Positions 1 through 64,000 of a stretch of 64,000 nucleotides of DNA are shown here, in pieces. Every line of letters begins with the position of its first letter. The first letter of the stretch is position 1. The notes under the pieces were generated by a model. The model had not been told where the DNA came from, made no database searches, and was given only the letters and a program-made list of their open reading frames with translations. A program made the translations under genes and the position numbers. Source of the stretch: a virus; IMG/VR virus record IMGVR_UViG_3300020048_000003; one strand, written 5' to 3'.

Positions 1-291
1 ATTCTTTAAAAGTTACAAAATCAGTCCAAGTAGGTACATATTTATAACCATGATCACCCATAATACAAATATTATCATAAAGTTTGCTTTCTGCTACACA
101 AACTTCATACACATTACCAATTTTTGATAAAACTGTAATCTCTTTTGTATCTCTTGACCAACTTGATACAAAGTCTTGTGTTTTTATACAAACTATTTTT
201 TCTCCTATTTTAAATGGACACCTCATAATGCAAAATTATGAAATAATCTTTAAATAAAAAATTGTTTGAAACAATTTATATATACCAAAAT

Positions 292-1032
292 ATGAAAACA
301 TATAAACAATTTAATGAAGCATATCATTCTAATAATGATGAGAGAATAGATATAAGAGAGTTCTTCGCTAATCTTAAAAAATTCTCTTATGACTTCAAAG
401 ATTATTATAAATTTAAAAGTTTTCTTTTAGATGCAAAGAACAAAATAGATGCTCGTAAATTATTGTTGCATAATAATTTACAATATAGTTTTGATATGTC
501 TTATTTTGGATATACGAATGATTCAGAAACATTTTATATGCCAATAATTGATAACTTAACTAGAGAATTACATAAGATATTTTCATTAATAGTTGATGAA
601 GATTATGAAGAAATTTATGAATACTTTAATAGTGATAAATCTATGAGTAGATTTGAATATATGACACCTAAATATGTTAGTTTTTCAACGAAGACTTATA
701 ATACAGAAAAACTTGCAAGAGCCTTTGAAAAGGATTTTAAACCTTATTATGAGACTAAAATTCGTTCCAATAGAGATGATAAAAAAGAAATTACAAAAAT
801 ACTTGAAAAACTTATAGAAGAATCTAATCTAAGCAAAGATTATAATTTTTCTATGTATGGTGATTGGTTTATTGATGTTCGTATTATAAAGAAAGTAGAA
901 AATACATATACACCAGAAGAAGAATTAAAAATACAAGAAGCAAGAGAATTCGGAATGAGAAAATATGAAATATTAAAATGGCGACAGGATAATAAGGAGA
1001 CATTTATAGACGGAATGAAATATAACTTATGA
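292..1032 (+). CDS. famA (KYNL-family) protein, long member
   Basis: track ORF 262 begins at TTG; first ATG gives MKTYKQFNEA...GMKYNL; stop overlaps next ATG (ATGA). Confidence 0.6.
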   Translation: MKTYKQFNEAYHSNNDERIDIREFFANLKKFSYDFKDYYKFKSFLLDAKNKIDARKLLLHNNLQYSFDMSYFGYTNDSETFYMPIIDNLTRELHKIFSLIVDEDYEEIYEYFNSDKSMSRFEYMTPKYVSFSTKTYNTEKLARAFEKDFKPYYETKIRSNRDDKKEITKILEKLIEESNLSKDYNFSMYGDWFIDVRIIKKVENTYTPEEELKIQEAREFGMRKYEILKWRQDNKETFIDGMKYNL

Positions 1033-1358
1033 AACATATTAAACAATACGAAAATTATAAAGTTAGATACCTCAAAAAAGGAGAGAATATTGGTAATAAA
1101 TTCAATAGAGATGAGTATGTCACTTTGATAAATGATTATGTTAACGGTACTCCCGTAGAAAATATATCTAAACAAGTATTTCAAATAGCAGAAATTCAAA
1201 AACCTAATAAGAATAATATCATATTTAATTGTTTACTTAAATATCCAATAAGTGGTAAATTATATCAGTGGGTGAGAGAAGAAACATTACAATTAGCAAC
1301 AGAAGAACAAGTTGCTAATATAGAATTAGATTATGATGCAAATAAATATAATTTATGA
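1029..1358 (+). CDS. famA small protein
   Basis: MKHIKQYENY...ANKYNL; ATGA coupling both ends. Confidence 0.8.
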   Translation: MKHIKQYENYKVRYLKKGENIGNKFNRDEYVTLINDYVNGTPVENISKQVFQIAEIQKPNKNNIIFNCLLKYPISGKLYQWVREETLQLATEEQVANIELDYDANKYNL

Positions 1359-1609
1359 GATATATAAAACATTTTGAAAATAAAAATAATCCTAATTTTA
1401 AAAAAGGTGATGTTGTTTATATGCAGTACAGAAATATTAAAGGACCTTTAGAATATGGTATACCTTATGTAATTAAATTCTGTAATTTGGATCATTCATC
1501 TGTTTACTATGAAATAGAAGGTACTAATTTAGATTACCTTTTTCCAGAATATATATTTATATCAGAAGAAGAATATTTAGAAAAAATAGCAAATCAATAT
1601 AATCTATGA
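1355..1609 (+). CDS. famA small protein
   Basis: MRYIKHFEN...ANQYNL; ATGA coupling. Confidence 0.8.
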   Translation: MRYIKHFENKNNPNFKKGDVVYMQYRNIKGPLEYGIPYVIKFCNLDHSSVYYEIEGTNLDYLFPEYIFISEEEYLEKIANQYNL

Positions 1610-1902
1610 AATATATTAAAAAATTTGAAGAACAAACAGAATACAAACCTTTTTCATTTAAAGTAGGTGATATTGTAAAAATTATTAGTGATGATAATAG
1701 TGATAGTGAGGTAGTTAATCAAATTCATAAAATAATTGATATAGATGAATATTCTAATCCATATATTTATTTAGTATTATTAGATGATTATAATATAGAT
1801 GGTGAGTGTGATTATTTTAGAAAACAAGATTTACAATTAGCAACATCAGAAGAAATTGAAGAATTTCAATTAAAAATAGATACAAATAAATATAACATAT
1901 GA
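1606..1902 (+). CDS. famA small protein
   Basis: MKYIKKFEE..VGDIV...TNKYNI. Confidence 0.8.
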   Translation: MKYIKKFEEQTEYKPFSFKVGDIVKIISDDNSDSEVVNQIHKIIDIDEYSNPYIYLVLLDDYNIDGECDYFRKQDLQLATSEEIEEFQLKIDTNKYNI

Positions 1903-2177
1903 AATATTTAAAATTATTTGAAGAAGTTGGTGTAGAATTTAAAGTAGGTGATATTGTTAAGTTTTCAGTTGATAAATTAAGAGTACATAACTATGAATTA
2001 ACTGACCTTGAAAAAATGGTATATTATAGAGTAACTGAAATTCACAGAATTATAAATAAAGAAATTTATTATTCAGTACATTCAAAGCAGACAAGCATGT
2101 ATTTTAATGTTGTATTTGCAAATGAAATAGAGAAACTATCTGAATATGAATTAGATGCAATAAGATATAATATATGA
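1899..2177 (+). CDS. famA small protein
   Basis: MKYLKLFEE..VGDIV...YELDAIRYNI. Confidence 0.8.
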   Translation: MKYLKLFEEVGVEFKVGDIVKFSVDKLRVHNYELTDLEKMVYYRVTEIHRIINKEIYYSVHSKQTSMYFNVVFANEIEKLSEYELDAIRYNI

Positions 2178-2491
2178 AACATATAAAACAATTTGAAAAT
2201 TTTGAAGAAGATTTTGAAGAAGAACCAAGAGTTGGGTATTTTGTTATTTGTGAAGTAACTAATTCAGCTATGGGTTCTGCCGCATTAGCCGAGCATGTAA
2301 ATACCAATATAGGAAAAATTACCTCTGTTGATAATTATCAGACTGATTATCCATATCATATATTATATGAAGATTATGCTATAGGTAAAAATTTTGAAAC
2401 AACGGTGGTTTGTAGAGATGAAATAAAATATTTTGCAAAAAATAAAGCGGACTTAGAAACAATAATAGAAGCAGAAAAATATAATATGTAA
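2174..2491 (+). CDS. famA small protein
   Basis: MKHIKQFENF...AEKYNM. Confidence 0.75.
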   Translation: MKHIKQFENFEEDFEEEPRVGYFVICEVTNSAMGSAALAEHVNTNIGKITSVDNYQTDYPYHILYEDYAIGKNFETTVVCRDEIKYFAKNKADLETIIEAEKYNM

Positions 2492-3105
2492 TGATAGAAA
2501 AAACATACGAGAGTTTTTTAGATTTTTTTAAATCACAAAAAAGATTAGGTAGAGAAAGAAGAGAAAGAACTGAGTTTATTATTCAAAATAAACTAAGTAA
2601 AACACGTAAAAAAATTGAAGATTTTGTTAATATAGATTTTAAAAATCTGTTAGAGAAAATATTTCCTGCTTCTCAGAATTTTATGATTGATATGCAAAAT
2701 AGGACTGGTCAAGCAGGCGACTTTAGATTAGCATGGATGATATATATAAGAAAAGATAATTGGGGTAATAATAGATTAATATGGGTAAATCAAAATAATG
2801 AGAATGAAAATGAAAATGGCATTTGGATAAAAATAGAACCTCTATATGATAAGAATAAAAAAACTGGATTTGATGATGAGTTTATTTCATTATTTACATA
2901 TATAGTTGAGACAAATCCTGATCTTGATTATAATTTTTTTGAAAATTCACCACATTATACGTCCTATTATGATTTGACAGATGAAGAAAGAACAAGGCAA
3001 TTTTTTATTCCAATGGATAGATTAAATTTTTTAGATGATTTTAATATAGAAGAGTATAAAGATTGGAAAGAATATAAACAAAATATAATAAAATATAACT
3101 TATAA
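2491..3105 (+). CDS. famA-like divergent long member (204 aa)
   Basis: ends IIKYNL; divergent N-term MIEKTYESF; TAATG overlap with upstream gene. Confidence 0.6.
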   Translation: MIEKTYESFLDFFKSQKRLGRERRERTEFIIQNKLSKTRKKIEDFVNIDFKNLLEKIFPASQNFMIDMQNRTGQAGDFRLAWMIYIRKDNWGNNRLIWVNQNNENENENGIWIKIEPLYDKNKKTGFDDEFISLFTYIVETNPDLDYNFFENSPHYTSYYDLTDEERTRQFFIPMDRLNFLDDFNIEEYKDWKEYKQNIIKYNL

Positions 3106-3158
3106 TATCACGCATATCCGTGATAAATTAAAATATCACGGATATACATGATAAATTA
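3105..3158. repeat. two tandem copies of ~26-nt unit ATCACG(N6)CGTGATAAATTAAAAT, first copy a perfect 6-bp hairpin
   Basis: atcacgcatatccgtgataaattaaaat / atcacggatatacatgataaattaaaat read directly; interrupts famA array. Confidence 0.6.
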
Positions 3159-3171
3159 AAATATATAGTTG

Positions 3172-3453
3172 ATGAAACATATTAAAATATTTGAACATTT
3201 TGAGCATTTTAAGGCTGGAGATTTAGTTAGATTAAAAATCTATTCAATTCCAGAAGATACTGAATACTTAAAGAAATTTGAAGATGATGTGTTTATTATA
3301 ATAGAAATAGATGATAATGATGAATTTCCAGTTACACTTAATTTCTATGACGTAAAAGAAGGAACTGCTCTTGGTTGGTTTGGTAATTTACAAGAAACAA
3401 ATATCAAACATTTAACTGAATATGAATTAGATGCAATAAAATATAACTTATGA
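3172..3453 (+). CDS. famA small protein
   Basis: (M)MKHIKIFEHF..AGDLV...YELDAIKYNL. Confidence 0.75.
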   Translation: MKHIKIFEHFEHFKAGDLVRLKIYSIPEDTEYLKKFEDDVFIIIEIDDNDEFPVTLNFYDVKEGTALGWFGNLQETNIKHLTEYELDAIKYNL

Positions 3454-3600
3454 AATATATAAAATTATTTGAAAATTTAAATAGCAGTATTCCAATTGGA
3501 TATTTTGTAATGTGTCAATATGAAGACCCAAATGGTGCTATGCTAAGACAATAGAAGAAATAGAATTTCTTAGAACAATAAATCAATATAATTTATAGTT
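3454..3600 (+). pseudogene. degenerate famA cassette
   Basis: ATGAAATATATAAAATTATTTGAAAAT start and ...CAATATAATTTATAG end retained but internal stops; ~49 codons. Confidence 0.55.
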
Positions 3601-4072
3601 TATTTATCTTTTTTAACTTTTCAGCACGAACCTGTTTTTCAGTATAAAAATAGTGATATTTTTTTTCTTTTTTTTCTTTTTCTTTTTCTTTTTGTAAAAG
3701 ACTTATTTCATATCTAACAACATCATCTAATTTTTCATTTGCACTTCTTAGACTATAAGAATTTAATGCCATTGATTTAGATTTCATTGATATAAAATAC
3801 ATCAAGGAAAAATAAAAAATAGTAAAACATCCTGAATATAAAAAAAATGTCCAATCTTTACTAAAAATAGTCGCTATGCCAGCAGCAATAGTTAAAATGC
3901 TTGATATTGCAAGTATTAAAAGAAGAAGACCAAACCAAGTTGGAATATCCTGTGGATTACTACTATCACTAACATAATACGACCAACCAAGTGTGGTTTT
4001 CTTTTGAATATAGAAATTATCACCTATTTGATATATTCTATATTGAGATTTTATTTTATCAAATAATTCCAT
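3593..4072 (-). CDS. famB-like protein with 2 predicted TM helices and KEKEKEKKEKK tract
   Basis: IGDNFYIQ N-motif, hydrophobic segments, C-term VRAEKLKKINKL. Confidence 0.55.
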   Translation of the reverse strand: MELFDKIKSQYRIYQIGDNFYIQKKTTLGWSYYVSDSSNPQDIPTWFGLLLLILAISSILTIAAGIATIFSKDWTFFLYSGCFTIFYFSLMYFISMKSKSMALNSYSLRSANEKLDDVVRYEISLLQKEKEKEKKEKKYHYFYTEKQVRAEKLKKINKL

Positions 4073-4289
4073 TTAATCTTTTAAGTTTTATTTTTCTTAA
4101 TTCTTTTTCTGATATAAAATTTGTCCATATTGGGACAATAGGATTTAATCTATTACTATCCCAAGGATCCTTACACATAATGCTTAAGTCTCCCATATTC
4201 ATAATAACTTGATATGTATCATATCTCTTATAAAATATAGAATCTGTTAACGCAACGATTTTATCACCTTCATTATATAGACAAGTCAT
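4059..4289 (-). CDS. famB small protein
   Basis: EGDKIVALTD...ELRKIKLKRLNGII. Confidence 0.7.
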   Translation of the reverse strand: MTCLYNEGDKIVALTDSIFYKRYDTYQVIMNMGDLSIMCKDPWDSNRLNPIVPIWTNFISEKELRKIKLKRLNGII

Positions 4290-4485
4290 TTAATATTTCC
4301 AATTTTTCTTTACGAAATTCACATAATTCTTTAAAAGTACCATTATCATATGCTAATTTTTGACCAATATCATTCTTAATACTGAAAATGAGATATACAT
4401 CCAACCAAGTTTTCTCTTCAATTTGATATATCTTATCTTTTGTGAGATATTGATGTTCTTTTATACAGACTGCTTTCCAACACAT
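4273..4485 (-). CDS. famB small protein
   Basis: WKAVCI...EFRKEKLEILNDLSI. Confidence 0.7.
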   Translation of the reverse strand: MCWKAVCIKEHQYLTKDKIYQIEEKTWLDVYLIFSIKNDIGQKLAYDNGTFKELCEFRKEKLEILNDLSI

Positions 4486-4559
4486 ATTTATTATATACTA
4501 AATTAATCATAATCTTTTAGAAAAAAAATTAATATAAGATTAAAAATAATTTTGTAAAA

Positions 4560-4778
4560 TTGAAAATGATGTGTATAAAAAATGATAAACTACCAAGAAG
4601 TTTGACTTCATTGAAAATATATGATTGTGAAATTATTAAATATCCAACTACAAGTCACAACAGAAACTATTCATTGATAAACGATTATGGATGGTTAGTT
4701 TGCCATTCTAAAAAACATTTTATAACAATTGCGAAAGCAAGAAAATTAAAATTAGAAAAATTGAACAACAATGTATAA
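4560..4778 (+). CDS. famB small protein
   Basis: MKMMCIKND...KARKLKLEKLNNNV. Confidence 0.7.
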   Translation: MKMMCIKNDKLPRSLTSLKIYDCEIIKYPTTSHNRNYSLINDYGWLVCHSKKHFITIAKARKLKLEKLNNNV

Positions 4779-5058
4779 AAAAGACCAAATTCTCCTGTGT
4801 ATAAAAACATATTATAAAAATTCTGATATTATATTAGAATATAATAATGAGTATATTGTGGAAAATTCGTATTTCTCAAAAAATCAACGAAGATTTATAA
4901 AAAATTTAGATATTAACTTACGCACAGTTAATGTTAATAATAACGGATATAGATATACTATTCATTTATTACTACCAATAGAAAAACTTAAAGAACATTT
5001 ATTAACTAAACAACAGATAAGAGAATATAAAATAAGAAAATTAAATGATAGTATCTGA
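4771..5058 (+). CDS. famB small protein
   Basis: ...QQIREYKIRKLNDSI; next ATG inside tail. Confidence 0.7.
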   Translation: MYKKDQILLCIKTYYKNSDIILEYNNEYIVENSYFSKNQRRFIKNLDINLRTVNVNNNGYRYTIHLLLPIEKLKEHLLTKQQIREYKIRKLNDSI

Positions 5059-5352
5059 ACTTAAAAATCATCAATTACTTTGTTGTAAAGAAACATTATA
5101 TACAAATATAGATAAAGATAAAATCATATTCATTAAAAATAAATTATATCCAATTGAAATTTTAGGATTTAAATATCAAAATGATGTTATTAGAATAAGG
5201 ACAGAACTTATAGGTATAGGCGCTTAGGTAATAGTGTATATTTTAATGACTATCCTAGACACGAAAGAGATGATATTTTAGATGTGTCTAAATATTTTTA
5301 TACAGTACAAGAAATAAGACAACAAAAATTAGAAAAAATAAATGTTATATAA
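5045..5352 (+). pseudogene. famB gene with frameshift (N-part ORF 5045-5227 plus famB tail in another frame to 5352)
   Basis: frame shift near 5194-5227; downstream frame encodes ...YFYTVQEIRQQKLEKINVI*. Confidence 0.45.
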
Positions 5353-5656
5353 AAACTTAATTATTAAGACTAAACTTGAAGATGTTGTTGAATTACAAAA
5401 ATATTTATTTAAACTTAAATATTTTTGGTATGACCACCAGTATCATGTAAAAGATAGACAAATAAAGAAATTTAAAAATAATCTACAAGAGTATTTCTAT
5501 ATTGGTGTTGGTAAAAGTTGTGATATTTTTTTTATAGCCAACTATACATTTCCAAGCATAAAAAAAGCCTATGATTATAATAGATATACCATTATTACCT
5601 ATGAACAGTTAATGAGAAAAATTAAAATTAAAAAAATAAACGAATGTCAGAAGTAG
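5342..5656 (+). CDS. famB-like small protein
   Basis: C-term EQLMRKIKIKKINECQK. Confidence 0.6.
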   Translation: MLYKNLIIKTKLEDVVELQKYLFKLKYFWYDHQYHVKDRQIKKFKNNLQEYFYIGVGKSCDIFFIANYTFPSIKKAYDYNRYTIITYEQLMRKIKIKKINECQK

Positions 5657-5976
5657 ATAAATATAAAAAAGGAGATATTGTTATTTGTTATAATACAAAA
5701 GAAGAAGATGATCCTTATATGCAACATGAGGAACATTTAATTGTTGGTAAATTCTATAAAATTCATGGTATTAATTTATTTACAGTACACGAAGGACAGG
5801 ATTATGTGTGGATTGAATTTGAAAATGAAAAAAGAATTGGTTATCCATTAAGATATCCTGGATGTGAGGAATATAATTACTCAGAAGAAGGAACATTTAA
5901 GATTGCCTATTTTGATAGGTTCTTTGCCAATGCAAAAGAAATGCGGAAAGAAAAATTAAAAAAATTAAAAATATAA
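5644..5976 (+). CDS. famB small protein
   Basis: KKGDIVICYN...EMRKEKLKKLKI. Confidence 0.75.
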   Translation: MSEVDKYKKGDIVICYNTKEEDDPYMQHEEHLIVGKFYKIHGINLFTVHEGQDYVWIEFENEKRIGYPLRYPGCEEYNYSEEGTFKIAYFDRFFANAKEMRKEKLKKLKI

Positions 5977-6004
5977 TTTTTAATTTCATTTCTTTTCCAT
6001 ATAT

Positions 6005-6256
6005 TTGTATGAAATTAAAAACATGAAATCCCTTTTGAAAGAAAATATAATTTTTATAATCTTATTGTTAATATCAATAGGGTCCTTATTCTTTATAAGA
6101 GGAAGTGAGAATTCAATATGGTATATTCAAATATGGTTTGTTTGTATATTTGCCCTTTTTTCATTTCGTGAATTTATGTTAATTAAATCAAAAAAATCAA
6201 ATCTAAGAATTATTTACAATAAATATAAAGCAAATGAAACGAAACAAAATTATTAA
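6005..6256 (+). CDS. small membrane protein (2 TM)
   Basis: hydrophobic stretches IIFIILLLISIGSLFFI / IWFVCIFALFSF. Confidence 0.45.
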   Translation: MYEIKNMKSLLKENIIFIILLLISIGSLFFIRGSENSIWYIQIWFVCIFALFSFREFMLIKSKKSNLRIIYNKYKANETKQNY

Positions 6257-6620
6257 ACAAATAAAGAAAGATATCAAAGAACTAGAAGGTATCAAAAAAT
6301 CAGGTTATAAAGATCTAGAAGATGCACATAAACTTCCTGATGATCCATCTATTGGACAAGATGTTTTCAATGATGGTATACTAAACCAAAATCCAGAATT
6401 AAAAATGACTTATGTTGGAAACCGTAATCATACTGTTGGATATTGTGAGGGTGCTATTGTTAAATTGAAAGAAATGATGTTCTTTTTAACTGTTTCTAAA
6501 AAAGAATATAAGAAATATAAAAAAGAACAATCAGAAATTAAAAAACATAACAAAAAAACTTTCAAGAAACTCAAAAAGAAAATAGTTAAAAATGAAAAAC
6601 TGGTTAAAAAAGACAAATAA
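6234..6620 (+). CDS. Lys-rich hypothetical protein
   Basis: 128-aa ORF with KK-rich C-terminus. Confidence 0.45.
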   Translation: MKRNKIIKQIKKDIKELEGIKKSGYKDLEDAHKLPDDPSIGQDVFNDGILNQNPELKMTYVGNRNHTVGYCEGAIVKLKEMMFFLTVSKKEYKKYKKEQSEIKKHNKKTFKKLKKKIVKNEKLVKKDK

Positions 6621-6789
6621 TCAAATATTATTGTTTAATATAACAATATTAACTATACCATTAGTATTTATAAACTTTAGTGGTAATATTATACCTCTTA
6701 TAATAACATTTGGAATATGGATTGTAGGAATATCCTTATCTTTTCTTTTTCGGTATATGTTAAATTACAATGATAAAAATAAAAATTAA
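6592..6789 (+). CDS. small membrane protein
   Basis: 65 aa, two hydrophobic segments. Confidence 0.4.
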   Translation: MKNWLKKTNNQILLFNITILTIPLVFINFSGNIIPLIITFGIWIVGISLSFLFRYMLNYNDKNKN

Positions 6790-6794
6790 AAACT

Positions 6795-7040
6795 ATGTTT
6801 AAATACTCAAATCGTTACAATATTCTCATGCTAATTTCAGCATTTGGTTCAATTATTACTCTACCATTTAATCCTGTGCCAATTATATTGGTTTGGCTAC
6901 TTATTTGCTCATGTATTGCTACAGGCATATTCGCAACGCTTAGTGCAATTAAAGAAGGTAATAAAGGGGATTGGTTTGGTGTTATATGGTTTTTAACAGC
7001 AATAATTTGGGTATATTATATATTTGATAAATTTATATAA
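6795..7040 (+). CDS. small membrane protein (3 TM)
   Basis: 81 aa, almost fully hydrophobic. Confidence 0.5.
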   Translation: MFKYSNRYNILMLISAFGSIITLPFNPVPIILVWLLICSCIATGIFATLSAIKEGNKGDWFGVIWFLTAIIWVYYIFDKFI

Positions 7041-7067
7041 ATCATTTTTTCATATTAATATATAAAT

Positions 7068-7286
7068 ATGAAAAATCTAACACCATTTAATATGTTTTTG
7101 AACGAAAAATTAGGTGATGGCTATACCAGTAAATGTGAATGTGGACACACAACAACATCTAAAGATATGAGATTTGAAGTAGAGCCTACTTATACAAGAG
7201 GTGGTAAAGTTATAGCAATATATACCTGTAAAAAATGTGGAGAATATCACAAAATTCGTACTATTCTCTCACCTGGTGGGTATTAA
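7068..7286 (+). CDS. zinc-ribbon small protein
   Basis: CECGH...29 aa...CKKCGEYH four-Cys pattern. Confidence 0.55.
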   Translation: MKNLTPFNMFLNEKLGDGYTSKCECGHTTTSKDMRFEVEPTYTRGGKVIAIYTCKKCGEYHKIRTILSPGGY

Positions 7287-7300
7287 AATAACCTTATAAT

Positions 7301-7729
7301 TTGAAAACATATGAAAATTTTATAACAGATTTCTTTAAAAAGAATCCTAAGATTGAAAATATCCAATTAGTTGAAGAACTTAATGATGTTTTCTATGATA
7401 CCTTTTTGCCATGTTTTAAAAAAACAACAAAACCAGTCTCAATAGAACCTCTTGTAAAACATGAAGGTAATATAATTGCGCGAACTCATTTTGATACATC
7501 TATTTTTCTTTCAAAAATAGAAAGTCACCATAATAAAATATTTATAGTGTTTTCACAATTCTTTTTACCATATACATATGGTTCACTTAAATTTTTTTAT
7601 GATAAACTTAAAGAACTTACTGAAAGAACTACTGAACCAGATACTACTTTTTTACTTTCAATTGAAAAAACAAGAGAACTTATTGATTTTCTTGAAATGA
7701 GAGATGATATGAATAAATATAACTTATGA
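7301..7729 (+). CDS. famA protein
   Basis: MKTYENF...DDMNKYNL. Confidence 0.75.
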   Translation: MKTYENFITDFFKKNPKIENIQLVEELNDVFYDTFLPCFKKTTKPVSIEPLVKHEGNIIARTHFDTSIFLSKIESHHNKIFIVFSQFFLPYTYGSLKFFYDKLKELTERTTEPDTTFLLSIEKTRELIDFLEMRDDMNKYNL

Positions 7730-7989
7730 AAACTATAAAAAAATTTCAAGAATTTAATAGTAAATTTGAGGACGACTATACTGAAGTTTGGGAAGTAGAT
7801 AAAAATGATAACCTTTCTGGATTTTCTTTATGGTTAACAGATGATGAAATAAATGAATTAGCCGAAAATGATATAATTTTTTATGAAAGAATAGATAAAT
7901 ATGCAGAACCACTATTTAATGAGGATAATAGAGAAAAAGTTGAAGATTTTGTTGAATTAAGACGAAATGCAAAAAAATACAATCTATAA
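7726..7989 (+). CDS. famA small protein
   Basis: MKTIKKFQEF...NAKKYNL. Confidence 0.8.
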   Translation: MKTIKKFQEFNSKFEDDYTEVWEVDKNDNLSGFSLWLTDDEINELAENDIIFYERIDKYAEPLFNEDNREKVEDFVELRRNAKKYNL

Positions 7990-8261
7990 TGAAAATACAA
8001 AGGTTTAATGAGAGTTTAGAGAAAATTGAAAAAAAATACAATAGAACAAGGTATGTAGTTAAAAAAACTAGTGAAAAAGATGGTGATCACCTTAGTATGC
8101 CTTGTCTTACAATTGAAGACGCTGTCTCAGCATATAATAGGGTTTTTTCATATGATGATAATCCAAAAGAGTATGATGTTTACATAGTAGAAGAAAAATT
8201 CAGAATAGTGACGAAAGAAGAAATTGAACTATATTCTTCTACAAATAAATATAATCTATGA
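7989..8261 (+). CDS. famA small protein
   Basis: MKIQRFNES...STNKYNL. Confidence 0.75.
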   Translation: MKIQRFNESLEKIEKKYNRTRYVVKKTSEKDGDHLSMPCLTIEDAVSAYNRVFSYDDNPKEYDVYIVEEKFRIVTKEEIELYSSTNKYNL

Positions 8262-8728
8262 GAACTTACGAATCCTTTATATTTAAAAGAGATAGAAAAA
8301 AAAACTTAATTAAAATCCATCAATTTATTGATGAAGTTAAGAATTTTGTTGAAAAAATTATTGCTAAAAATGAAGATTGGATAGTAGATTTAAAAGATGC
8401 TGACGGTAAATTTGAAACATCAATGAGTGTTGCAACTATTTCAGTTGATGCTTATTATGCAAATCTTATTTTCATTATGATATACTATCATAATAAACAA
8501 GAGTATGTTAATTTTGATATACACAAACAATATAATGATACAGTACCAACACTAAAAAAACTCATAGATTTTTTTGAAGATATATTAAAAGGATATTTAC
8601 TTTTTGGTGATATGGGTGGTAATATTGCAAGATATAAAATAAAAATAGAAGATTTAGATGAAGTATTAAAAGAAATAACAGATGAAAATTTTGACTTTCA
8701 TTCTACAGCAATTGATTATAATCTTTAA
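8258..8728 (+). CDS. famA protein
   Basis: MRTYESF...TAIDYNL; 3' end overlaps convergent famB gene. Confidence 0.7.
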   Translation: MRTYESFIFKRDRKKNLIKIHQFIDEVKNFVEKIIAKNEDWIVDLKDADGKFETSMSVATISVDAYYANLIFIMIYYHNKQEYVNFDIHKQYNDTVPTLKKLIDFFEDILKGYLLFGDMGGNIARYKIKIEDLDEVLKEITDENFDFHSTAIDYNL

Positions 8729-8948
8729 TCTTTAATAATTTTTCTTTACGTATTTCCCTTAATAATTTAAATCTAAAAGCATATCTTTTTATTAGATTAC
8801 CATATCCATTTATAACACCTATTTGTCTAATAGTACTATAATTATCATTAACATATTCTATATGTACAATAATGTAATTAGCGTCTAAAACTAATAATTC
8901 ATCATCTTCCATAGGATTTACATATTTTACCTTATCACCTATTTTCAT
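8703..8948 (-). CDS. famB small protein
   Basis: MKIGDKVKYV...LREIRKEKLLKIKDYNQLL. Confidence 0.75.
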   Translation of the reverse strand: MKIGDKVKYVNPMEDDELLVLDANYIIVHIEYVNDNYSTIRQIGVINGYGNLIKRYAFRFKLLREIRKEKLLKIKDYNQLL

Positions 8949-9312
8949 TCGCTATTTTTTGAAGTTTTTCTTTTCTTTCTTCTTTTTGATAATATTTTGC
9001 ATCAAAAACAAAGTGCCTTACTTTCATTTCAATTTCAACTAATCCTGTTATGGAATTATATCCCCAATCCTCTGGATAACAACTAGTAAACATAACTAAT
9101 CCATTTGGATAGGCTATATTAAATGTATCATAATTTATGAGTCTTTTATAATTTTGATACCAATTTCTAACTGAGTCTAAATTTTTAGAAGATGTTGTAA
9201 ATAATAAAGTTGTATTTCCTAAATATCTAGAAAAATCTTTTTCTATATCTCTATTTATACCATTAGTATAACCTTCAACATCAAATGGTATGTTATTTAT
9301 ATAAGCCTTCAT
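8935..9312 (-). CDS. famB-like protein
   Basis: C-term YYQKEERKEKLQKIANENR. Confidence 0.65.
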   Translation of the reverse strand: MKAYINNIPFDVEGYTNGINRDIEKDFSRYLGNTTLLFTTSSKNLDSVRNWYQNYKRLINYDTFNIAYPNGLVMFTSCYPEDWGYNSITGLVEIEMKVRHFVFDAKYYQKEERKEKLQKIANENR

Positions 9313-9541
9313 TTACTTTCATAATTTTTTTCAGTTTATTTTTACGATAGATTTTTTCTGGTATTACAAATGGCTCGGTGAAATCATTTGTATCACCATA
9401 ATCATCAGCTATCCTATATACTATTTTACCCCATTCATCTAATTTATCTGTATTATCATAAAAGTCTAAAACATGATAACTATTACCAATGGTTAACCTT
9501 AAATCAACACCCTCTCTTTCTTTAACAAATACTACTTTCAT
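9293..9541 (-). CDS. famB small protein
   Basis: MKVVFVKE...LTIGNSYHV...KIYRKNKLKKI. Confidence 0.75.
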   Translation of the reverse strand: MKVVFVKEREGVDLRLTIGNSYHVLDFYDNTDKLDEWGKIVYRIADDYGDTNDFTEPFVIPEKIYRKNKLKKIMKVNEGLYK

Positions 9542-9795
9542 ATTTTGTTGATTTTTAGTAATTTATCTTTTCTTGTTTCTTTTATATCTAAATCATAAAA
9601 TCTGTCAACTTGATATGTTGATACATATTCTCTTTTACCGTCAAGTATTACTATATAATTACTAGGAACGACATCATCAACATTTGTGGAAATTCCTTTA
9701 ATTTGAAACTTTTTACTAAATGAAAAGTTCCATATCGTTAGTGGACCCGCAATTTCTTTATTTCTTATTATTTTATCACCCGGACTGAATTTCAT
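9538..9795 (-). CDS. famB small protein
   Basis: SPGDKIIRN...ETRKDKLLKINKI. Confidence 0.75.
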   Translation of the reverse strand: MKFSPGDKIIRNKEIAGPLTIWNFSFSKKFQIKGISTNVDDVVPSNYIVILDGKREYVSTYQVDRFYDLDIKETRKDKLLKINKI

Positions 9796-10051
9796 TTAAT
9801 TTTTCTAATTTTTTTCTTCTATATTCTTTGAATTCAATAAATAACTCTTTATTAAAATATTGATCATTACCATTATCAGTCTTTATTAAATGAGAACCAT
9901 TATCAAAATATCCCCAACTAACTTTGAGGTTAGGTATAATTTCATAAACTTTACCTAATGTTAATTCATTTTTATATTCATCATACCAATAACCACCACA
10001 AAACTGACTTTCAAATCGTTTCCTACCTCTACTTATACAAACAACTTTCAT
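9776..10051 (-). CDS. famB small protein
   Basis: MKVVCISRG...LTLGKVYEI...EYRRKKLEKLNEI. Confidence 0.8.
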   Translation of the reverse strand: MKVVCISRGRKRFESQFCGGYWYDEYKNELTLGKVYEIIPNLKVSWGYFDNGSHLIKTDNGNDQYFNKELFIEFKEYRRKKLEKLNEIQSG

Positions 10052-10250
10052 ATGCTATTTTTTCTAATTTCATTCTTCTAAACTCATTCCAAGGTATAAA
10101 ACATTCTTTAGGACCCCAATAACCACCCTCTGGTCCTGATTTGAAGTAATAATATTTTGTATTTAGCCAAGAATTTGGATCATCTTGATGAATAGAATAT
10201 ACTACATCACCTTTTTTAAATAAACAATTATCCACACAAACTAATTTCAT
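10029..10250 (-). CDS. famB small protein
   Basis: MKLVCVDN..KGDVVY...EFRRMKLEKIAYES. Confidence 0.8.
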   Translation of the reverse strand: MKLVCVDNCLFKKGDVVYSIHQDDPNSWLNTKYYYFKSGPEGGYWGPKECFIPWNEFRRMKLEKIAYESCLYK

Positions 10251-10452
10251 TTTTTATATTATTTAATTTTCTTCTTCTTGTTTCTTTTATTGTTTCAAAC
10301 GCTTCTTTTTCGTAATAAACAGCATAACCAGCATCATTAATTAAATAATACTCATTACGCCTACCTTCTCCTAAAATCTCATAACTCCTACCAACAGTAA
10401 GCCAATAAGTTCCTACACCAGTAGCATTTTTTGTTTTACAAACAACTTTCAT
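10228..10452 (-). CDS. famB small protein
   Basis: MKVVCKTK...LTVGRSYEI...ETRRRKLNNI. Confidence 0.8.
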   Translation of the reverse strand: MKVVCKTKNATGVGTYWLTVGRSYEILGEGRRNEYYLINDAGYAVYYEKEAFETIKETRRRKLNNIKNEISLCG

Positions 10453-10741
10453 ATGCTATACTTTTTAATTTTTTAAGTTTTTCTTTTCTCATTAATTTGA
10501 ACCATTCTTCATAAAATTTTTCTTCCAAATAATTTAAAGTACACCAACGGAGAGTCTTATCATCATTACACCAAATTACAACGGGATTTTCAAAGTTTTT
10601 CATATCTTTATTATCATACCAATCATCAAAAGACATTGGTGCAGGATGTTTCAGAAGATGAATCCAATGATATCCAGATTCAAATAATTTATCTAAAGTA
10701 GAAATCCATTCGTCTCTGTTCTTAATAAGATATAGTTTCAT
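10436..10741 (-). CDS. famB small protein
   Basis: C-term KLMRKEKLKKLKSIAYESCL. Confidence 0.7.
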   Translation of the reverse strand: MKLYLIKNRDEWISTLDKLFESGYHWIHLLKHPAPMSFDDWYDNKDMKNFENPVVIWCNDDKTLRWCTLNYLEEKFYEEWFKLMRKEKLKKLKSIAYESCL

Positions 10742-10949
10742 TTAGTTTTTTTAATTTTAGTTTTCTATATTCTTGAATTGATATGAATCTCCAACTATAA
10801 TACATATCAAGTAATTTATCATCGTCATATATAGTGTAAGCAATTCTATTAGTATAAGTATATTTTTTGGTATAAACAACAGTATATACTTTACCTATTG
10901 TTAGTTTATCACCTGTTCCAGTTTTTATACATACTACTTGTCTTTCCAT
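10722..10949 (-). CDS. famB small protein
   Basis: VVCIKTGTGDKLTIGKVYTV...EYRKLKLKKLNE. Confidence 0.8.
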   Translation of the reverse strand: MERQVVCIKTGTGDKLTIGKVYTVVYTKKYTYTNRIAYTIYDDDKLLDMYYSWRFISIQEYRKLKLKKLNETISY

Positions 10950-11022
10950 AACTTTTCCTCTTATCCCAAAATTAATAAAAATATTCTATAAAAAAAATTA
11001 TATATAAGAATAAAATTAAATC

Positions 11023-11547
11023 ATGAAAAGACTTCAGACCTTTGAAAATTATGATCCAAATAGAAAAGCCACCCTTGATATAACAAGACAACTTAGTAAA
11101 ACTAAATTCTTTCATATAACTAGTAAAATACTATCAGTTATAGATGATCTTGTTCATTTACATTTAGGTGCAGCGGTACATTCATTTAAAAATAAATCAG
11201 GATTTAATAAACTTACCAATTTTGCTAAGGAACTAGGATTACTTAAAAGTTTATACCTTAATGATGAAACTTTATCCTTTCAAGATTTAAAAGACTATGA
11301 GTTTGATCCTAATCTAATTGATGTATTAGATGAACCAGATGTTATTGAATATATGAAGCATGATGATAGAGTTAAAGGTACTCTTGATAAAATGAAAAAT
11401 TTAATAGATTTTCTAAGAGAATATCAAGAATGGTCATTTCCAGAACAATTTTTCTGGAAGTCAGATAAAATACCAACACCCCCAACACCTCCAATGGATA
11501 GAAATAGAGCAGATGGCGAAGAACCTATAAAACCTATTGGCTATTAA
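11023..11547 (+). CDS. hypothetical protein with famA-like N-terminus
   Basis: MKRLQTFENY start; no KYNL end (ends PIKPIGY). Confidence 0.5.
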   Translation: MKRLQTFENYDPNRKATLDITRQLSKTKFFHITSKILSVIDDLVHLHLGAAVHSFKNKSGFNKLTNFAKELGLLKSLYLNDETLSFQDLKDYEFDPNLIDVLDEPDVIEYMKHDDRVKGTLDKMKNLIDFLREYQEWSFPEQFFWKSDKIPTPPTPPMDRNRADGEEPIKPIGY

Positions 11548-11553
11548 TACCTT

Positions 11554-11922
11554 ATGAAACACTTAAAACTATACGAAAACTTAAACGAACCACAAATAGG
11601 TGATTATGTGCTATGTAGAGAATATCCAAACGAAAAAGAAGATATTCACATGACAGATTTTGAAAGATTTCTTTGTAACCATATAGGTCAAATTGTAGAG
11701 CCAGATGAAAAATATAAAAGAAGTTGGACCAGTAACCGTGAAAGATTAGAATATTATATATGGGTAAAATATTCTAAATCTGATATTAAAAATGATAAAA
11801 ATCTAACAGGTGAGGAATTTGTTAAATATATCAGACCATTTATGAGAAAAGAAATAATACACCATTCAAGAAATAAAGAAGATTTAGAAGGATATTTAAT
11901 AGCAAAAAAGTATAATTTATGA
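11554..11922 (+). CDS. famA protein (subtype with NHIGQI ... NKEDLE)
   Basis: MKHLKLYEN..QIGDYVLC..NHIGQIV..SRNKEDLEGYLIAKKYNL. Confidence 0.85.
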   Translation: MKHLKLYENLNEPQIGDYVLCREYPNEKEDIHMTDFERFLCNHIGQIVEPDEKYKRSWTSNRERLEYYIWVKYSKSDIKNDKNLTGEEFVKYIRPFMRKEIIHHSRNKEDLEGYLIAKKYNL

Positions 11923-12233
11923 AACACTTAAAACATTTTGAATCTATTTTAGATATGCCTGATTTGGATTACTATATGGAATATATTAAAACAAACGAGC
12001 CACAAGTAGATGATTATGTGATATGTAAAATTGACGATGCAATGGAAAAAGAACGTTTATATTTTGAAAATACTATATTACAAATTCAAGGAATTGATTT
12101 TAGAGAAGATTATCCATATAATGTAATTTTAAATAATTTTGAATTTAATCTTAAACGTTCAGAAATAATACACCATTCAAAAAATAAAGAAGATTTAGAA
12201 GTATATTTAACAGCAAAAAAGTATAATTTATAA
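11919..12233 (+). CDS. famA protein
   Basis: MKHLKHFES...VDDYVICK...SKNKEDLEVYLTAKKYNL. Confidence 0.85.
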   Translation: MKHLKHFESILDMPDLDYYMEYIKTNEPQVDDYVICKIDDAMEKERLYFENTILQIQGIDFREDYPYNVILNNFEFNLKRSEIIHHSKNKEDLEVYLTAKKYNL

Positions 12234-12482
12234 ATTTGAATTAATCTCTAATAATTTTTGCTTCCTACATTCTTTTATATCATCACTAAATATTTGAAAG
12301 AAAGTATCCTCTGTTACAAATTTCTCATATCCACAATCATCATAGAAATAAATGCAATTTACACCAAAATGTGAATTCCAAAAAATTGTACGCATCTTAT
12401 AATATTTACCAATAGTTAAACAAGTGGCTCTGTTTATACATTTATAACTATGTCCCTCTTTAATTTCTTTATACACGACCAA
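12228..12482 (-). CDS. famB small protein
   Basis: ...CLTIGKYYKM...IKECRKQKLLEINSNL. Confidence 0.75.
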   Translation of the reverse strand: MVVYKEIKEGHSYKCINRATCLTIGKYYKMRTIFWNSHFGVNCIYFYDDCGYEKFVTEDTFFQIFSDDIKECRKQKLLEINSNL

Positions 12483-12798
12483 AATAGTGTTTAACTTTTC
12501 TATTTAATTTCTTTAATTTTTCTTTACGCAATTCATTATCAGTATAGAAATAATCTGAATATAAATTATCACCAGGTTGTTCTTTTGTTTCATAAAAACG
12601 AGCACCATCTAGATAATACTTGTGTGATATGCCTTCATAAACCCAATAAGAACTTCTCCATCCATATAATTTCTTTTCTTCGTTCGTTTTAAATTGCTTT
12701 GATGCTTTATACCATTTACCTTCCTCAAAACTTGAATAAGGTAATGCCTTTTTACACAAAACCATTACTTCTTCACTCATTTTAAAACTCTCTTTCAT
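12469..12798 (-). CDS. famB small protein
   Basis: C-term NELRKEKLKKLNRKV. Confidence 0.7.
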   Translation of the reverse strand: MKESFKMSEEVMVLCKKALPYSSFEEGKWYKASKQFKTNEEKKLYGWRSSYWVYEGISHKYYLDGARFYETKEQPGDNLYSDYFYTDNELRKEKLKKLNRKVKHYFGRV

Positions 12799-13205
12799 AT
12801 CCGACCAATAGTTTTTAACTTTTCTTTACGTATCTCTTGTTTTAATGATAACGAATCCATAACAATTTTCAATCCTTCATATTTATCCTTATCTTTCAAG
12901 AAATTCAATATTTCTTTTTGTTTTTTCTTTATACGAATTCTTCTTAAAGAATACCATTTAAGTTTTTCGTAATTAGAGTAATATATTTGAATATTATTTT
13001 CATAAATATAAACATAAAATAAACTGTTACTATTAGTAATTTCTATTTTTATATTTTTATACATCAGATGTTTTCTTATCCAGTCTTCACAATTTGATTT
13101 TAAGATAATATTATCAATATGATTATTGAGAATATTCTCCATTTGTGTTAGTTTTTTCATACCATTTTCTTTTTTAATTCTCTTAATTTTATTGAACGAG
13201 ACCAT
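12795..13205 (-). CDS. famB protein
   Basis: C-term KQEIRKEKLKTIGRI. Confidence 0.65.
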   Translation of the reverse strand: MVSFNKIKRIKKENGMKKLTQMENILNNHIDNIILKSNCEDWIRKHLMYKNIKIEITNSNSLFYVYIYENNIQIYYSNYEKLKWYSLRRIRIKKKQKEILNFLKDKDKYEGLKIVMDSLSLKQEIRKEKLKTIGRI

Positions 13206-13426
13206 AATACATAATCCACATGCTTCATTATCTTGAAATTAGATTTACACCAAAAATTATTTGTTGCATAAATTTTAGTCCTTCCATCATTATCACTTAT
13301 AGCATAAGTTGAATAAGAATTTGGATTCTTCAACTGATAAAATCTACCATAAGTAAAATTCTTTTTACCTGAACCTGTATATACTAATCCATTCATTTTA
13401 GTTTCCGTAGTTATCATAATTACCAA
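13157..13426 (-). CDS. famB-like small protein
   Basis: C-term RSIKLRELKKKMV (weaker tail). Confidence 0.5.
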   Translation of the reverse strand: MVIMITTETKMNGLVYTGSGKKNFTYGRFYQLKNPNSYSTYAISDNDGRTKIYATNNFWCKSNFKIMKHVDYVLWSRSIKLRELKKKMV

Positions 13427-13484
13427 AATTATAAAAATTTTGTAAATAAAAAAAATTATCCTTTAAATTTTATATATAAGATAG

Positions 13485-13751
13485 ATGAAATATATTAAAA
13501 CATACGAATCCGCAACTAAATATAAAATAGGTGACTATGTGGTTGCTGCTTTAGATTTGACAGATCGTAAAAATAATCGTATACCAGGTAAAGAGAAATT
13601 CTTTCAAATTGTTGATTTGGCGGGTGATAAATATTATAGATGTAAATTATTGTTATATACAGAAGAAGATTTACATTATGCAATAGAAGATCAAAACATA
13701 ATTAGAAAAATAGATGAATATGAAATAACAGCAATGCAATATAACTTATGA
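13485..13751 (+). CDS. famA small protein
   Basis: MKYIKTYES..KIGDYVV...DEYEITAMQYNL. Confidence 0.85.
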   Translation: MKYIKTYESATKYKIGDYVVAALDLTDRKNNRIPGKEKFFQIVDLAGDKYYRCKLLLYTEEDLHYAIEDQNIIRKIDEYEITAMQYNL

Positions 13752-14074
13752 AATATATTAAAACATACGAAAAATACGAAGAGCCAAAATATAAAGTAGG
13801 TGATTATGTACTATTAGATTTAGATAAAGTGAATTCTGAATATTTAATAGATACAGATAATGATGGCAATTTTACAATTCCAGCATTAGTATTAATAACT
13901 AAAACACCAACTAAACCTGATCCAACAACAGCAAATTTTAATAGGTATTACGATGTAGAATTTTATATTGGTGGATCTCTTGATATCAGAGAAGAATATA
14001 TTAAAAGATTATTAACACCTGAAGAAATAGATGAATACAAAATAAAAAAAGAGGCAAATAAATATAACTTATGA
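13748..14074 (+). CDS. famA small protein
   Basis: MKYIKTYEKY..KVGDYVL...LTPEEIDEYKIKKEANKYNL. Confidence 0.85.
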   Translation: MKYIKTYEKYEEPKYKVGDYVLLDLDKVNSEYLIDTDNDGNFTIPALVLITKTPTKPDPTTANFNRYYDVEFYIGGSLDIREEYIKRLLTPEEIDEYKIKKEANKYNL

Positions 14075-14418
14075 TTAAAAAAGTAAAACAATATTGGCTC
14101 TTACCAACGGATAAAAGATTTGTTCCAGCATTAAAAAAAATTAATGTCGCACCTAGTTATATAGACATATTAATAGGTAAAACATGTGATGCTACTAGAA
14201 GAAGCGATAAAGTATTTATATCTCATAGCAATAGTGCTGATGCTAATTATGAACCATGTTTTGGATGGGGTTGGATGCCTTACACAAACAAACCAGAAGA
14301 AGAAGATAAGGGAGTAATCACAAATGATTATTATGAAACACAACATTATGAATTCAAAGGAATTGTTGATATTGAAGAACTTGAATTGAAATTAGCAATA
14401 AATAAATATAATTTATGA
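14071..14418 (+). CDS. famA small protein
   Basis: MIKKVKQYW...ELELKLAINKYNL. Confidence 0.75.
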   Translation: MIKKVKQYWLLPTDKRFVPALKKINVAPSYIDILIGKTCDATRRSDKVFISHSNSADANYEPCFGWGWMPYTNKPEEEDKGVITNDYYETQHYEFKGIVDIEELELKLAINKYNL

Positions 14419-14741
14419 AGCATATAAATCCTTACACAGCAAAGAAATTTAACAATTTTTATCCACTTAAAGGTGATAGATTCATAGAAAATGATGATTA
14501 TGTAGTTATTAGGAATCCATATATAAGATTGTTTAAAATAATTGAAATACAATCAAAATCAGGTACTGTTACACCTGTAAAAATAAAAGAAGTTGATACA
14601 ATGACACAAAGAGCATATATGAATGATTATCAGTATATGGGAAAAGATTACATTGAACATTATCTATACAAAACAAAAGATTTAAACGATGCAATTGAGA
14701 ATTTTGAATTCTTATTGGCAATGGATAAATATAACTTATAA
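14415..14741 (+). CDS. famA small protein
   Basis: MKHINPY...LKGDRFI...LAMDKYNL. Confidence 0.75.
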   Translation: MKHINPYTAKKFNNFYPLKGDRFIENDDYVVIRNPYIRLFKIIEIQSKSGTVTPVKIKEVDTMTQRAYMNDYQYMGKDYIEHYLYKTKDLNDAIENFEFLLAMDKYNL

Positions 14742-14744
14742 CCT

Positions 14745-15068
14745 ATGAAGTATATTAAAAAATTTGAAGACGTTGAATCCATATTAGCACAACTAAAACA
14801 TAAAATTGGTGACTATGTTTTACTAAAATTTTATGATCCTATAGCAGAAGTACCTGCTAAAATAATAAATATAACTAATGATGAATTTGCAATTAATATA
14901 TTGAAAATGAATGATTTATATGAGGTTGAAGCATTAGTATATCGTTACGATGAAGAAGAAGAATTGTGTGAATTTTCAGTCAGCGATAAAGATATATCTA
15001 GAAAACTAACACCAGAAGAAATAGAAGACTTTGAAACAAAAAAAGATGCATTAAACTATAACTTATGA
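14745..15068 (+). CDS. famA small protein
   Basis: MKYIKKFED..KIGDYVL...LTPEEIEDFETKKDALNYNL. Confidence 0.85.
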   Translation: MKYIKKFEDVESILAQLKHKIGDYVLLKFYDPIAEVPAKIINITNDEFAINILKMNDLYEVEALVYRYDEEEELCEFSVSDKDISRKLTPEEIEDFETKKDALNYNL

Positions 15069-15328
15069 GACATATTAAACAATATGAAGAATATAAATAT
15101 AAGAAATCACAATTAAAAGTAGGTGATGTTGTTGTCTGCATTAAAGATGCTAATCAAAGTGATTTGAAATTGAATCATAAATATATCATAACTAAAATAT
15201 ATCACGACGATGTTTCAGAATTTTGTAATATTAAAGATATTGATACTGATATAGAATATGATTTTGGTTTTTATACAAATAGATTTATGCCAGAATTAGA
15301 ATACGATATGAAAAAATATAACTTATGA
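15065..15328 (+). CDS. famA small protein
   Basis: MRHIKQYEEY..KVGDVVVC...DMKKYNL. Confidence 0.8.
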   Translation: MRHIKQYEEYKYKKSQLKVGDVVVCIKDANQSDLKLNHKYIITKIYHDDVSEFCNIKDIDTDIEYDFGFYTNRFMPELEYDMKKYNL

Positions 15329-15660
15329 AATATATTAAAGAATATGAAACTATTGAAAACCAATTAAATGATGGTGATTATGTAATATGTTATTATGATA
15401 AATTAGCAAGATATGCCTACCATGCTGAATTAACTGATGAATTAAAAGAATTTATAAATAATAATGTAGGTAGAATAAATATAGTATCTAGAGTACAATA
15501 TACATGGATTGATGTGAGTTATGAAAATATTCCCTATAATTTAATGAATAAGTTTAGTGATATTAATTCAATCTTATTAACTAAAGATGCCGTAGTTGAT
15601 ACATCACCAGATAAAGAAGAACTTGAAGTAAAATTATCAGCAAATAAATATAATCTATGA
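15325..15660 (+). CDS. famA small protein
   Basis: MKYIKEYETI..DGDYVIC...NNVGRI...KEELEVKLSANKYNL. Confidence 0.85.
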   Translation: MKYIKEYETIENQLNDGDYVICYYDKLARYAYHAELTDELKEFINNNVGRINIVSRVQYTWIDVSYENIPYNLMNKFSDINSILLTKDAVVDTSPDKEELEVKLSANKYNL

Positions 15661-15965
15661 AATATTTAAAATTGTACGAATCTAATTATAATATCTTGGA
15701 CTATGTAATTGTTTATGAAGAGACTGTTAATCCACTCAGAGATAGAATTGTTAATAGTGCAATAGGTCAGCTAATTAAACCTGATAAAGATGTTGTAGAA
15801 CAATGGAGCAACACTTTTGATTATTATGTTAAATTTGAAAATATACCTGAAATAAGTGGATTTTATGATGGAATTAGACCATTTAATGAGGCTGAAATTG
15901 TTTTTTCTAATCCTGATAAAGAAGTAGTTGAAGCCTATCTCTTAGCAAAAAAATATAATCTATAA
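15657..15965 (+). CDS. famA small protein
   Basis: MKYLKLYES...SAIGQLI...PDKEVVEAYLLAKKYNL. Confidence 0.85.
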   Translation: MKYLKLYESNYNILDYVIVYEETVNPLRDRIVNSAIGQLIKPDKDVVEQWSNTFDYYVKFENIPEISGFYDGIRPFNEAEIVFSNPDKEVVEAYLLAKKYNL

Positions 15966-16315
15966 TGAAATATATCAAACAATATGAAGATAATGACGAT
16001 ATAAAAAATCCATTAAAAATCGGTGTTTATGTGTTATGTGAAAGCCCTCCTGAAGATGATGATATTGATAATACATTAAGAGAATATATGAAAAACCATA
16101 TTGGATATATTATAGGTCATCATATGCACAAAAATAAAAAATTATTATATCATGTCAAATACGAAGGTCTAACAAAAGATAATTATGAAAATGATTATTC
16201 ACTAGTAGAGGACACAGATGATCAACTTTTAGTATGGAGAGATGAAATTAAACATTGGTCCAAAAATAGAGAGGATTTAGAAGTTTTACTATCAGCAAAT
16301 AAATATAATCTCTAA
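15965..16315 (+). CDS. famA small protein
   Basis: MKYIKQYED..KIGVYVLC..NHIGYII...SKNREDLEVLLSANKYNL. Confidence 0.85.
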   Translation: MKYIKQYEDNDDIKNPLKIGVYVLCESPPEDDDIDNTLREYMKNHIGYIIGHHMHKNKKLLYHVKYEGLTKDNYENDYSLVEDTDDQLLVWRDEIKHWSKNREDLEVLLSANKYNL

Positions 16316-16333
16316 ACAAAAAAATATAACCCT

Positions 16334-16666
16334 ATGAAGACACTTAAAACATATGAAGGATTTCAAGATATTATAAACTCTTGGCACGCTATTAATAATA
16401 TTAATAAAAATAAAAAAACAACCGAGCCAAATATAGAAATATATGATGGTGAAGATAAAGATTTAAGAAATTTTATAATGGATATAGTTGATTCAGAATA
16501 TCCAAGTTATGAAGATATGAATCATGATGAACGCAGTACTCTTATATACAAAGTTATTAAAGAACATATAAAAGATTTTGCACGATACGCTAATAAACAA
16601 CCAGACGAAATTGAACAATGGGTATATGGATTCCTTTGGGACTATATTGTAAATGAAGAAGGCTAA
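16334..16666 (+). CDS. famA-like N-terminus, no KYNL tail
   Basis: MKTLKTYEGF start; ends IVNEEG. Confidence 0.55.
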   Translation: MKTLKTYEGFQDIINSWHAINNINKNKKTTEPNIEIYDGEDKDLRNFIMDIVDSEYPSYEDMNHDERSTLIYKVIKEHIKDFARYANKQPDEIEQWVYGFLWDYIVNEEG

Positions 16667-16668
16667 TT

Positions 16669-17121
16669 ATGAAATATATTAAACAATACGAAACAAAAAT
16701 TACACAAAAATCCTTACTAGAAGTTATATCAAACTTTTTGAATAAAGCATTGCCTAATAATTTTTCTATTAAACTATACCAAGATACAATAAATATAAAA
16801 GATACAAATATTAAAACAAATAAAAATATAGGATTCATATACATATTAGGAACACAAAAAACAAAATTTAAAATACAATTGAGTTGCAGAACTTTAGAAG
16901 GTTCAAATATAAATATCGCAATGGAATATATAATAAATGAACTAAATAATAATATTCCAATAGATGAAGAAGGTAGAGAAGAAGATTCTAGTTGGTTATA
17001 TAACTTACATTATAATATCACTTTCAACCCAAAATACTTTGAAAATGTTATTACCTTATTTAATACATTACCAATAGAAGATTTATCCATTATAATGAGT
17101 GCTGAAAAATATAACCTATAA
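16669..17121 (+). CDS. famA protein
   Basis: MKYIKQYET...LSIIMSAEKYNL. Confidence 0.8.
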   Translation: MKYIKQYETKITQKSLLEVISNFLNKALPNNFSIKLYQDTINIKDTNIKTNKNIGFIYILGTQKTKFKIQLSCRTLEGSNINIAMEYIINELNNNIPIDEEGREEDSSWLYNLHYNITFNPKYFENVITLFNTLPIEDLSIIMSAEKYNL

Positions 17122-17475
17122 ATGAAACATATTAAGCAATATCCTCCTAAAAAATACATTCCTAAACCAAATGAACCACACGAAGGTGATTACGTACTTT
17201 GTACAAGAAAAAGTACAACAACAACGTTCTTAGACTTCATAGAAAATCATATAGGTCAAATTTTAAATATTGTTTTAGCACATACATATACATTTCAAAC
17301 AGATAAAGATAATAAACCACTATATACTGTACAATACTTTGATTATAATATTACATCTAGCACAAGCCCAGGTGTACTACCAAGAGTAAATTGCAATAGA
17401 GAAGAAATTATACACTTCTCACCTAATAGAGAAGACTTAGAAGTTATACTTTCAGCAAATAAATATAATCTATGA
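17122..17475 (+). CDS. famA protein
   Basis: MKHIKQY..HEGDYVLC..NHIGQIL..SPNREDLEVILSANKYNL. Confidence 0.85.
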   Translation: MKHIKQYPPKKYIPKPNEPHEGDYVLCTRKSTTTTFLDFIENHIGQILNIVLAHTYTFQTDKDNKPLYTVQYFDYNITSSTSPGVLPRVNCNREEIIHFSPNREDLEVILSANKYNL

Positions 17476-17753
17476 AATATATAAAATTATACGAAGATTC
17501 TACCACACCACAAATTGGACAATACGCTGCCGGCTACTCTGAAACTGCACTTGAACCAGAAAAATCTTTACTACCTACATTAGTTGGTAAAATTACAGAT
17601 ATTGATCAAAGAGGTTTTTATGTTATTACTTATCCACTAGTAATTTATTATAAAACAAGTTGGTGGTATTTTCGTAAAGATCAAATTCTTGCATTTGGTG
17701 ATACAGAAGAAGAAGTAGAATTTAAAATTACAGCAAATAAATATAATCTATAA
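17472..17753 (+). CDS. famA small protein
   Basis: MKYIKLYED..QIGQYA...EEVEFKITANKYNL. Confidence 0.8.
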   Translation: MKYIKLYEDSTTPQIGQYAAGYSETALEPEKSLLPTLVGKITDIDQRGFYVITYPLVIYYKTSWWYFRKDQILAFGDTEEEVEFKITANKYNL

Positions 17754-17770
17754 AAAATAATAAATACAGT

Positions 17771-17923
17771 ATGAAAATAAAAAACTTTAATGACTTTATT
17801 ATTACTGAAAAGAAAAAAGTCGCACCAAAAGGTGTTTGTTGGAAAGGTTACGAAATGGTAGGAATGAAAGAAAAAGATGGTAAAAAAGTACCTAATTGTG
17901 TACCAAAAAAAGAAAAGAAATAA
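17771..17923 (+). CDS. small Cys-containing Lys-rich protein (50 aa), not in ORF track
   Basis: MKIKNFNDFIITEKKKVAPKGVCWKGYEMVGMKEKDGKKVPNCVPKKEKK translated manually; sits between famA genes. Confidence 0.4.
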   Translation: MKIKNFNDFIITEKKKVAPKGVCWKGYEMVGMKEKDGKKVPNCVPKKEKK

Positions 17924-17926
17924 CCT

Positions 17927-18205
17927 TTGAAATATATTAAAGAATACGAAGCTTATTATGATGATTGGACTAAACCTAAAAAATATAAAAAAGGTGACTA
18001 TGTCCGAGATATAACTTCTTCTCAAGATACTATTTATATTATACTCAATACAATAGATCACGGTGATGGTGCTGGATTTCCAGGTTCTAAAACTGGCTAT
18101 CATTATTTGATAGAAACCTCAGATGGTATACCATTTTGGAAAGCAGAAGATGATTTAAAACCACTCTCTGATTTAGAAATAGCCGCAATAAAATATAATA
18201 TCTAA
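17927..18205 (+). CDS. famA small protein with TTG in the conserved start position
   Basis: TTGAAATATATTAAAGAATACGAA -> (M)KYIKEYEAYY...LEIAAIKYNI. Confidence 0.6.
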   Translation: MKYIKEYEAYYDDWTKPKKYKKGDYVRDITSSQDTIYIILNTIDHGDGAGFPGSKTGYHYLIETSDGIPFWKAEDDLKPLSDLEIAAIKYNI

Positions 18206-18206
18206 T

Positions 18207-18437
18207 ATGAAAATAAAGAAATTAAACGAATTATACGAAGAAACTACTTCAGTACATAGTGCAGAATTTTATGATTTAATGCAAGAATATAGATTTACAC
18301 CACCCCGTGACCAAAAAATGACAATTAAATCATACGAAAATGTTAAAGATTTTATAGAAAAAAACTATATCTTAAAAGATATACCAACCATTAAACAATG
18401 GCTACTAGAACAAGACGCAAATAAATATAATCTATGA
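18207..18437 (+). CDS. famA small protein
   Basis: MKIKKLNELYEE...LEQDANKYNL. Confidence 0.75.
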   Translation: MKIKKLNELYEETTSVHSAEFYDLMQEYRFTPPRDQKMTIKSYENVKDFIEKNYILKDIPTIKQWLLEQDANKYNL

Positions 18438-18730
18438 GATATATTAAAACATTTGAAAACTTAAATGAAAATGAACCAAAAGTTGGTGATTATGTTATTA
18501 TACAACAAGATGCTGTACTGGATCCATATAAAATCTGGCAAATAAAAGAAATAATTCCAAAAGAACACTTTCGAACATCTAATCCATATAATTACACTTT
18601 AAGATATGAAAGATGGGAAAATGATAGAAATTGGAAACAAATACAAGTTAGTAGAGATTACATTAAATATTGGTCAAATAATAAAGAAGACTTGAAAAAT
18701 ATAATAGAAATACAAAAATATAACCTATGA
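18434..18730 (+). CDS. famA small protein
   Basis: MRYIKTFEN..KVGDYVI...NKEDLKNIIEIQKYNL. Confidence 0.85.
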   Translation: MRYIKTFENLNENEPKVGDYVIIQQDAVLDPYKIWQIKEIIPKEHFRTSNPYNYTLRYERWENDRNWKQIQVSRDYIKYWSNNKEDLKNIIEIQKYNL

Positions 18731-19092
18731 AATATATAAATCAATACGAAGCAGTTACACCACAACCAAGAATCGGTGATTACGTGTTGTGTGAACTTGA
18801 TCCCATTGTTAATGACCAAGATAAAAAACTTATTAACTTCGTAGAAAACAATATTGGAGTAATTATAGAAAGAAAATTAACCAAATCATCATTTGGAGAA
18901 TATAATAGAAAAAAATTCTTCTACTCAATAGAATATGAAAATATGCGAGCAGGTAGAGATTATGATAGTACATACTCAATGAAAGATGGAACAACTAATG
19001 TAATCCTAGTGTTTAGAACAGAAATTCAATACTTCTCAAATAATAGAGAAGATATAGAAGCAATATTAACAGCAAAAAAATATAACCTATGA
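18727..19092 (+). CDS. famA protein
   Basis: MKYINQYEA..RIGDYVLC..NNIGVII..SNNREDIEAILTAKKYNL. Confidence 0.85.
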   Translation: MKYINQYEAVTPQPRIGDYVLCELDPIVNDQDKKLINFVENNIGVIIERKLTKSSFGEYNRKKFFYSIEYENMRAGRDYDSTYSMKDGTTNVILVFRTEIQYFSNNREDIEAILTAKKYNL

Positions 19093-19466
19093 TAAAAACT
19101 TACGAAGGCTTTTTTGATAGATTTAAAAAGAAACCTAAACCAGTTCAAATACAAGGTGAATATTGGTTCATTTCAAGCAATAGTCCAAACTATATGAAAT
19201 TGGCTTTTATTAAAATAAGCGAAGTTTTAGCAAAACAAGTTCCATATCAATTAGATAGTATAAATAAATTAGAACAACTATTTCAAATTCTTTTGAATGA
19301 TCACGTAAATAGTAGTTCATTGACAAGTTTTTACCTTGCATTAGATTACTACACAAAACATTGGACATATAGCGCAGGCTCATATCCATTTGAAAGACTC
19401 TATAAATTCAATGGAGAAATTATAGTAGACGACTTTGAACTAGACGCAGAAAAATATAACCTATAA
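19089..19466 (+). CDS. famA protein
   Basis: MIKTYEGFF...FELDAEKYNL. Confidence 0.75.
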   Translation: MIKTYEGFFDRFKKKPKPVQIQGEYWFISSNSPNYMKLAFIKISEVLAKQVPYQLDSINKLEQLFQILLNDHVNSSSLTSFYLALDYYTKHWTYSAGSYPFERLYKFNGEIIVDDFELDAEKYNL

Positions 19467-19774
19467 TGAAATCATATAAATTATTTACAGAATCTATAAG
19501 ATATATTAATATTAACAAGGGTGACTATGTTAAAATTAAAACTTCTATTTATAGCGATGCTGAAAAAGAAAAAATATTCAAAGTAATTGGAAAATACTAT
19601 GACGATGGCTGCAGCGATGCAGAAGATGGTGGTAAAGAAAATCTTTTTACCTTAATTAATGCAATTGATACTGATGAAAAACAAACACTTCATAAAGACC
19701 ACCTTAGAAAATTAACAAAGAAAGAACTAGAAAAATTTGAATTAGAACAATCAGCAAATAGATATAACCTCTAA
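19466..19774 (+). CDS. famA small protein
   Basis: MKSYKLFTES..KGDYVKI...LTKKELEKFELEQSANRYNL; 3' end overlaps convergent famB by 4 nt. Confidence 0.8.
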   Translation: MKSYKLFTESIRYININKGDYVKIKTSIYSDAEKEKIFKVIGKYYDDGCSDAEDGGKENLFTLINAIDTDEKQTLHKDHLRKLTKKELEKFELEQSANRYNL

Positions 19775-20082
19775 ATATCTTCATAAATTTTCTTTAACTT
19801 ATTATACCTTATTAAACCACCTACCGTACCCATATACTTACCCAAATTATCATTGTTTTCATAGTTTACTATAAATAAACACCAACCTTGAGAAGTTTTG
19901 CTAAACTCACCATCATCATAAGTTAATAATACCTTTACATTACTCCTTCCAAAATTGTACTTGAGATAATTTAATAACCATTCCTTATACCCTATATCAG
20001 CCTTTGCAGGTATTATATATGTGTCCACAACTTGATTGATTAAATGTAATTCATTAAACCTTAATACCCAATACTTTTTCAT
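19771..20082 (-). CDS. famB-like protein
   Basis: C-term LIRYNKLKKIYEDI. Confidence 0.55.
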   Translation of the reverse strand: MKKYWVLRFNELHLINQVVDTYIIPAKADIGYKEWLLNYLKYNFGRSNVKVLLTYDDGEFSKTSQGWCLFIVNYENNDNLGKYMGTVGGLIRYNKLKKIYEDI

Positions 20083-20088
20083 AACAGT

Positions 20089-20394
20089 TTACCAAAATCT
20101 AAACCAACTAACTTTCTTTAACCTCTTTAACTTCTTGACCCTCTCTTGCTTAAGTGTAAGTTTAGGCTTAGATGATCTAACAATAACTAAATTCTCGTCA
20201 CTACCAAGATCCATTAATAAAAAAATTAAAAGAATCAATATATTTATAGGTCCCGCAATAGATATAACAGACGCAAATATGTAATCTTGCCTGTCCAATT
20301 CATTATCCATCAACCTGTTTAATATCATAATAGAACCAAACAAACCAACCAATAACCAAAATATTAAAAGAATTATCATAAGAAAAATAATCAT
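20089..20394 (-). CDS. membrane protein with famB-like basic tail
   Basis: 2 TM (IIFLMIILLIFWLLVGLFG / ISIAGPINILILLIFLL) + KQERVKKLKRLKKV. Confidence 0.55.
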   Translation of the reverse strand: MIIFLMIILLIFWLLVGLFGSIMILNRLMDNELDRQDYIFASVISIAGPINILILLIFLLMDLGSDENLVIVRSSKPKLTLKQERVKKLKRLKKVSWFRFW

Positions 20395-20657
20395 AACATT
20401 GCCTCTTTTATAGTTTTTAACTTCATTCTCCGCATCTCCTGAATATCATAAAAATATTCATAAAAATAATTAATTCCAGGATTGTATATAAGTGAAAATG
20501 ATTTAGGTTTACCTTTAAACCTTATAAACTCACAAGTTATAGGACTATCACTTATAATACCTATATCCTCTATTATATAATAATTACCCTTATTATATAA
20601 TACATAATTACCACCAGTATAATCCTCCTTACATAAAATTCTATCACCTACTTTCAT
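20391..20657 (-). CDS. famB small protein
   Basis: MKVGDRILCKED...IQEMRRMKLKTIKEAML. Confidence 0.8.
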   Translation of the reverse strand: MKVGDRILCKEDYTGGNYVLYNKGNYYIIEDIGIISDSPITCEFIRFKGKPKSFSLIYNPGINYFYEYFYDIQEMRRMKLKTIKEAML

Positions 20658-20895
20658 ATATCTCCTTTAACTTTCTTTTACGATACTCCTTCAAACTTAT
20701 AAACCTACAAGAATAATAATGCCTCTCCTCACCATTATCATCACATAAATAATACCTCTCATAAAACTTACCACTTCCATGCTCAAAATCTTCCTTTAAT
20801 ATACTATATACCTTGCCATACGTTAAATTTACAGAAGTATTAAACCAAGATTCATCTATATCACTCACATCTATACATACTACCTTAGTCAACAT
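20644..20895 (-). CDS. famB small protein
   Basis: VVCIDVSD..LTYGKVY...RFISLKEYRKRKLKEI. Confidence 0.85.
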   Translation of the reverse strand: MLTKVVCIDVSDIDESWFNTSVNLTYGKVYSILKEDFEHGSGKFYERYYLCDDNGEERHYYSCRFISLKEYRKRKLKEIYESR

Positions 20896-21115
20896 AACTA
20901 TATAATCTTTTTAATTTCTCTTTCCGATACTCCCTTAAACTTATAAACCTACGAGAATAATACCGCCTTTTCTCACCCGTATCATCACACAAATAAAATC
21001 CACCTTCATCTTCACCAGTTAATAAGATATATACCTTACCTACTGTTAAATTTATAGAACCCTTAACAGGATCTATCTTATCTGCATTTACACACACCAC
21101 TTTATTCATTAACAA
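20885..21115 (-). CDS. famB small protein
   Basis: VVCVNADK..LTVGKVY...RFISLREYRKEKLKRL. Confidence 0.85.
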   Translation of the reverse strand: MLMNKVVCVNADKIDPVKGSINLTVGKVYILLTGEDEGGFYLCDDTGEKRRYYSRRFISLREYRKEKLKRLYSYVD

Positions 21116-21362
21116 TCTTTTTTAACTTTATTCTTCTACTCTCACTTAACGATACAAAATACTCAGACTCATAACCAGCATTATGATTATTATCATTTAT
21201 AATCCATATTCTCAACCTCATACCACTATTATGAATATGTGACTGAAGTACAATATATACCTTACCCTCAGTCAAATCATTAGAACTAACCTTAGATACA
21301 ACACGATTACCAGTACTGAACTCCTTCTTCTTACTATCCGTTACCTTATCATACAGACCCAT
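21102..21362 (-). CDS. famB small protein
   Basis: LTEGKVYIV...SLSESRRIKLKKIVNE. Confidence 0.75.
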   Translation of the reverse strand: MGLYDKVTDSKKKEFSTGNRVVSKVSSNDLTEGKVYIVLQSHIHNSGMRLRIWIINDNNHNAGYESEYFVSLSESRRIKLKKIVNE

Positions 21363-21690
21363 AACTATTCAACTTTTTTAATTTGTCCCTCCTTCTATCA
21401 GCAATACTTATTATATCAAAATATTTAAAAATATCATCACAACGAAAAATAATAAATTCATTCTTATCATCAATTATATCACACTTCCAATAATAACTCC
21501 TACTAGAACCAAAAGATTTATCATAACATACAGCAACACTACCAATACTATACTCCTTACCAATAGTAAAATGCCAACGCCTTAACCTTTTCGGTGCCTT
21601 CTCATTTCCCACCTGTAAAAAAGCAACATACCTATCACGCTTACATATAATAGGTGTGTTCCTCATTGATAAATACTCATACAGATCCAT
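21349..21690 (-). CDS. famB protein
   Basis: FTIGKEYSI...IADRRRDKLKKLNSY. Confidence 0.7.
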   Translation of the reverse strand: MDLYEYLSMRNTPIICKRDRYVAFLQVGNEKAPKRLRRWHFTIGKEYSIGSVAVCYDKSFGSSRSYYWKCDIIDDKNEFIIFRCDDIFKYFDIISIADRRRDKLKKLNSYGSV

Positions 21691-21934
21691 TCTCTATCTC
21701 CTTTAACTTTCTCTTACGATACTCCTTTATTGTTATAAACCTTTTTTCACTATACTGCCGAACTTGTTTCACATCATTTTCCATTTCATAAAAATAACAA
21801 CCATCATATTCCATATCAACAATAACATATAACTTGTCCAAAGTTAAAAAACAAGACTTATCAACACCATAAGCACCAAACTTACCATTATTAATACATA
21901 TAACCTTATCACCGATTTTTATATTATCCCTCAT
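21677..21934 (-). CDS. famB small protein
   Basis: IKIGDKVICINN...RFITIKEYRKRKLKEIENG. Confidence 0.85.
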   Translation of the reverse strand: MRDNIKIGDKVICINNGKFGAYGVDKSCFLTLDKLYVIVDMEYDGCYFYEMENDVKQVRQYSEKRFITIKEYRKRKLKEIENGSV

Positions 21935-22208
21935 TTAACCTCCGTAACTTTAACCTCCTTATAAATAATATACTACTTACAATTTCATAATCACTTGTAT
22001 CTATATGAATATAATTATTCGCCTTATACCGAGAAACCTTACCCAAAGCCTCAATAGTATCATTCCTAATCCTTAAAGCACAATTTTCATAATCACTCTC
22101 CCTTAATTCTCCACACCTATCACGCCAATCTATATCCATAGAAAATAATACCAATTGAACATTCCTAAACTCCTTCGCATTACTACAACATATTATAACA
22201 TTATTCAT
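21924..22208 (-). CDS. famB-like small protein
   Basis: C-term LFIRRLKLRRLNEG. Confidence 0.6.
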   Translation of the reverse strand: MNNVIICCSNAKEFRNVQLVLFSMDIDWRDRCGELRESDYENCALRIRNDTIEALGKVSRYKANNYIHIDTSDYEIVSSILFIRRLKLRRLNEG

Positions 22209-22476
22209 ATAACCTCCGTAACTTTAACATTCGCATTAACTTTATATCATCCGTCTCCCAACCTTCACAATTACCTTCCTCCTCACTCTTGAAAACATTA
22301 TACTTCTTACTACATGATGTATAATAATCTGAACCATCATGAAACTTACAAGAATAACACTTCTTATTCATAGGATTAAAACAACACCTTGTCTCATGCA
22401 CAACTACTTTCATACTTGAAATATCAGTATGACTACAAAAATCACATTTCCAAACTCTCTTCATCTGTGTCCACAT
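22201..22476 (-). CDS. Cys-rich (zinc-binding type) famB protein
   Basis: WKCDFCSH...RCCFNP..KKCYSCKF...NCEGW...LMRMLKLRRLYE; paralog of 63581..63877. Confidence 0.7.
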   Translation of the reverse strand: MWTQMKRVWKCDFCSHTDISSMKVVVHETRCCFNPMNKKCYSCKFHDGSDYYTSCSKKYNVFKSEEEGNCEGWETDDIKLMRMLKLRRLYE

Positions 22477-22657
22477 TTAACTTATCCAACTTATACTTCC
22501 TAACATCCTTAATATTATATTCAATACAATCTATCTGTTCATCATTATTAACACTACAAGTACCAGACCAACACATAACATCCTTATCATGTTGTACCCG
22601 ATGTGGACATTCTGTAACATCACACTCCAATCCCCTTGAACATATCATTTTTTCCAT
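22442..22657 (-). CDS. Cys-rich famB small protein
   Basis: CSRGLECDVTECPH...CWSGTC...IKDVRKYKLDKLN. Confidence 0.7.
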   Translation of the reverse strand: MEKMICSRGLECDVTECPHRVQHDKDVMCWSGTCSVNNDEQIDCIEYNIKDVRKYKLDKLNVDTDEESLEM

Positions 22658-22881
22658 TCTCCTTTTAATTTATTTAACTTATACTTCCGTGCCTCCTTCA
22701 AACTCATAAACCTATAAGCATAAAAATAATTGGTAAATATAACACCATTCTTCGCAATATCCACCATCTTACGCTTTTCTCCATCAAAAACACCAACAAC
22801 ATCATATACACCACCTATATCTAAATCATTCTCCTTATAAGTATTATCCTTACAAATTATTTTATCACCTACATTAAACAT
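22645..22881 (-). CDS. famB small protein
   Basis: MFNVGDKIICKDN...FMSLKEARKYKLNKLKG. Confidence 0.85.
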   Translation of the reverse strand: MFNVGDKIICKDNTYKENDLDIGGVYDVVGVFDGEKRKMVDIAKNGVIFTNYFYAYRFMSLKEARKYKLNKLKGEWKK

Positions 22882-22893
22882 AACACATTACTA

Positions 22894-23112
22894 TTAAAGA
22901 CGACTTACAATCTTTTCCAATTTTAACCTCCTATACTCTTTAAGTTCTATGAAAAAACTCCGAGGATATGCAAAATACTCTCCAATATCATTCAACACAA
23001 CTATCCTATCATCCGTATATTTCCACTTATTCCTCCTATTATAATCAATTTCATATACCCTTCCAATAGTTATGAAAATCTGACCCTTACTATTTATACA
23101 TATCACTCTCAT
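22894..23112 (-). CDS. famB small protein
   Basis: MRVICINSKG..ITIGRVYEI...ELKEYRRLKLEKIVSRL. Confidence 0.85.
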   Translation of the reverse strand: MRVICINSKGQIFITIGRVYEIDYNRRNKWKYTDDRIVVLNDIGEYFAYPRSFFIELKEYRRLKLEKIVSRL

Positions 23113-23312
23113 ATTCTTTCTAATTGAAGTTTATCTAATTTCTTCTTACGCTCATCCCTTATACTATATTTAACACACTTTATATTCATATCATGAACAC
23201 CACAAATACCATGTAAACAATCCCTATAAGTTTCTATATGCGGCTTAATATGTGGACACTCCACCTTTTTACAACCTTCAGCCATTGAACATACCATCAC
23301 TATTTCTGTCAT
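23109..23312 (-). CDS. Cys-rich famB small protein
   Basis: CSMAEGCKKVECPH...CLHGICGVH...IRDERKKKLDKLQ. Confidence 0.7.
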   Translation of the reverse strand: MTEIVMVCSMAEGCKKVECPHIKPHIETYRDCLHGICGVHDMNIKCVKYSIRDERKKKLDKLQLERI

Positions 23313-23313
23313 A

Positions 23314-23502
23314 TTATTCTCTCCAACTATCTAAATTTTCTAATTTCTTTTTACGAACCTCCTTTAATGAAATAAACCTCCAAGCATAATAACCATTAAT
23401 GAAAACTCCACCACTATAATCCTCAATTATATAAATCTTATTCTCCTCCAGTACCTTAGTACTACGAGCATCAATACAAATAACCCTATCTCCTATCTTC
23501 AT
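23314..23502 (-). CDS. famB small protein
   Basis: MKIGDRVICIDAR...RFISLKEVRKKKLENL. Confidence 0.85.
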   Translation of the reverse strand: MKIGDRVICIDARSTKVLEENKIYIIEDYSGGVFINGYYAWRFISLKEVRKKKLENLDSWRE

Positions 23503-23753
23503 ATCTCCGGTTCTATTAAAGACGACTTATTAATTTTTTCCAACTTTAACCTCCGATACTCACTCTCAGTAGCAAAATAACAACAATCGTAAGAAAATAT
23601 ATCACCACTATTATTCTCAATCAGATAATGAGTTAATTTCTTATTATTAATATTATGAATTTGAAATCCATCATCATCATAAAATAAAACAGTATACCAC
23701 TTTCCAGGTGTTATCCAAGTATGCTGACCCTTATCTACACATAATATCTTCAT
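23499..23753 (-). CDS. famB small protein
   Basis: MKILCVDKG...ESEYRRLKLEKINKSSLIEPEI. Confidence 0.8.
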   Translation of the reverse strand: MKILCVDKGQHTWITPGKWYTVLFYDDDGFQIHNINNKKLTHYLIENNSGDIFSYDCCYFATESEYRRLKLEKINKSSLIEPEI

Positions 23754-23983
23754 AACTCCGGTTCTATTAAAGACGACCTATTTATTCTTTCCAATTTCTT
23801 ACGACGATACTCCTTTAATGTAACAAAATGCCGATCAGCATAACAAAATCGTGACCCCATATCATTAATAATCCAATACTCCTTGAAAATCCTCTGAGAA
23901 ATACAAGCCACAACCTCATACTTTCTACCAACAGTTATAAAACTCTGCTCACCTCTATTTATACAAACTACCTTCAAATTCAT
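23750..23983 (-). CDS. famB small protein
   Basis: VVCINRGEQSFITVGRKYEV...LKEYRRKKLERINRSSLIEPEL. Confidence 0.85.
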   Translation of the reverse strand: MNLKVVCINRGEQSFITVGRKYEVVACISQRIFKEYWIINDMGSRFCYADRHFVTLKEYRRKKLERINRSSLIEPEL

Positions 23984-24210
23984 AACTCACTCTTATTTCT
24001 TAACTCCAACAACTTTAACCTACGATACTCCTTATTATTGTTAAATAACTTCATAGGATAACTAAAACTAAATCCCATATCATTAAAAACTAAATACTCA
24101 CCATAAGTAGAAGATAACTCACAATCATACAACTTACCAACAGTTAATAAAAAATATCCACAATACTCTCCATTACGAATATTATTCTTCTCAATACATA
24201 TTAACCTCAT
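23980..24210 (-). CDS. famB small protein
   Basis: MRLICIEKN...LTVGKLY...NKEYRRLKLLEL. Confidence 0.85.
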   Translation of the reverse strand: MRLICIEKNNIRNGEYCGYFLLTVGKLYDCELSSTYGEYLVFNDMGFSFSYPMKLFNNNKEYRRLKLLELRNKSEL

Positions 24211-24433
24211 ATTTCATCCTTATCTTGTTTAACTTTTCACTCCTTTCATCCTTTATATCCATAAAACATTCAGCCTCATATGGTCCACAAAAACCATCAT
24301 CATTATTTATTCTGTAATATATACAACCATCATAAGAACGATAAGAATCATGTACAAAATACCGCCTACCAACAGTTATAAAATTATAATCAAAAGCATT
24401 TATACATATTAAATAATCACCAACCTTTTTCAT
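24191..24433 (-). CDS. famB small protein
   Basis: KKVGDYLICINA..ITVGRRY...IKDERSEKLNKI. Confidence 0.8.
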   Translation of the reverse strand: MKKVGDYLICINAFDYNFITVGRRYFVHDSYRSYDGCIYYRINNDDGFCGPYEAECFMDIKDERSEKLNKIRMKYEVNMY

Positions 24434-24678
24434 AACTCCATAATTATTTTTAACTTCTTCTTCCTTATATCCCGAACCTTCTCAAACCTCCAACTATAAT
24501 AACCATTAATGTAAAATTCTCCATCATAATCACCAAGATAACTTAACTTCTCTATAATATATACACGACCCAGCTTTAACTCCATAACATTAGCAGCAGG
24601 ATGCTTGTCATTAATACATACAACCCTATCACCTAATTTGAAATTATTAATACTTGATACCCTATTCTCCATTATCAT
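24430..24678 (-). CDS. famB small protein
   Basis: FKLGDRVVCIND...KVRDIRKKKLKII. Confidence 0.85.
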   Translation of the reverse strand: MIMENRVSSINNFKLGDRVVCINDKHPAANVMELKLGRVYIIEKLSYLGDYDGEFYINGYYSWRFEKVRDIRKKKLKIIMEL

Positions 24679-24914
24679 ACCGTTTCTATTAGAGACGACC
24701 TACTTATTCTTTCCAATTTCTTACGACGATACTCCCGAACATCCTCAAACCGCCAAGTAAAATAACCATTGATATATGTATCACCATCAGGCGAATAACT
24801 ATAATCCTCAACCTCCTTTATAATATAAATTTTACCAATAGTTAAATAGTTCTCAACCATCGCATTATCTATACATACTACCCTATCACCTACTTTACAA
24901 TCTAATATATTCAT
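24675..24914 (-). CDS. famB small protein
   Basis: CKVGDRVVCIDN..LTIGKIY...DVREYRRKKLERISRSSLIETV. Confidence 0.85.
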   Translation of the reverse strand: MNILDCKVGDRVVCIDNAMVENYLTIGKIYIIKEVEDYSYSPDGDTYINGYFTWRFEDVREYRRKKLERISRSSLIETV

Positions 24915-24923
24915 ATATTCATA

Positions 24924-25181
24924 CTACCACCTATTATTAATCTTTTCCAATTTACGCTTACGATAATCCCTCAAACTTATAAACCTATTCTCATAATAAC
25001 CATTTACATAATATTCATCTGACCGAGCAGTCCTACCATACTCAACCACATAAACTTGATTAAGAACTAAACAATCCTCTACTCCAAAATTATCTATACA
25101 TACAACCCTCTCACCCTCATTATACTTACAAGAGTTCTTATTCTTAGAACTCACTGCCGAATCACTCAAATACCTACCCAT
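24924..25181 (-). CDS. famB small protein
   Basis: EGERVVCIDN...RFISLRDYRKRKLEKINNRW. Confidence 0.85.
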   Translation of the reverse strand: MGRYLSDSAVSSKNKNSCKYNEGERVVCIDNFGVEDCLVLNQVYVVEYGRTARSDEYYVNGYYENRFISLRDYRKRKLEKINNRW

Positions 25182-25416
25182 TAAAGACGACCTCCCCCAA
25201 TTTCCTTAATTTCAAACAACGACTCTTCTTCTCCTCCATCACATATGGCTCCGTATACCAACTCTTATTACCATAATCATCTACTATTAAAAACCTCACA
25301 CTTCCCCACTCATCTACCCTCTGTGTATTAGGCAAAATATTTAACACCTCATAACTCTTTCCAATAGTTAATCCCATATAATCACCAAAATATGTCTTTA
25401 CAAATATTACCCTCAT
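25174..25416 (-). CDS. famB small protein
   Basis: MRVIFVKTY..LTIGKSYEV...KKSRCLKLRKLGE. Confidence 0.75.
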   Translation of the reverse strand: MRVIFVKTYFGDYMGLTIGKSYEVLNILPNTQRVDEWGSVRFLIVDDYGNKSWYTEPYVMEEKKSRCLKLRKLGEVVFNG

Positions 25417-25511
25417 TCCCCAAAGATAAAAATAATTACCAATATAAAAAAATATCCACTCAAAATTTAATATAAAATTTTAATATATAAAGAAAAATAA
25501 TCATATCACAC

Positions 25512-25712
25512 ATGAAAAACTTTGAAGAATATCAACAAACAAAAGAACAAACAAACGAATCAGTTACTCCCGGTAACCTTTATAGAGATATGAACCAACA
25601 ATTTACACAACTATTACAAACAGTCTGCGATAAATACCAAATAACAAACGAAGAAGCATCACAAGTTATAGCCGATTACTTTACATCTAAACAATGGAAC
25701 GTTACAGCATAA
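25512..25712 (+). CDS. hypothetical small protein
   Basis: 66-aa ORF after divergent intergenic region; followed by terminator. Confidence 0.45.
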   Translation: MKNFEEYQQTKEQTNESVTPGNLYRDMNQQFTQLLQTVCDKYQITNEEASQVIADYFTSKQWNVTA

Positions 25713-25868
25713 AAACATTAACAAAAAAATACCAAAATGTTCAGAAATACCACCTAAAATTTATTATATCTATCACAAAATTGTGTCAAAAAGTGGAGAA
25801 AAGTGGTAAAAAGTGGCGAAAAATGGAGGTAAAAAGATAACACTATAAGAATAAACACTTTAAGAAAA

Positions 25869-25901
25869 CCTGGATAACCGACGACTATCCAGGTATTTTT
25901 T
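25869..25901 (+). terminator. rho-independent terminator
   Basis: CCTGGATAaccgacgacTATCCAGG + TATTTTTTT. Confidence 0.65.
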
Positions 25902-26047
25902 TAGGATCCTAAAATAAGCCTCTGTATCACTCTCCAATACAGCATCCTATTCTCCTGACCCCGAGATACTTACAAAGTTCTTAATCTTTTGATAATGAAC
26001 AAGTTGCGACTGACAAAAAGTCACATGCCAAAGTATAAAAAAGGAGT

Positions 26048-26066
26048 AATTTAGAATTGTTCTAAA
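26048..26066. promoter_or_regulatory. perfect palindrome AATTTAGAA-TTG-TTCTAAATT (operator-like)
   Basis: 9-bp arms read directly; second copy 26228-26246. Confidence 0.5.
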
Positions 26067-26094
26067 TTGCTCAAATATTCAAACGGAGTTTGAA

Positions 26095-26116
26095 GTTCAG
26101 AACTTTGTTCTGAATA
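26095..26116. promoter_or_regulatory. palindrome AGTTCAGAAC-TTT-GTTCTGAAT (operator-like)
   Basis: 9 of 10 bp arms. Confidence 0.4.
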
Positions 26117-26150
26117 TTTTTTAGTTTGACTTTAAAGTATTATCTTTGTT

Positions 26151-26426
26151 ATGTGGGAGTGTGAGCCGATTTTTCCGGTTAATAAAGGTGAAATTACAAT
26201 TGTAAACTTGATAGGTTTACTAAAGCAATTTAGAATCGTTCTAAATAGTGGATGCCCAATTTTTTTATTCAACTTTTCTCCCTATCTTTGTATTCTAAAA
26301 ATAACAACTATGGGTTTCTTAGCATTCTTTCTTATTGTAATTGGAATAGTAAATGGTAAAACAGGATTAGTTTTGCTTGGATGTTTGGTATATCTATTAA
26401 GTTATAAAACAAAAAAATCAAAATGA
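26151..26426 (+). CDS. small hydrophobic peptide (real start probably internal Met at ~26311: MGFLAFFLIVIGIV...)
   Basis: track ORF; C-terminal 38 aa strongly hydrophobic; N-part overlaps palindromes. Confidence 0.35.
   Translation: MWECEPIFPVNKGEITIVNLIGLLKQFRIVLNSGCPIFLFNFSPYLCILKITTMGFLAFFLIVIGIVNGKTGLVLLGCLVYLLSYKTKKSK
26228..26246. promoter_or_regulatory. second copy of TTTAGAA-N3-TTCTAAA palindrome
   Basis: AATTTAGAA-TCG-TTCTAAAT. Confidence 0.5.
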
Positions 26427-26608
26427 TAGTAGAAGTATGGAATGACGATTATAGTACATCAGCATTCACTCAAGGTGATCCTAATAAAGACATCATCTTG
26501 GGACCAAATCCTGTATTCGTTAGAACTATTGAAGGGGAAGATTGGAACGATTGCATGAAACAACATCACGAACTAATGGGTTGGGAACCTTATATACCTT
26601 TTGAATAA
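26423..26608 (+). CDS. hypothetical small protein
   Basis: 61 aa, acidic; ATGA-type overlap with flanking ORFs. Confidence 0.45.
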   Translation: MIVEVWNDDYSTSAFTQGDPNKDIILGPNPVFVRTIEGEDWNDCMKQHHELMGWEPYIPFE

Positions 26609-26793
26609 TGATCGAACATTTTATAAATTACTTGGGTACATTTGCACTATTACTATTTGGTTGGTGGTTCACACTACTACTAATAGATTATATCTTAATT
26701 GATACCAATAAAGAACATTGGAAAATGAAACTATGGAAATGGATAACATTCATTTATATTATACTAGCAATATACTTCTATATTAGAAAATAA
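26608..26793 (+). CDS. small membrane protein (2 TM)
   Basis: ALLLFGWWFTLLLIDYILI / WITFIYIILAIYFYI. Confidence 0.45.
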   Translation: MIEHFINYLGTFALLLFGWWFTLLLIDYILIDTNKEHWKMKLWKWITFIYIILAIYFYIRK

Positions 26794-26901
26794 TGTGGAC
26801 CCATTTGGGGACACAGAATAGAAGGGAATAGGTTTAATTAAGGATTAAGTAAATTTCACCCGGGTGATCGTTTTAAATTAATATAAAAAACAATAAAAAA
26901 T

Positions 26902-27261
26902 ATGAAAGAATCAAAGAAATATGTAATAGCTTTTTTATTTGCTATGATTACTCTTGTACTCATGAGTGGATTAAATGAATGGACTCGTTGGGGTATAGAT
27001 TTATTAGTTGGGTGGTTTCCGATTACTGCTTGGTTCTCAACTATAAGAGTTATTAATATGAATAATGGTACTAAGTATGAACATACATCTTGGGGAACAG
27101 TAGGTTTTGCATTTGTAATAGCATTACTATTATCTTCTTTATGTTCTATTCTTCTTATGCCATTAGTAGTAAATGGATTCTTAACTGGTTTATTGTATAA
27201 CTTAATGACTAAGCCAGATGTGATAGAGGAAGAAATTGAAAAAAAAGATACAGATTTTTAA
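26902..27261 (+). CDS. membrane protein (3-4 TM)
   Basis: 119 aa hydrophobic. Confidence 0.5.
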   Translation: MKESKKYVIAFLFAMITLVLMSGLNEWTRWGIDLLVGWFPITAWFSTIRVINMNNGTKYEHTSWGTVGFAFVIALLLSSLCSILLMPLVVNGFLTGLLYNLMTKPDVIEEEIEKKDTDF

Positions 27262-27897
27262 AACTTTTGGTTTAAAATAACATATACTAATACACAAGTT
27301 AAGTTTTTAAGTTTAACAACAACATAAAGTAATTGCCGCAAGCTTTTGCTTAGTTGATAAAGACTTTAACTGAGGATTTGAATCCAGTTCATCCTGTTCT
27401 ACGGAACTTAAAGTTAATTGGCAGTCGGTTTACAAAGACTTATAAAACAGTTAATCGCGCCCTACTAAAATTTTGGGGCAGTTAGCACCTCCTAAATAGG
27501 TGACAGATGTTAAACATATGTTTACATACCGTTTAACACTCCGTTTTTCTTAGAAACTGTTACGTGAAATTTTCTAAGGTCTTTTCCCTTCAACTTGCAA
27601 GGGTAGTCTAAGTGGACGACGTGAGTCACGCTGAACTAACACAGGTTAAAGTTAGTGTTTATAGAGTTAAACTCTATAGTTTGGGAACCTTATATCCCTA
27701 CACTTGTTTACAATATTAGAATATTGTTAAGTTCTTGTAAACAATGTATCTGGCTCAAAGCCAGGTCAGTAACTACATTAATACAACAGTAATGTTCTGT
27801 TTATGTAAAGTGCTGATAGCATAGAAGAATCTACGGGTTCTATTATGTTAATAGAGAAGCCTCATTGAAGATAATTCTTTGAGGCTTCTTTTTTTAT
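27262..27897 (+). ncRNA. candidate structured ncRNA or long 3' UTR (unidentified class)
   Basis: ~600 nt with no ORF >=60 aa on either strand, higher G+C, internal palindromes (CGTGAgTCACG, GGATTtgAATCC), ends in strong terminator. Confidence 0.35.
27855..27897 (+). terminator. rho-independent terminator
   Basis: AGAAGCCTCA...TGAGGCTTCT + TTTTTTTATT. Confidence 0.7.
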
Positions 27898-27994
27898 TAA
27901 AACAATTAGCTTATATTTGAACAGTAGTTCAAACTTTCAAACTTTGTTTGAATATTTGTATAGATAATTAATAACAATATAATACAATAACATT

Positions 27995-28357
27995 ATGATA
28001 ATACTCTATATTCTTTTAGCGTTAGGCTTCATTACAATAGGTATACTTGCCTACCAATCTGATAAGCATCTCAAATGGTTCAACTCTCTACAGCCCGGTG
28101 ACCAGGTGTTGGTACGTATATACTCTAAGTACTGTGAGTGTGCTAGGGTAGCCACGGTAACGGTAGCAAGTGATGGTAAGTACATACAATGTACAATGAG
28201 TGAACAAGTGTCTAAGGATTGTAAAGACTGTGCAGCTATTAATGGTAGGGACAGTAAGGGTAACAATACTTGTTGGCACCATGTGACATACTATAAGCGT
28301 AAGGATATATCTAAGGTCACTGATAAGGCTAAGATATATACCACATTGGGTAAATAG
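27995..28357 (+). CDS. membrane-anchored Cys-rich protein (atypical G+C-richer codon usage)
   Basis: N-terminal TM then CEC...C..C..C...C; AAG/GTG-rich codons unlike neighbours. Confidence 0.5.
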   Translation: MIILYILLALGFITIGILAYQSDKHLKWFNSLQPGDQVLVRIYSKYCECARVATVTVASDGKYIQCTMSEQVSKDCKDCAAINGRDSKGNNTCWHHVTYYKRKDISKVTDKAKIYTTLGK

Positions 28358-28415
28358 TCTACACACTCTACACTATTCTACACTACCTTAATAGGAGGTG
28401 GTGTGATAGGTATGC

Positions 28416-28718
28416 TTAGCCGATTGAGTCTATGCGTACTATTATATTATTATATAGGGTAACAACAATACGATATTGATCGTATTCGTAAGGCTTAAGC
28501 TGTAGTTCGTTATCTTTATTGCCCACGAATATATAATAATGTCGTGGTAATATTGTGCGTCCTTGTTCAAGTAATTCGTCTGTACCGTTATCAAACAATA
28601 TAATATCGTTGGGGTTCATGCCGACTATATGACTAAAATCTTCTGGTGTCTTATTACTTGTCTGTACGTTACCGTATATCCCTTTCACCACCCTGGGTGG
28701 TATGTATATATTACCCAT
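28416..28718 (-). CDS. hypothetical protein (atypical codon usage)
   Basis: 100-aa ORF in G+C-richer island. Confidence 0.45.
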   Translation of the reverse strand: MGNIYIPPRVVKGIYGNVQTSNKTPEDFSHIVGMNPNDIILFDNGTDELLEQGRTILPRHYYIFVGNKDNELQLKPYEYDQYRIVVTLYNNIIVRIDSIG

Positions 28719-28916
28719 AGAATATCTCTCTTTTTTAACTATATATTATTAGGTGGAGGCTCTCTACAATTTTTCTGAATTTTAATAGGATTTTTTTTCT
28801 ACACAAGGTGACTAGGCTTAGTGCCTTGAGGCAACAAACTTTTCTACACTAGGCAAGGCGCTCGCCCTCCCCAATTTAGGAGGTAGACAACAATAACATA
28901 TTGTTATCATCTACCT

Positions 28917-28941
28917 ATGTCCATGTGTGTCACATGGACAT
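28917..28941. repeat. perfect inverted repeat ATGTCCATGTG-tgt-CACATGGACAT
   Basis: 11-bp arms, 3-nt spacer; followed by direct repeats ATGTAGAT x2. Confidence 0.6.
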
Positions 28942-29140
28942 ATGTAACATACTTGGATATGACTCCAAGGAGCATACGTATGTAGATATGTAGATATGTG
29001 TATATGGGGTCCATACAAAAATTGGCGCATATTTGAATGTTTTTCTCCCAGCACATTTTTAAAATAAAAGAAATTTTTATATGCCCTTTCCCCTATATAT
29101 AGCGTGGCCCCATATGTGGGTATAAACACTTCCCAATATT

Positions 29141-29290
29141 GATTTTGAAAATTTTTTTTTTGGGGAAAAATTTAGCAAAAATTCGCCAGGATTGATTTTC
29201 AAAAATTTTTTTTGGGGAAAATTTTTTATATAGATTTTCAAAAATTTTTTTGGGGAAAATTTTTGGATTTTTTTGGGAAAATTTTTTTAT
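29141..29290. repeat. ~4 tandem imperfect copies of ~35-nt unit GATTTTCAAAAATTTTTTTTGGGGAAAATTTTT (iteron-like)
   Basis: read directly; abuts tRNA-like element. Confidence 0.6.
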
Positions 29291-29296
29291 TCTTAT

Positions 29297-29388
29297 ATTG
29301 TGGTGTGGGATTCGAACCCACGCGCCAGTGATTAACTGACCTGTTTGTTTTCAAGACAAATCTCTTACAACCGCTTGAGTAATCTTCC
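29297..29388 (-). tRNA. tRNA-Ser(UGA)-like: D-arm, anticodon arm (CU-UGA-AA), long variable arm and T-arm (GGTTCGAATCC) intact, 3' acceptor strand does not pair (possible pseudo-tRNA or junction)
   Basis: revcomp GGAAGATTACTCAAGCGGTTGTAAGAGATTTGTCTTGAAAACAAACAGGTCAGTTAATCACTGGCGCGTGGGTTCGAATCCCAC then ACCACAAT instead of ATCTTCC-N-CCA. Confidence 0.5.
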
Positions 29389-29536
29389 GTTATTTTTCCC
29401 TTAGTATTTTTTCTTTCCAATACTTTCTTCTTCTGGTTGAATTTTTCGTTTTAGATTTGAATGTACTTGTCTGTGAATCACAATTAGGACATATCAATCT
29501 AAGATTAATCCTTTTGTTATTCGATGCGTCACCTTA

Positions 29537-30295
29537 TTATAATTGTGATGTATTAATAGGTAGATTAAATGAAAAAGTACTACCCTTCTTTATTTTACTA
29601 CTAATTTGTAGTGTTCCGCCATTTAATTTTATGAAACTTTTACACAACTTCAATCCCAATCCGCTTCCCTTTTCTGCATTTGTTCCAAACGTTGTATAAA
29701 ATTCGTTATCAGATAAAATTCTATCAATATTATCTTGACTAATACCAATTCCATTATCCGATATTTCAATTTTTATAAACTCATTGTCAGTTGTCATGTT
29801 AATACTAATCTTACCGTTTTTATTTGTAAATTTTATGGCATTAGATAATAAATTTCTAACTACAGATTCTATCATTATTTTATCAGCGTATGCTGTGAAT
29901 ACTCCAGAATAGTTTTTTTCTACTGTAATATTTTTCTCAATAAATCTATAATCTAAAATCATAAATTTTTTATCAATTATTTCGTTTAGATTAATTATGA
30001 CAGGATTATATGAAAGTGCATTTTTATTATGTGTTGCCCACTGTAATAGATTTTCTAACAACTCAAATGTACGTTTAGACAAGTCTTTTATAAAACCCAA
30101 GTATTGATATAATTCAGATTCAGTTACATCATCCTTTTCTGCAATTAATTCAGATATTTGCATTATACTACCTATCGGACCTCGTAAGTCATGCCCAATA
30201 ATGGCTAAAATAGTATCCTTTGTCTCATTTAATACACGAAACTGTTCAAGAGATTCTTCTAAATCGTTACATCGGCAACCCGATTTTCTTTCCAT
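29537..30295 (-). CDS. histidine kinase core (HisKA + HATPase_c), no sensor/TM domain
   Basis: H-box IIGHDLRGPIGSI; N-box LLSNAIKFT; G1 DNGIGIS; G2 GSGLGLKLCKSFI. Confidence 0.8.
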   Translation of the reverse strand: MERKSGCRCNDLEESLEQFRVLNETKDTILAIIGHDLRGPIGSIMQISELIAEKDDVTESELYQYLGFIKDLSKRTFELLENLLQWATHNKNALSYNPVIINLNEIIDKKFMILDYRFIEKNITVEKNYSGVFTAYADKIMIESVVRNLLSNAIKFTNKNGKISINMTTDNEFIKIEISDNGIGISQDNIDRILSDNEFYTTFGTNAEKGSGLGLKLCKSFIKLNGGTLQISSKIKKGSTFSFNLPINTSQL

Positions 30296-30379
30296 TTTTA
30301 TGATTTGTTTTTTATAAATAGATTCTTTTTAATTTAATCTATCACTTCTGATTCCATTTCCTCGTTATCGACACCGTTA

Positions 30380-30586
30380 TCAGTATCTTCTATTTTGGTT
30401 ATTGTAACTGGGTATTTGGTTATTGTAACTGGATAAACTTGCCCAACAACATTTAGGGTCTTGCCTGGTAGCAACTCGCGCGCTAACCAGAGCAATTATT
30501 GTAATTTGGTATTCTTGGAATCCAATTTGTAGGATAAGTGCTGATACAACGAGGATCATTTTCAATATTTCAAGGAATGGTTTCAT
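30380..30586 (-). CDS. small membrane protein with QIPSYNN repeat
   Basis: start ATGA-coupled to famB gene 30583..30915; contains 15-bp direct repeat GGTTATTGTAACTGG x2. Confidence 0.4.
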   Translation of the reverse strand: MKPFLEILKMILVVSALILQIGFQEYQITIIALVSARVATRQDPKCCWASLSSYNNQIPSYNNQNRRY

Positions 30587-30915
30587 GTTTTTAATTTTTT
30601 AAGTTTTAATTTTCTAATTTCTTGTTGTGTATAGAAGTATTGGTTATAGTCGTAGAATGTGTAGTTATTGGGTATTTGTGGTATTAATATGGAGAGCCAT
30701 ATATGGTCGTAATTATTAGGGTGGTTAGTTTCAATTTGGTATGATATTATTTTCACTCCTGTTTTTTCTCCGTTGGGTAGTGAAAATTCGTCTTTATATA
30801 CTCCAATGATGTTATACCATTTATTTTTTGTAAATAGTTCTAGTGATTTATCTTCTTTTCGTATCACAAATAATTCGTCTTTAATGGAGAATGATTTTTT
30901 ACAAAGTATTTTCAT
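30583..30915 (-). CDS. famB protein
   Basis: MKILCKKS...YFYTQQEIRKLKLKKLKT. Confidence 0.8.
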   Translation of the reverse strand: MKILCKKSFSIKDELFVIRKEDKSLELFTKNKWYNIIGVYKDEFSLPNGEKTGVKIISYQIETNHPNNYDHIWLSILIPQIPNNYTFYDYNQYFYTQQEIRKLKLKKLKT

Positions 30916-31150
30916 TTAGTTCGTTAAGTTTTTGTAATTTTTCTTTTCTTCTTGATATTGGGTGTAGGTTAGTATTCATTTCAAGTAGTTCTTTATCAAT
31001 ATAGGGTGATATTATTTTTAGTGAGTTGAGTATTCCTTTTACTTTATAGAATTGGTATTTATCGCTATCAATTATTATATCTATTATTTTGACTTTATAG
31101 AAATTGCCTGATACGACTATATCTCCTATTTTATATTTGAATGTTTTCAT
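30899..31150 (-). CDS. famB small protein
   Basis: KYKIGDIVVSGN...ISRRKEKLQKLNELNENTL. Confidence 0.8.
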   Translation of the reverse strand: MKTFKYKIGDIVVSGNFYKVKIIDIIIDSDKYQFYKVKGILNSLKIISPYIDKELLEMNTNLHPISRRKEKLQKLNELNENTL

Positions 31151-31451
31151 TTAGTTTTTGTATTTTTTGTTTTCTCAGGTAATTTTTTGCGTTTATAAAT
31201 TCAAATTTTTCTTTATTAGTTTGGATATAAAAATCATAACTATCTTCTACTAAGATTTCATTTCCTATTTCATCGTCATTTCTATAATTTTTAATTATTA
31301 GTGGATATTTCCTGGAGGAGAAGCGAATTTCTTGTCCACAGCTTTTCCATTTATATCCAAGTTTGAATAATTCTTTTTGTATTTCGCACCATTCTGTATC
31401 GTTATTACAAATGATGCTAAATTTAAAATATTTAATTCTGCTTATTATCAT
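31131..31451 (-). CDS. famB protein
   Basis: C-term NYLRKQKIQKLNENIQI. Confidence 0.75.
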   Translation of the reverse strand: MIISRIKYFKFSIICNNDTEWCEIQKELFKLGYKWKSCGQEIRFSSRKYPLIIKNYRNDDEIGNEILVEDSYDFYIQTNKEKFEFINAKNYLRKQKIQKLNENIQI

Positions 31452-31600
31452 TTAGTTTTTGTAATTTTTCTTTTCGTTGTAATTTTTTAAGTTGGATTTC
31501 GTCTTCAATAGTAAAGTTATATATTTCTTTAATCCAAATTGGTTTAAGTTCTGGTATATTTTTAAGTATTTGGTATACTTGTTTTACTTTTGTATTCATT
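31431..31600 (-). CDS. short famB member (~55 aa, below track cutoff)
   Basis: manual: MNTKVKQVYQILKN...LKKLQRKEKLQKLNDNKQN*. Confidence 0.5.
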
Positions 31601-31867
31601 TTTTATTAATTTTTTCAATTTTTGTTTTCTCAGGTGTTTATTAAATACTGGGTCTTTTTTGATTTCGTCAATTTCGCCCCAGTAGAGTCGTTTTTCGTTA
31701 CCTTGTTCAAATCCTATTATTATATAGAGGGGGTATTCTTGTTCTTGGAATAGTAGCATTTGTTCTTCAATTGGTCTATTGTAGAATCCCCAGTTATATC
31801 CTTTTTGAAGGTATTTGAGTTGTATTTTATAACAATTTTTTTGATTTTTGCAGAGTATAAATTTCAT
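31562..31867 (-). CDS. famB protein
   Basis: C-term NKHLRKQKLKKLIKNEY. Confidence 0.75.
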   Translation of the reverse strand: MKFILCKNQKNCYKIQLKYLQKGYNWGFYNRPIEEQMLLFQEQEYPLYIIIGFEQGNEKRLYWGEIDEIKKDPVFNKHLRKQKLKKLIKNEYKSKTSIPNT

Positions 31868-32148
31868 ATTTCGTCTTTAATAGTATTGAGTTTTTTCAGT
31901 TTGAGTTGTCTAAGTTCTTGTTGTGTATAGAAGTAGTCTTCAAAGAGTGGTAGGTATTTATCACCATATCTTGATAGTCTTGATGTATATAGGTAGTGAG
32001 ATTTATAGAAAAATCTAGTATGTGACATTATGTTATTGTATATTATTAATATTTCGCAACTATCTTTATTTTTATCGTCTTGAGCGGTATAAGTTTGATT
32101 TTCTTTATAGTTGTAATATGTTTTTTTACAAGTTGTTTGGAATATCAT
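31864..32148 (-). CDS. famB small protein
   Basis: DYFYTQQELRQLKLKKLNTIKDEI. Confidence 0.8.
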   Translation of the reverse strand: MIFQTTCKKTYYNYKENQTYTAQDDKNKDSCEILIIYNNIMSHTRFFYKSHYLYTSRLSRYGDKYLPLFEDYFYTQQELRQLKLKKLNTIKDEI

Positions 32149-32461
32149 TTATATTTGAATTAAGGTGTTGTAATTTTTTATATCTATTAAATATTTTTTC
32201 TTTTAGTTGTTTACCGTTTATGTGGTAGCCGAGGTTTTCGCCTGGTTTATCGTATCTAACGTTTTGGAATATTATGGAGGGTCCGAATTCGTTATGGAAG
32301 AGGTTATAACGGTGGTAGAATATACCAACGTTTTGAATTATAATTTTGCTATATTCGTGTTTTGAGAAGAATTCTTCAAGGTCAAATGGGTTTATCTCTT
32401 GTGCTGTAAGTTGAACTACTTGGTATAGTAGGTTATTTTCTTCTATTGTATATGTGTACAT
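32126..32461 (-). CDS. famB-like protein
   Basis: C-term NRYKKLQHLNSNINDIPNNL (variant tail). Confidence 0.6.
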   Translation of the reverse strand: MYTYTIEENNLLYQVVQLTAQEINPFDLEEFFSKHEYSKIIIQNVGIFYHRYNLFHNEFGPSIIFQNVRYDKPGENLGYHINGKQLKEKIFNRYKKLQHLNSNINDIPNNL

Positions 32462-32473
32462 TGTTGGTATGAT

Positions 32474-32857
32474 TTAAATTTCGTCTTTAATGGATAGGCG
32501 GTCTTTAATATGTTGGAGTTTTTCTTTTCTAATTATTTTGATATCTATAATTTTTTGTATATCAATATTATATTGATCTTTTACTTTTTTTATTTTTCTA
32601 ATATCGTCTGGTGTTAATTTTTTTTGTATTAGTGAGTATATTTCTTTTTTTGATAGATCTCTATAATTGTAATATGCTAGTCCGGCGCTATACCAATCGT
32701 ATTTTGCTAAGCCACCGTTATGTGAAATATCTTCAAGTGATATAATGCAATAATCGTTTCTAATATTTGTAAAGATGATACATTTTGCGAATGTTTTATC
32801 TTTATACATTCTGGCACATAGTTTAGGATTACCTATTGTTGGTTTAACAAAGTTCAT
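32474..32857 (-). CDS. famB subfamily MNF(V/I)KP protein
   Basis: MNFVKPTIGNPKLCARMY...IIRKEKLQHIKDRLSIKDEI; close paralog of 32854..33258. Confidence 0.8.
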   Translation of the reverse strand: MNFVKPTIGNPKLCARMYKDKTFAKCIIFTNIRNDYCIISLEDISHNGGLAKYDWYSAGLAYYNYRDLSKKEIYSLIQKKLTPDDIRKIKKVKDQYNIDIQKIIDIKIIRKEKLQHIKDRLSIKDEI

Positions 32858-33258
32858 AAAATTTCGTCTTTAATAGATAGGTTTTTAATTTTTTGTAATT
32901 TTTCTTTTCTTAATTTTTTAATATCTATAAGTTTTTTTAAGTCAATGCAGAAGTCGTTTTTAATTCTTCGTATTTGTTCGGTATCTTTTTGGGATAATTT
33001 TTCGGTTAAATATGGTAATGAATAGATTTCAAGGTTATTTAAGTTTCTATATTTATATGAATTTAGACCTGCGTTATACCATTCATATTTTGATAGACCA
33101 CCGTTATGATTAATATCTTCAAGTGCTATTATGAGGTAATTTTTTTCTGATGTTTTATTGTCGGAGGATTTGAACATGATACATCTTGCGAATCTATTAT
33201 CTTCGTATACTCTGGCACATAATTTTGTTTCACCGATTTTAGGTTTAATAAAGTTCAT
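32854..33258 (-). CDS. famB subfamily MNF(V/I)KP protein
   Basis: MNFIKPKIGETKLCARVY...KLRKEKLQKIKNLSIKDEIL. Confidence 0.8.
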   Translation of the reverse strand: MNFIKPKIGETKLCARVYEDNRFARCIMFKSSDNKTSEKNYLIIALEDINHNGGLSKYEWYNAGLNSYKYRNLNNLEIYSLPYLTEKLSQKDTEQIRRIKNDFCIDLKKLIDIKKLRKEKLQKIKNLSIKDEIL

Positions 33259-33263
33259 ATAAT

Positions 33264-33518
33264 TTAAATTTCGTCTTTAATTGATAGGTCTTTAATATGT
33301 TGTAATTTTTGTTTTCTAAGTTCTTGTATGGTGTAGAAGAAGTAGTTTATTTCAAGTTCGGTAAAAGAGTAATTGTAGTACCAATCATTTCTATCGTCTT
33401 TAATTGGTATTATCCAGTCGTAGGGATTTATGTTTGATTTATTGGTATATTTAAAAGCCAGGTAATATTCGTTTTCAACAATATACTGGTTTATTCTTTT
33501 TTTACAAAGTAGTTTCAT
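33264..33518 (-). CDS. famB small protein
   Basis: FFYTIQELRKQKLQHIKDLSIKDEI. Confidence 0.8.
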   Translation of the reverse strand: MKLLCKKRINQYIVENEYYLAFKYTNKSNINPYDWIIPIKDDRNDWYYNYSFTELEINYFFYTIQELRKQKLQHIKDLSIKDEI

Positions 33519-33912
33519 GTTGTATTTGTTGTAATTTTTTTAATCTAAGGTATTTAGTTCTATTATATACTTCTTTTACAATTATTTCGTTATTTATATA
33601 TTGTGATAGTTTTATTATTTTGATATGTTCATTTTCTTTAACGGTTGATACTACTTCAAGTAATTCAGTTAGATCTTCTTTTTTTTCTAGTGAGCCGCCG
33701 ACTCCACCTGTTGAACTTTTTGCGTGGTAGTAACCGTAGGGGTTAGCGATAAGAGTTTCTTTGAATTCGTTATCTTCTTCACTTCTATAGTAACTATGGT
33801 AGTAGCCACAGTTATAACATATTGTAAATTCTTCACCTGATTTATAATAGTAATCATTATATGCTTCGTGGTGGCAATTAGGGCATTCTATATAATCTAT
33901 TACGCTTCCCAT
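33502..33912 (-). CDS. zinc-ribbon protein with famB-like tail
   Basis: CPNCHH...CYNCGYYH; C-term TKYLRLKKLQQI. Confidence 0.6.
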   Translation of the reverse strand: MGSVIDYIECPNCHHEAYNDYYYKSGEEFTICYNCGYYHSYYRSEEDNEFKETLIANPYGYYHAKSSTGGVGGSLEKKEDLTELLEVVSTVKENEHIKIIKLSQYINNEIIVKEVYNRTKYLRLKKLQQIQHETTL

Positions 33913-34340
33913 TTTTGTAGTTGTTTTAATTTTTCTTTTCTACTATATTCTATAATTAGGTTTTTTACTTTTGCACCGATATTAGGATATTTACAACCGT
34001 TATTCCAGAGATAACCCCAGCAATAATCTTTTGATACTTTATAGATATCATCTAGTGGTGTTTCTTCGTAAATGGTCCATAGGCATTGGTGTGAAAAGGT
34101 GTTTTCTTTATTACTTAGTATCAAACTAAAATGGTGAATTGGTCCAAATTTCAATGTATTTTTATATCCGAACCAAGAATCACATTTTATTCCATTTTTT
34201 CCATTGAATTCTACTATTTTTATGCAATTATGCATATTTTTATTAGGATCGCATTCTAATAATTCAGGTGCGTTAGTATCAATATATTCTTCTAGTCCAT
34301 GTCTAAACGAATCAGAACACAGTAATTTATATAGATTCAT
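33900..34340 (-). CDS. famB-like protein
   Basis: C-term EYSRKEKLKQLQKWEA. Confidence 0.65.
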   Translation of the reverse strand: MNLYKLLCSDSFRHGLEEYIDTNAPELLECDPNKNMHNCIKIVEFNGKNGIKCDSWFGYKNTLKFGPIHHFSLILSNKENTFSHQCLWTIYEETPLDDIYKVSKDYCWGYLWNNGCKYPNIGAKVKNLIIEYSRKEKLKQLQKWEA

Positions 34341-34548
34341 TGAGTTTTTTTAATTTTTCTTTTCTAAATTCTTTTAAGTCTATAAAATTGGTTTTAAGTA
34401 TATGTCCAATTCCGTCAATCCAATAGAATTGGCTATAATTCATTGTATAATCAAAAAAAGTTTCTTCAGCATAATAGATTTTATTTTTAATTAATCTATT
34501 TGTTGTTTTATTTATATAAATAACTTTTTTTTTAACTACTTTTTTCAT
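34327..34548 (-). CDS. famB small protein
   Basis: LKEFRKEKLKKLNESI. Confidence 0.8.
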   Translation of the reverse strand: MKKVVKKKVIYINKTTNRLIKNKIYYAEETFFDYTMNYSQFYWIDGIGHILKTNFIDLKEFRKEKLKKLNESI

Positions 34549-34774
34549 TGAGTTCTTTTAATTTTTCTTTTCTAAGGTATATTCCGTATGGTGTAATAGA
34601 GGTTATTTTAGTAATTTTTTTACAATCAGAGCACCAATGATTATTAATATAGTGTTCTGATTCTTTCATTGCCAGATATACTCCATAATATTTAGAATAA
34701 GGTTTTGAATAGTGTCCACATTCGTATTGATCTATTATTGTGATTACGTCTTTAGGTAGTTTGGACATTTTCAA
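34532..34774 (-). CDS. Cys-containing famB small protein
   Basis: CGHY...CSDC; YLRKEKLKELNEKSS. Confidence 0.75.
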   Translation of the reverse strand: MKMSKLPKDVITIIDQYECGHYSKPYSKYYGVYLAMKESEHYINNHWCSDCKKITKITSITPYGIYLRKEKLKELNEKSS

Positions 34775-35033
34775 GTTCTTTTAATTTTTGTTTTCTTAAT
34801 TCTTTTATTGTTGCGTGTATTTTATTTTGTTCAATGAGTTCTGTGAGGTCCCAGCCATATCGTCCACAGGTCATGGAGTAGTTACCAAATATATTTCTAT
34901 CAATTTTTTTAATTGTGCAGGTATATGGAAAATGTACAAATGCTGGATAGTTTGGATTAAGTCTGCTACTCCATGAGCCGGGGTAGCCAGTTATAATAAC
35001 ATTCATACCTATTTTAAAATCATCTATATTCAT
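34752..35033 (-). CDS. famB small protein
   Basis: FKIGMNVIITGY...IKELRKQKLKELENV. Confidence 0.8.
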   Translation of the reverse strand: MNIDDFKIGMNVIITGYPGSWSSRLNPNYPAFVHFPYTCTIKKIDRNIFGNYSMTCGRYGWDLTELIEQNKIHATIKELRKQKLKELENVQTT

Positions 35034-35302
35034 TTGTTGAGTTGTTTTAATTTTTCTTTTCTAAGGTAAATTTTAAGTCTATCGTCTAAGTATTTTGCTA
35101 ATTTTGCATAGTATGGATGACTTTTAAAGTTGAATGTCATTCCGCTAATTCTTTGTGTCCAATTTGGACCATTTTTGAAGTAGCAGGAGAAGTCATTTAG
35201 TCCAAAACTATGTAGTATTCTTTTTTCTTCTTCTGTTGCGTAGTTAAAGAAGTCAATTTCGTAGAATCCCCAACTATTTTTTTCAAATTGAGCCATAGTC
35301 AT
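35030..35302 (-). CDS. famB small protein
   Basis: C-term KIYLRKEKLKQLNK. Confidence 0.75.
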   Translation of the reverse strand: MTMAQFEKNSWGFYEIDFFNYATEEEKRILHSFGLNDFSCYFKNGPNWTQRISGMTFNFKSHPYYAKLAKYLDDRLKIYLRKEKLKQLNK

Positions 35303-35492
35303 TTTTGGGTTGTTGTATGAGTTTAACTATTGATGATTTTGCTGGGCAGGAGAATACAATATCTTGTATTGATGAATTTTCGGTTACTGCATAGAATATA
35401 ACGGAATTACTTTTATATACTATTGTTTTTGCTTCAATTGTAATTCTTTGTATACCTTGTTTAGTATAGATTGATACTTCGTATTTTTTCAT
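35283..35492 (-). CDS. hypothetical small protein (no famB tail)
   Basis: 69-aa ORF within array, beta-rich sequence. Confidence 0.45.
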   Translation of the reverse strand: MKKYEVSIYTKQGIQRITIEAKTIVYKSNSVIFYAVTENSSIQDIVFSCPAKSSIVKLIQQPKNDYGSI

Positions 35493-35505
35493 AGTTTTAT
35501 GGTTT

Positions 35506-35712
35506 TTATGGTTTAATTTCGTCTTTAATGGATAAGTTATTTATTTTTTGTTTTCTTATTAGTTTAATATTAAATGGTATGCAGGGTTGTATATTTTCGT
35601 GATATTTACAAATACCGCTATCACAATTTATTTCTCTCATATGTGGTTTTTTATGTGGACATATTTTGCTTTTACAATTTAAGTCTGGACAAATGAGGTT
35701 ATTTTCTTTCAT
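35506..35712 (-). CDS. Cys-rich famB small protein
   Basis: CPDLNCKSKICPH...CDSGICKYH...IRKQKINNLSIKDEI. Confidence 0.75.
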   Translation of the reverse strand: MKENNLICPDLNCKSKICPHKKPHMREINCDSGICKYHENIQPCIPFNIKLIRKQKINNLSIKDEIKP

Positions 35713-35887
35713 TTAGTATAGTTATTTTATCTTTTCTAAGTTCTTGTATGGTATAGATTCTACATGGAAGTAATATACCTTTGCAATGTCCGTGATAACA
35801 ATTATAATCTTCTTGGTGTGCTATTTTATGTGTACAACTATAGGTTGTACAATTATTAGATTCTGTACATATCATAGTATTTTTCAT
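35699..35887 (-). CDS. Cys-rich famB small protein
   Basis: CTESNNCTTYSCTH...CYHGHC...IQELRKDKITILNE. Confidence 0.75.
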   Translation of the reverse strand: MKNTMICTESNNCTTYSCTHKIAHQEDYNCYHGHCKGILLPCRIYTIQELRKDKITILNERK

Positions 35888-35903
35888 ATATTTTGATCTA
35901 ATA

Positions 35904-36161
35904 TTATTTTTTTTTAAGTTGTTTTAATTTTATTATTCTTAATTCTTGTTTTGTATAGAAGTAGTCTGTTATAGTATGTGCGAAATGTGGTCCGAACCAT
36001 AAGCCTTTTATTGGTATAGAATCTTGTGAATGTTCGTCAGTTAACACATAGCAATTTCCATCGTTTGGTTCTCTATATCCATTAGTACGGATTTCGTATT
36101 TTTGGTTTATTCGGTATATTCTAAAACCTATAAGATTTTTTTTACAAATTAGGTATTTCAT
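35904..36161 (-). CDS. famB small protein
   Basis: MKYLICKKNLIG...DYFYTKQELRIIKLKQLKKK. Confidence 0.85.
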   Translation of the reverse strand: MKYLICKKNLIGFRIYRINQKYEIRTNGYREPNDGNCYVLTDEHSQDSIPIKGLWFGPHFAHTITDYFYTKQELRIIKLKQLKKK

Positions 36162-36426
36162 TTAATTTTTGGAGTTTTATTTTTCTTAATTCTTGTTTTG
36201 TATAGAAGTAGTCTGTTACTTTATTTCCGAATTGTGGTCCGAACCAAAGTCCTTTTGTAACTGCAGGATCGTTAGTATATTCATCTGTTAGCATAAAGCA
36301 GTTCTGTCTAGAAAGTGATTTTTCGTTATTTTGGCTACTAACAAACATTTGTCCGATTTCGTATTCATTACCGGATCTAAATATTCTATCACCAAAAAGT
36401 TCTTTTTTACAAATTAGGTATTTCAT
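36142..36426 (-). CDS. famB small protein
   Basis: MKYLICKKELFG...DYFYTKQELRKIKLQKLNEIPNL. Confidence 0.85.
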   Translation of the reverse strand: MKYLICKKELFGDRIFRSGNEYEIGQMFVSSQNNEKSLSRQNCFMLTDEYTNDPAVTKGLWFGPQFGNKVTDYFYTKQELRKIKLQKLNEIPNL

Positions 36427-36700
36427 TTTGGTAAATTTCGTCTTTAATTGTTAGTTTTAGTAATTTTGCTTTTCTTAGTTCTTGATTGGTAAAATAGAAG
36501 TAATCGTTTATATCTTTTGCATAAAGATTATTGACATTATTACTGAACCACAAACCTTTTATAGTATGTGAATCTTTAGCAAATTCATCAGTTAGTATAA
36601 AAAATCCTGTGTTACTATCTTCTATATAAACTTCATATTCTTTACCGACTCTATATGTTCTATCACCTATTAAATCTTTTTTACAAATCAATGTTTTCAT
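36407..36700 (-). CDS. famB small protein
   Basis: MKTLICKKDLIG...DYFYFTNQELRKAKLLKLTIKDEI. Confidence 0.85.
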   Translation of the reverse strand: MKTLICKKDLIGDRTYRVGKEYEVYIEDSNTGFFILTDEFAKDSHTIKGLWFSNNVNNLYAKDINDYFYFTNQELRKAKLLKLTIKDEIYQNEIPNL

Positions 36701-36932
36701 TTAGTTTTTTCAATTTTTGTTTTCTAATTTCTTGTGTTGTATAGAAATATCTTTCTTTTTCGTATTTGGTTAGGTAGTATTCTATAGATGGATCAATTAT
36801 TATTAAGGCACCTCCAAATTCGTTTATTGATTTAATTCTATAAAAATTTCCTTTGGTTATCCATTTTGTTCTTTCAAAATTGGTTATCCAGTTTTTATTT
36901 TTTTTACATAGAAGTTGTTCGGGTGTTTTCAT
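36681..36932 (-). CDS. famB small protein
   Basis: RYFYTTQEIRKQKLKKLNENIDL. Confidence 0.8.
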   Translation of the reverse strand: MKTPEQLLCKKNKNWITNFERTKWITKGNFYRIKSINEFGGALIIIDPSIEYYLTKYEKERYFYTTQEIRKQKLKKLNENIDL

Positions 36933-37206
36933 TTAGTTTTTTCAATTTTTGTTTTCTTATTTGTTTGATATCAAATCTATTATGAAAATCTTTTATTTTC
37001 ATTAGAACGTGATAACCTTCTTTTATGTTAATTAGTTCTACATAAGGTATTGTACCTGAACCTTTTGTATTTTCTAAATTTTCAAAAGAGTCAATTTCAA
37101 ATGCTTCGTTTGCTGGAACGTTATGCCATTTATTTTCACCATGAGTTTGGTGCCATCTATATTCTTTAAAGGTATAGACTATATCGTGTATTTTAAATTT
37201 TTTCAT
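36904..37206 (-). CDS. famB protein
   Basis: KFKIHDIVYTF...DIKQIRKQKLKKLNENTR. Confidence 0.8.
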   Translation of the reverse strand: MKKFKIHDIVYTFKEYRWHQTHGENKWHNVPANEAFEIDSFENLENTKGSGTIPYVELINIKEGYHVLMKIKDFHNRFDIKQIRKQKLKKLNENTRTTSM

Positions 37207-37555
37207 TTAATTTAGTTAATTTATCTTTTCTCATTTCTTTAATTCCTGTATAGAAGTGTTTGCTAAAATAATCTTCACCTTTTTTTTTATCTTTTTTCCA
37301 GTTATTCCAGTTTATAGATGATACATTTTTATTTTGAACGGCTGCTGCTGGATTTATTATAAATCTTTCAAAATCTTTTTCAGTAAACATTGTTATAGAG
37401 TTTGGTATATTATCATCGTCAAAATCAAGTATATAGTATGTTTCACCTTTTTTCAAGAATGTATTTGGTTCTTTTTCAAAGATGCGGATTAGCCAGTATC
37501 TGGATAATCCAGCGTAGTCATTTTTCTTACATATAACTGGATCTCCTTTTTTCAT
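37193..37555 (-). CDS. famB protein
   Basis: MKKGDPVICKKND...GIKEMRKDKLTKLNEKI. Confidence 0.8.
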   Translation of the reverse strand: MKKGDPVICKKNDYAGLSRYWLIRIFEKEPNTFLKKGETYYILDFDDDNIPNSITMFTEKDFERFIINPAAAVQNKNVSSINWNNWKKDKKKGEDYFSKHFYTGIKEMRKDKLTKLNEKI

Positions 37556-37809
37556 ATTTCTATTTTTTGTAATTTTTTTAGTTTTTCTTTTCTAAAGTCT
37601 TTTATTGTTTTTGAATCTTCTTTTATTTGTTTTTTCACGAAGAATATATGTATTGTTAAACTAACTGCTGTACATATTAATGATATCCATATATTCCAGA
37701 AGTCTTGTATAAATAGGTTTATCAAGTTACACCAGAAGAAGAACAAATTTGCAAAGAAGAACAGTTTAATAAGTATTGAAAATATTGTTTTTATTATTTT
37801 TTTTATCAT
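37552..37809 (-). CDS. membrane protein with famB tail
   Basis: 2 TM + IKDFRKEKLKKLQKIEI. Confidence 0.6.
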   Translation of the reverse strand: MIKKIIKTIFSILIKLFFFANLFFFWCNLINLFIQDFWNIWISLICTAVSLTIHIFFVKKQIKEDSKTIKDFRKEKLKKLQKIEI

Positions 37810-37907
37810 TATTATGGTTATAATTATATTCTATAAATATAGGGGTAAACTTTTAATAAAAAAAGTTTTTATATATATGAATATAAAAAAAATTGTCTTT
37901 AATAGGT

Positions 37908-38201
37908 ATGAAGCATTTAAAATTATTTGAAGAAACAATCTTAAAGTTTCATATAGGTAATATCGTTAAGGTTACTAAGAATGTACGGTTGGATGAATAT
38001 AATCATATATTCAAAGTAGTAAATGTTAGGACTGATAATGTGAATAATACTTTTATGTATATGATAAAGGATATATCTAGATGTGATGATGGTATATTTT
38101 ATAGTGATTGTTGGGTATTTGATGATGATATTGAATTTGCGACAGTTGAAGATATAGAATTGGATGAGATGAAGGGTAATGCAAAAAAATATAATTTATG
38201 A
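37908..38201 (+). CDS. famA small protein (first of 42-gene array)
   Basis: track ORF 37893; likely start MKHLKLFEE...GNAKKYNL. Confidence 0.75.
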   Translation: MKHLKLFEETILKFHIGNIVKVTKNVRLDEYNHIFKVVNVRTDNVNNTFMYMIKDISRCDDGIFYSDCWVFDDDIEFATVEDIELDEMKGNAKKYNL

Positions 38202-38518
38202 AATATTTGAAAACATTTGAAAGTATTGATGAACCAAAAGAGGGTGATTATATTATTGCTAAATTGCCTAATCATTTGGCTTATAAAGATACTGCTGAGA
38301 TTTTTTGTCATAATAATATAGGTCAAATTATTGGTATTATTTATAATAATATTGATAAACCTATTTATAAGGTTAAGTATGAAAATGTACCTGCTGGACT
38401 TAAAATATCTAATTTAAATAACAATATTAGAGGGTTTTTTAAAAAGGATTTTGAATTGTGGAGTAAAGATAAAGAAGAATTAGAAGCAATGATAGCAGCG
38501 AAAAAATATAATATATGA
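38198..38518 (+). CDS. famA protein
   Basis: MKYLKTFES..EGDYII...NNIGQII...KEELEAMIAAKKYNI. Confidence 0.85.
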   Translation: MKYLKTFESIDEPKEGDYIIAKLPNHLAYKDTAEIFCHNNIGQIIGIIYNNIDKPIYKVKYENVPAGLKISNLNNNIRGFFKKDFELWSKDKEELEAMIAAKKYNI

Positions 38519-38598
38519 GATATATCAAAACATTTGAAAATAGTAATAAAAAAGAAGATTTATTTTTCAAATTAGATGCAAAAAAATACAATTTATGA
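38515..38598 (+). CDS. minimal famA cassette (27 aa: conserved N- and C-termini only)
   Basis: ATG AGA TAT ATC AAA ACA TTT GAA AAT ... GAT GCA AAA AAA TAC AAT TTA TGA = MRYIKTFENSNKKEDLFFKLDAKKYNL*. Confidence 0.5.
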   Translation: MRYIKTFENSNKKEDLFFKLDAKKYNL

Positions 38599-38936
38599 AA
38601 TATATTAAATTATTTGAAAGTGAGGATAAACCAAAGGTTGGTGATTATGTTATTTGTGATGAGTCTGAAGTATATATGTTAGATAATGAGTTGGATATAT
38701 TTTTAAGTAAGAATATTGGTAGGGTAGTTAATTATGATTTTGAAATGAAAAATGAATATATGGTACAATATGAGAATATTCCTAAAAATTTAGAACTTAA
38801 TTATTTTTCTCATGGTGATAGTTATGATGGTGGTTTTAAAAGATGTAGGGAGATGGCAAGAGATGAGATTAAGTTTTGGAATTCGGATAAGGAGACGGTT
38901 GAGGCTGCTCTTAATGCTCAAAAATATAATTTATAA
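38595..38936 (+). CDS. famA protein
   Basis: MKYIKLFES..KVGDYVIC..KNIGRVV...DKETVEAALNAQKYNL. Confidence 0.85.
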   Translation: MKYIKLFESEDKPKVGDYVICDESEVYMLDNELDIFLSKNIGRVVNYDFEMKNEYMVQYENIPKNLELNYFSHGDSYDGGFKRCREMARDEIKFWNSDKETVEAALNAQKYNL

Positions 38937-38938
38937 GA

Positions 38939-39298
38939 ATGAAGATAATGAGGTTTTATGAGAAAATATGGAATAATAAGGTTGAAACACCATATTGTGA
39001 TTATTATATTCCCTATGATGATTTGGTATTAATCAGGTATATTTTTGAAAAATTAGAAATCAATAGTGATTCTATAAATGTGATGATTACTACGATTAAG
39101 GAGTTTAAAGGTGAATTTGAAGGTTTATTTATTTTTTTATATTATGATGGTGATGGTGAATTTTGGTTAAATAGAAAAGATGTAAGTAAGGATGATATTA
39201 ATTGGGTTAGACAATATGAAGAAAAAGAAAATATTGAATATAAAGGTGAGATAAGATTGGAAGATCATGAGATTGAAGCAATAAAATATAATTTATAA
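38939..39298 (+). CDS. famA protein
   Basis: MKIMRFYEKI...HEIEAIKYNL. Confidence 0.8.
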   Translation: MKIMRFYEKIWNNKVETPYCDYYIPYDDLVLIRYIFEKLEINSDSINVMITTIKEFKGEFEGLFIFLYYDGDGEFWLNRKDVSKDDINWVRQYEEKENIEYKGEIRLEDHEIEAIKYNL

Positions 39299-39300
39299 AA

Positions 39301-39615
39301 ATGAAGATAATTAAACCTTATGAGGAATTAGATTTTACAAATTATAAAATTGGTAATTTATACAAATTATATGTTGATGGACATGATAAGGAAAAGAATA
39401 TTGATGTAAGTGGATTAGTGTTTATAGTTAAATTGGAAGTGAAGAGATTTGGTGGAAGTTATGGTCGGATAAGTGGTATTTGTGTTTCACCTGATGAGTA
39501 TAAGGGTCGGTATATGCCAATTAGGGGAGAAGAATTAGTGAAGTTATCTGAGCCTAGTGAAAAAGAAGTAGAAGAATATCATTTTTTAATGAATACAAGA
39601 AAATATAATTTATGA
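39301..39615 (+). CDS. famA protein
   Basis: MKIIKPYEE...FLMNTRKYNL. Confidence 0.75.
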   Translation: MKIIKPYEELDFTNYKIGNLYKLYVDGHDKEKNIDVSGLVFIVKLEVKRFGGSYGRISGICVSPDEYKGRYMPIRGEELVKLSEPSEKEVEEYHFLMNTRKYNL

Positions 39616-40004
39616 AGATAAGGAAAATATATGAAGTAAAATCATTTGCTACTGCGGAGGATGAGAAAAAATTTTTCAGATTCGTAGTAAATCGTTATAT
39701 AACTGATAAGGGTAATTTAAGAGATCCTTATATTACTACTCCTGTGAATAATAAATTTTCTTTTAATTTTGGTTTTTATAAAATTGATGAGAAAATTTTG
39801 AGAGAGGTAATGGAGTTAAAGGATTTTTTTAGTCAGACAATGAACTGTAATTTTACTATAACTTCTGGTGGAAATGAATTTGTAATTATAAGATTTGTAA
39901 CTGAATTTCAATATTTTTTTGATTTTTTGGATATAGAGGATTATAATAAAAAAACTATTGATGAGATATTGGTAGAGTTAGATGCAAAAAAGTACAATTT
40001 ATAA
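39612..40004 (+). CDS. famA protein
   Basis: MKIRKIYEV...LVELDAKKYNL. Confidence 0.75.
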   Translation: MKIRKIYEVKSFATAEDEKKFFRFVVNRYITDKGNLRDPYITTPVNNKFSFNFGFYKIDEKILREVMELKDFFSQTMNCNFTITSGGNEFVIIRFVTEFQYFFDFLDIEDYNKKTIDEILVELDAKKYNL

Positions 40005-40005
40005 A

Positions 40006-40347
40006 ATGAAGATAATGAAATTTAATGAGAGTGAAAGGTCTGTTATTGGTTGTTATTATGTACCTTATAATGTAGATCAAATTGAGTTAATAAAGAGAGT
40101 TTTAGAGAAACTAGATATTACTAATGCGAAAAGAATAATTAATCAAATGAGTGAATATCCTAATTGGAGAGGTTTTTATCTTTTTGTAAGTAAAATACTT
40201 GGTCAGAAAGATGGTAGTTTTTGGATAATAAGAGATGATCATGATCTGCTTGAATGGAAAAAACATATTACTAAAGATAAAATTGAGTATTTGGGAGAGT
40301 ATGAATTGGATGAACATGAAATTTCTGCGATAAAATATAATTTATAA
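40006..40347 (+). CDS. famA protein
   Basis: track ORF 39982 overlaps upstream gene; likely start MKIMKFNES...HEISAIKYNL. Confidence 0.75.
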   Translation: MKIMKFNESERSVIGCYYVPYNVDQIELIKRVLEKLDITNAKRIINQMSEYPNWRGFYLFVSKILGQKDGSFWIIRDDHDLLEWKKHITKDKIEYLGEYELDEHEISAIKYNL

Positions 40348-40751
40348 TGATAACGAAATATAAGATATTTGAGAGTAAGAATAGGGATTTAATAAGTAAT
40401 TTACAAAGTTATTTACAGAATAAACTTTGGGTTGATATTAAATTTAAGGAAGGTGCAGAAAAGTTGAGTTCTAAATTTAATGATATTTATTCTGGTGATC
40501 AGTCTATTATACCAGGTAAGACATATAAGTTAGCGATCTCAAAGAGGGAGGGAATAGAAGGTTGGTTTATAATATCTGGTGAGTATAAAGTTAATAGTCA
40601 AGAAGAGAAAGAAAGATTAGATGTAAGAGATGTTGCAAGTTATGCTTTATTATATTCACCATATCAATTTTTACAATTATTAAAATATGTTGACAAAGAA
40701 TATTTAGAAAATCTAAAAATGATGTCAGATGTAGAAAAATACAATTTATAA
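40347..40751 (+). CDS. famA protein
   Basis: MITKYKIFES...MSDVEKYNL. Confidence 0.75.
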   Translation: MITKYKIFESKNRDLISNLQSYLQNKLWVDIKFKEGAEKLSSKFNDIYSGDQSIIPGKTYKLAISKREGIEGWFIISGEYKVNSQEEKERLDVRDVASYALLYSPYQFLQLLKYVDKEYLENLKMMSDVEKYNL

Positions 40752-40753
40752 AT

Positions 40754-41140
40754 ATGAAACACATAAAAAAATTTGAAGCGTCATCAGCAAGTCTTTCTTC
40801 TGAATTTCTAGGTGATTATACGCCTGATAGGTATTGGAAGATTAGTTTATCTAGTCCAGAGTATGAAATAAGTATAAATAAGGTTGTAAAAAATGAAAAT
40901 TATAAAAAGAATTATTTGACTAAATTAGTTTTATTAAAGGGGTTATATCCAGATTCTAAATATTTTTATTTATTGGAGGATAATGGAACAGCAGAGTATG
41001 GTTCGGATAAAATTACTATATCTTATCACAATTCAAAAACACCATATGGTAATGCTGCTTTTATGGGTAAAGTTGAAGTTACAAAGGAGGAGATTGATGA
41101 GTGGTGGTTGGAACATGATATGGAAAAATATAATTTATAA
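40754..41140 (+). CDS. famA protein
   Basis: MKHIKKFEAS...LEHDMEKYNL. Confidence 0.8.
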   Translation: MKHIKKFEASSASLSSEFLGDYTPDRYWKISLSSPEYEISINKVVKNENYKKNYLTKLVLLKGLYPDSKYFYLLEDNGTAEYGSDKITISYHNSKTPYGNAAFMGKVEVTKEEIDEWWLEHDMEKYNL

Positions 41141-41166
41141 GATGAAGTATATAAAAAAATAAAAAT

Positions 41167-41433
41167 ATGAGAAATTATAAGAGTTTTATTGAGGAAGAGA
41201 TAGAGAAATTAAGTGTAGGTGATTTGGTTCTTGATGTTGCAAATAAGCCAACATTATTTTTTATTGATAAAATTTTCAATTCTCCTAGTGATGGTATTCG
41301 TTATGGTTTAAATTATGCGAGTTATCCTGATTTTTTTCACAGATGGTGTCATAAAGAAGATTTAATTAAGCCAAGTCAGGATCAGCTAGATGAATGGAAA
41401 ATGAAAAAAGATGCAGAAAAATATAATTTATAA
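41167..41433 (+). CDS. famA small protein
   Basis: MRNYKSFIEE..VGDLVL...MKKDAEKYNL. Confidence 0.75.
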   Translation: MRNYKSFIEEEIEKLSVGDLVLDVANKPTLFFIDKIFNSPSDGIRYGLNYASYPDFFHRWCHKEDLIKPSQDQLDEWKMKKDAEKYNL

Positions 41434-41434
41434 G

Positions 41435-41716
41435 ATGAAGTATATTAAGAAGTTTGAAAGTGAAGATAACACAGAAAATGCTAAAATTGGTGATTTAGTA
41501 AAATTTACAGTTGATAAAACATATTTTGGTGGTAAGTTAAATATTAATTCTTTAAATAATTTATGGAAAATTACAAAAATTGATTATTGGTTACTGAATT
41601 CTGAAACGGTTTATCAGTTAACAGATTTAAAATCTACTGGATATTATAAAGCGTTGAGACATGAATTTAAGTTAATACCTGATTATGAGATAGATGCAGA
41701 AAAATATAATTTATAA
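41435..41716 (+). CDS. famA small protein
   Basis: likely start MKYIKKFES..KIGDLVK...PDYEIDAEKYNL. Confidence 0.8.
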   Translation: MKYIKKFESEDNTENAKIGDLVKFTVDKTYFGGKLNINSLNNLWKITKIDYWLLNSETVYQLTDLKSTGYYKALRHEFKLIPDYEIDAEKYNL

Positions 41717-41717
41717 G

Positions 41718-42062
41718 ATGAAGTTTATTAAACAATATGAATATACATATAAGCGTAGAGTTAATCACAAAAAGTATGTGATAGCAAAAGAAATAATATC
41801 AAAAGAAAAGAGATATGATTATTGCATTTATAAAATAGATCCATACATAAATAGTACCGAATATTATATTACAATAACAAGGGTGATGTTTTTTGATAAA
41901 GATTGTAAAGAAATTAAAAAACCTAAAACATCAGATAAAGTTAAAGATAGTTATTGGATATTTGATAAAGAAATTAATACATATTATTATGAAACTGATA
42001 CTTTAAATGATGCTATAGAACATTTAGAATTATCATTTGCTGGAAATAAATACAATTTATAA
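41718..42062 (+). CDS. famA protein
   Basis: likely start MKFIKQYEY...LSFAGNKYNL. Confidence 0.75.
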   Translation: MKFIKQYEYTYKRRVNHKKYVIAKEIISKEKRYDYCIYKIDPYINSTEYYITITRVMFFDKDCKEIKKPKTSDKVKDSYWIFDKEINTYYYETDTLNDAIEHLELSFAGNKYNL

Positions 42063-42170
42063 TGAAGTATATTAAAGAATTTGAGGCGAGGAAGGCTATT
42101 TTATACCAAGTAATGTAAAAAAGATTGTTGATGAGATTAATATGAATACGGATGCAAATAAATATAATTT
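42063..42170 (+). pseudogene. degenerate famA cassette
   Basis: ATGAAGTATATTAAAGAATTTGAG start, stop after 18 codons, C-terminal ...DANKYNL remnant retained. Confidence 0.5.
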
Positions 42171-42512
42171 ATGATAACTAAATTTAGAATATTTGAGAGT
42201 AATGAAGATGAGCCTGAAGTGGGTGATTATGTTATTTGTTATGAAGATGGACCAGTTCGTGATACTAGGATAAATACTTTTTTACTTGATAATATTGGTC
42301 AAATAATAGAAATAGATAATGAAGATGAACAGGAAAAATGGAAATTTTTGGTACAATTTGAAAATTTTTCAGATACTTATGTAAAAGCACATTATTTTAA
42401 TGATTATAATAAAGATGGTTGTAGGAAAATGTCAAAAGATGATATTAAATTTTGGAATTCAGATAGAAATATGTTAGAGGCAATAATTATCGCGAAAAAA
42501 TATAATTTATGA
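42171..42512 (+). CDS. famA protein (MITKFRIFES subtype)
   Basis: EVGDYVIC...DNIGQII...KDGCRKMSKDDIKFWNSDRNMLEAIIIAKKYNL. Confidence 0.85.
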   Translation: MITKFRIFESNEDEPEVGDYVICYEDGPVRDTRINTFLLDNIGQIIEIDNEDEQEKWKFLVQFENFSDTYVKAHYFNDYNKDGCRKMSKDDIKFWNSDRNMLEAIIIAKKYNL

Positions 42513-42862
42513 TAACTAAATTTAGAATATTTGAAAGTAATGAAGATGAGCCTAAATTAGGTGATTATGTTATTTGTAATGAATCTGAGACAGAGTTTGG
42601 TAGTATTAGTTCAGATAATTATCGTTTTCAGGTAGATGAGTTTTTAAGTAAAAATGTTGGACAAATAATAGAATTAATAGAAGATGATAGATGTGAATTT
42701 TTAGTACAATTTAATAATGTTCCAGATGATATAGCACCAATTTATTTTAATCATGGCAATAAAGATGGTTGTAGAAAAATGTCTAGAAGTGAAATTGAAT
42801 TTTGGAATTCAGATAGAGAAGTTTTAGAAGTAATGGTTGATGCAGAAAAATATAATTTATAA
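42509..42862 (+). CDS. famA protein (close paralog of 42171..42512)
   Basis: identical 45-nt start MITKFRIFESNEDEP; ...KDGCRKMSRSEIEFWNSDREVLEVMVDAEKYNL. Confidence 0.85.
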   Translation: MITKFRIFESNEDEPKLGDYVICNESETEFGSISSDNYRFQVDEFLSKNVGQIIELIEDDRCEFLVQFNNVPDDIAPIYFNHGNKDGCRKMSRSEIEFWNSDREVLEVMVDAEKYNL

Positions 42863-43197
42863 TGAGATATATTAAGAAATTTGAAAGTAATAATTCTTTA
42901 ACTAATTTAAGGATTGGTGATATTGTTGTGTGTATTCAAAAAGATGGAATTAATAGTTTTACATTAGAGAATGGTGAAAGTTATAAAATTGAGCGAATTC
43001 TAAAAATGAGAGATGATGAAAGAAAATTAGATGATGTTGAGAAAATTTCTGATTATAGTATTGAAAAATATTATTTTACTCTTTATGATATGGATGGTGG
43101 ATTATTATTGGATTCTGGAAAAGTAGGTGCTTTACTATTTCAGGCTATAAGGTTTACAACTGAATATGAGTATAGTGCAAATAAATATAATTTATGA
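42862..43197 (+). CDS. famA protein
   Basis: MRYIKKFES..RIGDIVVC...YEYSANKYNL. Confidence 0.8.
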   Translation: MRYIKKFESNNSLTNLRIGDIVVCIQKDGINSFTLENGESYKIERILKMRDDERKLDDVEKISDYSIEKYYFTLYDMDGGLLLDSGKVGALLFQAIRFTTEYEYSANKYNL

Positions 43198-43490
43198 AAT
43201 TTCTAAAATCATTTGAACATATATTAACTACTAAATATCACTCATATTATATGAGGTTTAAGGTTGGTGATTATGTTATTCGTAAAGATGTTAATCAAAG
43301 GTTTTATCCAGAAGAAATACTTTATATATATGATATTGATCCACAGGACACAGAATTAACATATAGAATGAGAGATATTAGAATTTCGGAAAAGGATTTT
43401 AATCCAAAATATGATACACATTTTAGTAATGGTAAAGATATAAGATTAGCAACGGATGAGGAGTTGTACGTGGTAAAATATAATTTATAA
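43194..43490 (+). CDS. famA small protein
   Basis: MKFLKSFEH..KVGDYVI...EELYVVKYNL. Confidence 0.8.
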   Translation: MKFLKSFEHILTTKYHSYYMRFKVGDYVIRKDVNQRFYPEEILYIYDIDPQDTELTYRMRDIRISEKDFNPKYDTHFSNGKDIRLATDEELYVVKYNL

Positions 43491-43491
43491 G

Positions 43492-43794
43492 ATGATAATA
43501 AAAACTTTTGAAAAATATACAAGTGATGATTTTAAATCATATATTATTTGGAAAGGTAAAAAAATATTTATGATATTATCTGTGATACAGGTCACTGAAA
43601 ATCATTTAAAATTTAAAAAATTATATAATTATTATGGTAATGGTAAAATTGAAAAAATAAGAGATGAACAAGCAATGAGCATTTATCATAATTATGATCA
43701 AATAAAAAGACATATCGTATACGAAAGTGATAATTTACAAGATTGTATTGATATGCTATCAGATATAGATATTGCAATAAAATATAATTTATAA
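43492..43794 (+). CDS. famA small protein
   Basis: MIIKTFEKY...DIDIAIKYNL. Confidence 0.75.
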   Translation: MIIKTFEKYTSDDFKSYIIWKGKKIFMILSVIQVTENHLKFKKLYNYYGNGKIEKIRDEQAMSIYHNYDQIKRHIVYESDNLQDCIDMLSDIDIAIKYNL

Positions 43795-43798
43795 ATTT

Positions 43799-44299
43799 AT
43801 GAATCATATAAAATTATTTGAAAATTTCAACAAATACAATATAGATGATATGATTATTGTGACTAATAAAAAATTAGGTCTTGATAATAGGCTGGTTGTT
43901 ATAGATTCCATGTTGAAAAATAGAAATGGTGTTGAGTTTAAAGTTTGGAATGCATCAAAAGATTGTAAAGATGAAGAGTTTACAATATCAGAAAATGATA
44001 TAGTTAAAAAAATGCCATCTTATAAAAAAGGTGATTATATTTTATTAAAAGATTATTTTACTGGTAAACCAAAGCCAATGATAATGTCTGTACACATAGA
44101 ATGTGGTTTATTTGAAATGTGTGATTTAGAAGGATTTCTATTTCAGTACCAAAAGGAAAATAATGTAGAAGAGTTAGAATGGGTTGAAGAACCTTATTAC
44201 AATATAATTAGAAAGATGACTAAACGAGATTTAGAGAAATATAAATCCATAATAGAAGAATATCATCTAAAAAAAGATTCAAATAAATACAATTTATGA
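43799..44299 (+). CDS. famA protein (166 aa)
   Basis: MNHIKLFENF...KKGDYIL...KKDSNKYNL. Confidence 0.8.
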   Translation: MNHIKLFENFNKYNIDDMIIVTNKKLGLDNRLVVIDSMLKNRNGVEFKVWNASKDCKDEEFTISENDIVKKMPSYKKGDYILLKDYFTGKPKPMIMSVHIECGLFEMCDLEGFLFQYQKENNVEELEWVEEPYYNIIRKMTKRDLEKYKSIIEEYHLKKDSNKYNL

Positions 44300-44715
44300 G
44301 AAATTATAATGAATTTATAAATGAGCAAAAAATAATATCACTAAAATATTTTGGTGATGAGCCATTTACATTTACAATAAAAAAGTTCATTGGAGTAGAT
44401 CCTAATCAAAAATTAGAAAAATTTATTAAAAAGTTAAGAGAATATTTTGATTATGAGGATTGTAATAGAATTAAAAAATATATTCTTCTTGAACCTCAAT
44501 ATTCTATACAATTTTGGTTATATGAAACTGCGGGTAATGCAGGTTCAAGAAGAACAACAGCAAAATTTCAGACGAAATATTATAATATATGGGGATCAAG
44601 GAATAATAAAAATGGTGAAAATAGTTATACCTTAGATGAATTTTTAGAACTTGGAATAGAAGGTATAAAAGAAGATATTGAAGCAAAAGAAGCAGCAAAT
44701 AAATATAATTTATGA
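44296..44715 (+). CDS. famA protein
   Basis: MRNYNEFINE...KEAANKYNL. Confidence 0.75.
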   Translation: MRNYNEFINEQKIISLKYFGDEPFTFTIKKFIGVDPNQKLEKFIKKLREYFDYEDCNRIKKYILLEPQYSIQFWLYETAGNAGSRRTTAKFQTKYYNIWGSRNNKNGENSYTLDEFLELGIEGIKEDIEAKEAANKYNL

Positions 44716-45125
44716 AACATATTAAAAAGTTTGAGAACAACAAATTTAAGATTATGTCGCAATCTGATTATCAAAAATTTAAAGATAGTAGAAAGCATCT
44801 TTCTGCTGAAGATAAATTTTTATTTGATTGGCAAAAAATTGATCCAGAAACTAAAGCAAAATTACCATATAAAGAAGGAGATTTTGTTGAAGTTCATGTT
44901 GGATATTATGGTGAAAGACCAGCAGGTAGACCAGATGATATTCATAAAAACATGCAAATCATTTCTGTTAGATGGTATTCAAAGGAAGATCACGATATTG
45001 ATAAAGTTACATATGCTGTTAAAGATATTGGTGCTGATGATGAAGATCATTTTGAATTAGGAGAAATAGATATAGTTAGAAAACTTAAAGATTACGAAGT
45101 AGAAGCAGAAAAATATAATTTATAA
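44712..45125 (+). CDS. famA protein
   Basis: MKHIKKFEN...KEGDFVEV...YEVEAEKYNL. Confidence 0.8.
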   Translation: MKHIKKFENNKFKIMSQSDYQKFKDSRKHLSAEDKFLFDWQKIDPETKAKLPYKEGDFVEVHVGYYGERPAGRPDDIHKNMQIISVRWYSKEDHDIDKVTYAVKDIGADDEDHFELGEIDIVRKLKDYEVEAEKYNL

Positions 45126-45445
45126 TGAAGATAAAGAAATTTAATGAAAATTTTAAAATTGATCCAGAAGTTGGTGATTATGTTATTGTTTGTGAAGAAG
45201 ATTCTGTGATTGATAATTTCACATTAAATAATATTGGACGGATAATACCTATTCCAGAATCTTGGAAAAAAGAAAAAAAATATTTATTTGTTCAATATGA
45301 ATATATACCTCCTGAATTAGCAGAATGGTTTCAGTCTTATGGTGCACCAAGAACTAGAATTTTTTCTAGAAATGAAATTCTTTTTTGTGGTGAAAATAAA
45401 GAACAATTGGAATTAGAAGTTTTTGCAAATAAATATAATTTATGA
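45125..45445 (+). CDS. famA protein
   Basis: MKIKKFNEN..EVGDYVIVC..NNIGRII...NKEQLELEVFANKYNL. Confidence 0.85.
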   Translation: MKIKKFNENFKIDPEVGDYVIVCEEDSVIDNFTLNNIGRIIPIPESWKKEKKYLFVQYEYIPPELAEWFQSYGAPRTRIFSRNEILFCGENKEQLELEVFANKYNL

Positions 45446-45729
45446 TAAAGGATTATGAAAAATATATAAATGGTGAGTATGTTCGTTTATCGGATATGGT
45501 TTTAGACTATATGGATTTATATCCTATTGTAAAAATATTGGGAAAAAGATCATCAAAAATAAACAAATCTTTTTTATATAGAGTTGAAGGAATAGATTCA
45601 AAAAAAAATATTTTAAGAATAGTATCATTTGACAAAGATGAATTGGAATTTTCTAAAGATAGAATAGCGACACAGGAGGAAATAGATGAGTATGAATTTT
45701 TAAAAAGTGCAAATAAATATAATTTATGA
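45442..45729 (+). CDS. famA small protein
   Basis: MIKDYEKY...ATQEEIDEYEFLKSANKYNL. Confidence 0.8.
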   Translation: MIKDYEKYINGEYVRLSDMVLDYMDLYPIVKILGKRSSKINKSFLYRVEGIDSKKNILRIVSFDKDELEFSKDRIATQEEIDEYEFLKSANKYNL

Positions 45730-46019
45730 AATATTTAAAAGAATATTATGCGACACAAAGGGGGAAATTAAGTAATTTTAATTGTGGTGATTGGGTCGTA
45801 CCTGCGTTCAGTACATTGAAATATGATGCTAACCGACCATATCAAATAGGTGGAGAATATGCTCCAGCTGTTGGACAAACAGAATGGCATTTCCGTTTAG
45901 AAAATACAGATTATGAAGATCATGGAACAGAATTTAAAGAATCACAATTAAGACGAGCAACATGGCAAGAAATAGAGGAAGAAAAATTAAGAAGAGATGC
46001 AAAAAAATACAATTTATGA
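45726..46019 (+). CDS. famA small protein
   Basis: MKYLKEYYA..CGDWVV...ATWQEIEEEKLRRDAKKYNL. Confidence 0.8.
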   Translation: MKYLKEYYATQRGKLSNFNCGDWVVPAFSTLKYDANRPYQIGGEYAPAVGQTEWHFRLENTDYEDHGTEFKESQLRRATWQEIEEEKLRRDAKKYNL

Positions 46020-46483
46020 GATATATTAAAGAGTTTGAAAAATTTAATTTTCTTGATAGGCTTTTATATAGTAAAGGTGCTAATAATCAAAAATTGGTTA
46101 AAGATAGAATTTTTGAGTTCGCAAAAGAAGTTTTTAAAAATTCTGACATAGAACCATTAGTTCCTATGAAAAATCCAAATAAAGGAAAAGGTAATTATCA
46201 CAGAATAGCATTCAATCATAAATCTGGTGGTGGTGCAGTTGGATTTATTGATATTAAAGAAGATGGAAAAAAATGGATTCAGGTATGGTGTAGTTTTATT
46301 GATGATTATCCAGAATTAACTAATTTTATGCAATATTTAAGAAATGATTTAGTAAAGAATAGTCATTTTTCAGCCACAACAATAGAGTATAGATTATATT
46401 TTGAAGATATAGAAAATTTTTTAAATGAGTTAACAATGGATAAATATGAACTTTATTGTGATATGAAAAATTATAATTTATAA
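46016..46483 (+). CDS. famA protein
   Basis: track ORF 45962 overlaps upstream; likely start MRYIKEFEKF...CDMKNYNL. Confidence 0.75.
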   Translation: MRYIKEFEKFNFLDRLLYSKGANNQKLVKDRIFEFAKEVFKNSDIEPLVPMKNPNKGKGNYHRIAFNHKSGGGAVGFIDIKEDGKKWIQVWCSFIDDYPELTNFMQYLRNDLVKNSHFSATTIEYRLYFEDIENFLNELTMDKYELYCDMKNYNL

Positions 46484-46761
46484 TGATAAAAAAATATAAT
46501 ATTTTCAAAAAAAAATTTAAGATTGGTGATTTAGTAAAACTAAAATCTGAAGGATATATTCCTGCTTATTGGGCATATTATAAAAATAGAGATAATATTG
46601 ATTTAAGTGTATTGGAAGTAGTATCGGTGGATTCAACAGATAAATTAGCATATGAAATTAAACCTATTAAACAGAATACTTTGGCGGAGTATTGGTTTGA
46701 AGAGTATATGTTGGAAAAATTATCTGATTATGAAATTGCAGCAATAAAATATAATTTATAA
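46483..46761 (+). CDS. famA small protein
   Basis: MIKKYNIF..KIGDLVK...LSDYEIAAIKYNL. Confidence 0.8.
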   Translation: MIKKYNIFKKKFKIGDLVKLKSEGYIPAYWAYYKNRDNIDLSVLEVVSVDSTDKLAYEIKPIKQNTLAEYWFEEYMLEKLSDYEIAAIKYNL

Positions 46762-47315
46762 TGAAGTATATTAAAGAATATTTTAATCCTATAAAGGATC
46801 ACAAAGAAAATAGATTACCAACAATAGGTGATTATGTGATATTTACTGATGATTTTTATGATGAAAAAATCAAAGATATTAGTTATGTTGGAAAGCATAG
46901 TTTAGATAATAAATTATATAGAAATGTAATTGGTGAAATTGTTGATTATTATCCTGGTTATCCAACAAAATATTTTGTATATTTTGATAAAAATGAATTT
47001 TGGCGTGAACAATATGTGGCTTCTATAGAAGATATTAAAAGTTATTCTAAAGTAAAAGAAGATTTAGAAAATCTACCAAATGTGGGAGATTATGTAATAT
47101 TAGGTAGTGATAATTATATTTATATTTGTAAAGTAATATCAAAAGAAAAATCAGATTTAAGGTGGACTAATTATAATTATACCGTTAAAAAGTTAAATCC
47201 AGGTCCGCATGATGGTAAAGGTGTAATTAATACGAATGATGATTCAATAAGATATTGGTCTAAAGATATAGGAGAATTAGAAACTATAATAGATGCAAAA
47301 AAATATAATTTATGA
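46761..47315 (+). CDS. famA protein with internal duplication (184 aa)
   Basis: MKYIKEYFN; two GDYVI segments (PTIGDYVIFTDD / PNVGDYVILGSD); ...ETIIDAKKYNL. Confidence 0.8.
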   Translation: MKYIKEYFNPIKDHKENRLPTIGDYVIFTDDFYDEKIKDISYVGKHSLDNKLYRNVIGEIVDYYPGYPTKYFVYFDKNEFWREQYVASIEDIKSYSKVKEDLENLPNVGDYVILGSDNYIYICKVISKEKSDLRWTNYNYTVKKLNPGPHDGKGVINTNDDSIRYWSKDIGELETIIDAKKYNL

Positions 47316-47575
47316 GATATATAAAAACATTTGAAGTTAATATAGGTGAACCAAGATTTTCATATGATACATTGGTAAAAATGAAACATCCTAATAGTGA
47401 TCATATTTTCATTGTTGATTTTAGTAAATATGATTATAATGCAAGTGAATGGGTTTATTATGTTATGAATGTTAATATAGATAAGACTTCTCTTACTGGA
47501 GGAATTTGGGCAAAAGAAAGTAATTTAAGATTTTTAACAGAATTAGAAAAAGATATGGAGAAATATAATTTATGA
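47312..47575 (+). CDS. famA small protein
   Basis: MRYIKTFEV...LEKDMEKYNL. Confidence 0.8.
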   Translation: MRYIKTFEVNIGEPRFSYDTLVKMKHPNSDHIFIVDFSKYDYNASEWVYYVMNVNIDKTSLTGGIWAKESNLRFLTELEKDMEKYNL

Positions 47576-47883
47576 AACATTTAAACGAATATAAAAGAAT
47601 TGATTATAGTGATTTTTACAAATGTAAAGTCGGTGATTATGTAATAGTTAAATCAAGAATAGGTGGATATGCACCTGAATATTTAGATTTTGCTAGTAAT
47701 AGAATTGGAGAAATAATAGGTATAAATTTAGAAAAGAAAACAATTTGGGTTCAATTTGATTCTCCTTGGAATAATGGTAATAAAAATGATACTAATAATT
47801 TTAAAGCTTCTCAAGTTGAATTTTGGTCAAAAGATAAGGAAGATTTAGAAGGAATATTAGTTGGAAGAAAATATAATTTATAA
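47572..47883 (+). CDS. famA protein
   Basis: MKHLNEYKR..KVGDYVI..NRIGEII...SKDKEDLEGILVGRKYNL. Confidence 0.85.
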   Translation: MKHLNEYKRIDYSDFYKCKVGDYVIVKSRIGGYAPEYLDFASNRIGEIIGINLEKKTIWVQFDSPWNNGNKNDTNNFKASQVEFWSKDKEDLEGILVGRKYNL

Positions 47884-47905
47884 TTAAAAAATTGTCTTTA
47901 ATAGT

Positions 47906-47935
47906 AATGGGAACTTTTGTTCTCATTTTTTTTTG
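47906..47935 (+). terminator. intra-array hairpin + T8 (terminator-like)
   Basis: ATGGGAAC-tttt-GTTCTCAT TTTTTTTT in the 79-nt gap between two famA genes. Confidence 0.5.
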
Positions 47936-47962
47936 CGGTAAATTTTTATATATAACTATAAT

Positions 47963-48370
47963 ATGAAATATATCAAATTATTTGAAGAAAAAGAATTAAT
48001 AAATGGTCCGGAGATTGGTGATTATGTGTTATTAGATAGGGAAGAATTATGGTATGATGATGGTAGTAATGAAGCTAGTCTTGATAATTATCTTTCTACT
48101 AATCTTGGTTTAGTTATAGGATTTGAAGATGGTTGGAATACGTCATTAGTTGATTATAAGAAGTCAAAACGTAATAATGATATGTTCTATGTATTGCAGT
48201 ATTCGGATTTACCAGATAAAGTAAAAGAGTATGCTTATCCTTATTTGGGTAGAACTATTGATGGTAGATATCAAGATAATATATTATCTGTTCCAAGAGA
48301 TATGATTAAGTTTTTTGGCTCAGATAAAGAGATAGAACTTCAAAAAGCAACAATTAAATATAATTTATGA
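47963..48370 (+). CDS. famA protein
   Basis: MKYIKLFEE..EIGDYVL...KATIKYNL. Confidence 0.8.
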   Translation: MKYIKLFEEKELINGPEIGDYVLLDREELWYDDGSNEASLDNYLSTNLGLVIGFEDGWNTSLVDYKKSKRNNDMFYVLQYSDLPDKVKEYAYPYLGRTIDGRYQDNILSVPRDMIKFFGSDKEIELQKATIKYNL

Positions 48371-48867
48371 AATACATTAAAAAGTTTGAAAATGATAGAT
48401 ATTATTCATCTGATTCTCAGAAATTAGAAGGTTATAACGGTAAGATTCTTATTAATATACCATCTACAACATATTTTAAGAGTGCAATTAGATTTCAAAT
48501 TGTTTTTGTTCATGAAGTATATAAACACAAACTTATATTTAAAGGGTCTGATAATGAAGATAGATATGAATATCAAGTTCTCGCAGATAATATTATTAGA
48601 TGTAATTCAGATGATTCTATTAATTTTACTTATAGATGGGATCAGGCTCATAATGAAGATGGATTTAAAAGATTAGAATTTATAACGGTTGAACAATTTT
48701 ATAATCAACATACGGATGTTTTTGTAGGATTATTAGAAGCAGCAATAGAAGAGAGTAATAATACTAAATTTTCAGAGCAACATAGATCTGAGGTAAAGAA
48801 GATAATAGATAAAATGACAATACCTGAAACTGAACATATTATTGGAGCAAATAAATACAATTTATGA
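48367..48867 (+). CDS. famA protein (166 aa)
   Basis: MKYIKKFEND...HIIGANKYNL. Confidence 0.8.
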   Translation: MKYIKKFENDRYYSSDSQKLEGYNGKILINIPSTTYFKSAIRFQIVFVHEVYKHKLIFKGSDNEDRYEYQVLADNIIRCNSDDSINFTYRWDQAHNEDGFKRLEFITVEQFYNQHTDVFVGLLEAAIEESNNTKFSEQHRSEVKKIIDKMTIPETEHIIGANKYNL

Positions 48868-49247
48868 AATATATTAAATTATTTGAAAGTGAATATAAAG
48901 GAGATTTTTGGCTCATTAGAGCAGATGATCCGTATTTATCTATTAGTATAGATAAACTTAAATTACCATTAAAACAAAAAAATTATTTAAAAAATAATGG
49001 ATATATAAACGGTAAGGATACATATTATGATTTTGATCATAACAATAATGGTGAAATTCTTAAAATCAAAAAAGTTTATATACCAGATGCAAATTTTGAT
49101 GTAGGTAAATATTCTGCTAGTTGGATGCCTTATAAAGAAAATGATAATAAATATGCATTTGAGACATTTGAAACAATGGGGTTAGTTTATAAAGGTGAAG
49201 TTGAAGTTGAAGATTGGGAAGTTGAAGCATATAAATATAATCTATAA
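48864..49247 (+). CDS. famA protein
   Basis: MKYIKLFES...WEVEAYKYNL. Confidence 0.8.
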   Translation: MKYIKLFESEYKGDFWLIRADDPYLSISIDKLKLPLKQKNYLKNNGYINGKDTYYDFDHNNNGEILKIKKVYIPDANFDVGKYSASWMPYKENDNKYAFETFETMGLVYKGEVEVEDWEVEAYKYNL

Positions 49248-49249
49248 AG

Positions 49250-49522
49250 ATGAAATATATTAAAACATTTGAAATTATGAATAGTGATGGTATGTTGATT
49301 AATCCAATATATAAAGTTGGTGACTATATCTTAGTTGATAGTAGATTAACAAGTAAACATAATGATCGTGTTGAGAATGGAATACTAATAATTGAAGGTA
49401 TAACAGATTATTGGTATGTCGCACGATATTTAGAAAAACAATATGTTGAATGGATTTATGAAGATGAAATTGTTAGAAAATTAGATGATTATGAAATTGA
49501 AGCATTAAAATATAATCTCTGA
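49250..49522 (+). CDS. famA small protein
   Basis: MKYIKTFEI..KVGDYIL...LDDYEIEALKYNL. Confidence 0.85.
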   Translation: MKYIKTFEIMNSDGMLINPIYKVGDYILVDSRLTSKHNDRVENGILIIEGITDYWYVARYLEKQYVEWIYEDEIVRKLDDYEIEALKYNL

Positions 49523-49557
49523 AAGAGATGTTTACAAAAGTAAAATAATTTATAAAA

Positions 49558-49908
49558 ATGAAGATAGAAAGATTTAATGAGAGTGCTACAAATCCTGAAC
49601 CGAAACGTATAGATTATATGGAAGAGTGTAAAAGGCTTTTTAGAGAAGTATGGGAAGATAAATTATTATTAGTCACCGTGAATATTCAGCCAACAAATGA
49701 TTTTGAAGGGTATCAAATGTGGTGTAGAGTTAATCGTGATATAAAAAATGACACTCTTAAAGATTTTGTAAATTTATTTGAATTGGTAGATAAACTTAAT
49801 TTTAAATATAGATTTGGCAATGAAAGATTAGATATTTATATGGATAATATAGCATCATTTATAGATGAAATGAATTTGATATTAAATGTAAAAAAATATA
49901 ATTTATGA
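49558..49908 (+). CDS. famA protein
   Basis: MKIERFNES...LILNVKKYNL. Confidence 0.75.
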   Translation: MKIERFNESATNPEPKRIDYMEECKRLFREVWEDKLLLVTVNIQPTNDFEGYQMWCRVNRDIKNDTLKDFVNLFELVDKLNFKYRFGNERLDIYMDNIASFIDEMNLILNVKKYNL

Positions 49909-49962
49909 TAGAATATTTTTGGTTTTTGATATAATAGGTGCTACAAAAAAATATAACATATA

Positions 49963-50142
49963 ATGAAAAAATTTACAGAAACAGCAACATATATACAACC
50001 AGAAAAACAGTATAGAAAATATTTCAAATTTATTGAAGATAAATTTTTAAATATCCCTTTTGGTCGTTTAGTTTTTGATGAGATAAATGATTCTGTTGTT
50101 AAAATATATTTAAGGCGTGATATGAAAAAATACAATTTATAA
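49963..50142 (+). CDS. short famA member (59 aa, below track cutoff)
   Basis: manual: MKKFTETATYIQPEK...VKIYLRRDMKKYNL*; preceded by remnant ...GATKKYNI*. Confidence 0.55.
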   Translation: MKKFTETATYIQPEKQYRKYFKFIEDKFLNIPFGRLVFDEINDSVVKIYLRRDMKKYNL

Positions 50143-50675
50143 TGAAGTATATAAAAGAATTTGAAGTGAGTGGATATTTTGTTAATAAAACAAAGGATTT
50201 TATAGTTAGTGATTTTGTTAAACATACAACAAATTTTCAAGATACAAATATTTATAGAGTAAAAAGAGTTGGAAAAGGAACTAAACTTAAGAAGTATTAT
50301 ATTGAACTTTATCAAAATGGTGATGGTCAAGGTTTTTGGAGAAGTGGAAATTCGTTAGAATTGGCAGATCAGTCACCTGCATTGAAATATGAATCTGGTG
50401 ATTATGTGTTTGTTAATAATTATGATTGGGTAAATAAATATTATCGTAGTCCTTATTGTAAAATAAAATTTCTAAATTCTAAGAAGGTTATACGCGCTTG
50501 GGATTATATGGTCACTACATTTGAAACAAAACAAGTAAGTTCTGGTAATCCAGTTTCAAGCAAAGAAAGGGAGATTGATGCTTATTTAAATCAATATGAT
50601 ATAAAGAGAAAAATGACACAAGATGAGATTGATACATTTGATGCTCGTTGTATTGCAACAAAATACAATTTATAA
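50142..50675 (+). CDS. famA protein (177 aa)
   Basis: MKYIKEFEV...ESGDYVFV...ARCIATKYNL. Confidence 0.8.
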   Translation: MKYIKEFEVSGYFVNKTKDFIVSDFVKHTTNFQDTNIYRVKRVGKGTKLKKYYIELYQNGDGQGFWRSGNSLELADQSPALKYESGDYVFVNNYDWVNKYYRSPYCKIKFLNSKKVIRAWDYMVTTFETKQVSSGNPVSSKEREIDAYLNQYDIKRKMTQDEIDTFDARCIATKYNL

Positions 50676-50942
50676 ATGAAATATATAAAGACATTTGAAT
50701 TACAATATCAAACAAATGAAAATAATCCAAAGTTTAAGGAAGGAGATTATGTGTTTGTATTACAAACAGCTTATACTGGAATGATATTTCAAATAAATAG
50801 TAAGTTATATGATCATAATGGAAAAACATTTAAATATTTTGTTAGTAGTATAGATCAAGAGCATTTTGATGGATGGGTTAAAGAATATCAATTGAAGTTG
50901 GTACCTGATTACGAAGTTGCCGCACATAAATATAATTTGTAA
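50676..50942 (+). CDS. famA small protein
   Basis: MKYIKTFEL..KEGDYVFV...PDYEVAAHKYNL. Confidence 0.85.
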   Translation: MKYIKTFELQYQTNENNPKFKEGDYVFVLQTAYTGMIFQINSKLYDHNGKTFKYFVSSIDQEHFDGWVKEYQLKLVPDYEVAAHKYNL

Positions 50943-50944
50943 AG

Positions 50945-51247
50945 ATGATAAAATTATTTGAACAATTTAATGAAGAAAGAGTTATTTGTTTACGCAAGTT
51001 ATATGATTATCTTATTAGTAATGGTATTAGTGATATAAATTTCATAGAGAGTATTCCATTAATAAATACCACCTATTTTAGTGTATCATTAAGTAATGAT
51101 ATTTATAAAGATATTATTATTTCATGTCTCTCAGATGATAGATATGCTGTTATAAATAACAATTTTAGATATCATAATTTTGATGGTGTTGTGGATTTTT
51201 TGAAAGATTTAGAATTAAAACATAGTGCAAAAAAATATAATATATGA
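50945..51247 (+). CDS. famA small protein
   Basis: MIKLFEQFNE...LKHSAKKYNI. Confidence 0.75.
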   Translation: MIKLFEQFNEERVICLRKLYDYLISNGISDINFIESIPLINTTYFSVSLSNDIYKDIIISCLSDDRYAVINNNFRYHNFDGVVDFLKDLELKHSAKKYNI

Positions 51248-51591
51248 TAAAAGTATTTGAATTATTTAATACAAATAATGAAAATAGAATTTTCATCACC
51301 AAAAGTAAAGTTGATGGTCCTATATGTTATCGTCCAAATAAGATACCAGATGAATATAAACTTGCTTATGAAAATATGAAATTTCATGTTGGTGATCATG
51401 TTTGGTATTCTGAAAATTTTCAATTTAAATATGCTGAACATAGAATAATTGAAATTGTTGAATTGTTTTGTGAAGAAGAAGATGAATACTATTTATTTAA
51501 AAATAATGAAAATAGTGGAACATGGGCAGGCGAAAAAGAATTAATATTAATACCTGATTATGAGGTAGATGCAGAAAAATATAATTTATGA
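51244..51591 (+). CDS. famA protein
   Basis: MIKVFELFN...HVGDHVW...PDYEVDAEKYNL. Confidence 0.8.
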   Translation: MIKVFELFNTNNENRIFITKSKVDGPICYRPNKIPDEYKLAYENMKFHVGDHVWYSENFQFKYAEHRIIEIVELFCEEEDEYYLFKNNENSGTWAGEKELILIPDYEVDAEKYNL

Positions 51592-51905
51592 AACATATAA
51601 AATTATTTGAAGATTTATATATCACTTGGGATAGTGTGGATAAGAGATCACCAGTTGATTATAAATATCAATTGGGTGATTATGTAAAAGTAAAAAATCC
51701 AAGATATTATAGATGGCTTAGTGCTGGATATTCTAGTGATACGATTTGTATAATTTGTCTTGTAAATACTATACCGTATAATGATCATAAATATGCAATT
51801 GTTCCAATAGAAGCACCTAATAGTAGTTTTGAAGAGTGGGTAACTGAAGATGAAATAGAACTTGCGGCTGATTATGAAATTAGTGCGATGAAATATAATT
51901 TATAA
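51588..51905 (+). CDS. famA protein
   Basis: MKHIKLFED..QLGDYVKV...ADYEISAMKYNL. Confidence 0.85.
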   Translation: MKHIKLFEDLYITWDSVDKRSPVDYKYQLGDYVKVKNPRYYRWLSAGYSSDTICIICLVNTIPYNDHKYAIVPIEAPNSSFEEWVTEDEIELAADYEISAMKYNL

Positions 51906-51908
51906 TTT

Positions 51909-52274
51909 ATGATAATAAAATTCAAAATTTTTGAGAGTATAGATATGACTGATAATAACCAAAAAATAAATTGGTTAGATTACGGTGAGCCGACGTATCA
52001 TGATTATGTTGTTGCATCTGAACCATTGTGGAGTTTAGATCAAAATATGTTCTTTTTAAGTAATATAGGACAAATTCAATCTATTTCTAATGTTAAAGGT
52101 AAGCCTTTATATGGTGTATATTATGACAAAGAAATTCCAAATATGCCTAATTTTAAAATTGGTAAGGATCGTACTGTGTTTTGGCGCAAAGATATAAAAC
52201 ATTGGTCAAAGAATAAAGAGGATTTAGAACAATTTGTTGAACTTTATGATGATATATCTAAATATAATTTATAA
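51909..52274 (+). CDS. famA protein
   Basis: MIIKFKIFES...SNIGQIQ...SKNKEDLEQFVELYDDISKYNL. Confidence 0.85.
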   Translation: MIIKFKIFESIDMTDNNQKINWLDYGEPTYHDYVVASEPLWSLDQNMFFLSNIGQIQSISNVKGKPLYGVYYDKEIPNMPNFKIGKDRTVFWRKDIKHWSKNKEDLEQFVELYDDISKYNL

Positions 52275-52277
52275 GAA

Positions 52278-52646
52278 ATGAAGTATATAAAATTATTTGA
52301 ATATAAAGATAAAAATAAAATTGAAGTAGCAAAATTTGTTTTACTTAAAGCCGAAAGAGGAAATAGTTATTGGAATAATTGGTATGGTATAAATCTTGGG
52401 AAATATCCTGATGATGATGAATCATATAAAATCGGTATATTAACTCCTAATGCAGAAGAACTTGATACTAATCATTATATGAAAGGAAAGTTTTTACATG
52501 TAAATAAATATTATCTTGAATTTTACGAAACCATTGATAGTTTTTATCAAGATTTATCAATTTATTATGATATAGATTTTGACGAATTAAAGGAACAAAT
52601 TGAAATGTTTGAAGCAATTGTAAATGCTGAAAAGTATAATCTTTAA
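52278..52646 (+). CDS. famA protein
   Basis: MKYIKLFEY...FEAIVNAEKYNL; 3' end overlaps convergent gene. Confidence 0.8.
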   Translation: MKYIKLFEYKDKNKIEVAKFVLLKAERGNSYWNNWYGINLGKYPDDDESYKIGILTPNAEELDTNHYMKGKFLHVNKYYLEFYETIDSFYQDLSIYYDIDFDELKEQIEMFEAIVNAEKYNL

Positions 52647-53236
52647 ACAGCATAAACATTAACCTCATCTATTTCTAACCAAGCACCTTTACCGAAATAT
52701 TCTATTATCCAATCGCTATATGTGCCAGTTCCTCCATAACCAGTAGAAGATGCAGTAGTTGCACCTGTAGAAGGATTATATGCAGTTATTTCTGCCTGTA
52801 TCCATGGACTCCCAAATCCAGTTCTAACTAATCTAAGAGCAAACCCTACACCATAATCAAGATTAGTTCCCATTGTAAAACTAAAAGAAGTGGGATTACT
52901 TGTTGGAGTAGCAATACTAGAAGCGCTTGTTGTATTTAATCCCGCAACATTTACGTAAAATCCAATAGATGAAGCACCAGTCCAAAGACCAATAGTATTT
53001 AAGGTGTATAGCGTAGCATTAGATGTATTTTTAGTTATAGAACTTGATACAATATCACCATACGCAGTAACTACATATATTGGAATGTTACTTCTATATA
53101 AAAAGGTAACATTGTATTGCGCATTTGCTATCGTGGTAGTACTACCAAATCCTGGATACGCACAACCGTCATAATTATCTTCTCCTCTCTGTGCATTTCC
53201 TGCAAATCCATTTCCTGTTACTATACTAAATGGCAT
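52643..53236 (-). CDS. Gly/Ser/Thr/Asn-rich beta-type protein (structural/fiber/lectin-like), atypical G+C-richer codon usage
   Basis: track ORF 52643..53290; probable start MPFSIVTGNGFAGNAQ; composition 20+% S/T, many G, Y. Confidence 0.55.
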   Translation of the reverse strand: MPFSIVTGNGFAGNAQRGEDNYDGCAYPGFGSTTTIANAQYNVTFLYRSNIPIYVVTAYGDIVSSSITKNTSNATLYTLNTIGLWTGASSIGFYVNVAGLNTTSASSIATPTSNPTSFSFTMGTNLDYGVGFALRLVRTGFGSPWIQAEITAYNPSTGATTASSTGYGGTGTYSDWIIEYFGKGAWLEIDEVNVYAV

Positions 53237-53249
53237 ATGTTTTATTTTT

Positions 53250-53456
53250 TTAAGGTAATTGTACAGCAGCCCAATTATCAGCAAGTCCATCTGAATTTGT
53301 ATCTATCCAATCGGTGGTTTCTGCACCATCACCATTTACAATTAATTGTAATGGATTAAAAAGATAAACTAAATGATTATTTCCTGATTCGGGTGTTGGT
53401 TTAAATTCTACTTTACCAGAATTTGCTTGATCGTATACTACTCTAATTTGTGCCAT
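53250..53456 (-). CDS. small acidic protein upstream of 52643 gene, same atypical composition
   Basis: MAQIRVVYDQANSGKVEF...TDWIDTNSDGLADNWAAVQLP; 13-nt spacer to downstream gene. Confidence 0.5.
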   Translation of the reverse strand: MAQIRVVYDQANSGKVEFKPTPESGNNHLVYLFNPLQLIVNGDGAETTDWIDTNSDGLADNWAAVQLP

Positions 53457-53481
53457 GTAATATATATAAAAAAATACAAAT

Positions 53482-53748
53482 CTAAATTTCTACGATTTTT
53501 ATATCAGTATTAGGATCTTTCACATCTTCAAGAATTGCAACTTTTCTATCTTCTTTTTGACATTTTAGTAAGAACTCATAATTATAGTTCATAGAATATT
53601 CTGACGTAAATTTGAATTTCAACATTGAAGTTTGTTGAAGATTTGGAACAAAATACATTGTGAATATTCCGTGTTCACCAGTATTTTGAATAAAAAATTG
53701 TAGTATATTGTCAAGATTGATTGTTTGAGTTTTATATTTTACTAACAT
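53482..53748 (-). CDS. hypothetical small protein
   Basis: 88-aa ORF. Confidence 0.4.
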   Translation of the reverse strand: MLVKYKTQTINLDNILQFFIQNTGEHGIFTMYFVPNLQQTSMLKFKFTSEYSMNYNYEFLLKCQKEDRKVAILEDVKDPNTDIKIVEI

Positions 53749-53853
53749 TAAGATAGATTATTTTTTTATATGTTTTTAGATATAGTATTTATATCTATAA
53801 ACTTTATGTTCTCCTTATTGCAAAGGATTTTAATGATAATATTGCTTTATAAA

Positions 53854-54138
53854 TTATATGTTTTTAGATATAATTTTTACCTTTGATAATTTATATTGTC
53901 TGATTTGGCTTTTGTTTAGAAAATTTTCTGTCATTTCTTTTTGTTTGAATAAAAATGTTGATTTTTTAGATTTCATTTCTATCCAAAATAGATTATTTGT
54001 TATATCATATAATTTTGATATGACAAATTTTTGATATAGATTTATTCTATGTACATTACCATCTTCATCATACCATAAATATTTTTTGTTAGTAAAAAAA
54101 TAATCACCTATCTTATATTCATCATCATTTTTATCCAT
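53854..54138 (-). CDS. famB-like small protein
   Basis: EYKIGDYFFTNKK...KSQIRQYKLSKVKII. Confidence 0.6.
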   Translation of the reverse strand: MDKNDDEYKIGDYFFTNKKYLWYDEDGNVHRINLYQKFVISKLYDITNNLFWIEMKSKKSTFLFKQKEMTENFLNKSQIRQYKLSKVKIISKNI

Positions 54139-54472
54139 GTTTTGCTATATTATTCAGTTTTAATAATTTATCTTTTCTGTGTTTTATTATATTTTTTCTA
54201 AAATTCTTATAATCATCTTTTTTGAAATGAGGATGATTTATTAATATTGCAACTAAATCTCTATCAGTTAAAAACATAAATCCATGATATTTTAAATGTC
54301 TTTCATTTGAATCATTTGATGAATCATATTCATGTTTTATGGAATTCAGATCGCATATTTTTCTAATTGGACAAGTACATATCACATCATATAGTGTTTT
54401 ACGATTGTTGCGCCAATCAAGATAAATTATTGCGACTTTTTCATTCATAAATAATATATTTATTATTAACAA
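54131..54472 (-). CDS. famB-like protein
   Basis: C-term NIIKHRKDKLLKLNNIAKHG. Confidence 0.6.
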   Translation of the reverse strand: MLIINILFMNEKVAIIYLDWRNNRKTLYDVICTCPIRKICDLNSIKHEYDSSNDSNERHLKYHGFMFLTDRDLVAILINHPHFKKDDYKNFRKNIIKHRKDKLLKLNNIAKHG

Positions 54473-54514
54473 AAAAGTTCAATAATTTTTTTATTTGTAA
54501 TTTATTTAATAAAT

Positions 54515-54802
54515 TTGGGAATGGAAAAGTCAAAATACATAGTCGTAAATAAAGGAGGAGCATATAAATATTTTCCTTACCAATGCGGACCTTCTAAAAT
54601 TAGGTGGCAAGATAGGCGAACAGCCTTCACTTGGGTTCTTAGTAATGCAAGGGAATTTGATACTATTGAAGAAGCAGAAAAAGAATGTAAATGGTTAGAA
54701 GAAAACCTAGTTAAAACAAAAGGTCATCCTGATATACTTAAAGTGGTAGAAAAGAATATACTACAAAGAAAAGATAAATTATTAAAACTTAATACATTAT
54801 GA
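54515..54802 (+). CDS. famB small protein
   Basis: C-term KNILQRKDKLLKLNTL; ATGA coupling. Confidence 0.75.
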   Translation: MGMEKSKYIVVNKGGAYKYFPYQCGPSKIRWQDRRTAFTWVLSNAREFDTIEEAEKECKWLEENLVKTKGHPDILKVVEKNILQRKDKLLKLNTL

Positions 54803-55065
54803 ATATAGGTGAAATAATCTATACTGATCAAGAATATCAATGGCACGATACAAATACAAATGGAGAATTTCATATTGTAGAAAAAATGACAGCTTTCAAG
54901 ATAACTGGGTTAACGAATGGTGGTGATGATAATTATATAAGGATTCATAATATAAAAGAGAAGTATAGTGTTTTAATGTTGAAAGAACAATATAAAGACT
55001 TTTTTAATAATAAAATAATTCGTAAACAGAAATTAGAAAAATTAAATGAAAAGAGTAATTTGTAG
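54799..55065 (+). CDS. famB small protein
   Basis: MNIGEIIYTDQE...NKIIRKQKLEKLNEKSNL. Confidence 0.8.
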   Translation: MNIGEIIYTDQEYQWHDTNTNGEFHIVEKMTAFKITGLTNGGDDNYIRIHNIKEKYSVLMLKEQYKDFFNNKIIRKQKLEKLNEKSNL

Positions 55066-55270
55066 TAATTATAAAACTTGTGATAATAATGGATGTCTTC
55101 ATAAAAGAGAACACAATCACAATACAAAAGGTTATCAATCAGAGAATTATACTTGTTTTCATTGTTATTATGATAATATAGATGGTAGTGAATGTGTAGA
55201 TGTAATAAAGGTGTTTCGTAAAGAAAAATTGATAAAAATAAATGAAAAAAATCAAATTCAACAAATTTAA
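55046..55270 (+). CDS. Cys-rich famB small protein
   Basis: CSNYKTCDNNGCLH...CFHC; VFRKEKLIKINEKNQ. Confidence 0.75.
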   Translation: MKRVICSNYKTCDNNGCLHKREHNHNTKGYQSENYTCFHCYYDNIDGSECVDVIKVFRKEKLIKINEKNQIQQI

Positions 55271-55511
55271 AATCGGTGATATTGTTACTGTAGATTTAAA
55301 TCTATTAGATGGATGGGCGGATTTACCAAAATGGTACACAAAAGAAGATTATGAGATTATTGGATTTAGTCTTACAACTTATCAAGGTGTTATATTAGAT
55401 AGAAATATGCCTGATAGTGATAATATTATACATTACTCCTGGTTGAAATTATCTATAGCTGGACAAAGAAAAAGAAAATTAAAAGAAATTGAAAATGGAA
55501 ATAAATTTTAA
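55242..55511 (+). CDS. famB small protein
   Basis: FKIGDIVTVDL...AGQRKRKLKEIENGNKF. Confidence 0.8.
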   Translation: MKKIKFNKFKIGDIVTVDLNLLDGWADLPKWYTKEDYEIIGFSLTTYQGVILDRNMPDSDNIIHYSWLKLSIAGQRKRKLKEIENGNKF

Positions 55512-55761
55512 AATTGGTGATGATATTATTTGTCATAAAGCATGTATAATGAAATATTCTGGTAGTGTAGCTACTACAGTTGGCAAAAAATATAAAATAA
55601 TAGAAGCTAAAAATAGTTATAAGGGTGATAATAGAATAATAATTGATGATCATAATGAAGAACATTATTTTTCAAATAAATGGGAAAAATATTTCCGAGG
55701 CTTGAGAAAAGAAAAACTGATTAGATTAAAAGAAGTAAGTAATGGACAGGAAAAAGTATAA
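55489..55761 (+). CDS. famB small protein
   Basis: FKIGDDIICHKA...FRGLRKEKLIRLKEV. Confidence 0.8.
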   Translation: MKMEINFKIGDDIICHKACIMKYSGSVATTVGKKYKIIEAKNSYKGDNRIIIDDHNEEHYFSNKWEKYFRGLRKEKLIRLKEVSNGQEKV

Positions 55762-55966
55762 GGTAGGTGATTATCTTATAAGTAAGATAGATTTTAATAT
55801 GAACAATGGAGAATTGGCGTTAATAAAAAATAAGGCTTATCCAATTACAGATTTTAATTATGATGACAGGGTAGAAATACATTCTGAATATCATGAATTT
55901 CATGTATTTAGTGATGAATTTTTTTATACTAAAAAAGAATTGAGGAAAATGAAAATAAAAAAATAA
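55742..55966 (+). CDS. famB small protein
   Basis: YKVGDYLISKID...FFYTKKELRKMKIKK. Confidence 0.8.
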   Translation: MDRKKYKVGDYLISKIDFNMNNGELALIKNKAYPITDFNYDDRVEIHSEYHEFHVFSDEFFYTKKELRKMKIKK

Positions 55967-55969
55967 TAA

Positions 55970-56296
55970 ATGAAACTAATTAAAATAAAACCATACTTTA
56001 TTCAATATGTAGATAATAATGAAAATTTTTCTAAATTGCAATTAGAATTATTTGCACAAGGATATCGTTGGTTAAACGGCACAAAAGTTTGGATAGTAGA
56101 TAATCAATTTATAGAATTTCCTCTTTATGTGTCAAATTTGGATTTTGATGATGTAAATACTGAACATATAATAAAAATAAGAAAAGAACATGAAAGCTTC
56201 GGTAATGATGTAATGTTTGTTTCTGAAAAGAAAGAAGATTTTAATTTAAATTTATTAAGAAAAGAAAAACTGAAAAGATTATTAGAATATGAATAA
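55970..56296 (+). CDS. famB protein
   Basis: C-term NLLRKEKLKRLLEYE. Confidence 0.75.
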   Translation: MKLIKIKPYFIQYVDNNENFSKLQLELFAQGYRWLNGTKVWIVDNQFIEFPLYVSNLDFDDVNTEHIIKIRKEHESFGNDVMFVSEKKEDFNLNLLRKEKLKRLLEYE

Positions 56297-56555
56297 GAGT
56301 TATTGTTATAAAGATATGTATAATAGTATTGATGCAGATACACCAATATTTTATAAAGGTAAATTATATGAATGTAATTTTATTCATAAACCATTTGCTT
56401 TTGTTAAAGATGATGTAAATAGATTAAATGGGTATAATACTTGGATTCAATTTTCACTTGTTGTAATGGCTAGAAAAGATTATTTTTATGACTATTTCTA
56501 TAGTGAACAAGAATTTAGAAATTTTAAACTAAAAAAATTAAAATCTATATGTTAA
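56289..56555 (+). CDS. famB small protein
   Basis: DYFYSEQEFRNFKLKKLKSIC. Confidence 0.8.
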   Translation: MNKSYCYKDMYNSIDADTPIFYKGKLYECNFIHKPFAFVKDDVNRLNGYNTWIQFSLVVMARKDYFYDYFYSEQEFRNFKLKKLKSIC

Positions 56556-56803
56556 TTAATAGGTATGATTGTTTAGAGTGTATAAAAAAGATTAACTATC
56601 CTAGTGGTGCTGCTATAAGTGTTGGAAAGGTATACCAAATAATAGAAGAAAATCACGTTGGAAATATTTTATATTTTTTTATAATAAACGATGATGGAAG
56701 AAAGGTAAGTTTTAAACCAGTTGAGGAAGGAAGAACCATGTTAGAATATTTCAAAATTGTAACCCGTAGGGAAAAACTAAAAAAACTAAAAACAAAATGT
56801 TAA
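56549..56803 (+). CDS. famB small protein
   Basis: ISVGKVYQI...KIVTRREKLKKLKTKC. Confidence 0.8.
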   Translation: MLINRYDCLECIKKINYPSGAAISVGKVYQIIEENHVGNILYFFIINDDGRKVSFKPVEEGRTMLEYFKIVTRREKLKKLKTKC

Positions 56804-57093
56804 ATATTTTTTTGATAAGTAAAGGTGATGTAGTATATTGCATTCGTGATTACGTTGAAACAGAATTTGGTTGGGTAAATAAAATATATGCACAAAAAAA
56901 TAGATTTGGTAAATTATATTTAATTCATTTAACTAAAGGTAATAGTTATATAATTGAAAATGTTAATAAAGATACAATTCAAGTTAAAAATGATTTTGGT
57001 GAATCTTGTTGGTATAATATTGAAAGATTTGATACAATAAAAGAATTAAGAAAACAAAAATTAAAATTCTTAAAAAATGTTGAAAAAAGGTGA
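56797..57093 (+). CDS. famB small protein
   Basis: SKGDVVYCIRD...IKELRKQKLKFLKNVEKR. Confidence 0.8.
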   Translation: MLNIFLISKGDVVYCIRDYVETEFGWVNKIYAQKNRFGKLYLIHLTKGNSYIIENVNKDTIQVKNDFGESCWYNIERFDTIKELRKQKLKFLKNVEKR

Positions 57094-57340
57094 TAAAGTT
57101 TTTTGTAAAAAAGATTATGGTATATTATTTTATGAAAATAAAATGTATGTAATTGAATCTGTTCCTGATATTCCATATAACAATTTTTATTATGTTTGGG
57201 TATGTGGTGATAAATTGGAAAATAAAATATTTGCTGTAAGGTTTTTGCTTAATGAAAAAACTAGTGTATCATTTGGTGATTATTTTTATACAATGAAAGA
57301 ATATAGAAAAATGAAATTAAAAAAAATAAATGAAAACTAA
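57077..57340 (+). CDS. famB small protein
   Basis: MLKKGDKVFCKKD...DYFYTMKEYRKMKLKKINEN. Confidence 0.85.
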   Translation: MLKKGDKVFCKKDYGILFYENKMYVIESVPDIPYNNFYYVWVCGDKLENKIFAVRFLLNEKTSVSFGDYFYTMKEYRKMKLKKINEN

Positions 57341-57623
57341 GAAATTTTGGAAAGTTAATGTTGAAGATGTTTTTGCCTTCTGGAAAGAAAGAGGAGTAGG
57401 AGATTATTATGGATATTGGGATATATCAAATATAGGGGATTTTGTTTATATAAATCATATTGATTTGGGATTGAAAAATGGTCATGGTGAGTATGGACTT
57501 AGAACTTGTACAAATATGAATTATTATTCTTATATTGAAAATAGTTATGGTTATATGGGGGAGTTTATACCAAAAGCAAAACTTAGAAAATTAAAATTAA
57601 AAAATATAAATGAAAAAATATAA
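57330..57623 (+). CDS. famB small protein
   Basis: C-term PKAKLRKLKLKNINEKI. Confidence 0.7.
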   Translation: MKTKKFWKVNVEDVFAFWKERGVGDYYGYWDISNIGDFVYINHIDLGLKNGHGEYGLRTCTNMNYYSYIENSYGYMGEFIPKAKLRKLKLKNINEKI

Positions 57624-57932
57624 ATGAAAAAATTTTGGAGAATTAATTTCAATTCAGATATAAAACAATCATTAGAATTTTTATCTGTAGATAAAAATTA
57701 TATTGATATTGTGATAGATAAAACATCTGATATTATGAAATGTAAAAATGAAGAAGGACACAAATATTTTTTCATTTGTTATAATGATGAAGATAGTCCT
57801 AATTTATATTATAATCTTTGGGGTTGGGGTGAACAAATTGATGAAAAATGGTTTCGCTCCAGAGAATATTTTTATTGTGGTGAAGTGAATTTAAGAAAAG
57901 AAAAAATAAAAAAGTTAAATGACACTATCTGA
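57624..57932 (+). CDS. famB protein
   Basis: C-term EVNLRKEKIKKLNDTI. Confidence 0.75.
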   Translation: MKKFWRINFNSDIKQSLEFLSVDKNYIDIVIDKTSDIMKCKNEEGHKYFFICYNDEDSPNLYYNLWGWGEQIDEKWFRSREYFYCGEVNLRKEKIKKLNDTI

Positions 57933-58125
57933 AAAATGGATCCGAAGTTATTATATTAGTGTATCTCTTGTTTTGAAAAATAAAGGAAATACAGGATATT
58001 ATATTAAGTTTAAAAATAATGATATTAAATTTATACATAAAAAATCAATTTTTCGTATATTAACAGCAGGAACTTATAATGATAGAAAAAAGAAATTAAT
58101 GTATTTAAAAATAATGAACGAATAG
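57919..58125 (+). CDS. famB-like small protein
   Basis: C-term YNDRKKKLMYLKIMNE. Confidence 0.5.
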   Translation: MTLSEKWIRSYYISVSLVLKNKGNTGYYIKFKNNDIKFIHKKSIFRILTAGTYNDRKKKLMYLKIMNE

Positions 58126-58140
58126 AAAATTTAAACAAAC

Positions 58141-58416
58141 ATGATAAAGAGATATAAATGTGTTTATACTAAACCTGTACAGCATTTTCCTTTTTTCTTA
58201 ACTATTGGTGCTGAGTATGAATACGCCTTTGCAGATTTGTCAGGATTCTGTAAAGATGATAGACATGTGTTGCTTTATTATAAAGATTATTTTGGTATTA
58301 ATAATGGAAAAGAATGTAGTGTATTATTTGAAGAAAAATTGTTTCTTAAATATTTTTCAACATTAAAAGAAGAAAGAAGAAAAAAATTAGAAAAAATAAA
58401 AAATGAAAGCTGGTGA
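58141..58416 (+). CDS. famB small protein
   Basis: LTIGAEYEY...TLKEERRKKLEKIKNESW. Confidence 0.8.
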   Translation: MIKRYKCVYTKPVQHFPFFLTIGAEYEYAFADLSGFCKDDRHVLLYYKDYFGINNGKECSVLFEEKLFLKYFSTLKEERRKKLEKIKNESW

Positions 58417-58657
58417 TACTGTAATTTTTAATGACAAAGGTTGGGTGGATTTTACATTCAATAAAAAATATTATGTTATAAGAACAACATCAATAGGACC
58501 AAAATATAATATAGGTTTAATGTTTTGGTTAGTTGATGATAAAGGACATTCTTGTTGGATAGAATCAGAAGTTTTTAAATCTCTTAAAGAAGTAAGAAAA
58601 GAAAAATTAAAAAATATTGAAAATTATGGAAGAATTAAAAAATATTGGAAATTATGA
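58403..58657 (+). CDS. famB small protein
   Basis: MKAGDTVIFNDKG...SLKEVRKEKLKNIENYG. Confidence 0.8.
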   Translation: MKAGDTVIFNDKGWVDFTFNKKYYVIRTTSIGPKYNIGLMFWLVDDKGHSCWIESEVFKSLKEVRKEKLKNIENYGRIKKYWKL

Positions 58658-58965
58658 ACTACCCAAACTATCCTGATATTTATGCTGGTGAGCATTTTTA
58701 CCCTGGTCAATTTATTAAGTGTATTGATGATAGAAAAATTGAATTGTATATTAATAAATCAAAATGGCAAGATCTTGGTGAATATCTTGAAATGAATAAA
58801 ATTTATAAAGTAACTAAATTTGAGTTAGTACATGGTAGAGCAAAAGTCTGGATTATAAGAAATGGTTCTGAATCTTGGTATTATCCTGATAGATTTATTT
58901 CAATATTAAAAGAAGAAAGAAAAAGTAAATTAAAAAAATTAATGAGTTATGAATTGGGTAAATAA
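58645..58965 (+). CDS. famB protein
   Basis: C-term SILKEERKSKLKKLMSYELGK. Confidence 0.75.
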   Translation: MEIMNYPNYPDIYAGEHFYPGQFIKCIDDRKIELYINKSKWQDLGEYLEMNKIYKVTKFELVHGRAKVWIIRNGSESWYYPDRFISILKEERKSKLKKLMSYELGK

Positions 58966-59293
58966 ATTAGAGAACAATAAATCTAAAAAAATTGAAATAA
59001 AAGAAATTTTTGATGGACCTTATTTTTTTAAGGATGAGATAGTTACCTGTATAAATAATGAAGATATACAGTTCAATTTTGATGGTAGTTCTAATGATTG
59101 GGATGACTATGGTAGTATGCTTAAACTAAAAAAATATAAAGTTATAAAATTTCAAAAATTTGAAGAAAGATATAAATTATATGTAACTGATCTTGATGGT
59201 CTTAATGAGGATTGGTATTATCCCGAAAGATTTACTTCAGTAAGAATGGAAAGAAAAGAAAAACTAAAAAAAATAGCACGACATGACAAGTAA
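58949..59293 (+). CDS. famB protein (paralog of 58645..58965: ...WYYPERF(T/I)S(V/I)...)
   Basis: C-term SVRMERKEKLKKIARHDK. Confidence 0.75.
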   Translation: MNWVNKLENNKSKKIEIKEIFDGPYFFKDEIVTCINNEDIQFNFDGSSNDWDDYGSMLKLKKYKVIKFQKFEERYKLYVTDLDGLNEDWYYPERFTSVRMERKEKLKKIARHDK

Positions 59294-59534
59294 AGAATTT
59301 TACAAAAAAAATCACACATTTTCAAATTCAATAGTATCTATGTACGAAATAGAAATAATTGAATTAATGAATAATTTTGCATTAGAAAAAAAAGAAGGAT
59401 TAGAGAAAAAATTAAATTCTCAGGAATTTTATGAATTGATGCAAACTTATAGACATTCAGATATTTCTGATCAAGATGCAGTTATTGAAAATTTTCAAGC
59501 AGTAAAAGATTATATTTTAGAAATGTTAAAATGA
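59283..59534 (+). CDS. hypothetical helical small protein (not famB)
   Basis: 83-aa ORF, no tail motif. Confidence 0.45.
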   Translation: MTSKEFYKKNHTFSNSIVSMYEIEIIELMNNFALEKKEGLEKKLNSQEFYELMQTYRHSDISDQDAVIENFQAVKDYILEMLK

Positions 59535-59761
59535 AATTTAATATTGGTGATAAAGTTAAATGCGTTGATGCAGGTACATATGCTCCTAGATTAATTCAAG
59601 GACGAAATTATACTATAATAGGAATTAATGAATCCTATGGAACATATGATGTTATTGATGATTTTGATAATAATGAATTTTTTTGTTATGAATTTAGATT
59701 TGAAGATATTAAAAAAGTTAGAAAACAAAAATTAGAAAAATTAAATGATACTTGGAGATAA
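59531..59761 (+). CDS. famB small protein
   Basis: MKFNIGDKVKCVDAG...FEDIKKVRKQKLEKLNDTWR. Confidence 0.85.
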   Translation: MKFNIGDKVKCVDAGTYAPRLIQGRNYTIIGINESYGTYDVIDDFDNNEFFCYEFRFEDIKKVRKQKLEKLNDTWR

Positions 59762-60138
59762 AGTGATTTGTAAAAAATCAATAGAAATTGATAAAAATTG
59801 TCATCCTATTCCATATGTAGATGGTAAAAATATTCATTATGGATTTTTTATAAAAGATGAAAAATATACATTTATACTTGAAGAAAACACCTTTAATGAA
59901 GGTTGGTTTAATGAAGATATGAATGGTGAGATACCAAACAAACAAACAAAAATATATTTATATTCATTTTCATAGAAATAATTTGGCATTTTCAGGCTGT
60001 AGATTTCATCTTGATAAAATTAATAGACAAATTAGAACTCCAAGAAATATCTATGCGGCAAGTTGTTTTGAAGTTTTTTGCTTCTATGATTATTTCTATA
60101 CAGAACAAGATATTAGAAAACAAAAAATAAAAAAATAA
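59745..60138 (+). pseudogene. famB gene split by frameshift (N-part 59745..59975, tail-bearing part 59923..60138 in another frame)
   Basis: N-part MILGDKVICKKS... lacks tail; overlapping frame ends ...DYFYTEQDIRKQKIKK. Confidence 0.45.
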
Positions 60139-60141
60139 AAA

Positions 60142-60366
60142 ATGTACAAGTGTCCTAAAAGATTTAAATGTGGTCATTCCAGATGTGTTAGACAGGAAAC
60201 AGTTTATCTTGAGCCAACTCCAGTTCATGAGGCTTGTAGTTGGTATTACAAATTTAATATAAGAAAACAAAAATTAGAAAAATTAAATGAAACTTGCTTC
60301 TATGATTATTTCTATATAGAACAAGAATTAAGAAAAGAAAAATTAGAAAAATTAAATGAAGTTTAG
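60142..60366 (+). CDS. Cys-containing famB protein with duplicated tail
   Basis: CPKRFKCGHSRC...; two tails: FNIRKQKLEKLNE and YFYIEQELRKEKLEKLNEV. Confidence 0.7.
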   Translation: MYKCPKRFKCGHSRCVRQETVYLEPTPVHEACSWYYKFNIRKQKLEKLNETCFYDYFYIEQELRKEKLEKLNEV

Positions 60367-60625
60367 AAATTTATATTTGGGGTTAAAGGATCAAATGCCT
60401 TTGAGTAGATTTATTCGTAATCTACGCAAAGGTCATGTTCTTGGATTATTTAGTAAGAGAAGTCATTATACATTTGCTGGCAAAGAAAAAGTTTCTTATG
60501 GTAGTAAAGCTACTGCAATAAAATCAGCAGAAAAAATGAGGGAAAAAAACGGTACTTATTATAGTAATTATAAATGTATCTATTGTGATGGTTATCATTT
60601 AGGTAGAAATAGAGAAAATAAATAA
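60356..60625 (+). CDS. hypothetical small basic protein (not famB)
   Basis: 89-aa ORF; C-terminal CIYCDGYH. Confidence 0.45.
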   Translation: MKFRNLYLGLKDQMPLSRFIRNLRKGHVLGLFSKRSHYTFAGKEKVSYGSKATAIKSAEKMREKNGTYYSNYKCIYCDGYHLGRNRENK

Positions 60626-60882
60626 TGTTCAAGAAGGACGATAAAATAGTTTGTATTGATAATCTTAGATTTGCGGACACAAGTTATACCTGTAAATTAA
60701 CTATTGGAAAAATATATATCATTAAAAACACTACAGGAATACATTCTGCTGTTGGTGTTTATGATGATTGGGGAGAATATCATCAATTTAATAAAACAAG
60801 ATTTGTTACATATAATGAATATCGCAAACGGAAGTTATTAAAAATCAATGAAACAGAAAAGATACTATATAAGGGAATGTGA
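60625..60882 (+). CDS. famB small protein
   Basis: KKDDKIVCIDN..LTIGKIYII...RFVTYNEYRKRKLLKINETEK. Confidence 0.85.
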   Translation: MFKKDDKIVCIDNLRFADTSYTCKLTIGKIYIIKNTTGIHSAVGVYDDWGEYHQFNKTRFVTYNEYRKRKLLKINETEKILYKGM

Positions 60883-61213
60883 TCATACTTGGTATTGGGA
60901 TGTCAATGCTGGTAATAGTGATGCTCTTTGTAATGAAGATTCGTCTGATATTCATTGCTCTCCATGTGATGAAAAATGGACTTGTAGATTTGCTAATTTT
61001 CCTGCACAACTAAAACGTAAAAGGACTTATAAATTAAGAATTTTTCCACCGGATAATTTCAATTTTTATGAAACATTAATAAACAATAGAAAAAAGAAAA
61101 GAAATACTGATTTATGTTTAAAATGTGCATATAATAATCATTATGAAAACATTTGGTTAAATTCAAAAGAACTTAGAAAAGTTAAATTAACTCAACTTAA
61201 TAGAGAAATCTAA
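60848..61213 (+). CDS. Cys-rich famB protein
   Basis: CDHTWYW...CSPCDEKWTCRF...CLKCAY; KELRKVKLTQLNREI. Confidence 0.7.
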   Translation: MKQKRYYIRECDHTWYWDVNAGNSDALCNEDSSDIHCSPCDEKWTCRFANFPAQLKRKRTYKLRIFPPDNFNFYETLINNRKKKRNTDLCLKCAYNNHYENIWLNSKELRKVKLTQLNREI

Positions 61214-61241
61214 AATATAATAAACTTAATATTTTATATAG

Positions 61242-61273
61242 ACGCATGTATTTTATACATGCGTTTTTATTTT
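61242..61273 (+). terminator. rho-independent terminator ending the famB + array
   Basis: ACGCATGTAttttaTACATGCGT + TTTTTATTTT. Confidence 0.7.
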
Positions 61274-61327
61274 AGAAAAAAACGACTTTTAAATATTTAT
61301 ATATAATAATAAATAAATATAATCAAA

Positions 61328-61498
61328 ATGAAAATCACAAAAACTTTTACTATCTCAGAGGAAATTTTTAAAAAATTTGACGAAATTTCAAAGGTAGAAT
61401 CTATTAATAAATCTCTATTTATAGAAAATAGTATGAAAAATTTCCTAGATAAAAGAAAAAAAGAAGATGATAGGTATATACAAGATAAGAAACATTAA
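61328..61498 (+). CDS. ribbon-helix-helix-like small protein (56 aa, below track cutoff)
   Basis: manual: MKITKTFTISEEIFKKFDEISKVESINKSLFIENSMKNFLDKRKK... ; beta-strand + two helices pattern; 3' end overlaps endonuclease start. Confidence 0.45.
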   Translation: MKITKTFTISEEIFKKFDEISKVESINKSLFIENSMKNFLDKRKKEDDRYIQDKKH

Positions 61499-62342
61499 AA
61501 ATGATAAATATTATATTGGTTCATCAATAGATATACAAGATAGATGGTATCAACATAAAAATTCATTATCAAACAATAAACATCATTCTATAAAATTACA
61601 AAGATCCTATAATATTTATGGTGAAAATAATTTTATATACGATATTATTGAAGAATGTGATAAAAATTTATTAATTGCTCGTGAACAATATTATATTGAT
61701 ACTTACAATTCTTATAAAAATGGATATAATTCTACCAAATTTGCTGGCAGTAATCTAGGAATGAAACATAGTATTGAAACAAAAGAAATACTTAGGCAAA
61801 AAAGTTTGGGTAATCAAAATATGCTAAATAAAAAGCATACAGAAGAAACAAAGGAAAAAATAAAATTGAAATTAAAAGGTAGAATAGTATCAGAAATAAC
61901 TAAACAAAAAATGAAAATTTCTTCTCAAAATAGAAAAGAAATGAGTATTGAGACTAGAACAAAAATTAGCGTTTCTAAAAAAGGTAAAAAATTATCAGAT
62001 GAAAATAAAAATAAAATAAGTATGTCTCATTTAGGTAAAAAACAAAGCAATGAAACTATTACAAAAAGAGTTGAAAAAAATAAAGGACAAAAAAGAACAG
62101 AAGACATTAGGCAGAAAATGAGTGAAAATATGAGAGGAATTAAAAAGGGTCAAATGACAGAAGAAAATAAATTATTAAGATCAAAAAGAATTGCTCTTAT
62201 ATCTGATAATGATGATATCTTGAAAGAATTTAATGGTGTAAAAATATGTGCGACAGAACTAAATATTGATCGTAGAAGAATTGGTGAAATACTATCAGGA
62301 AAAAGAAAATCATTTAAAAATTTCAAATTCAAAATTATTTAA
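61467..62342 (+). CDS. GIY-YIG endonuclease with NUMOD3-type repeats (homing-endonuclease-like)
   Basis: IYKIRNIKNDKYYIGSS...RWYQHK...NIYGENNFIYDIIEEC...ARE.YYI; downstream repeats GMKHSIETKEIL / KKHTEETKEKI / GRIVSEITKQKM. Confidence 0.85.
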   Translation: MIGIYKIRNIKNDKYYIGSSIDIQDRWYQHKNSLSNNKHHSIKLQRSYNIYGENNFIYDIIEECDKNLLIAREQYYIDTYNSYKNGYNSTKFAGSNLGMKHSIETKEILRQKSLGNQNMLNKKHTEETKEKIKLKLKGRIVSEITKQKMKISSQNRKEMSIETRTKISVSKKGKKLSDENKNKISMSHLGKKQSNETITKRVEKNKGQKRTEDIRQKMSENMRGIKKGQMTEENKLLRSKRIALISDNDDILKEFNGVKICATELNIDRRRIGEILSGKRKSFKNFKFKII

Positions 62343-62410
62343 ACTTATTATTTTTTATTACTATATACTAAGTGGAATTTTCCACAAAAATAAAAAAATA
62401 ATAATCAAAT

Positions 62411-62611
62411 ATGAGTAAAATGACAGGCAGATGTAAATTTTTTAACGATGCCAAAGGTTTCGGATTTATTAAAGATAATGAATCAGAAAAAGAATATTTT
62501 GTACATGCTACAGGTTTAGTTGACAGAATAGAAGAAAATGATGAAGTAAGTTTTGAACTTACTGAAGGAAAAAGAGGATTAAATGCAGTTAATGTTGAAT
62601 TAATGGATTAA
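62411..62611 (+). CDS. cspA: cold-shock protein (CspA family)
   Basis: MSKMTGRCKFFNDAKGFGFI...YFVHATGL...VSFELTEGKRGLNAVNV; RNP1/RNP2 motifs. Confidence 0.9.
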   Translation: MSKMTGRCKFFNDAKGFGFIKDNESEKEYFVHATGLVDRIEENDEVSFELTEGKRGLNAVNVELMD

Positions 62612-62642
62612 GAATCATATAGATTTTCTGAAAAAGTCTCAA

Positions 62643-62676
62643 ATTTATTTGAGACTTTTTTATTTTAAATCTTTTG
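62643..62676 (+). terminator. rho-independent terminator after csp
   Basis: AAAAGTCTCAAAtttaTTTGAGACTTTT + TTATTTT. Confidence 0.7.
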
Positions 62677-62708
62677 TTTATATTTGTAAAAAATAAAAAT
62701 CTAAAAAG

Positions 62709-63146
62709 ATGATAACAAATATTATTTTAGGGTCACTCGCACTTGTATTATTTATTGCTCTTATTGAATTAAATATTAGATACTACAAGTTGGTTAATAA
62801 AGAAACTATAACGAATAAGTATATATCCGAATTAAACAAACCACTTAGGTATGGATATATATCTAAGCCTTTAACATGGAATGATACTACTAAGTTTACT
62901 TGTAGAGTTTATGTTAAAGAGTTGGATAGATTTACAAATGGTGAAAGTAGAATAGAGATTGATAAAATTGAATCAGGAATAACTAGTGGACAAATATCAC
63001 CAACAGCAGTTGAAAACTTTATTCGTGATCAATTTATAAGTGTTGTAGAAACTTCTGATGTAGTTTGGTTAGAAAGTGAAAATGCAATAAAGGATGTTCG
63101 TAGAAAAAAATTAGAGCAATTAAAAGAAAATATAGAAAAAAAATAA
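62709..63146 (+). CDS. membrane-anchored protein with famB-like tail
   Basis: N-terminal TM ILGSLALVLFIALIEL; C-term IKDVRRKKLEQLKENIEKK. Confidence 0.6.
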   Translation: MITNIILGSLALVLFIALIELNIRYYKLVNKETITNKYISELNKPLRYGYISKPLTWNDTTKFTCRVYVKELDRFTNGESRIEIDKIESGITSGQISPTAVENFIRDQFISVVETSDVVWLESENAIKDVRRKKLEQLKENIEKK

Positions 63147-63150
63147 TATG

Positions 63151-63318
63151 GAAAATAATCTAATGCCTGATTCTCTGATTGATATATTCTATAAAAGAAT
63201 TGAACAAAAATTAAAAGATGGACACAAAATTGAAGATAGAGCAATTCAGCAAGAATTGAATAGAATTATAATGGTAAATGGATTTATACCTCAGAAAATT
63301 AAAGATTTAATAAAATGA
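63151..63318 (+). CDS. hypothetical small protein (55 aa, below track cutoff)
   Basis: manual: MENNLMPDSLIDIFYKRIEQKLKDGHKIEDRAIQQELNRIIMVNGFIPQKIKDLIK*; ATGA-coupled to next gene. Confidence 0.35.
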   Translation, partial: ENNLMPDSLIDIFYKRIEQKLKDGHKIEDRAIQQELNRIIMVNGFIPQKIKDLIK

Positions 63319-63584
63319 GCAAATTCAAAATAGGAGACAAAGTAGTTTGTATAGCATTAAAAACAGAAAAAGGATTTGCCTCTGCTTCATTAGAAATAGG
63401 TAAAACCTATACTTGTATTCCTTATTATGGTTCTGATATCTATACTGATGATAAAAAAAATGTGTGTGTATCAGTTTTCTTCTCAATGACAAAAAAACAT
63501 CAAATAGTTCAATATGAAGAAAAATTATTCATTTCATTAAAAGAATTTAGAAAACAAAAATTGGAAAGACTAAAAAATATATGA
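63315..63584 (+). CDS. famB small protein
   Basis: FKIGDKVVCIALK...ISLKEFRKQKLERLKNI. Confidence 0.85.
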   Translation: MSKFKIGDKVVCIALKTEKGFASASLEIGKTYTCIPYYGSDIYTDDKKNVCVSVFFSMTKKHQIVQYEEKLFISLKEFRKQKLERLKNI

Positions 63585-63877
63585 AAAAGATTTCTGTTTG
63601 GAAATGTGATTTTTGTTCTGAGGTTAATTTTGATTCAGAAAAGATAAAAGAGCATGAAAAAGATTGTCCTTATAATCCAATATACAAAAAATGTTATTCT
63701 TGTGAATACCATTTTGGTGATGGATATACCTATTGTGCATTGGGATATTTTGGTGTAAAATCTTATAATGTTCAAGATGGTGAAGATAATGGAAATTGTG
63801 AAGGTTGGGTGGCGGCAGATAAACAATTGTTAAGAAAAGTGAAATTAACTAAAATAAATGAAATTCAAAAAGGATGA
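63581..63877 (+). CDS. Cys-rich famB protein (paralog of 22201..22476)
   Basis: WKCDFCSE...CPYNP..KKCYSCEYH...NCEGW...LLRKVKLTKINEIQKG. Confidence 0.8.
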   Translation: MKKISVWKCDFCSEVNFDSEKIKEHEKDCPYNPIYKKCYSCEYHFGDGYTYCALGYFGVKSYNVQDGEDNGNCEGWVAADKQLLRKVKLTKINEIQKG

Positions 63878-64000
63878 TTGGGTTTATTCAAAAGTAAAAC
63901 GGTATATGATATTACCTTATAAAAATTATAAGGTTTTGGATATATTAGTTTTCTTTGATGAATATATTTTAATAATTGATGAAACTGGTGCTACTGTTGG

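Follow-up and report, generated by a model that had tools for sequence, protein, structure and literature searches.

The famA arrays and their setting

We analyzed a 64-kb stretch of viral DNA (the window), most of which is filled by two families of small genes, famA and famB. The window contains approximately 72 famA genes, all on the plus strand, with a conserved N terminus (M-K-Y-I-K-x-F-E) and a conserved C terminus (A-x-K-Y-N-L, then the stop codon). Successive C-terminal modules usually lie 250 to 600 nt apart, with short exceptions of 80, 112, 145, 55, and 179 nt. An overlap with the next gene was found for 45 of 70 famA genes (35 ATGA and 10 TAATG), and the array starts that we inspected lacked a Shine-Dalgarno-like sequence upstream. 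Codon usage is the same in the K-Y-N-L motif as in the gene cores (TAC, 11% versus 10%; AAC, 20% versus 8%; five different leucine codons), from which we conclude that the termini are conserved as protein and not as a DNA signal. Neither famA nor famB proteins had a match in Pfam or PHROGs. A famA1 subfamily profile recovered 2,806 clusters at an E value of ≤0.001, and the best 150 of these 2,806 clusters were 96 to 243 aa long and were nearly all end-to-end matches to the profile.

The second family, famB, numbers around 100 copies, with a near-C-terminal [RK]KEKLKKLNE motif (e.g., RKEKLKKLNE) and cores of the GD.V..I type. Its stretches lie at 3.6 to 5.9, 8.7 to 13.4, 19.8 to 25.4, 30.6 to 37.8, 53.8 to 61.2, and 63.3 to 63.9 kb and use both strands. 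GC skew is extreme and tracks gene orientation (20 to 26 kb and 38 to 52 kb), with values of about −0.6 where famB is on the minus strand and +0.4 to +0.57 where famA is on the plus strand.

The G+C content of the window is approximately 25%. A phage origin is indicated by a GIY-YIG/NUMOD endonuclease gene, by a histidine-kinase-like gene matching PHROG families, and by a 215-aa ORF that is 38% identical to part of the 735-kb uncultured phage LR756501, the sole link found to a deposited phage genome. This Ser/Thr/Gly-rich ORF (52643 to 53290, minus strand) interrupts the famA array. The histidine-kinase-like gene (29537 to 30295, minus strand; 252 aa, HisKA and HATPase_c) sits within a stretch from 25.4 to 30.5 kb with few ORFs and a G+C fraction of 0.30 to 0.33. 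An Rfam tRNA call was made at 29301 to 29388 (minus strand; 36 bits, 88 nt), and ARAGORN found no tRNA anywhere in the window. The 64 kb hold no head genes. Since the locus described below sits on contigs of 209 kb and 286,618 nt, the source, an uncultured phage, is probably huge. Neither that locus nor a famA1 protein matched in megablast and tblastn searches of deposited phage genomes, relatives in IMG/VR reached approximately 43% identity at most and had no synteny, and a metagenome scan returned just distant relatives, with the MKYIKLFE pattern dominating the matches.

A 27-codon gene between two full-length cassettes

At 38515 to 38598 (plus strand), the array contains a gene of 27 codons, which we call the mini-gene. 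Its ORF is intact from ATG to TGA and encodes MRYIKTFENSNKKEDLFFKLDAKKYNL. The upstream neighbor is a full-length famA1 gene of 106 aa (38198 to 38518, plus strand; aatatATGAgat) that ends in WSKDKEELEAMIAAKKYNI and whose TGA overlaps the ATG of the mini-gene. The downstream neighbor is a full-length famA1 gene of 113 aa (38595 to 38936, plus strand; aatttATGAaat) whose ATG overlaps the TGA of the mini-gene. Both ends of the mini-gene therefore carry an ATGA stop-start overlap.

In an alignment with 26 full-length famA1 proteins, the mini-gene product covered residues 1 to 9 and the last 18 residues, and the entire core was absent. The N-terminal module (N-module) consists of nine codons (38515 to 38541, plus strand; MRYIKTFEN), and its MRYIKTFE fits the famA and famA1 pattern M-[KR]-Y-I-K-x-F-E. 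The C-terminal module (C-module) consists of 18 codons (38542 to 38598, plus strand; SNKKEDLFFKLDAKKYNL and the stop) and fits the famA1 pattern ...(N)KEDL....A.KYN[LIM] at the stop codon. The missing core spans approximately 80 to 100 residues in famA1 (GDYV ... NIG ... Y.V.Y ...) and is predicted to form an SH3/Tudor-like barrel; the viral fold library BFVD returned no significant match. The joint between the modules (38541/38542) reads TTTGAAAAT/AGTAAT and lies at the inner edges of both. The ORF and the alignment thus confirm the initial annotation, which had described a 27-codon gene made of the famA ends alone, in frame and ATGA coupled on both sides.

The mini-gene sequence is known from three assemblies in all, the window's included. 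Logan contig L055 is 100% identical to positions 36928 to 38600 and spans the deletion joint, ENA contig L056 (209 kb, k141) has an identical mini-gene and differs from the window only by two mismatches (34574 and 34584), and the identical 27-aa peptide was called on a JGI contig of 286,618 nt. An assembly or sequencing artifact, which the initial annotation had named as grounds for discarding its reading of the gene, is therefore not borne out. The Logan assembly does end at the 3′ junction of the mini-gene, which might be taken as a sign of an artifact. Logan uses a k-mer length of 31, however, and the break is accounted for by a 40-nt exact repeat (38584 to 38623 and 48853 to 48892) that exceeds this length. 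With L055 crossing the joint and two k = 141 assemblies and the JGI contig in agreement, we consider an artifact to have next to no probability.

Longer alleles at the mini-gene position

Comparison with related genomes, which the initial annotation had proposed as a check for a full-length cassette, placed a longer gene at the mini-gene position in three sister assemblies, in each case immediately upstream of the ortholog of the 113-aa gene. This downstream gene served as the synteny anchor, and the long gene is ATGA coupled to it in both sister assemblies with resolved boundaries. All three sister contigs are cut and the 5′ end of the long allele was not recovered; hence, the lengths that follow are minima. 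ENA contig L058 (ERZ27262927) is 99.5% identical to window positions 38541 to 39538 and has an identical 113-aa gene. The opening 39 nt of this contig bear no relation to the N-module; the ORF runs on upstream as NTIKISKHDNFIS-SDNKEDLFFKKDAKKYNL, which gives an allele of at least 31 aa. A homology search with the 113-aa protein identified the variant P0002 (91% identity) on contig L066 (ERZ27262921), where a partial gene of 84 aa (KEFINNNIGVVTHVVNNFGLMIYLVKYDNMPYKIDEWLNIHGSRDALFKVNQKNTIKISKHDNFISSENKEDLFFKKDANKYNL and the stop) lies directly upstream of P0002 and is ATGA coupled to it. This allele of at least 84 aa has the usual famA1 core motifs (NIG and Y.VKY) and a tail ending in NFISSENKEDLFFKKDANKYNL; the tail is common to L066, L058, and the mini-gene. 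On NCBI contig GCA_041443065.1, a gene of at least 68 aa occupies the position beside another variant of the anchor, P0156.

The long sister alleles end in 18 codons (SDNKEDLFFKKDAKKYNL and SENKEDLFFKKDANKYNL) homologous to the C-module of the mini-gene. For the N-module of the mini-gene, these alleles offered no counterpart within their final 97 to 255 nt. A full-length homolog of 123 aa, P0009, is 72% identical to the 84-aa fragment of L066 and starts with MRYLKTFEE, like the mini-gene; its locus, on contig L067, is not syntenic with the mini-gene locus, and P0009 is usable only as a full-length protein model. We rejected two other readings of L058. Its 5′ end includes TCAAAACAT of the N-module in another frame and could have been an indel-degraded mini-gene, but L066 shows a genuine full-length core there. 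L058 could also have been a mosaic or recombinant, but it diverges from L066 at similar rates across the cassette tail and the downstream gene.

The long allele is carried both by L058, the nearest sister, and by the more distant L066, and as judged from these alignments, the long state is ancestral and the window lineage is derived. The converse, in which the short form was an ancestral empty acceptor site and the sisters gained a core by insertion, strikes us as highly improbable. Nothing specific supports it, although the direction of change does rest on just three sister fragments. Against it stand the long alleles of both L058 and L066, the typical end-to-end family architecture of the long form, which has a homolog elsewhere at 72% identity, and the lack of any visible insertion machinery or target duplication.

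Origin of the mini-gene

Because the sister assemblies carry a longer gene at the same position, we read the mini-gene as an internal deletion of a full-length cassette. On the sequence comparisons, it is very probably the vestige of a normal famA1 cassette, formed by a strain-specific in-frame internal deletion, and not a family member in its own right. The ancestor would have been a famA1 cassette of approximately 115 to 125 codons with a disordered N-terminal MRYIKTFE tail, an SH3/Tudor-like β-barrel core, and a helix at the C terminus (...NKEDL....A.KYNL). In the window lineage, a single in-frame deletion of roughly 90 codons would have removed the entire core and left codon 9 (or 14) fused to the final 18 (or 13) codons. 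The reading frame was kept by this deletion, so that both ATGA overlaps survived, and the upstream and downstream genes would stay translationally linked through the short translated ORF. The peptide would have no function of its own and would be tolerated since expression of its neighbors is undisturbed.

With the sister contigs cut, the breakpoints given here are approximate, and the N-module may derive from this cassette or from another upstream of it. We suggest that the join was nonhomologous or mediated by microhomology. Candidate sites are two ...AA(A/T)AAAGAA stretches (N/K-K-E), the first immediately preceding the usual E-P-x-x-GDY motif and the second within NKEDL. Since many famA1 members read FE-x(3-6)-E-P-x-x-GDY, the FENSNKKE of the remnant may be native 5′ sequence that was joined at ...AAAGAA to the tail (NKE/DL). 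If this is correct, the 5′ end of the long allele would read ATGAGATATATCAAAACATTTGAAAATAGTAATAAAAAAGAA-CCN..., and one later mutation (AAA to TTA) would be left. The window lineage has four substitutions of its own (38545, 38550, 38572, and 38573), all nonsynonymous and all within the C-module of the remnant. Four window-specific differences in the 58 nt of the remnant versus none in the next ∼940 nt (Fisher P = 1e-5) exceed neutral decay. This excess would be consistent with a breakpoint lying more to the right, in which case two of these differences vanish, or with another process.

The initial annotation had attributed the loss of the core to junction-to-junction recombination and had taken the mini-gene as direct evidence that the arrays turn over through their conserved ends. 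The loss itself is borne out by the sister alleles, but homologous recombination between the ends as its route, with the mini-gene as a direct footprint of array turnover, appears quite unlikely. There are reasons to entertain it. The junctions are strongly conserved in DNA, with 16 matches in the window to a degenerate 26-nt pattern versus 0 expected, and one pair of junctions is identical across 40 nt (38584 to 38623 and 48853 to 48892). The N-module and the C-module, however, are not homologous, with similarity limited to AAATATA, and the observed joint lies at their inner edges. In an array ordered C(i-1)-N(i)-core(i)-C(i)-N(i+1), an exchange that pairs one N-module with another, or one C-module with another, restores a normal junction; whole cassettes are deleted or duplicated without a scar, and an N-module is never set directly on a C-module. 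Such exchange cannot yield the fusion seen here, which argues for an illegitimate or microhomology-mediated join, and the mini-gene does not support the inference of turnover through the conserved ends. An MKYNL ORF followed by a stop, the predicted product of an exchange at AAATATA (KY/KY), was not found. The region can also be parsed as consecutive S-KDKEELEAMIAAKKYNI-MRYIKTFEN and S-NKKEDLFFKLDAKKYNL-MKYIKLFES units, as if a junction unit of 80 nt, comprising a C-module tail and an N-module, had been duplicated in tandem. The two units are just 69% identical, within the 63 to 72% of unrelated junctions, and the long sister allele ends in a tail orthologous to the C-module of the remnant; a duplication is hardly credible.

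We also weighed whether the 27-aa peptide is a functional microprotein under selection, for example, a carrier of two terminal signals without cargo, and find this very unlikely. In its favor, the ORF is intact, in frame, and coupled to both neighbors, and its sequence is identical in three assemblies. The peptide is absent from relatives, however, and the sister strains have the long allele (at least 31, 68, and 84 aa). Among 5.8 billion clusters, that of the peptide is a singleton from one contig, and a search with a padded 40-aa query returned the mini-peptide itself as the sole match; gene callers seldom report ORFs of <30 aa, which makes this absence weak evidence. The initial annotation had held that conservation of the peptide as a gene in homologs would speak against a remnant, and no relative has the peptide. 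The lineage-specific changes are all nonsynonymous, and the three other short cassettes in the window are frameshifted or startless. In an AlphaFold2 model of a full-length famA member, the N-module is disordered, and without the barrel, the remnant would retain a floppy tail and a C-module helix deprived of its packing partner. The somewhat broader view that the remnant is kept, either as a relay that keeps the downstream string expressed or as a cargo-less carrier, is also unlikely. If the carrier version were true, the N- and C-modules would be autonomous signals, such as ones that target a protein to the capsid. Our preferred reading is an internal, in-frame deletion within a full-length cassette.

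Other lesions and candidate exchanges in the arrays

Three further short cassettes look like pseudogenes from their sequence. A truncated, frameshifted cassette lies at an array end (3450 to 3598, plus strand) and has an N-module and 26 codons before a stop, with the C-module (...INQYNL and stop) in another frame. At 42062 to 42173 (plus strand; the length of 37 codons), MKYIKEFE is followed by the tail GEEGYFIPSNVKKIVDEINMNTDANKYNL and stop in another frame, and this copy is identical in contigs L056 and L071. The copy at 49909 to 49963 (plus strand) is an orphan C-module (...IIGATKKYNI and stop) with no start codon or N-module. All three remnants listed in the initial annotation thus exist, although the lesion at 42062 is a frameshift and not a stop alone, and the first copy, recorded as having internal stops, has the stop and also an off-frame C-module and therefore a frameshift. 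The 38515 copy alone among the four short cassettes is intact and in frame, and together the four form a decay series. A gene of 184 aa at 46761 to 47315 (plus strand) contains two famA1 barrel domains (two GDYV...W/YS.. units) with the C-tail and N-module between them absent; this fusion is the opposite lesion to the mini-gene, with the junction lost and the core kept.

Several sequence pairs have the appearance of exchanges. The 40-nt repeat (38584 to 38623 and 48853 to 48892) links otherwise unrelated famA junctions, for which the pair mean is 29/40 and the next best pair 37/40, and it could reflect gene conversion between junctions. Module-sized stretches with 92% identity occur at 41663 to 41714 and 51538 to 51589 and at 42154 to 42245 and 42492 to 42583, in genes that are otherwise far less similar or unalignable. 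These two pairs are candidate mosaic cassettes and are the place to seek real exchange between conserved ends. On contig L067, from a distant relative, two adjacent famA genes (1711 to 2031 and 2033 to 2350) start with the same 21 aa (MKYIKQYENNMSDKVKPGDYV), after which their sequences have nothing in common; from this pattern they look like chimeric cassettes with a breakpoint in the GDYV motif.

The mini-gene provides a dated, strain-level example of the loss of a cassette from a very large paralog array. The probable route of loss, an internal in-frame nonhomologous deletion followed by decay, corrects the earlier inference of exchange between ends. The famA family, which comprises 2,806 clusters and lacks a model in both Pfam and PHROGs, is a more interesting subject than the remnant.

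Comparison with known systems

Remnant paralogs formed by deletion are a general phenomenon in viral multigene arrays. The mini-gene resembles them as a tandem paralog cut to a fragment, polymorphic between close strains, and located beside frameshifted copies. It differs in that the deletion is exactly in frame, both overlaps are kept, and a complete small ORF of terminal modules is left. Strings of genes coupled by ATGA or TAATG are likewise a general feature of prokaryotes and phages; the famA overlaps are of this kind, and the mini-gene keeps both of its own.

The nearest published mechanism to the proposal of recombination between ends is that of the PeSLs of T4-type phages (PMC2839356), intergenic promoter and stem-loop cassettes associated with the shuffling of modules within hyperplastic regions (Arbiol et al. 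2010, PMC2839356; Comeau et al. 2014, PMC4122927). Both systems have short conserved flanks around small nonessential genes whose content varies between close relatives. The famA junctions differ in being coding sequence with overlapping stop and start codons and conservation at the protein level. The window has 47 promoter-like sites versus 45.7 expected and 0 terminator-like sites, and folding of the junction RNA gave no structure (z = +0.95). The mini-gene is also not the product expected of exchange between such repeats.

The internal proteins of T4 carry an N-terminal capsid targeting sequence (CTS), MKTYQEFIAE (PMC9026906, PMC3012670, 10.1101/2021.01.19.427310). As in famA, a short conserved N-terminal tail precedes diverse small proteins, and the modeled disorder of the famA N-module is what would be expected of a propeptide. 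CTS-like famA N termini include MKTYENFITD (7301), MRTYESFIFK (8258), MKTYKQFNEA (292), and MIKTYEGFFD (19089). Some match the CTS at 6 to 7 of 10 residues by eye, a length too short for statistics, and the MRYIKTFEN of the mini-gene matches worse. The famA family differs from the T4 proteins by its invariant C-terminal KYNL and its >70 copies, and the likeness rests on approximately 10 residues. From these termini, famA proteins may be packaged or ejected, a lead that concerns the family and not the mini-gene. The remnant delimits, in nature, terminal modules that are detachable, which would be useful if the modules prove to be targeting signals. Set beside these systems, the mini-gene is ordinary gene decay in a hypervariable array, unusual only in its perfect frame and its coupling to both neighbors.
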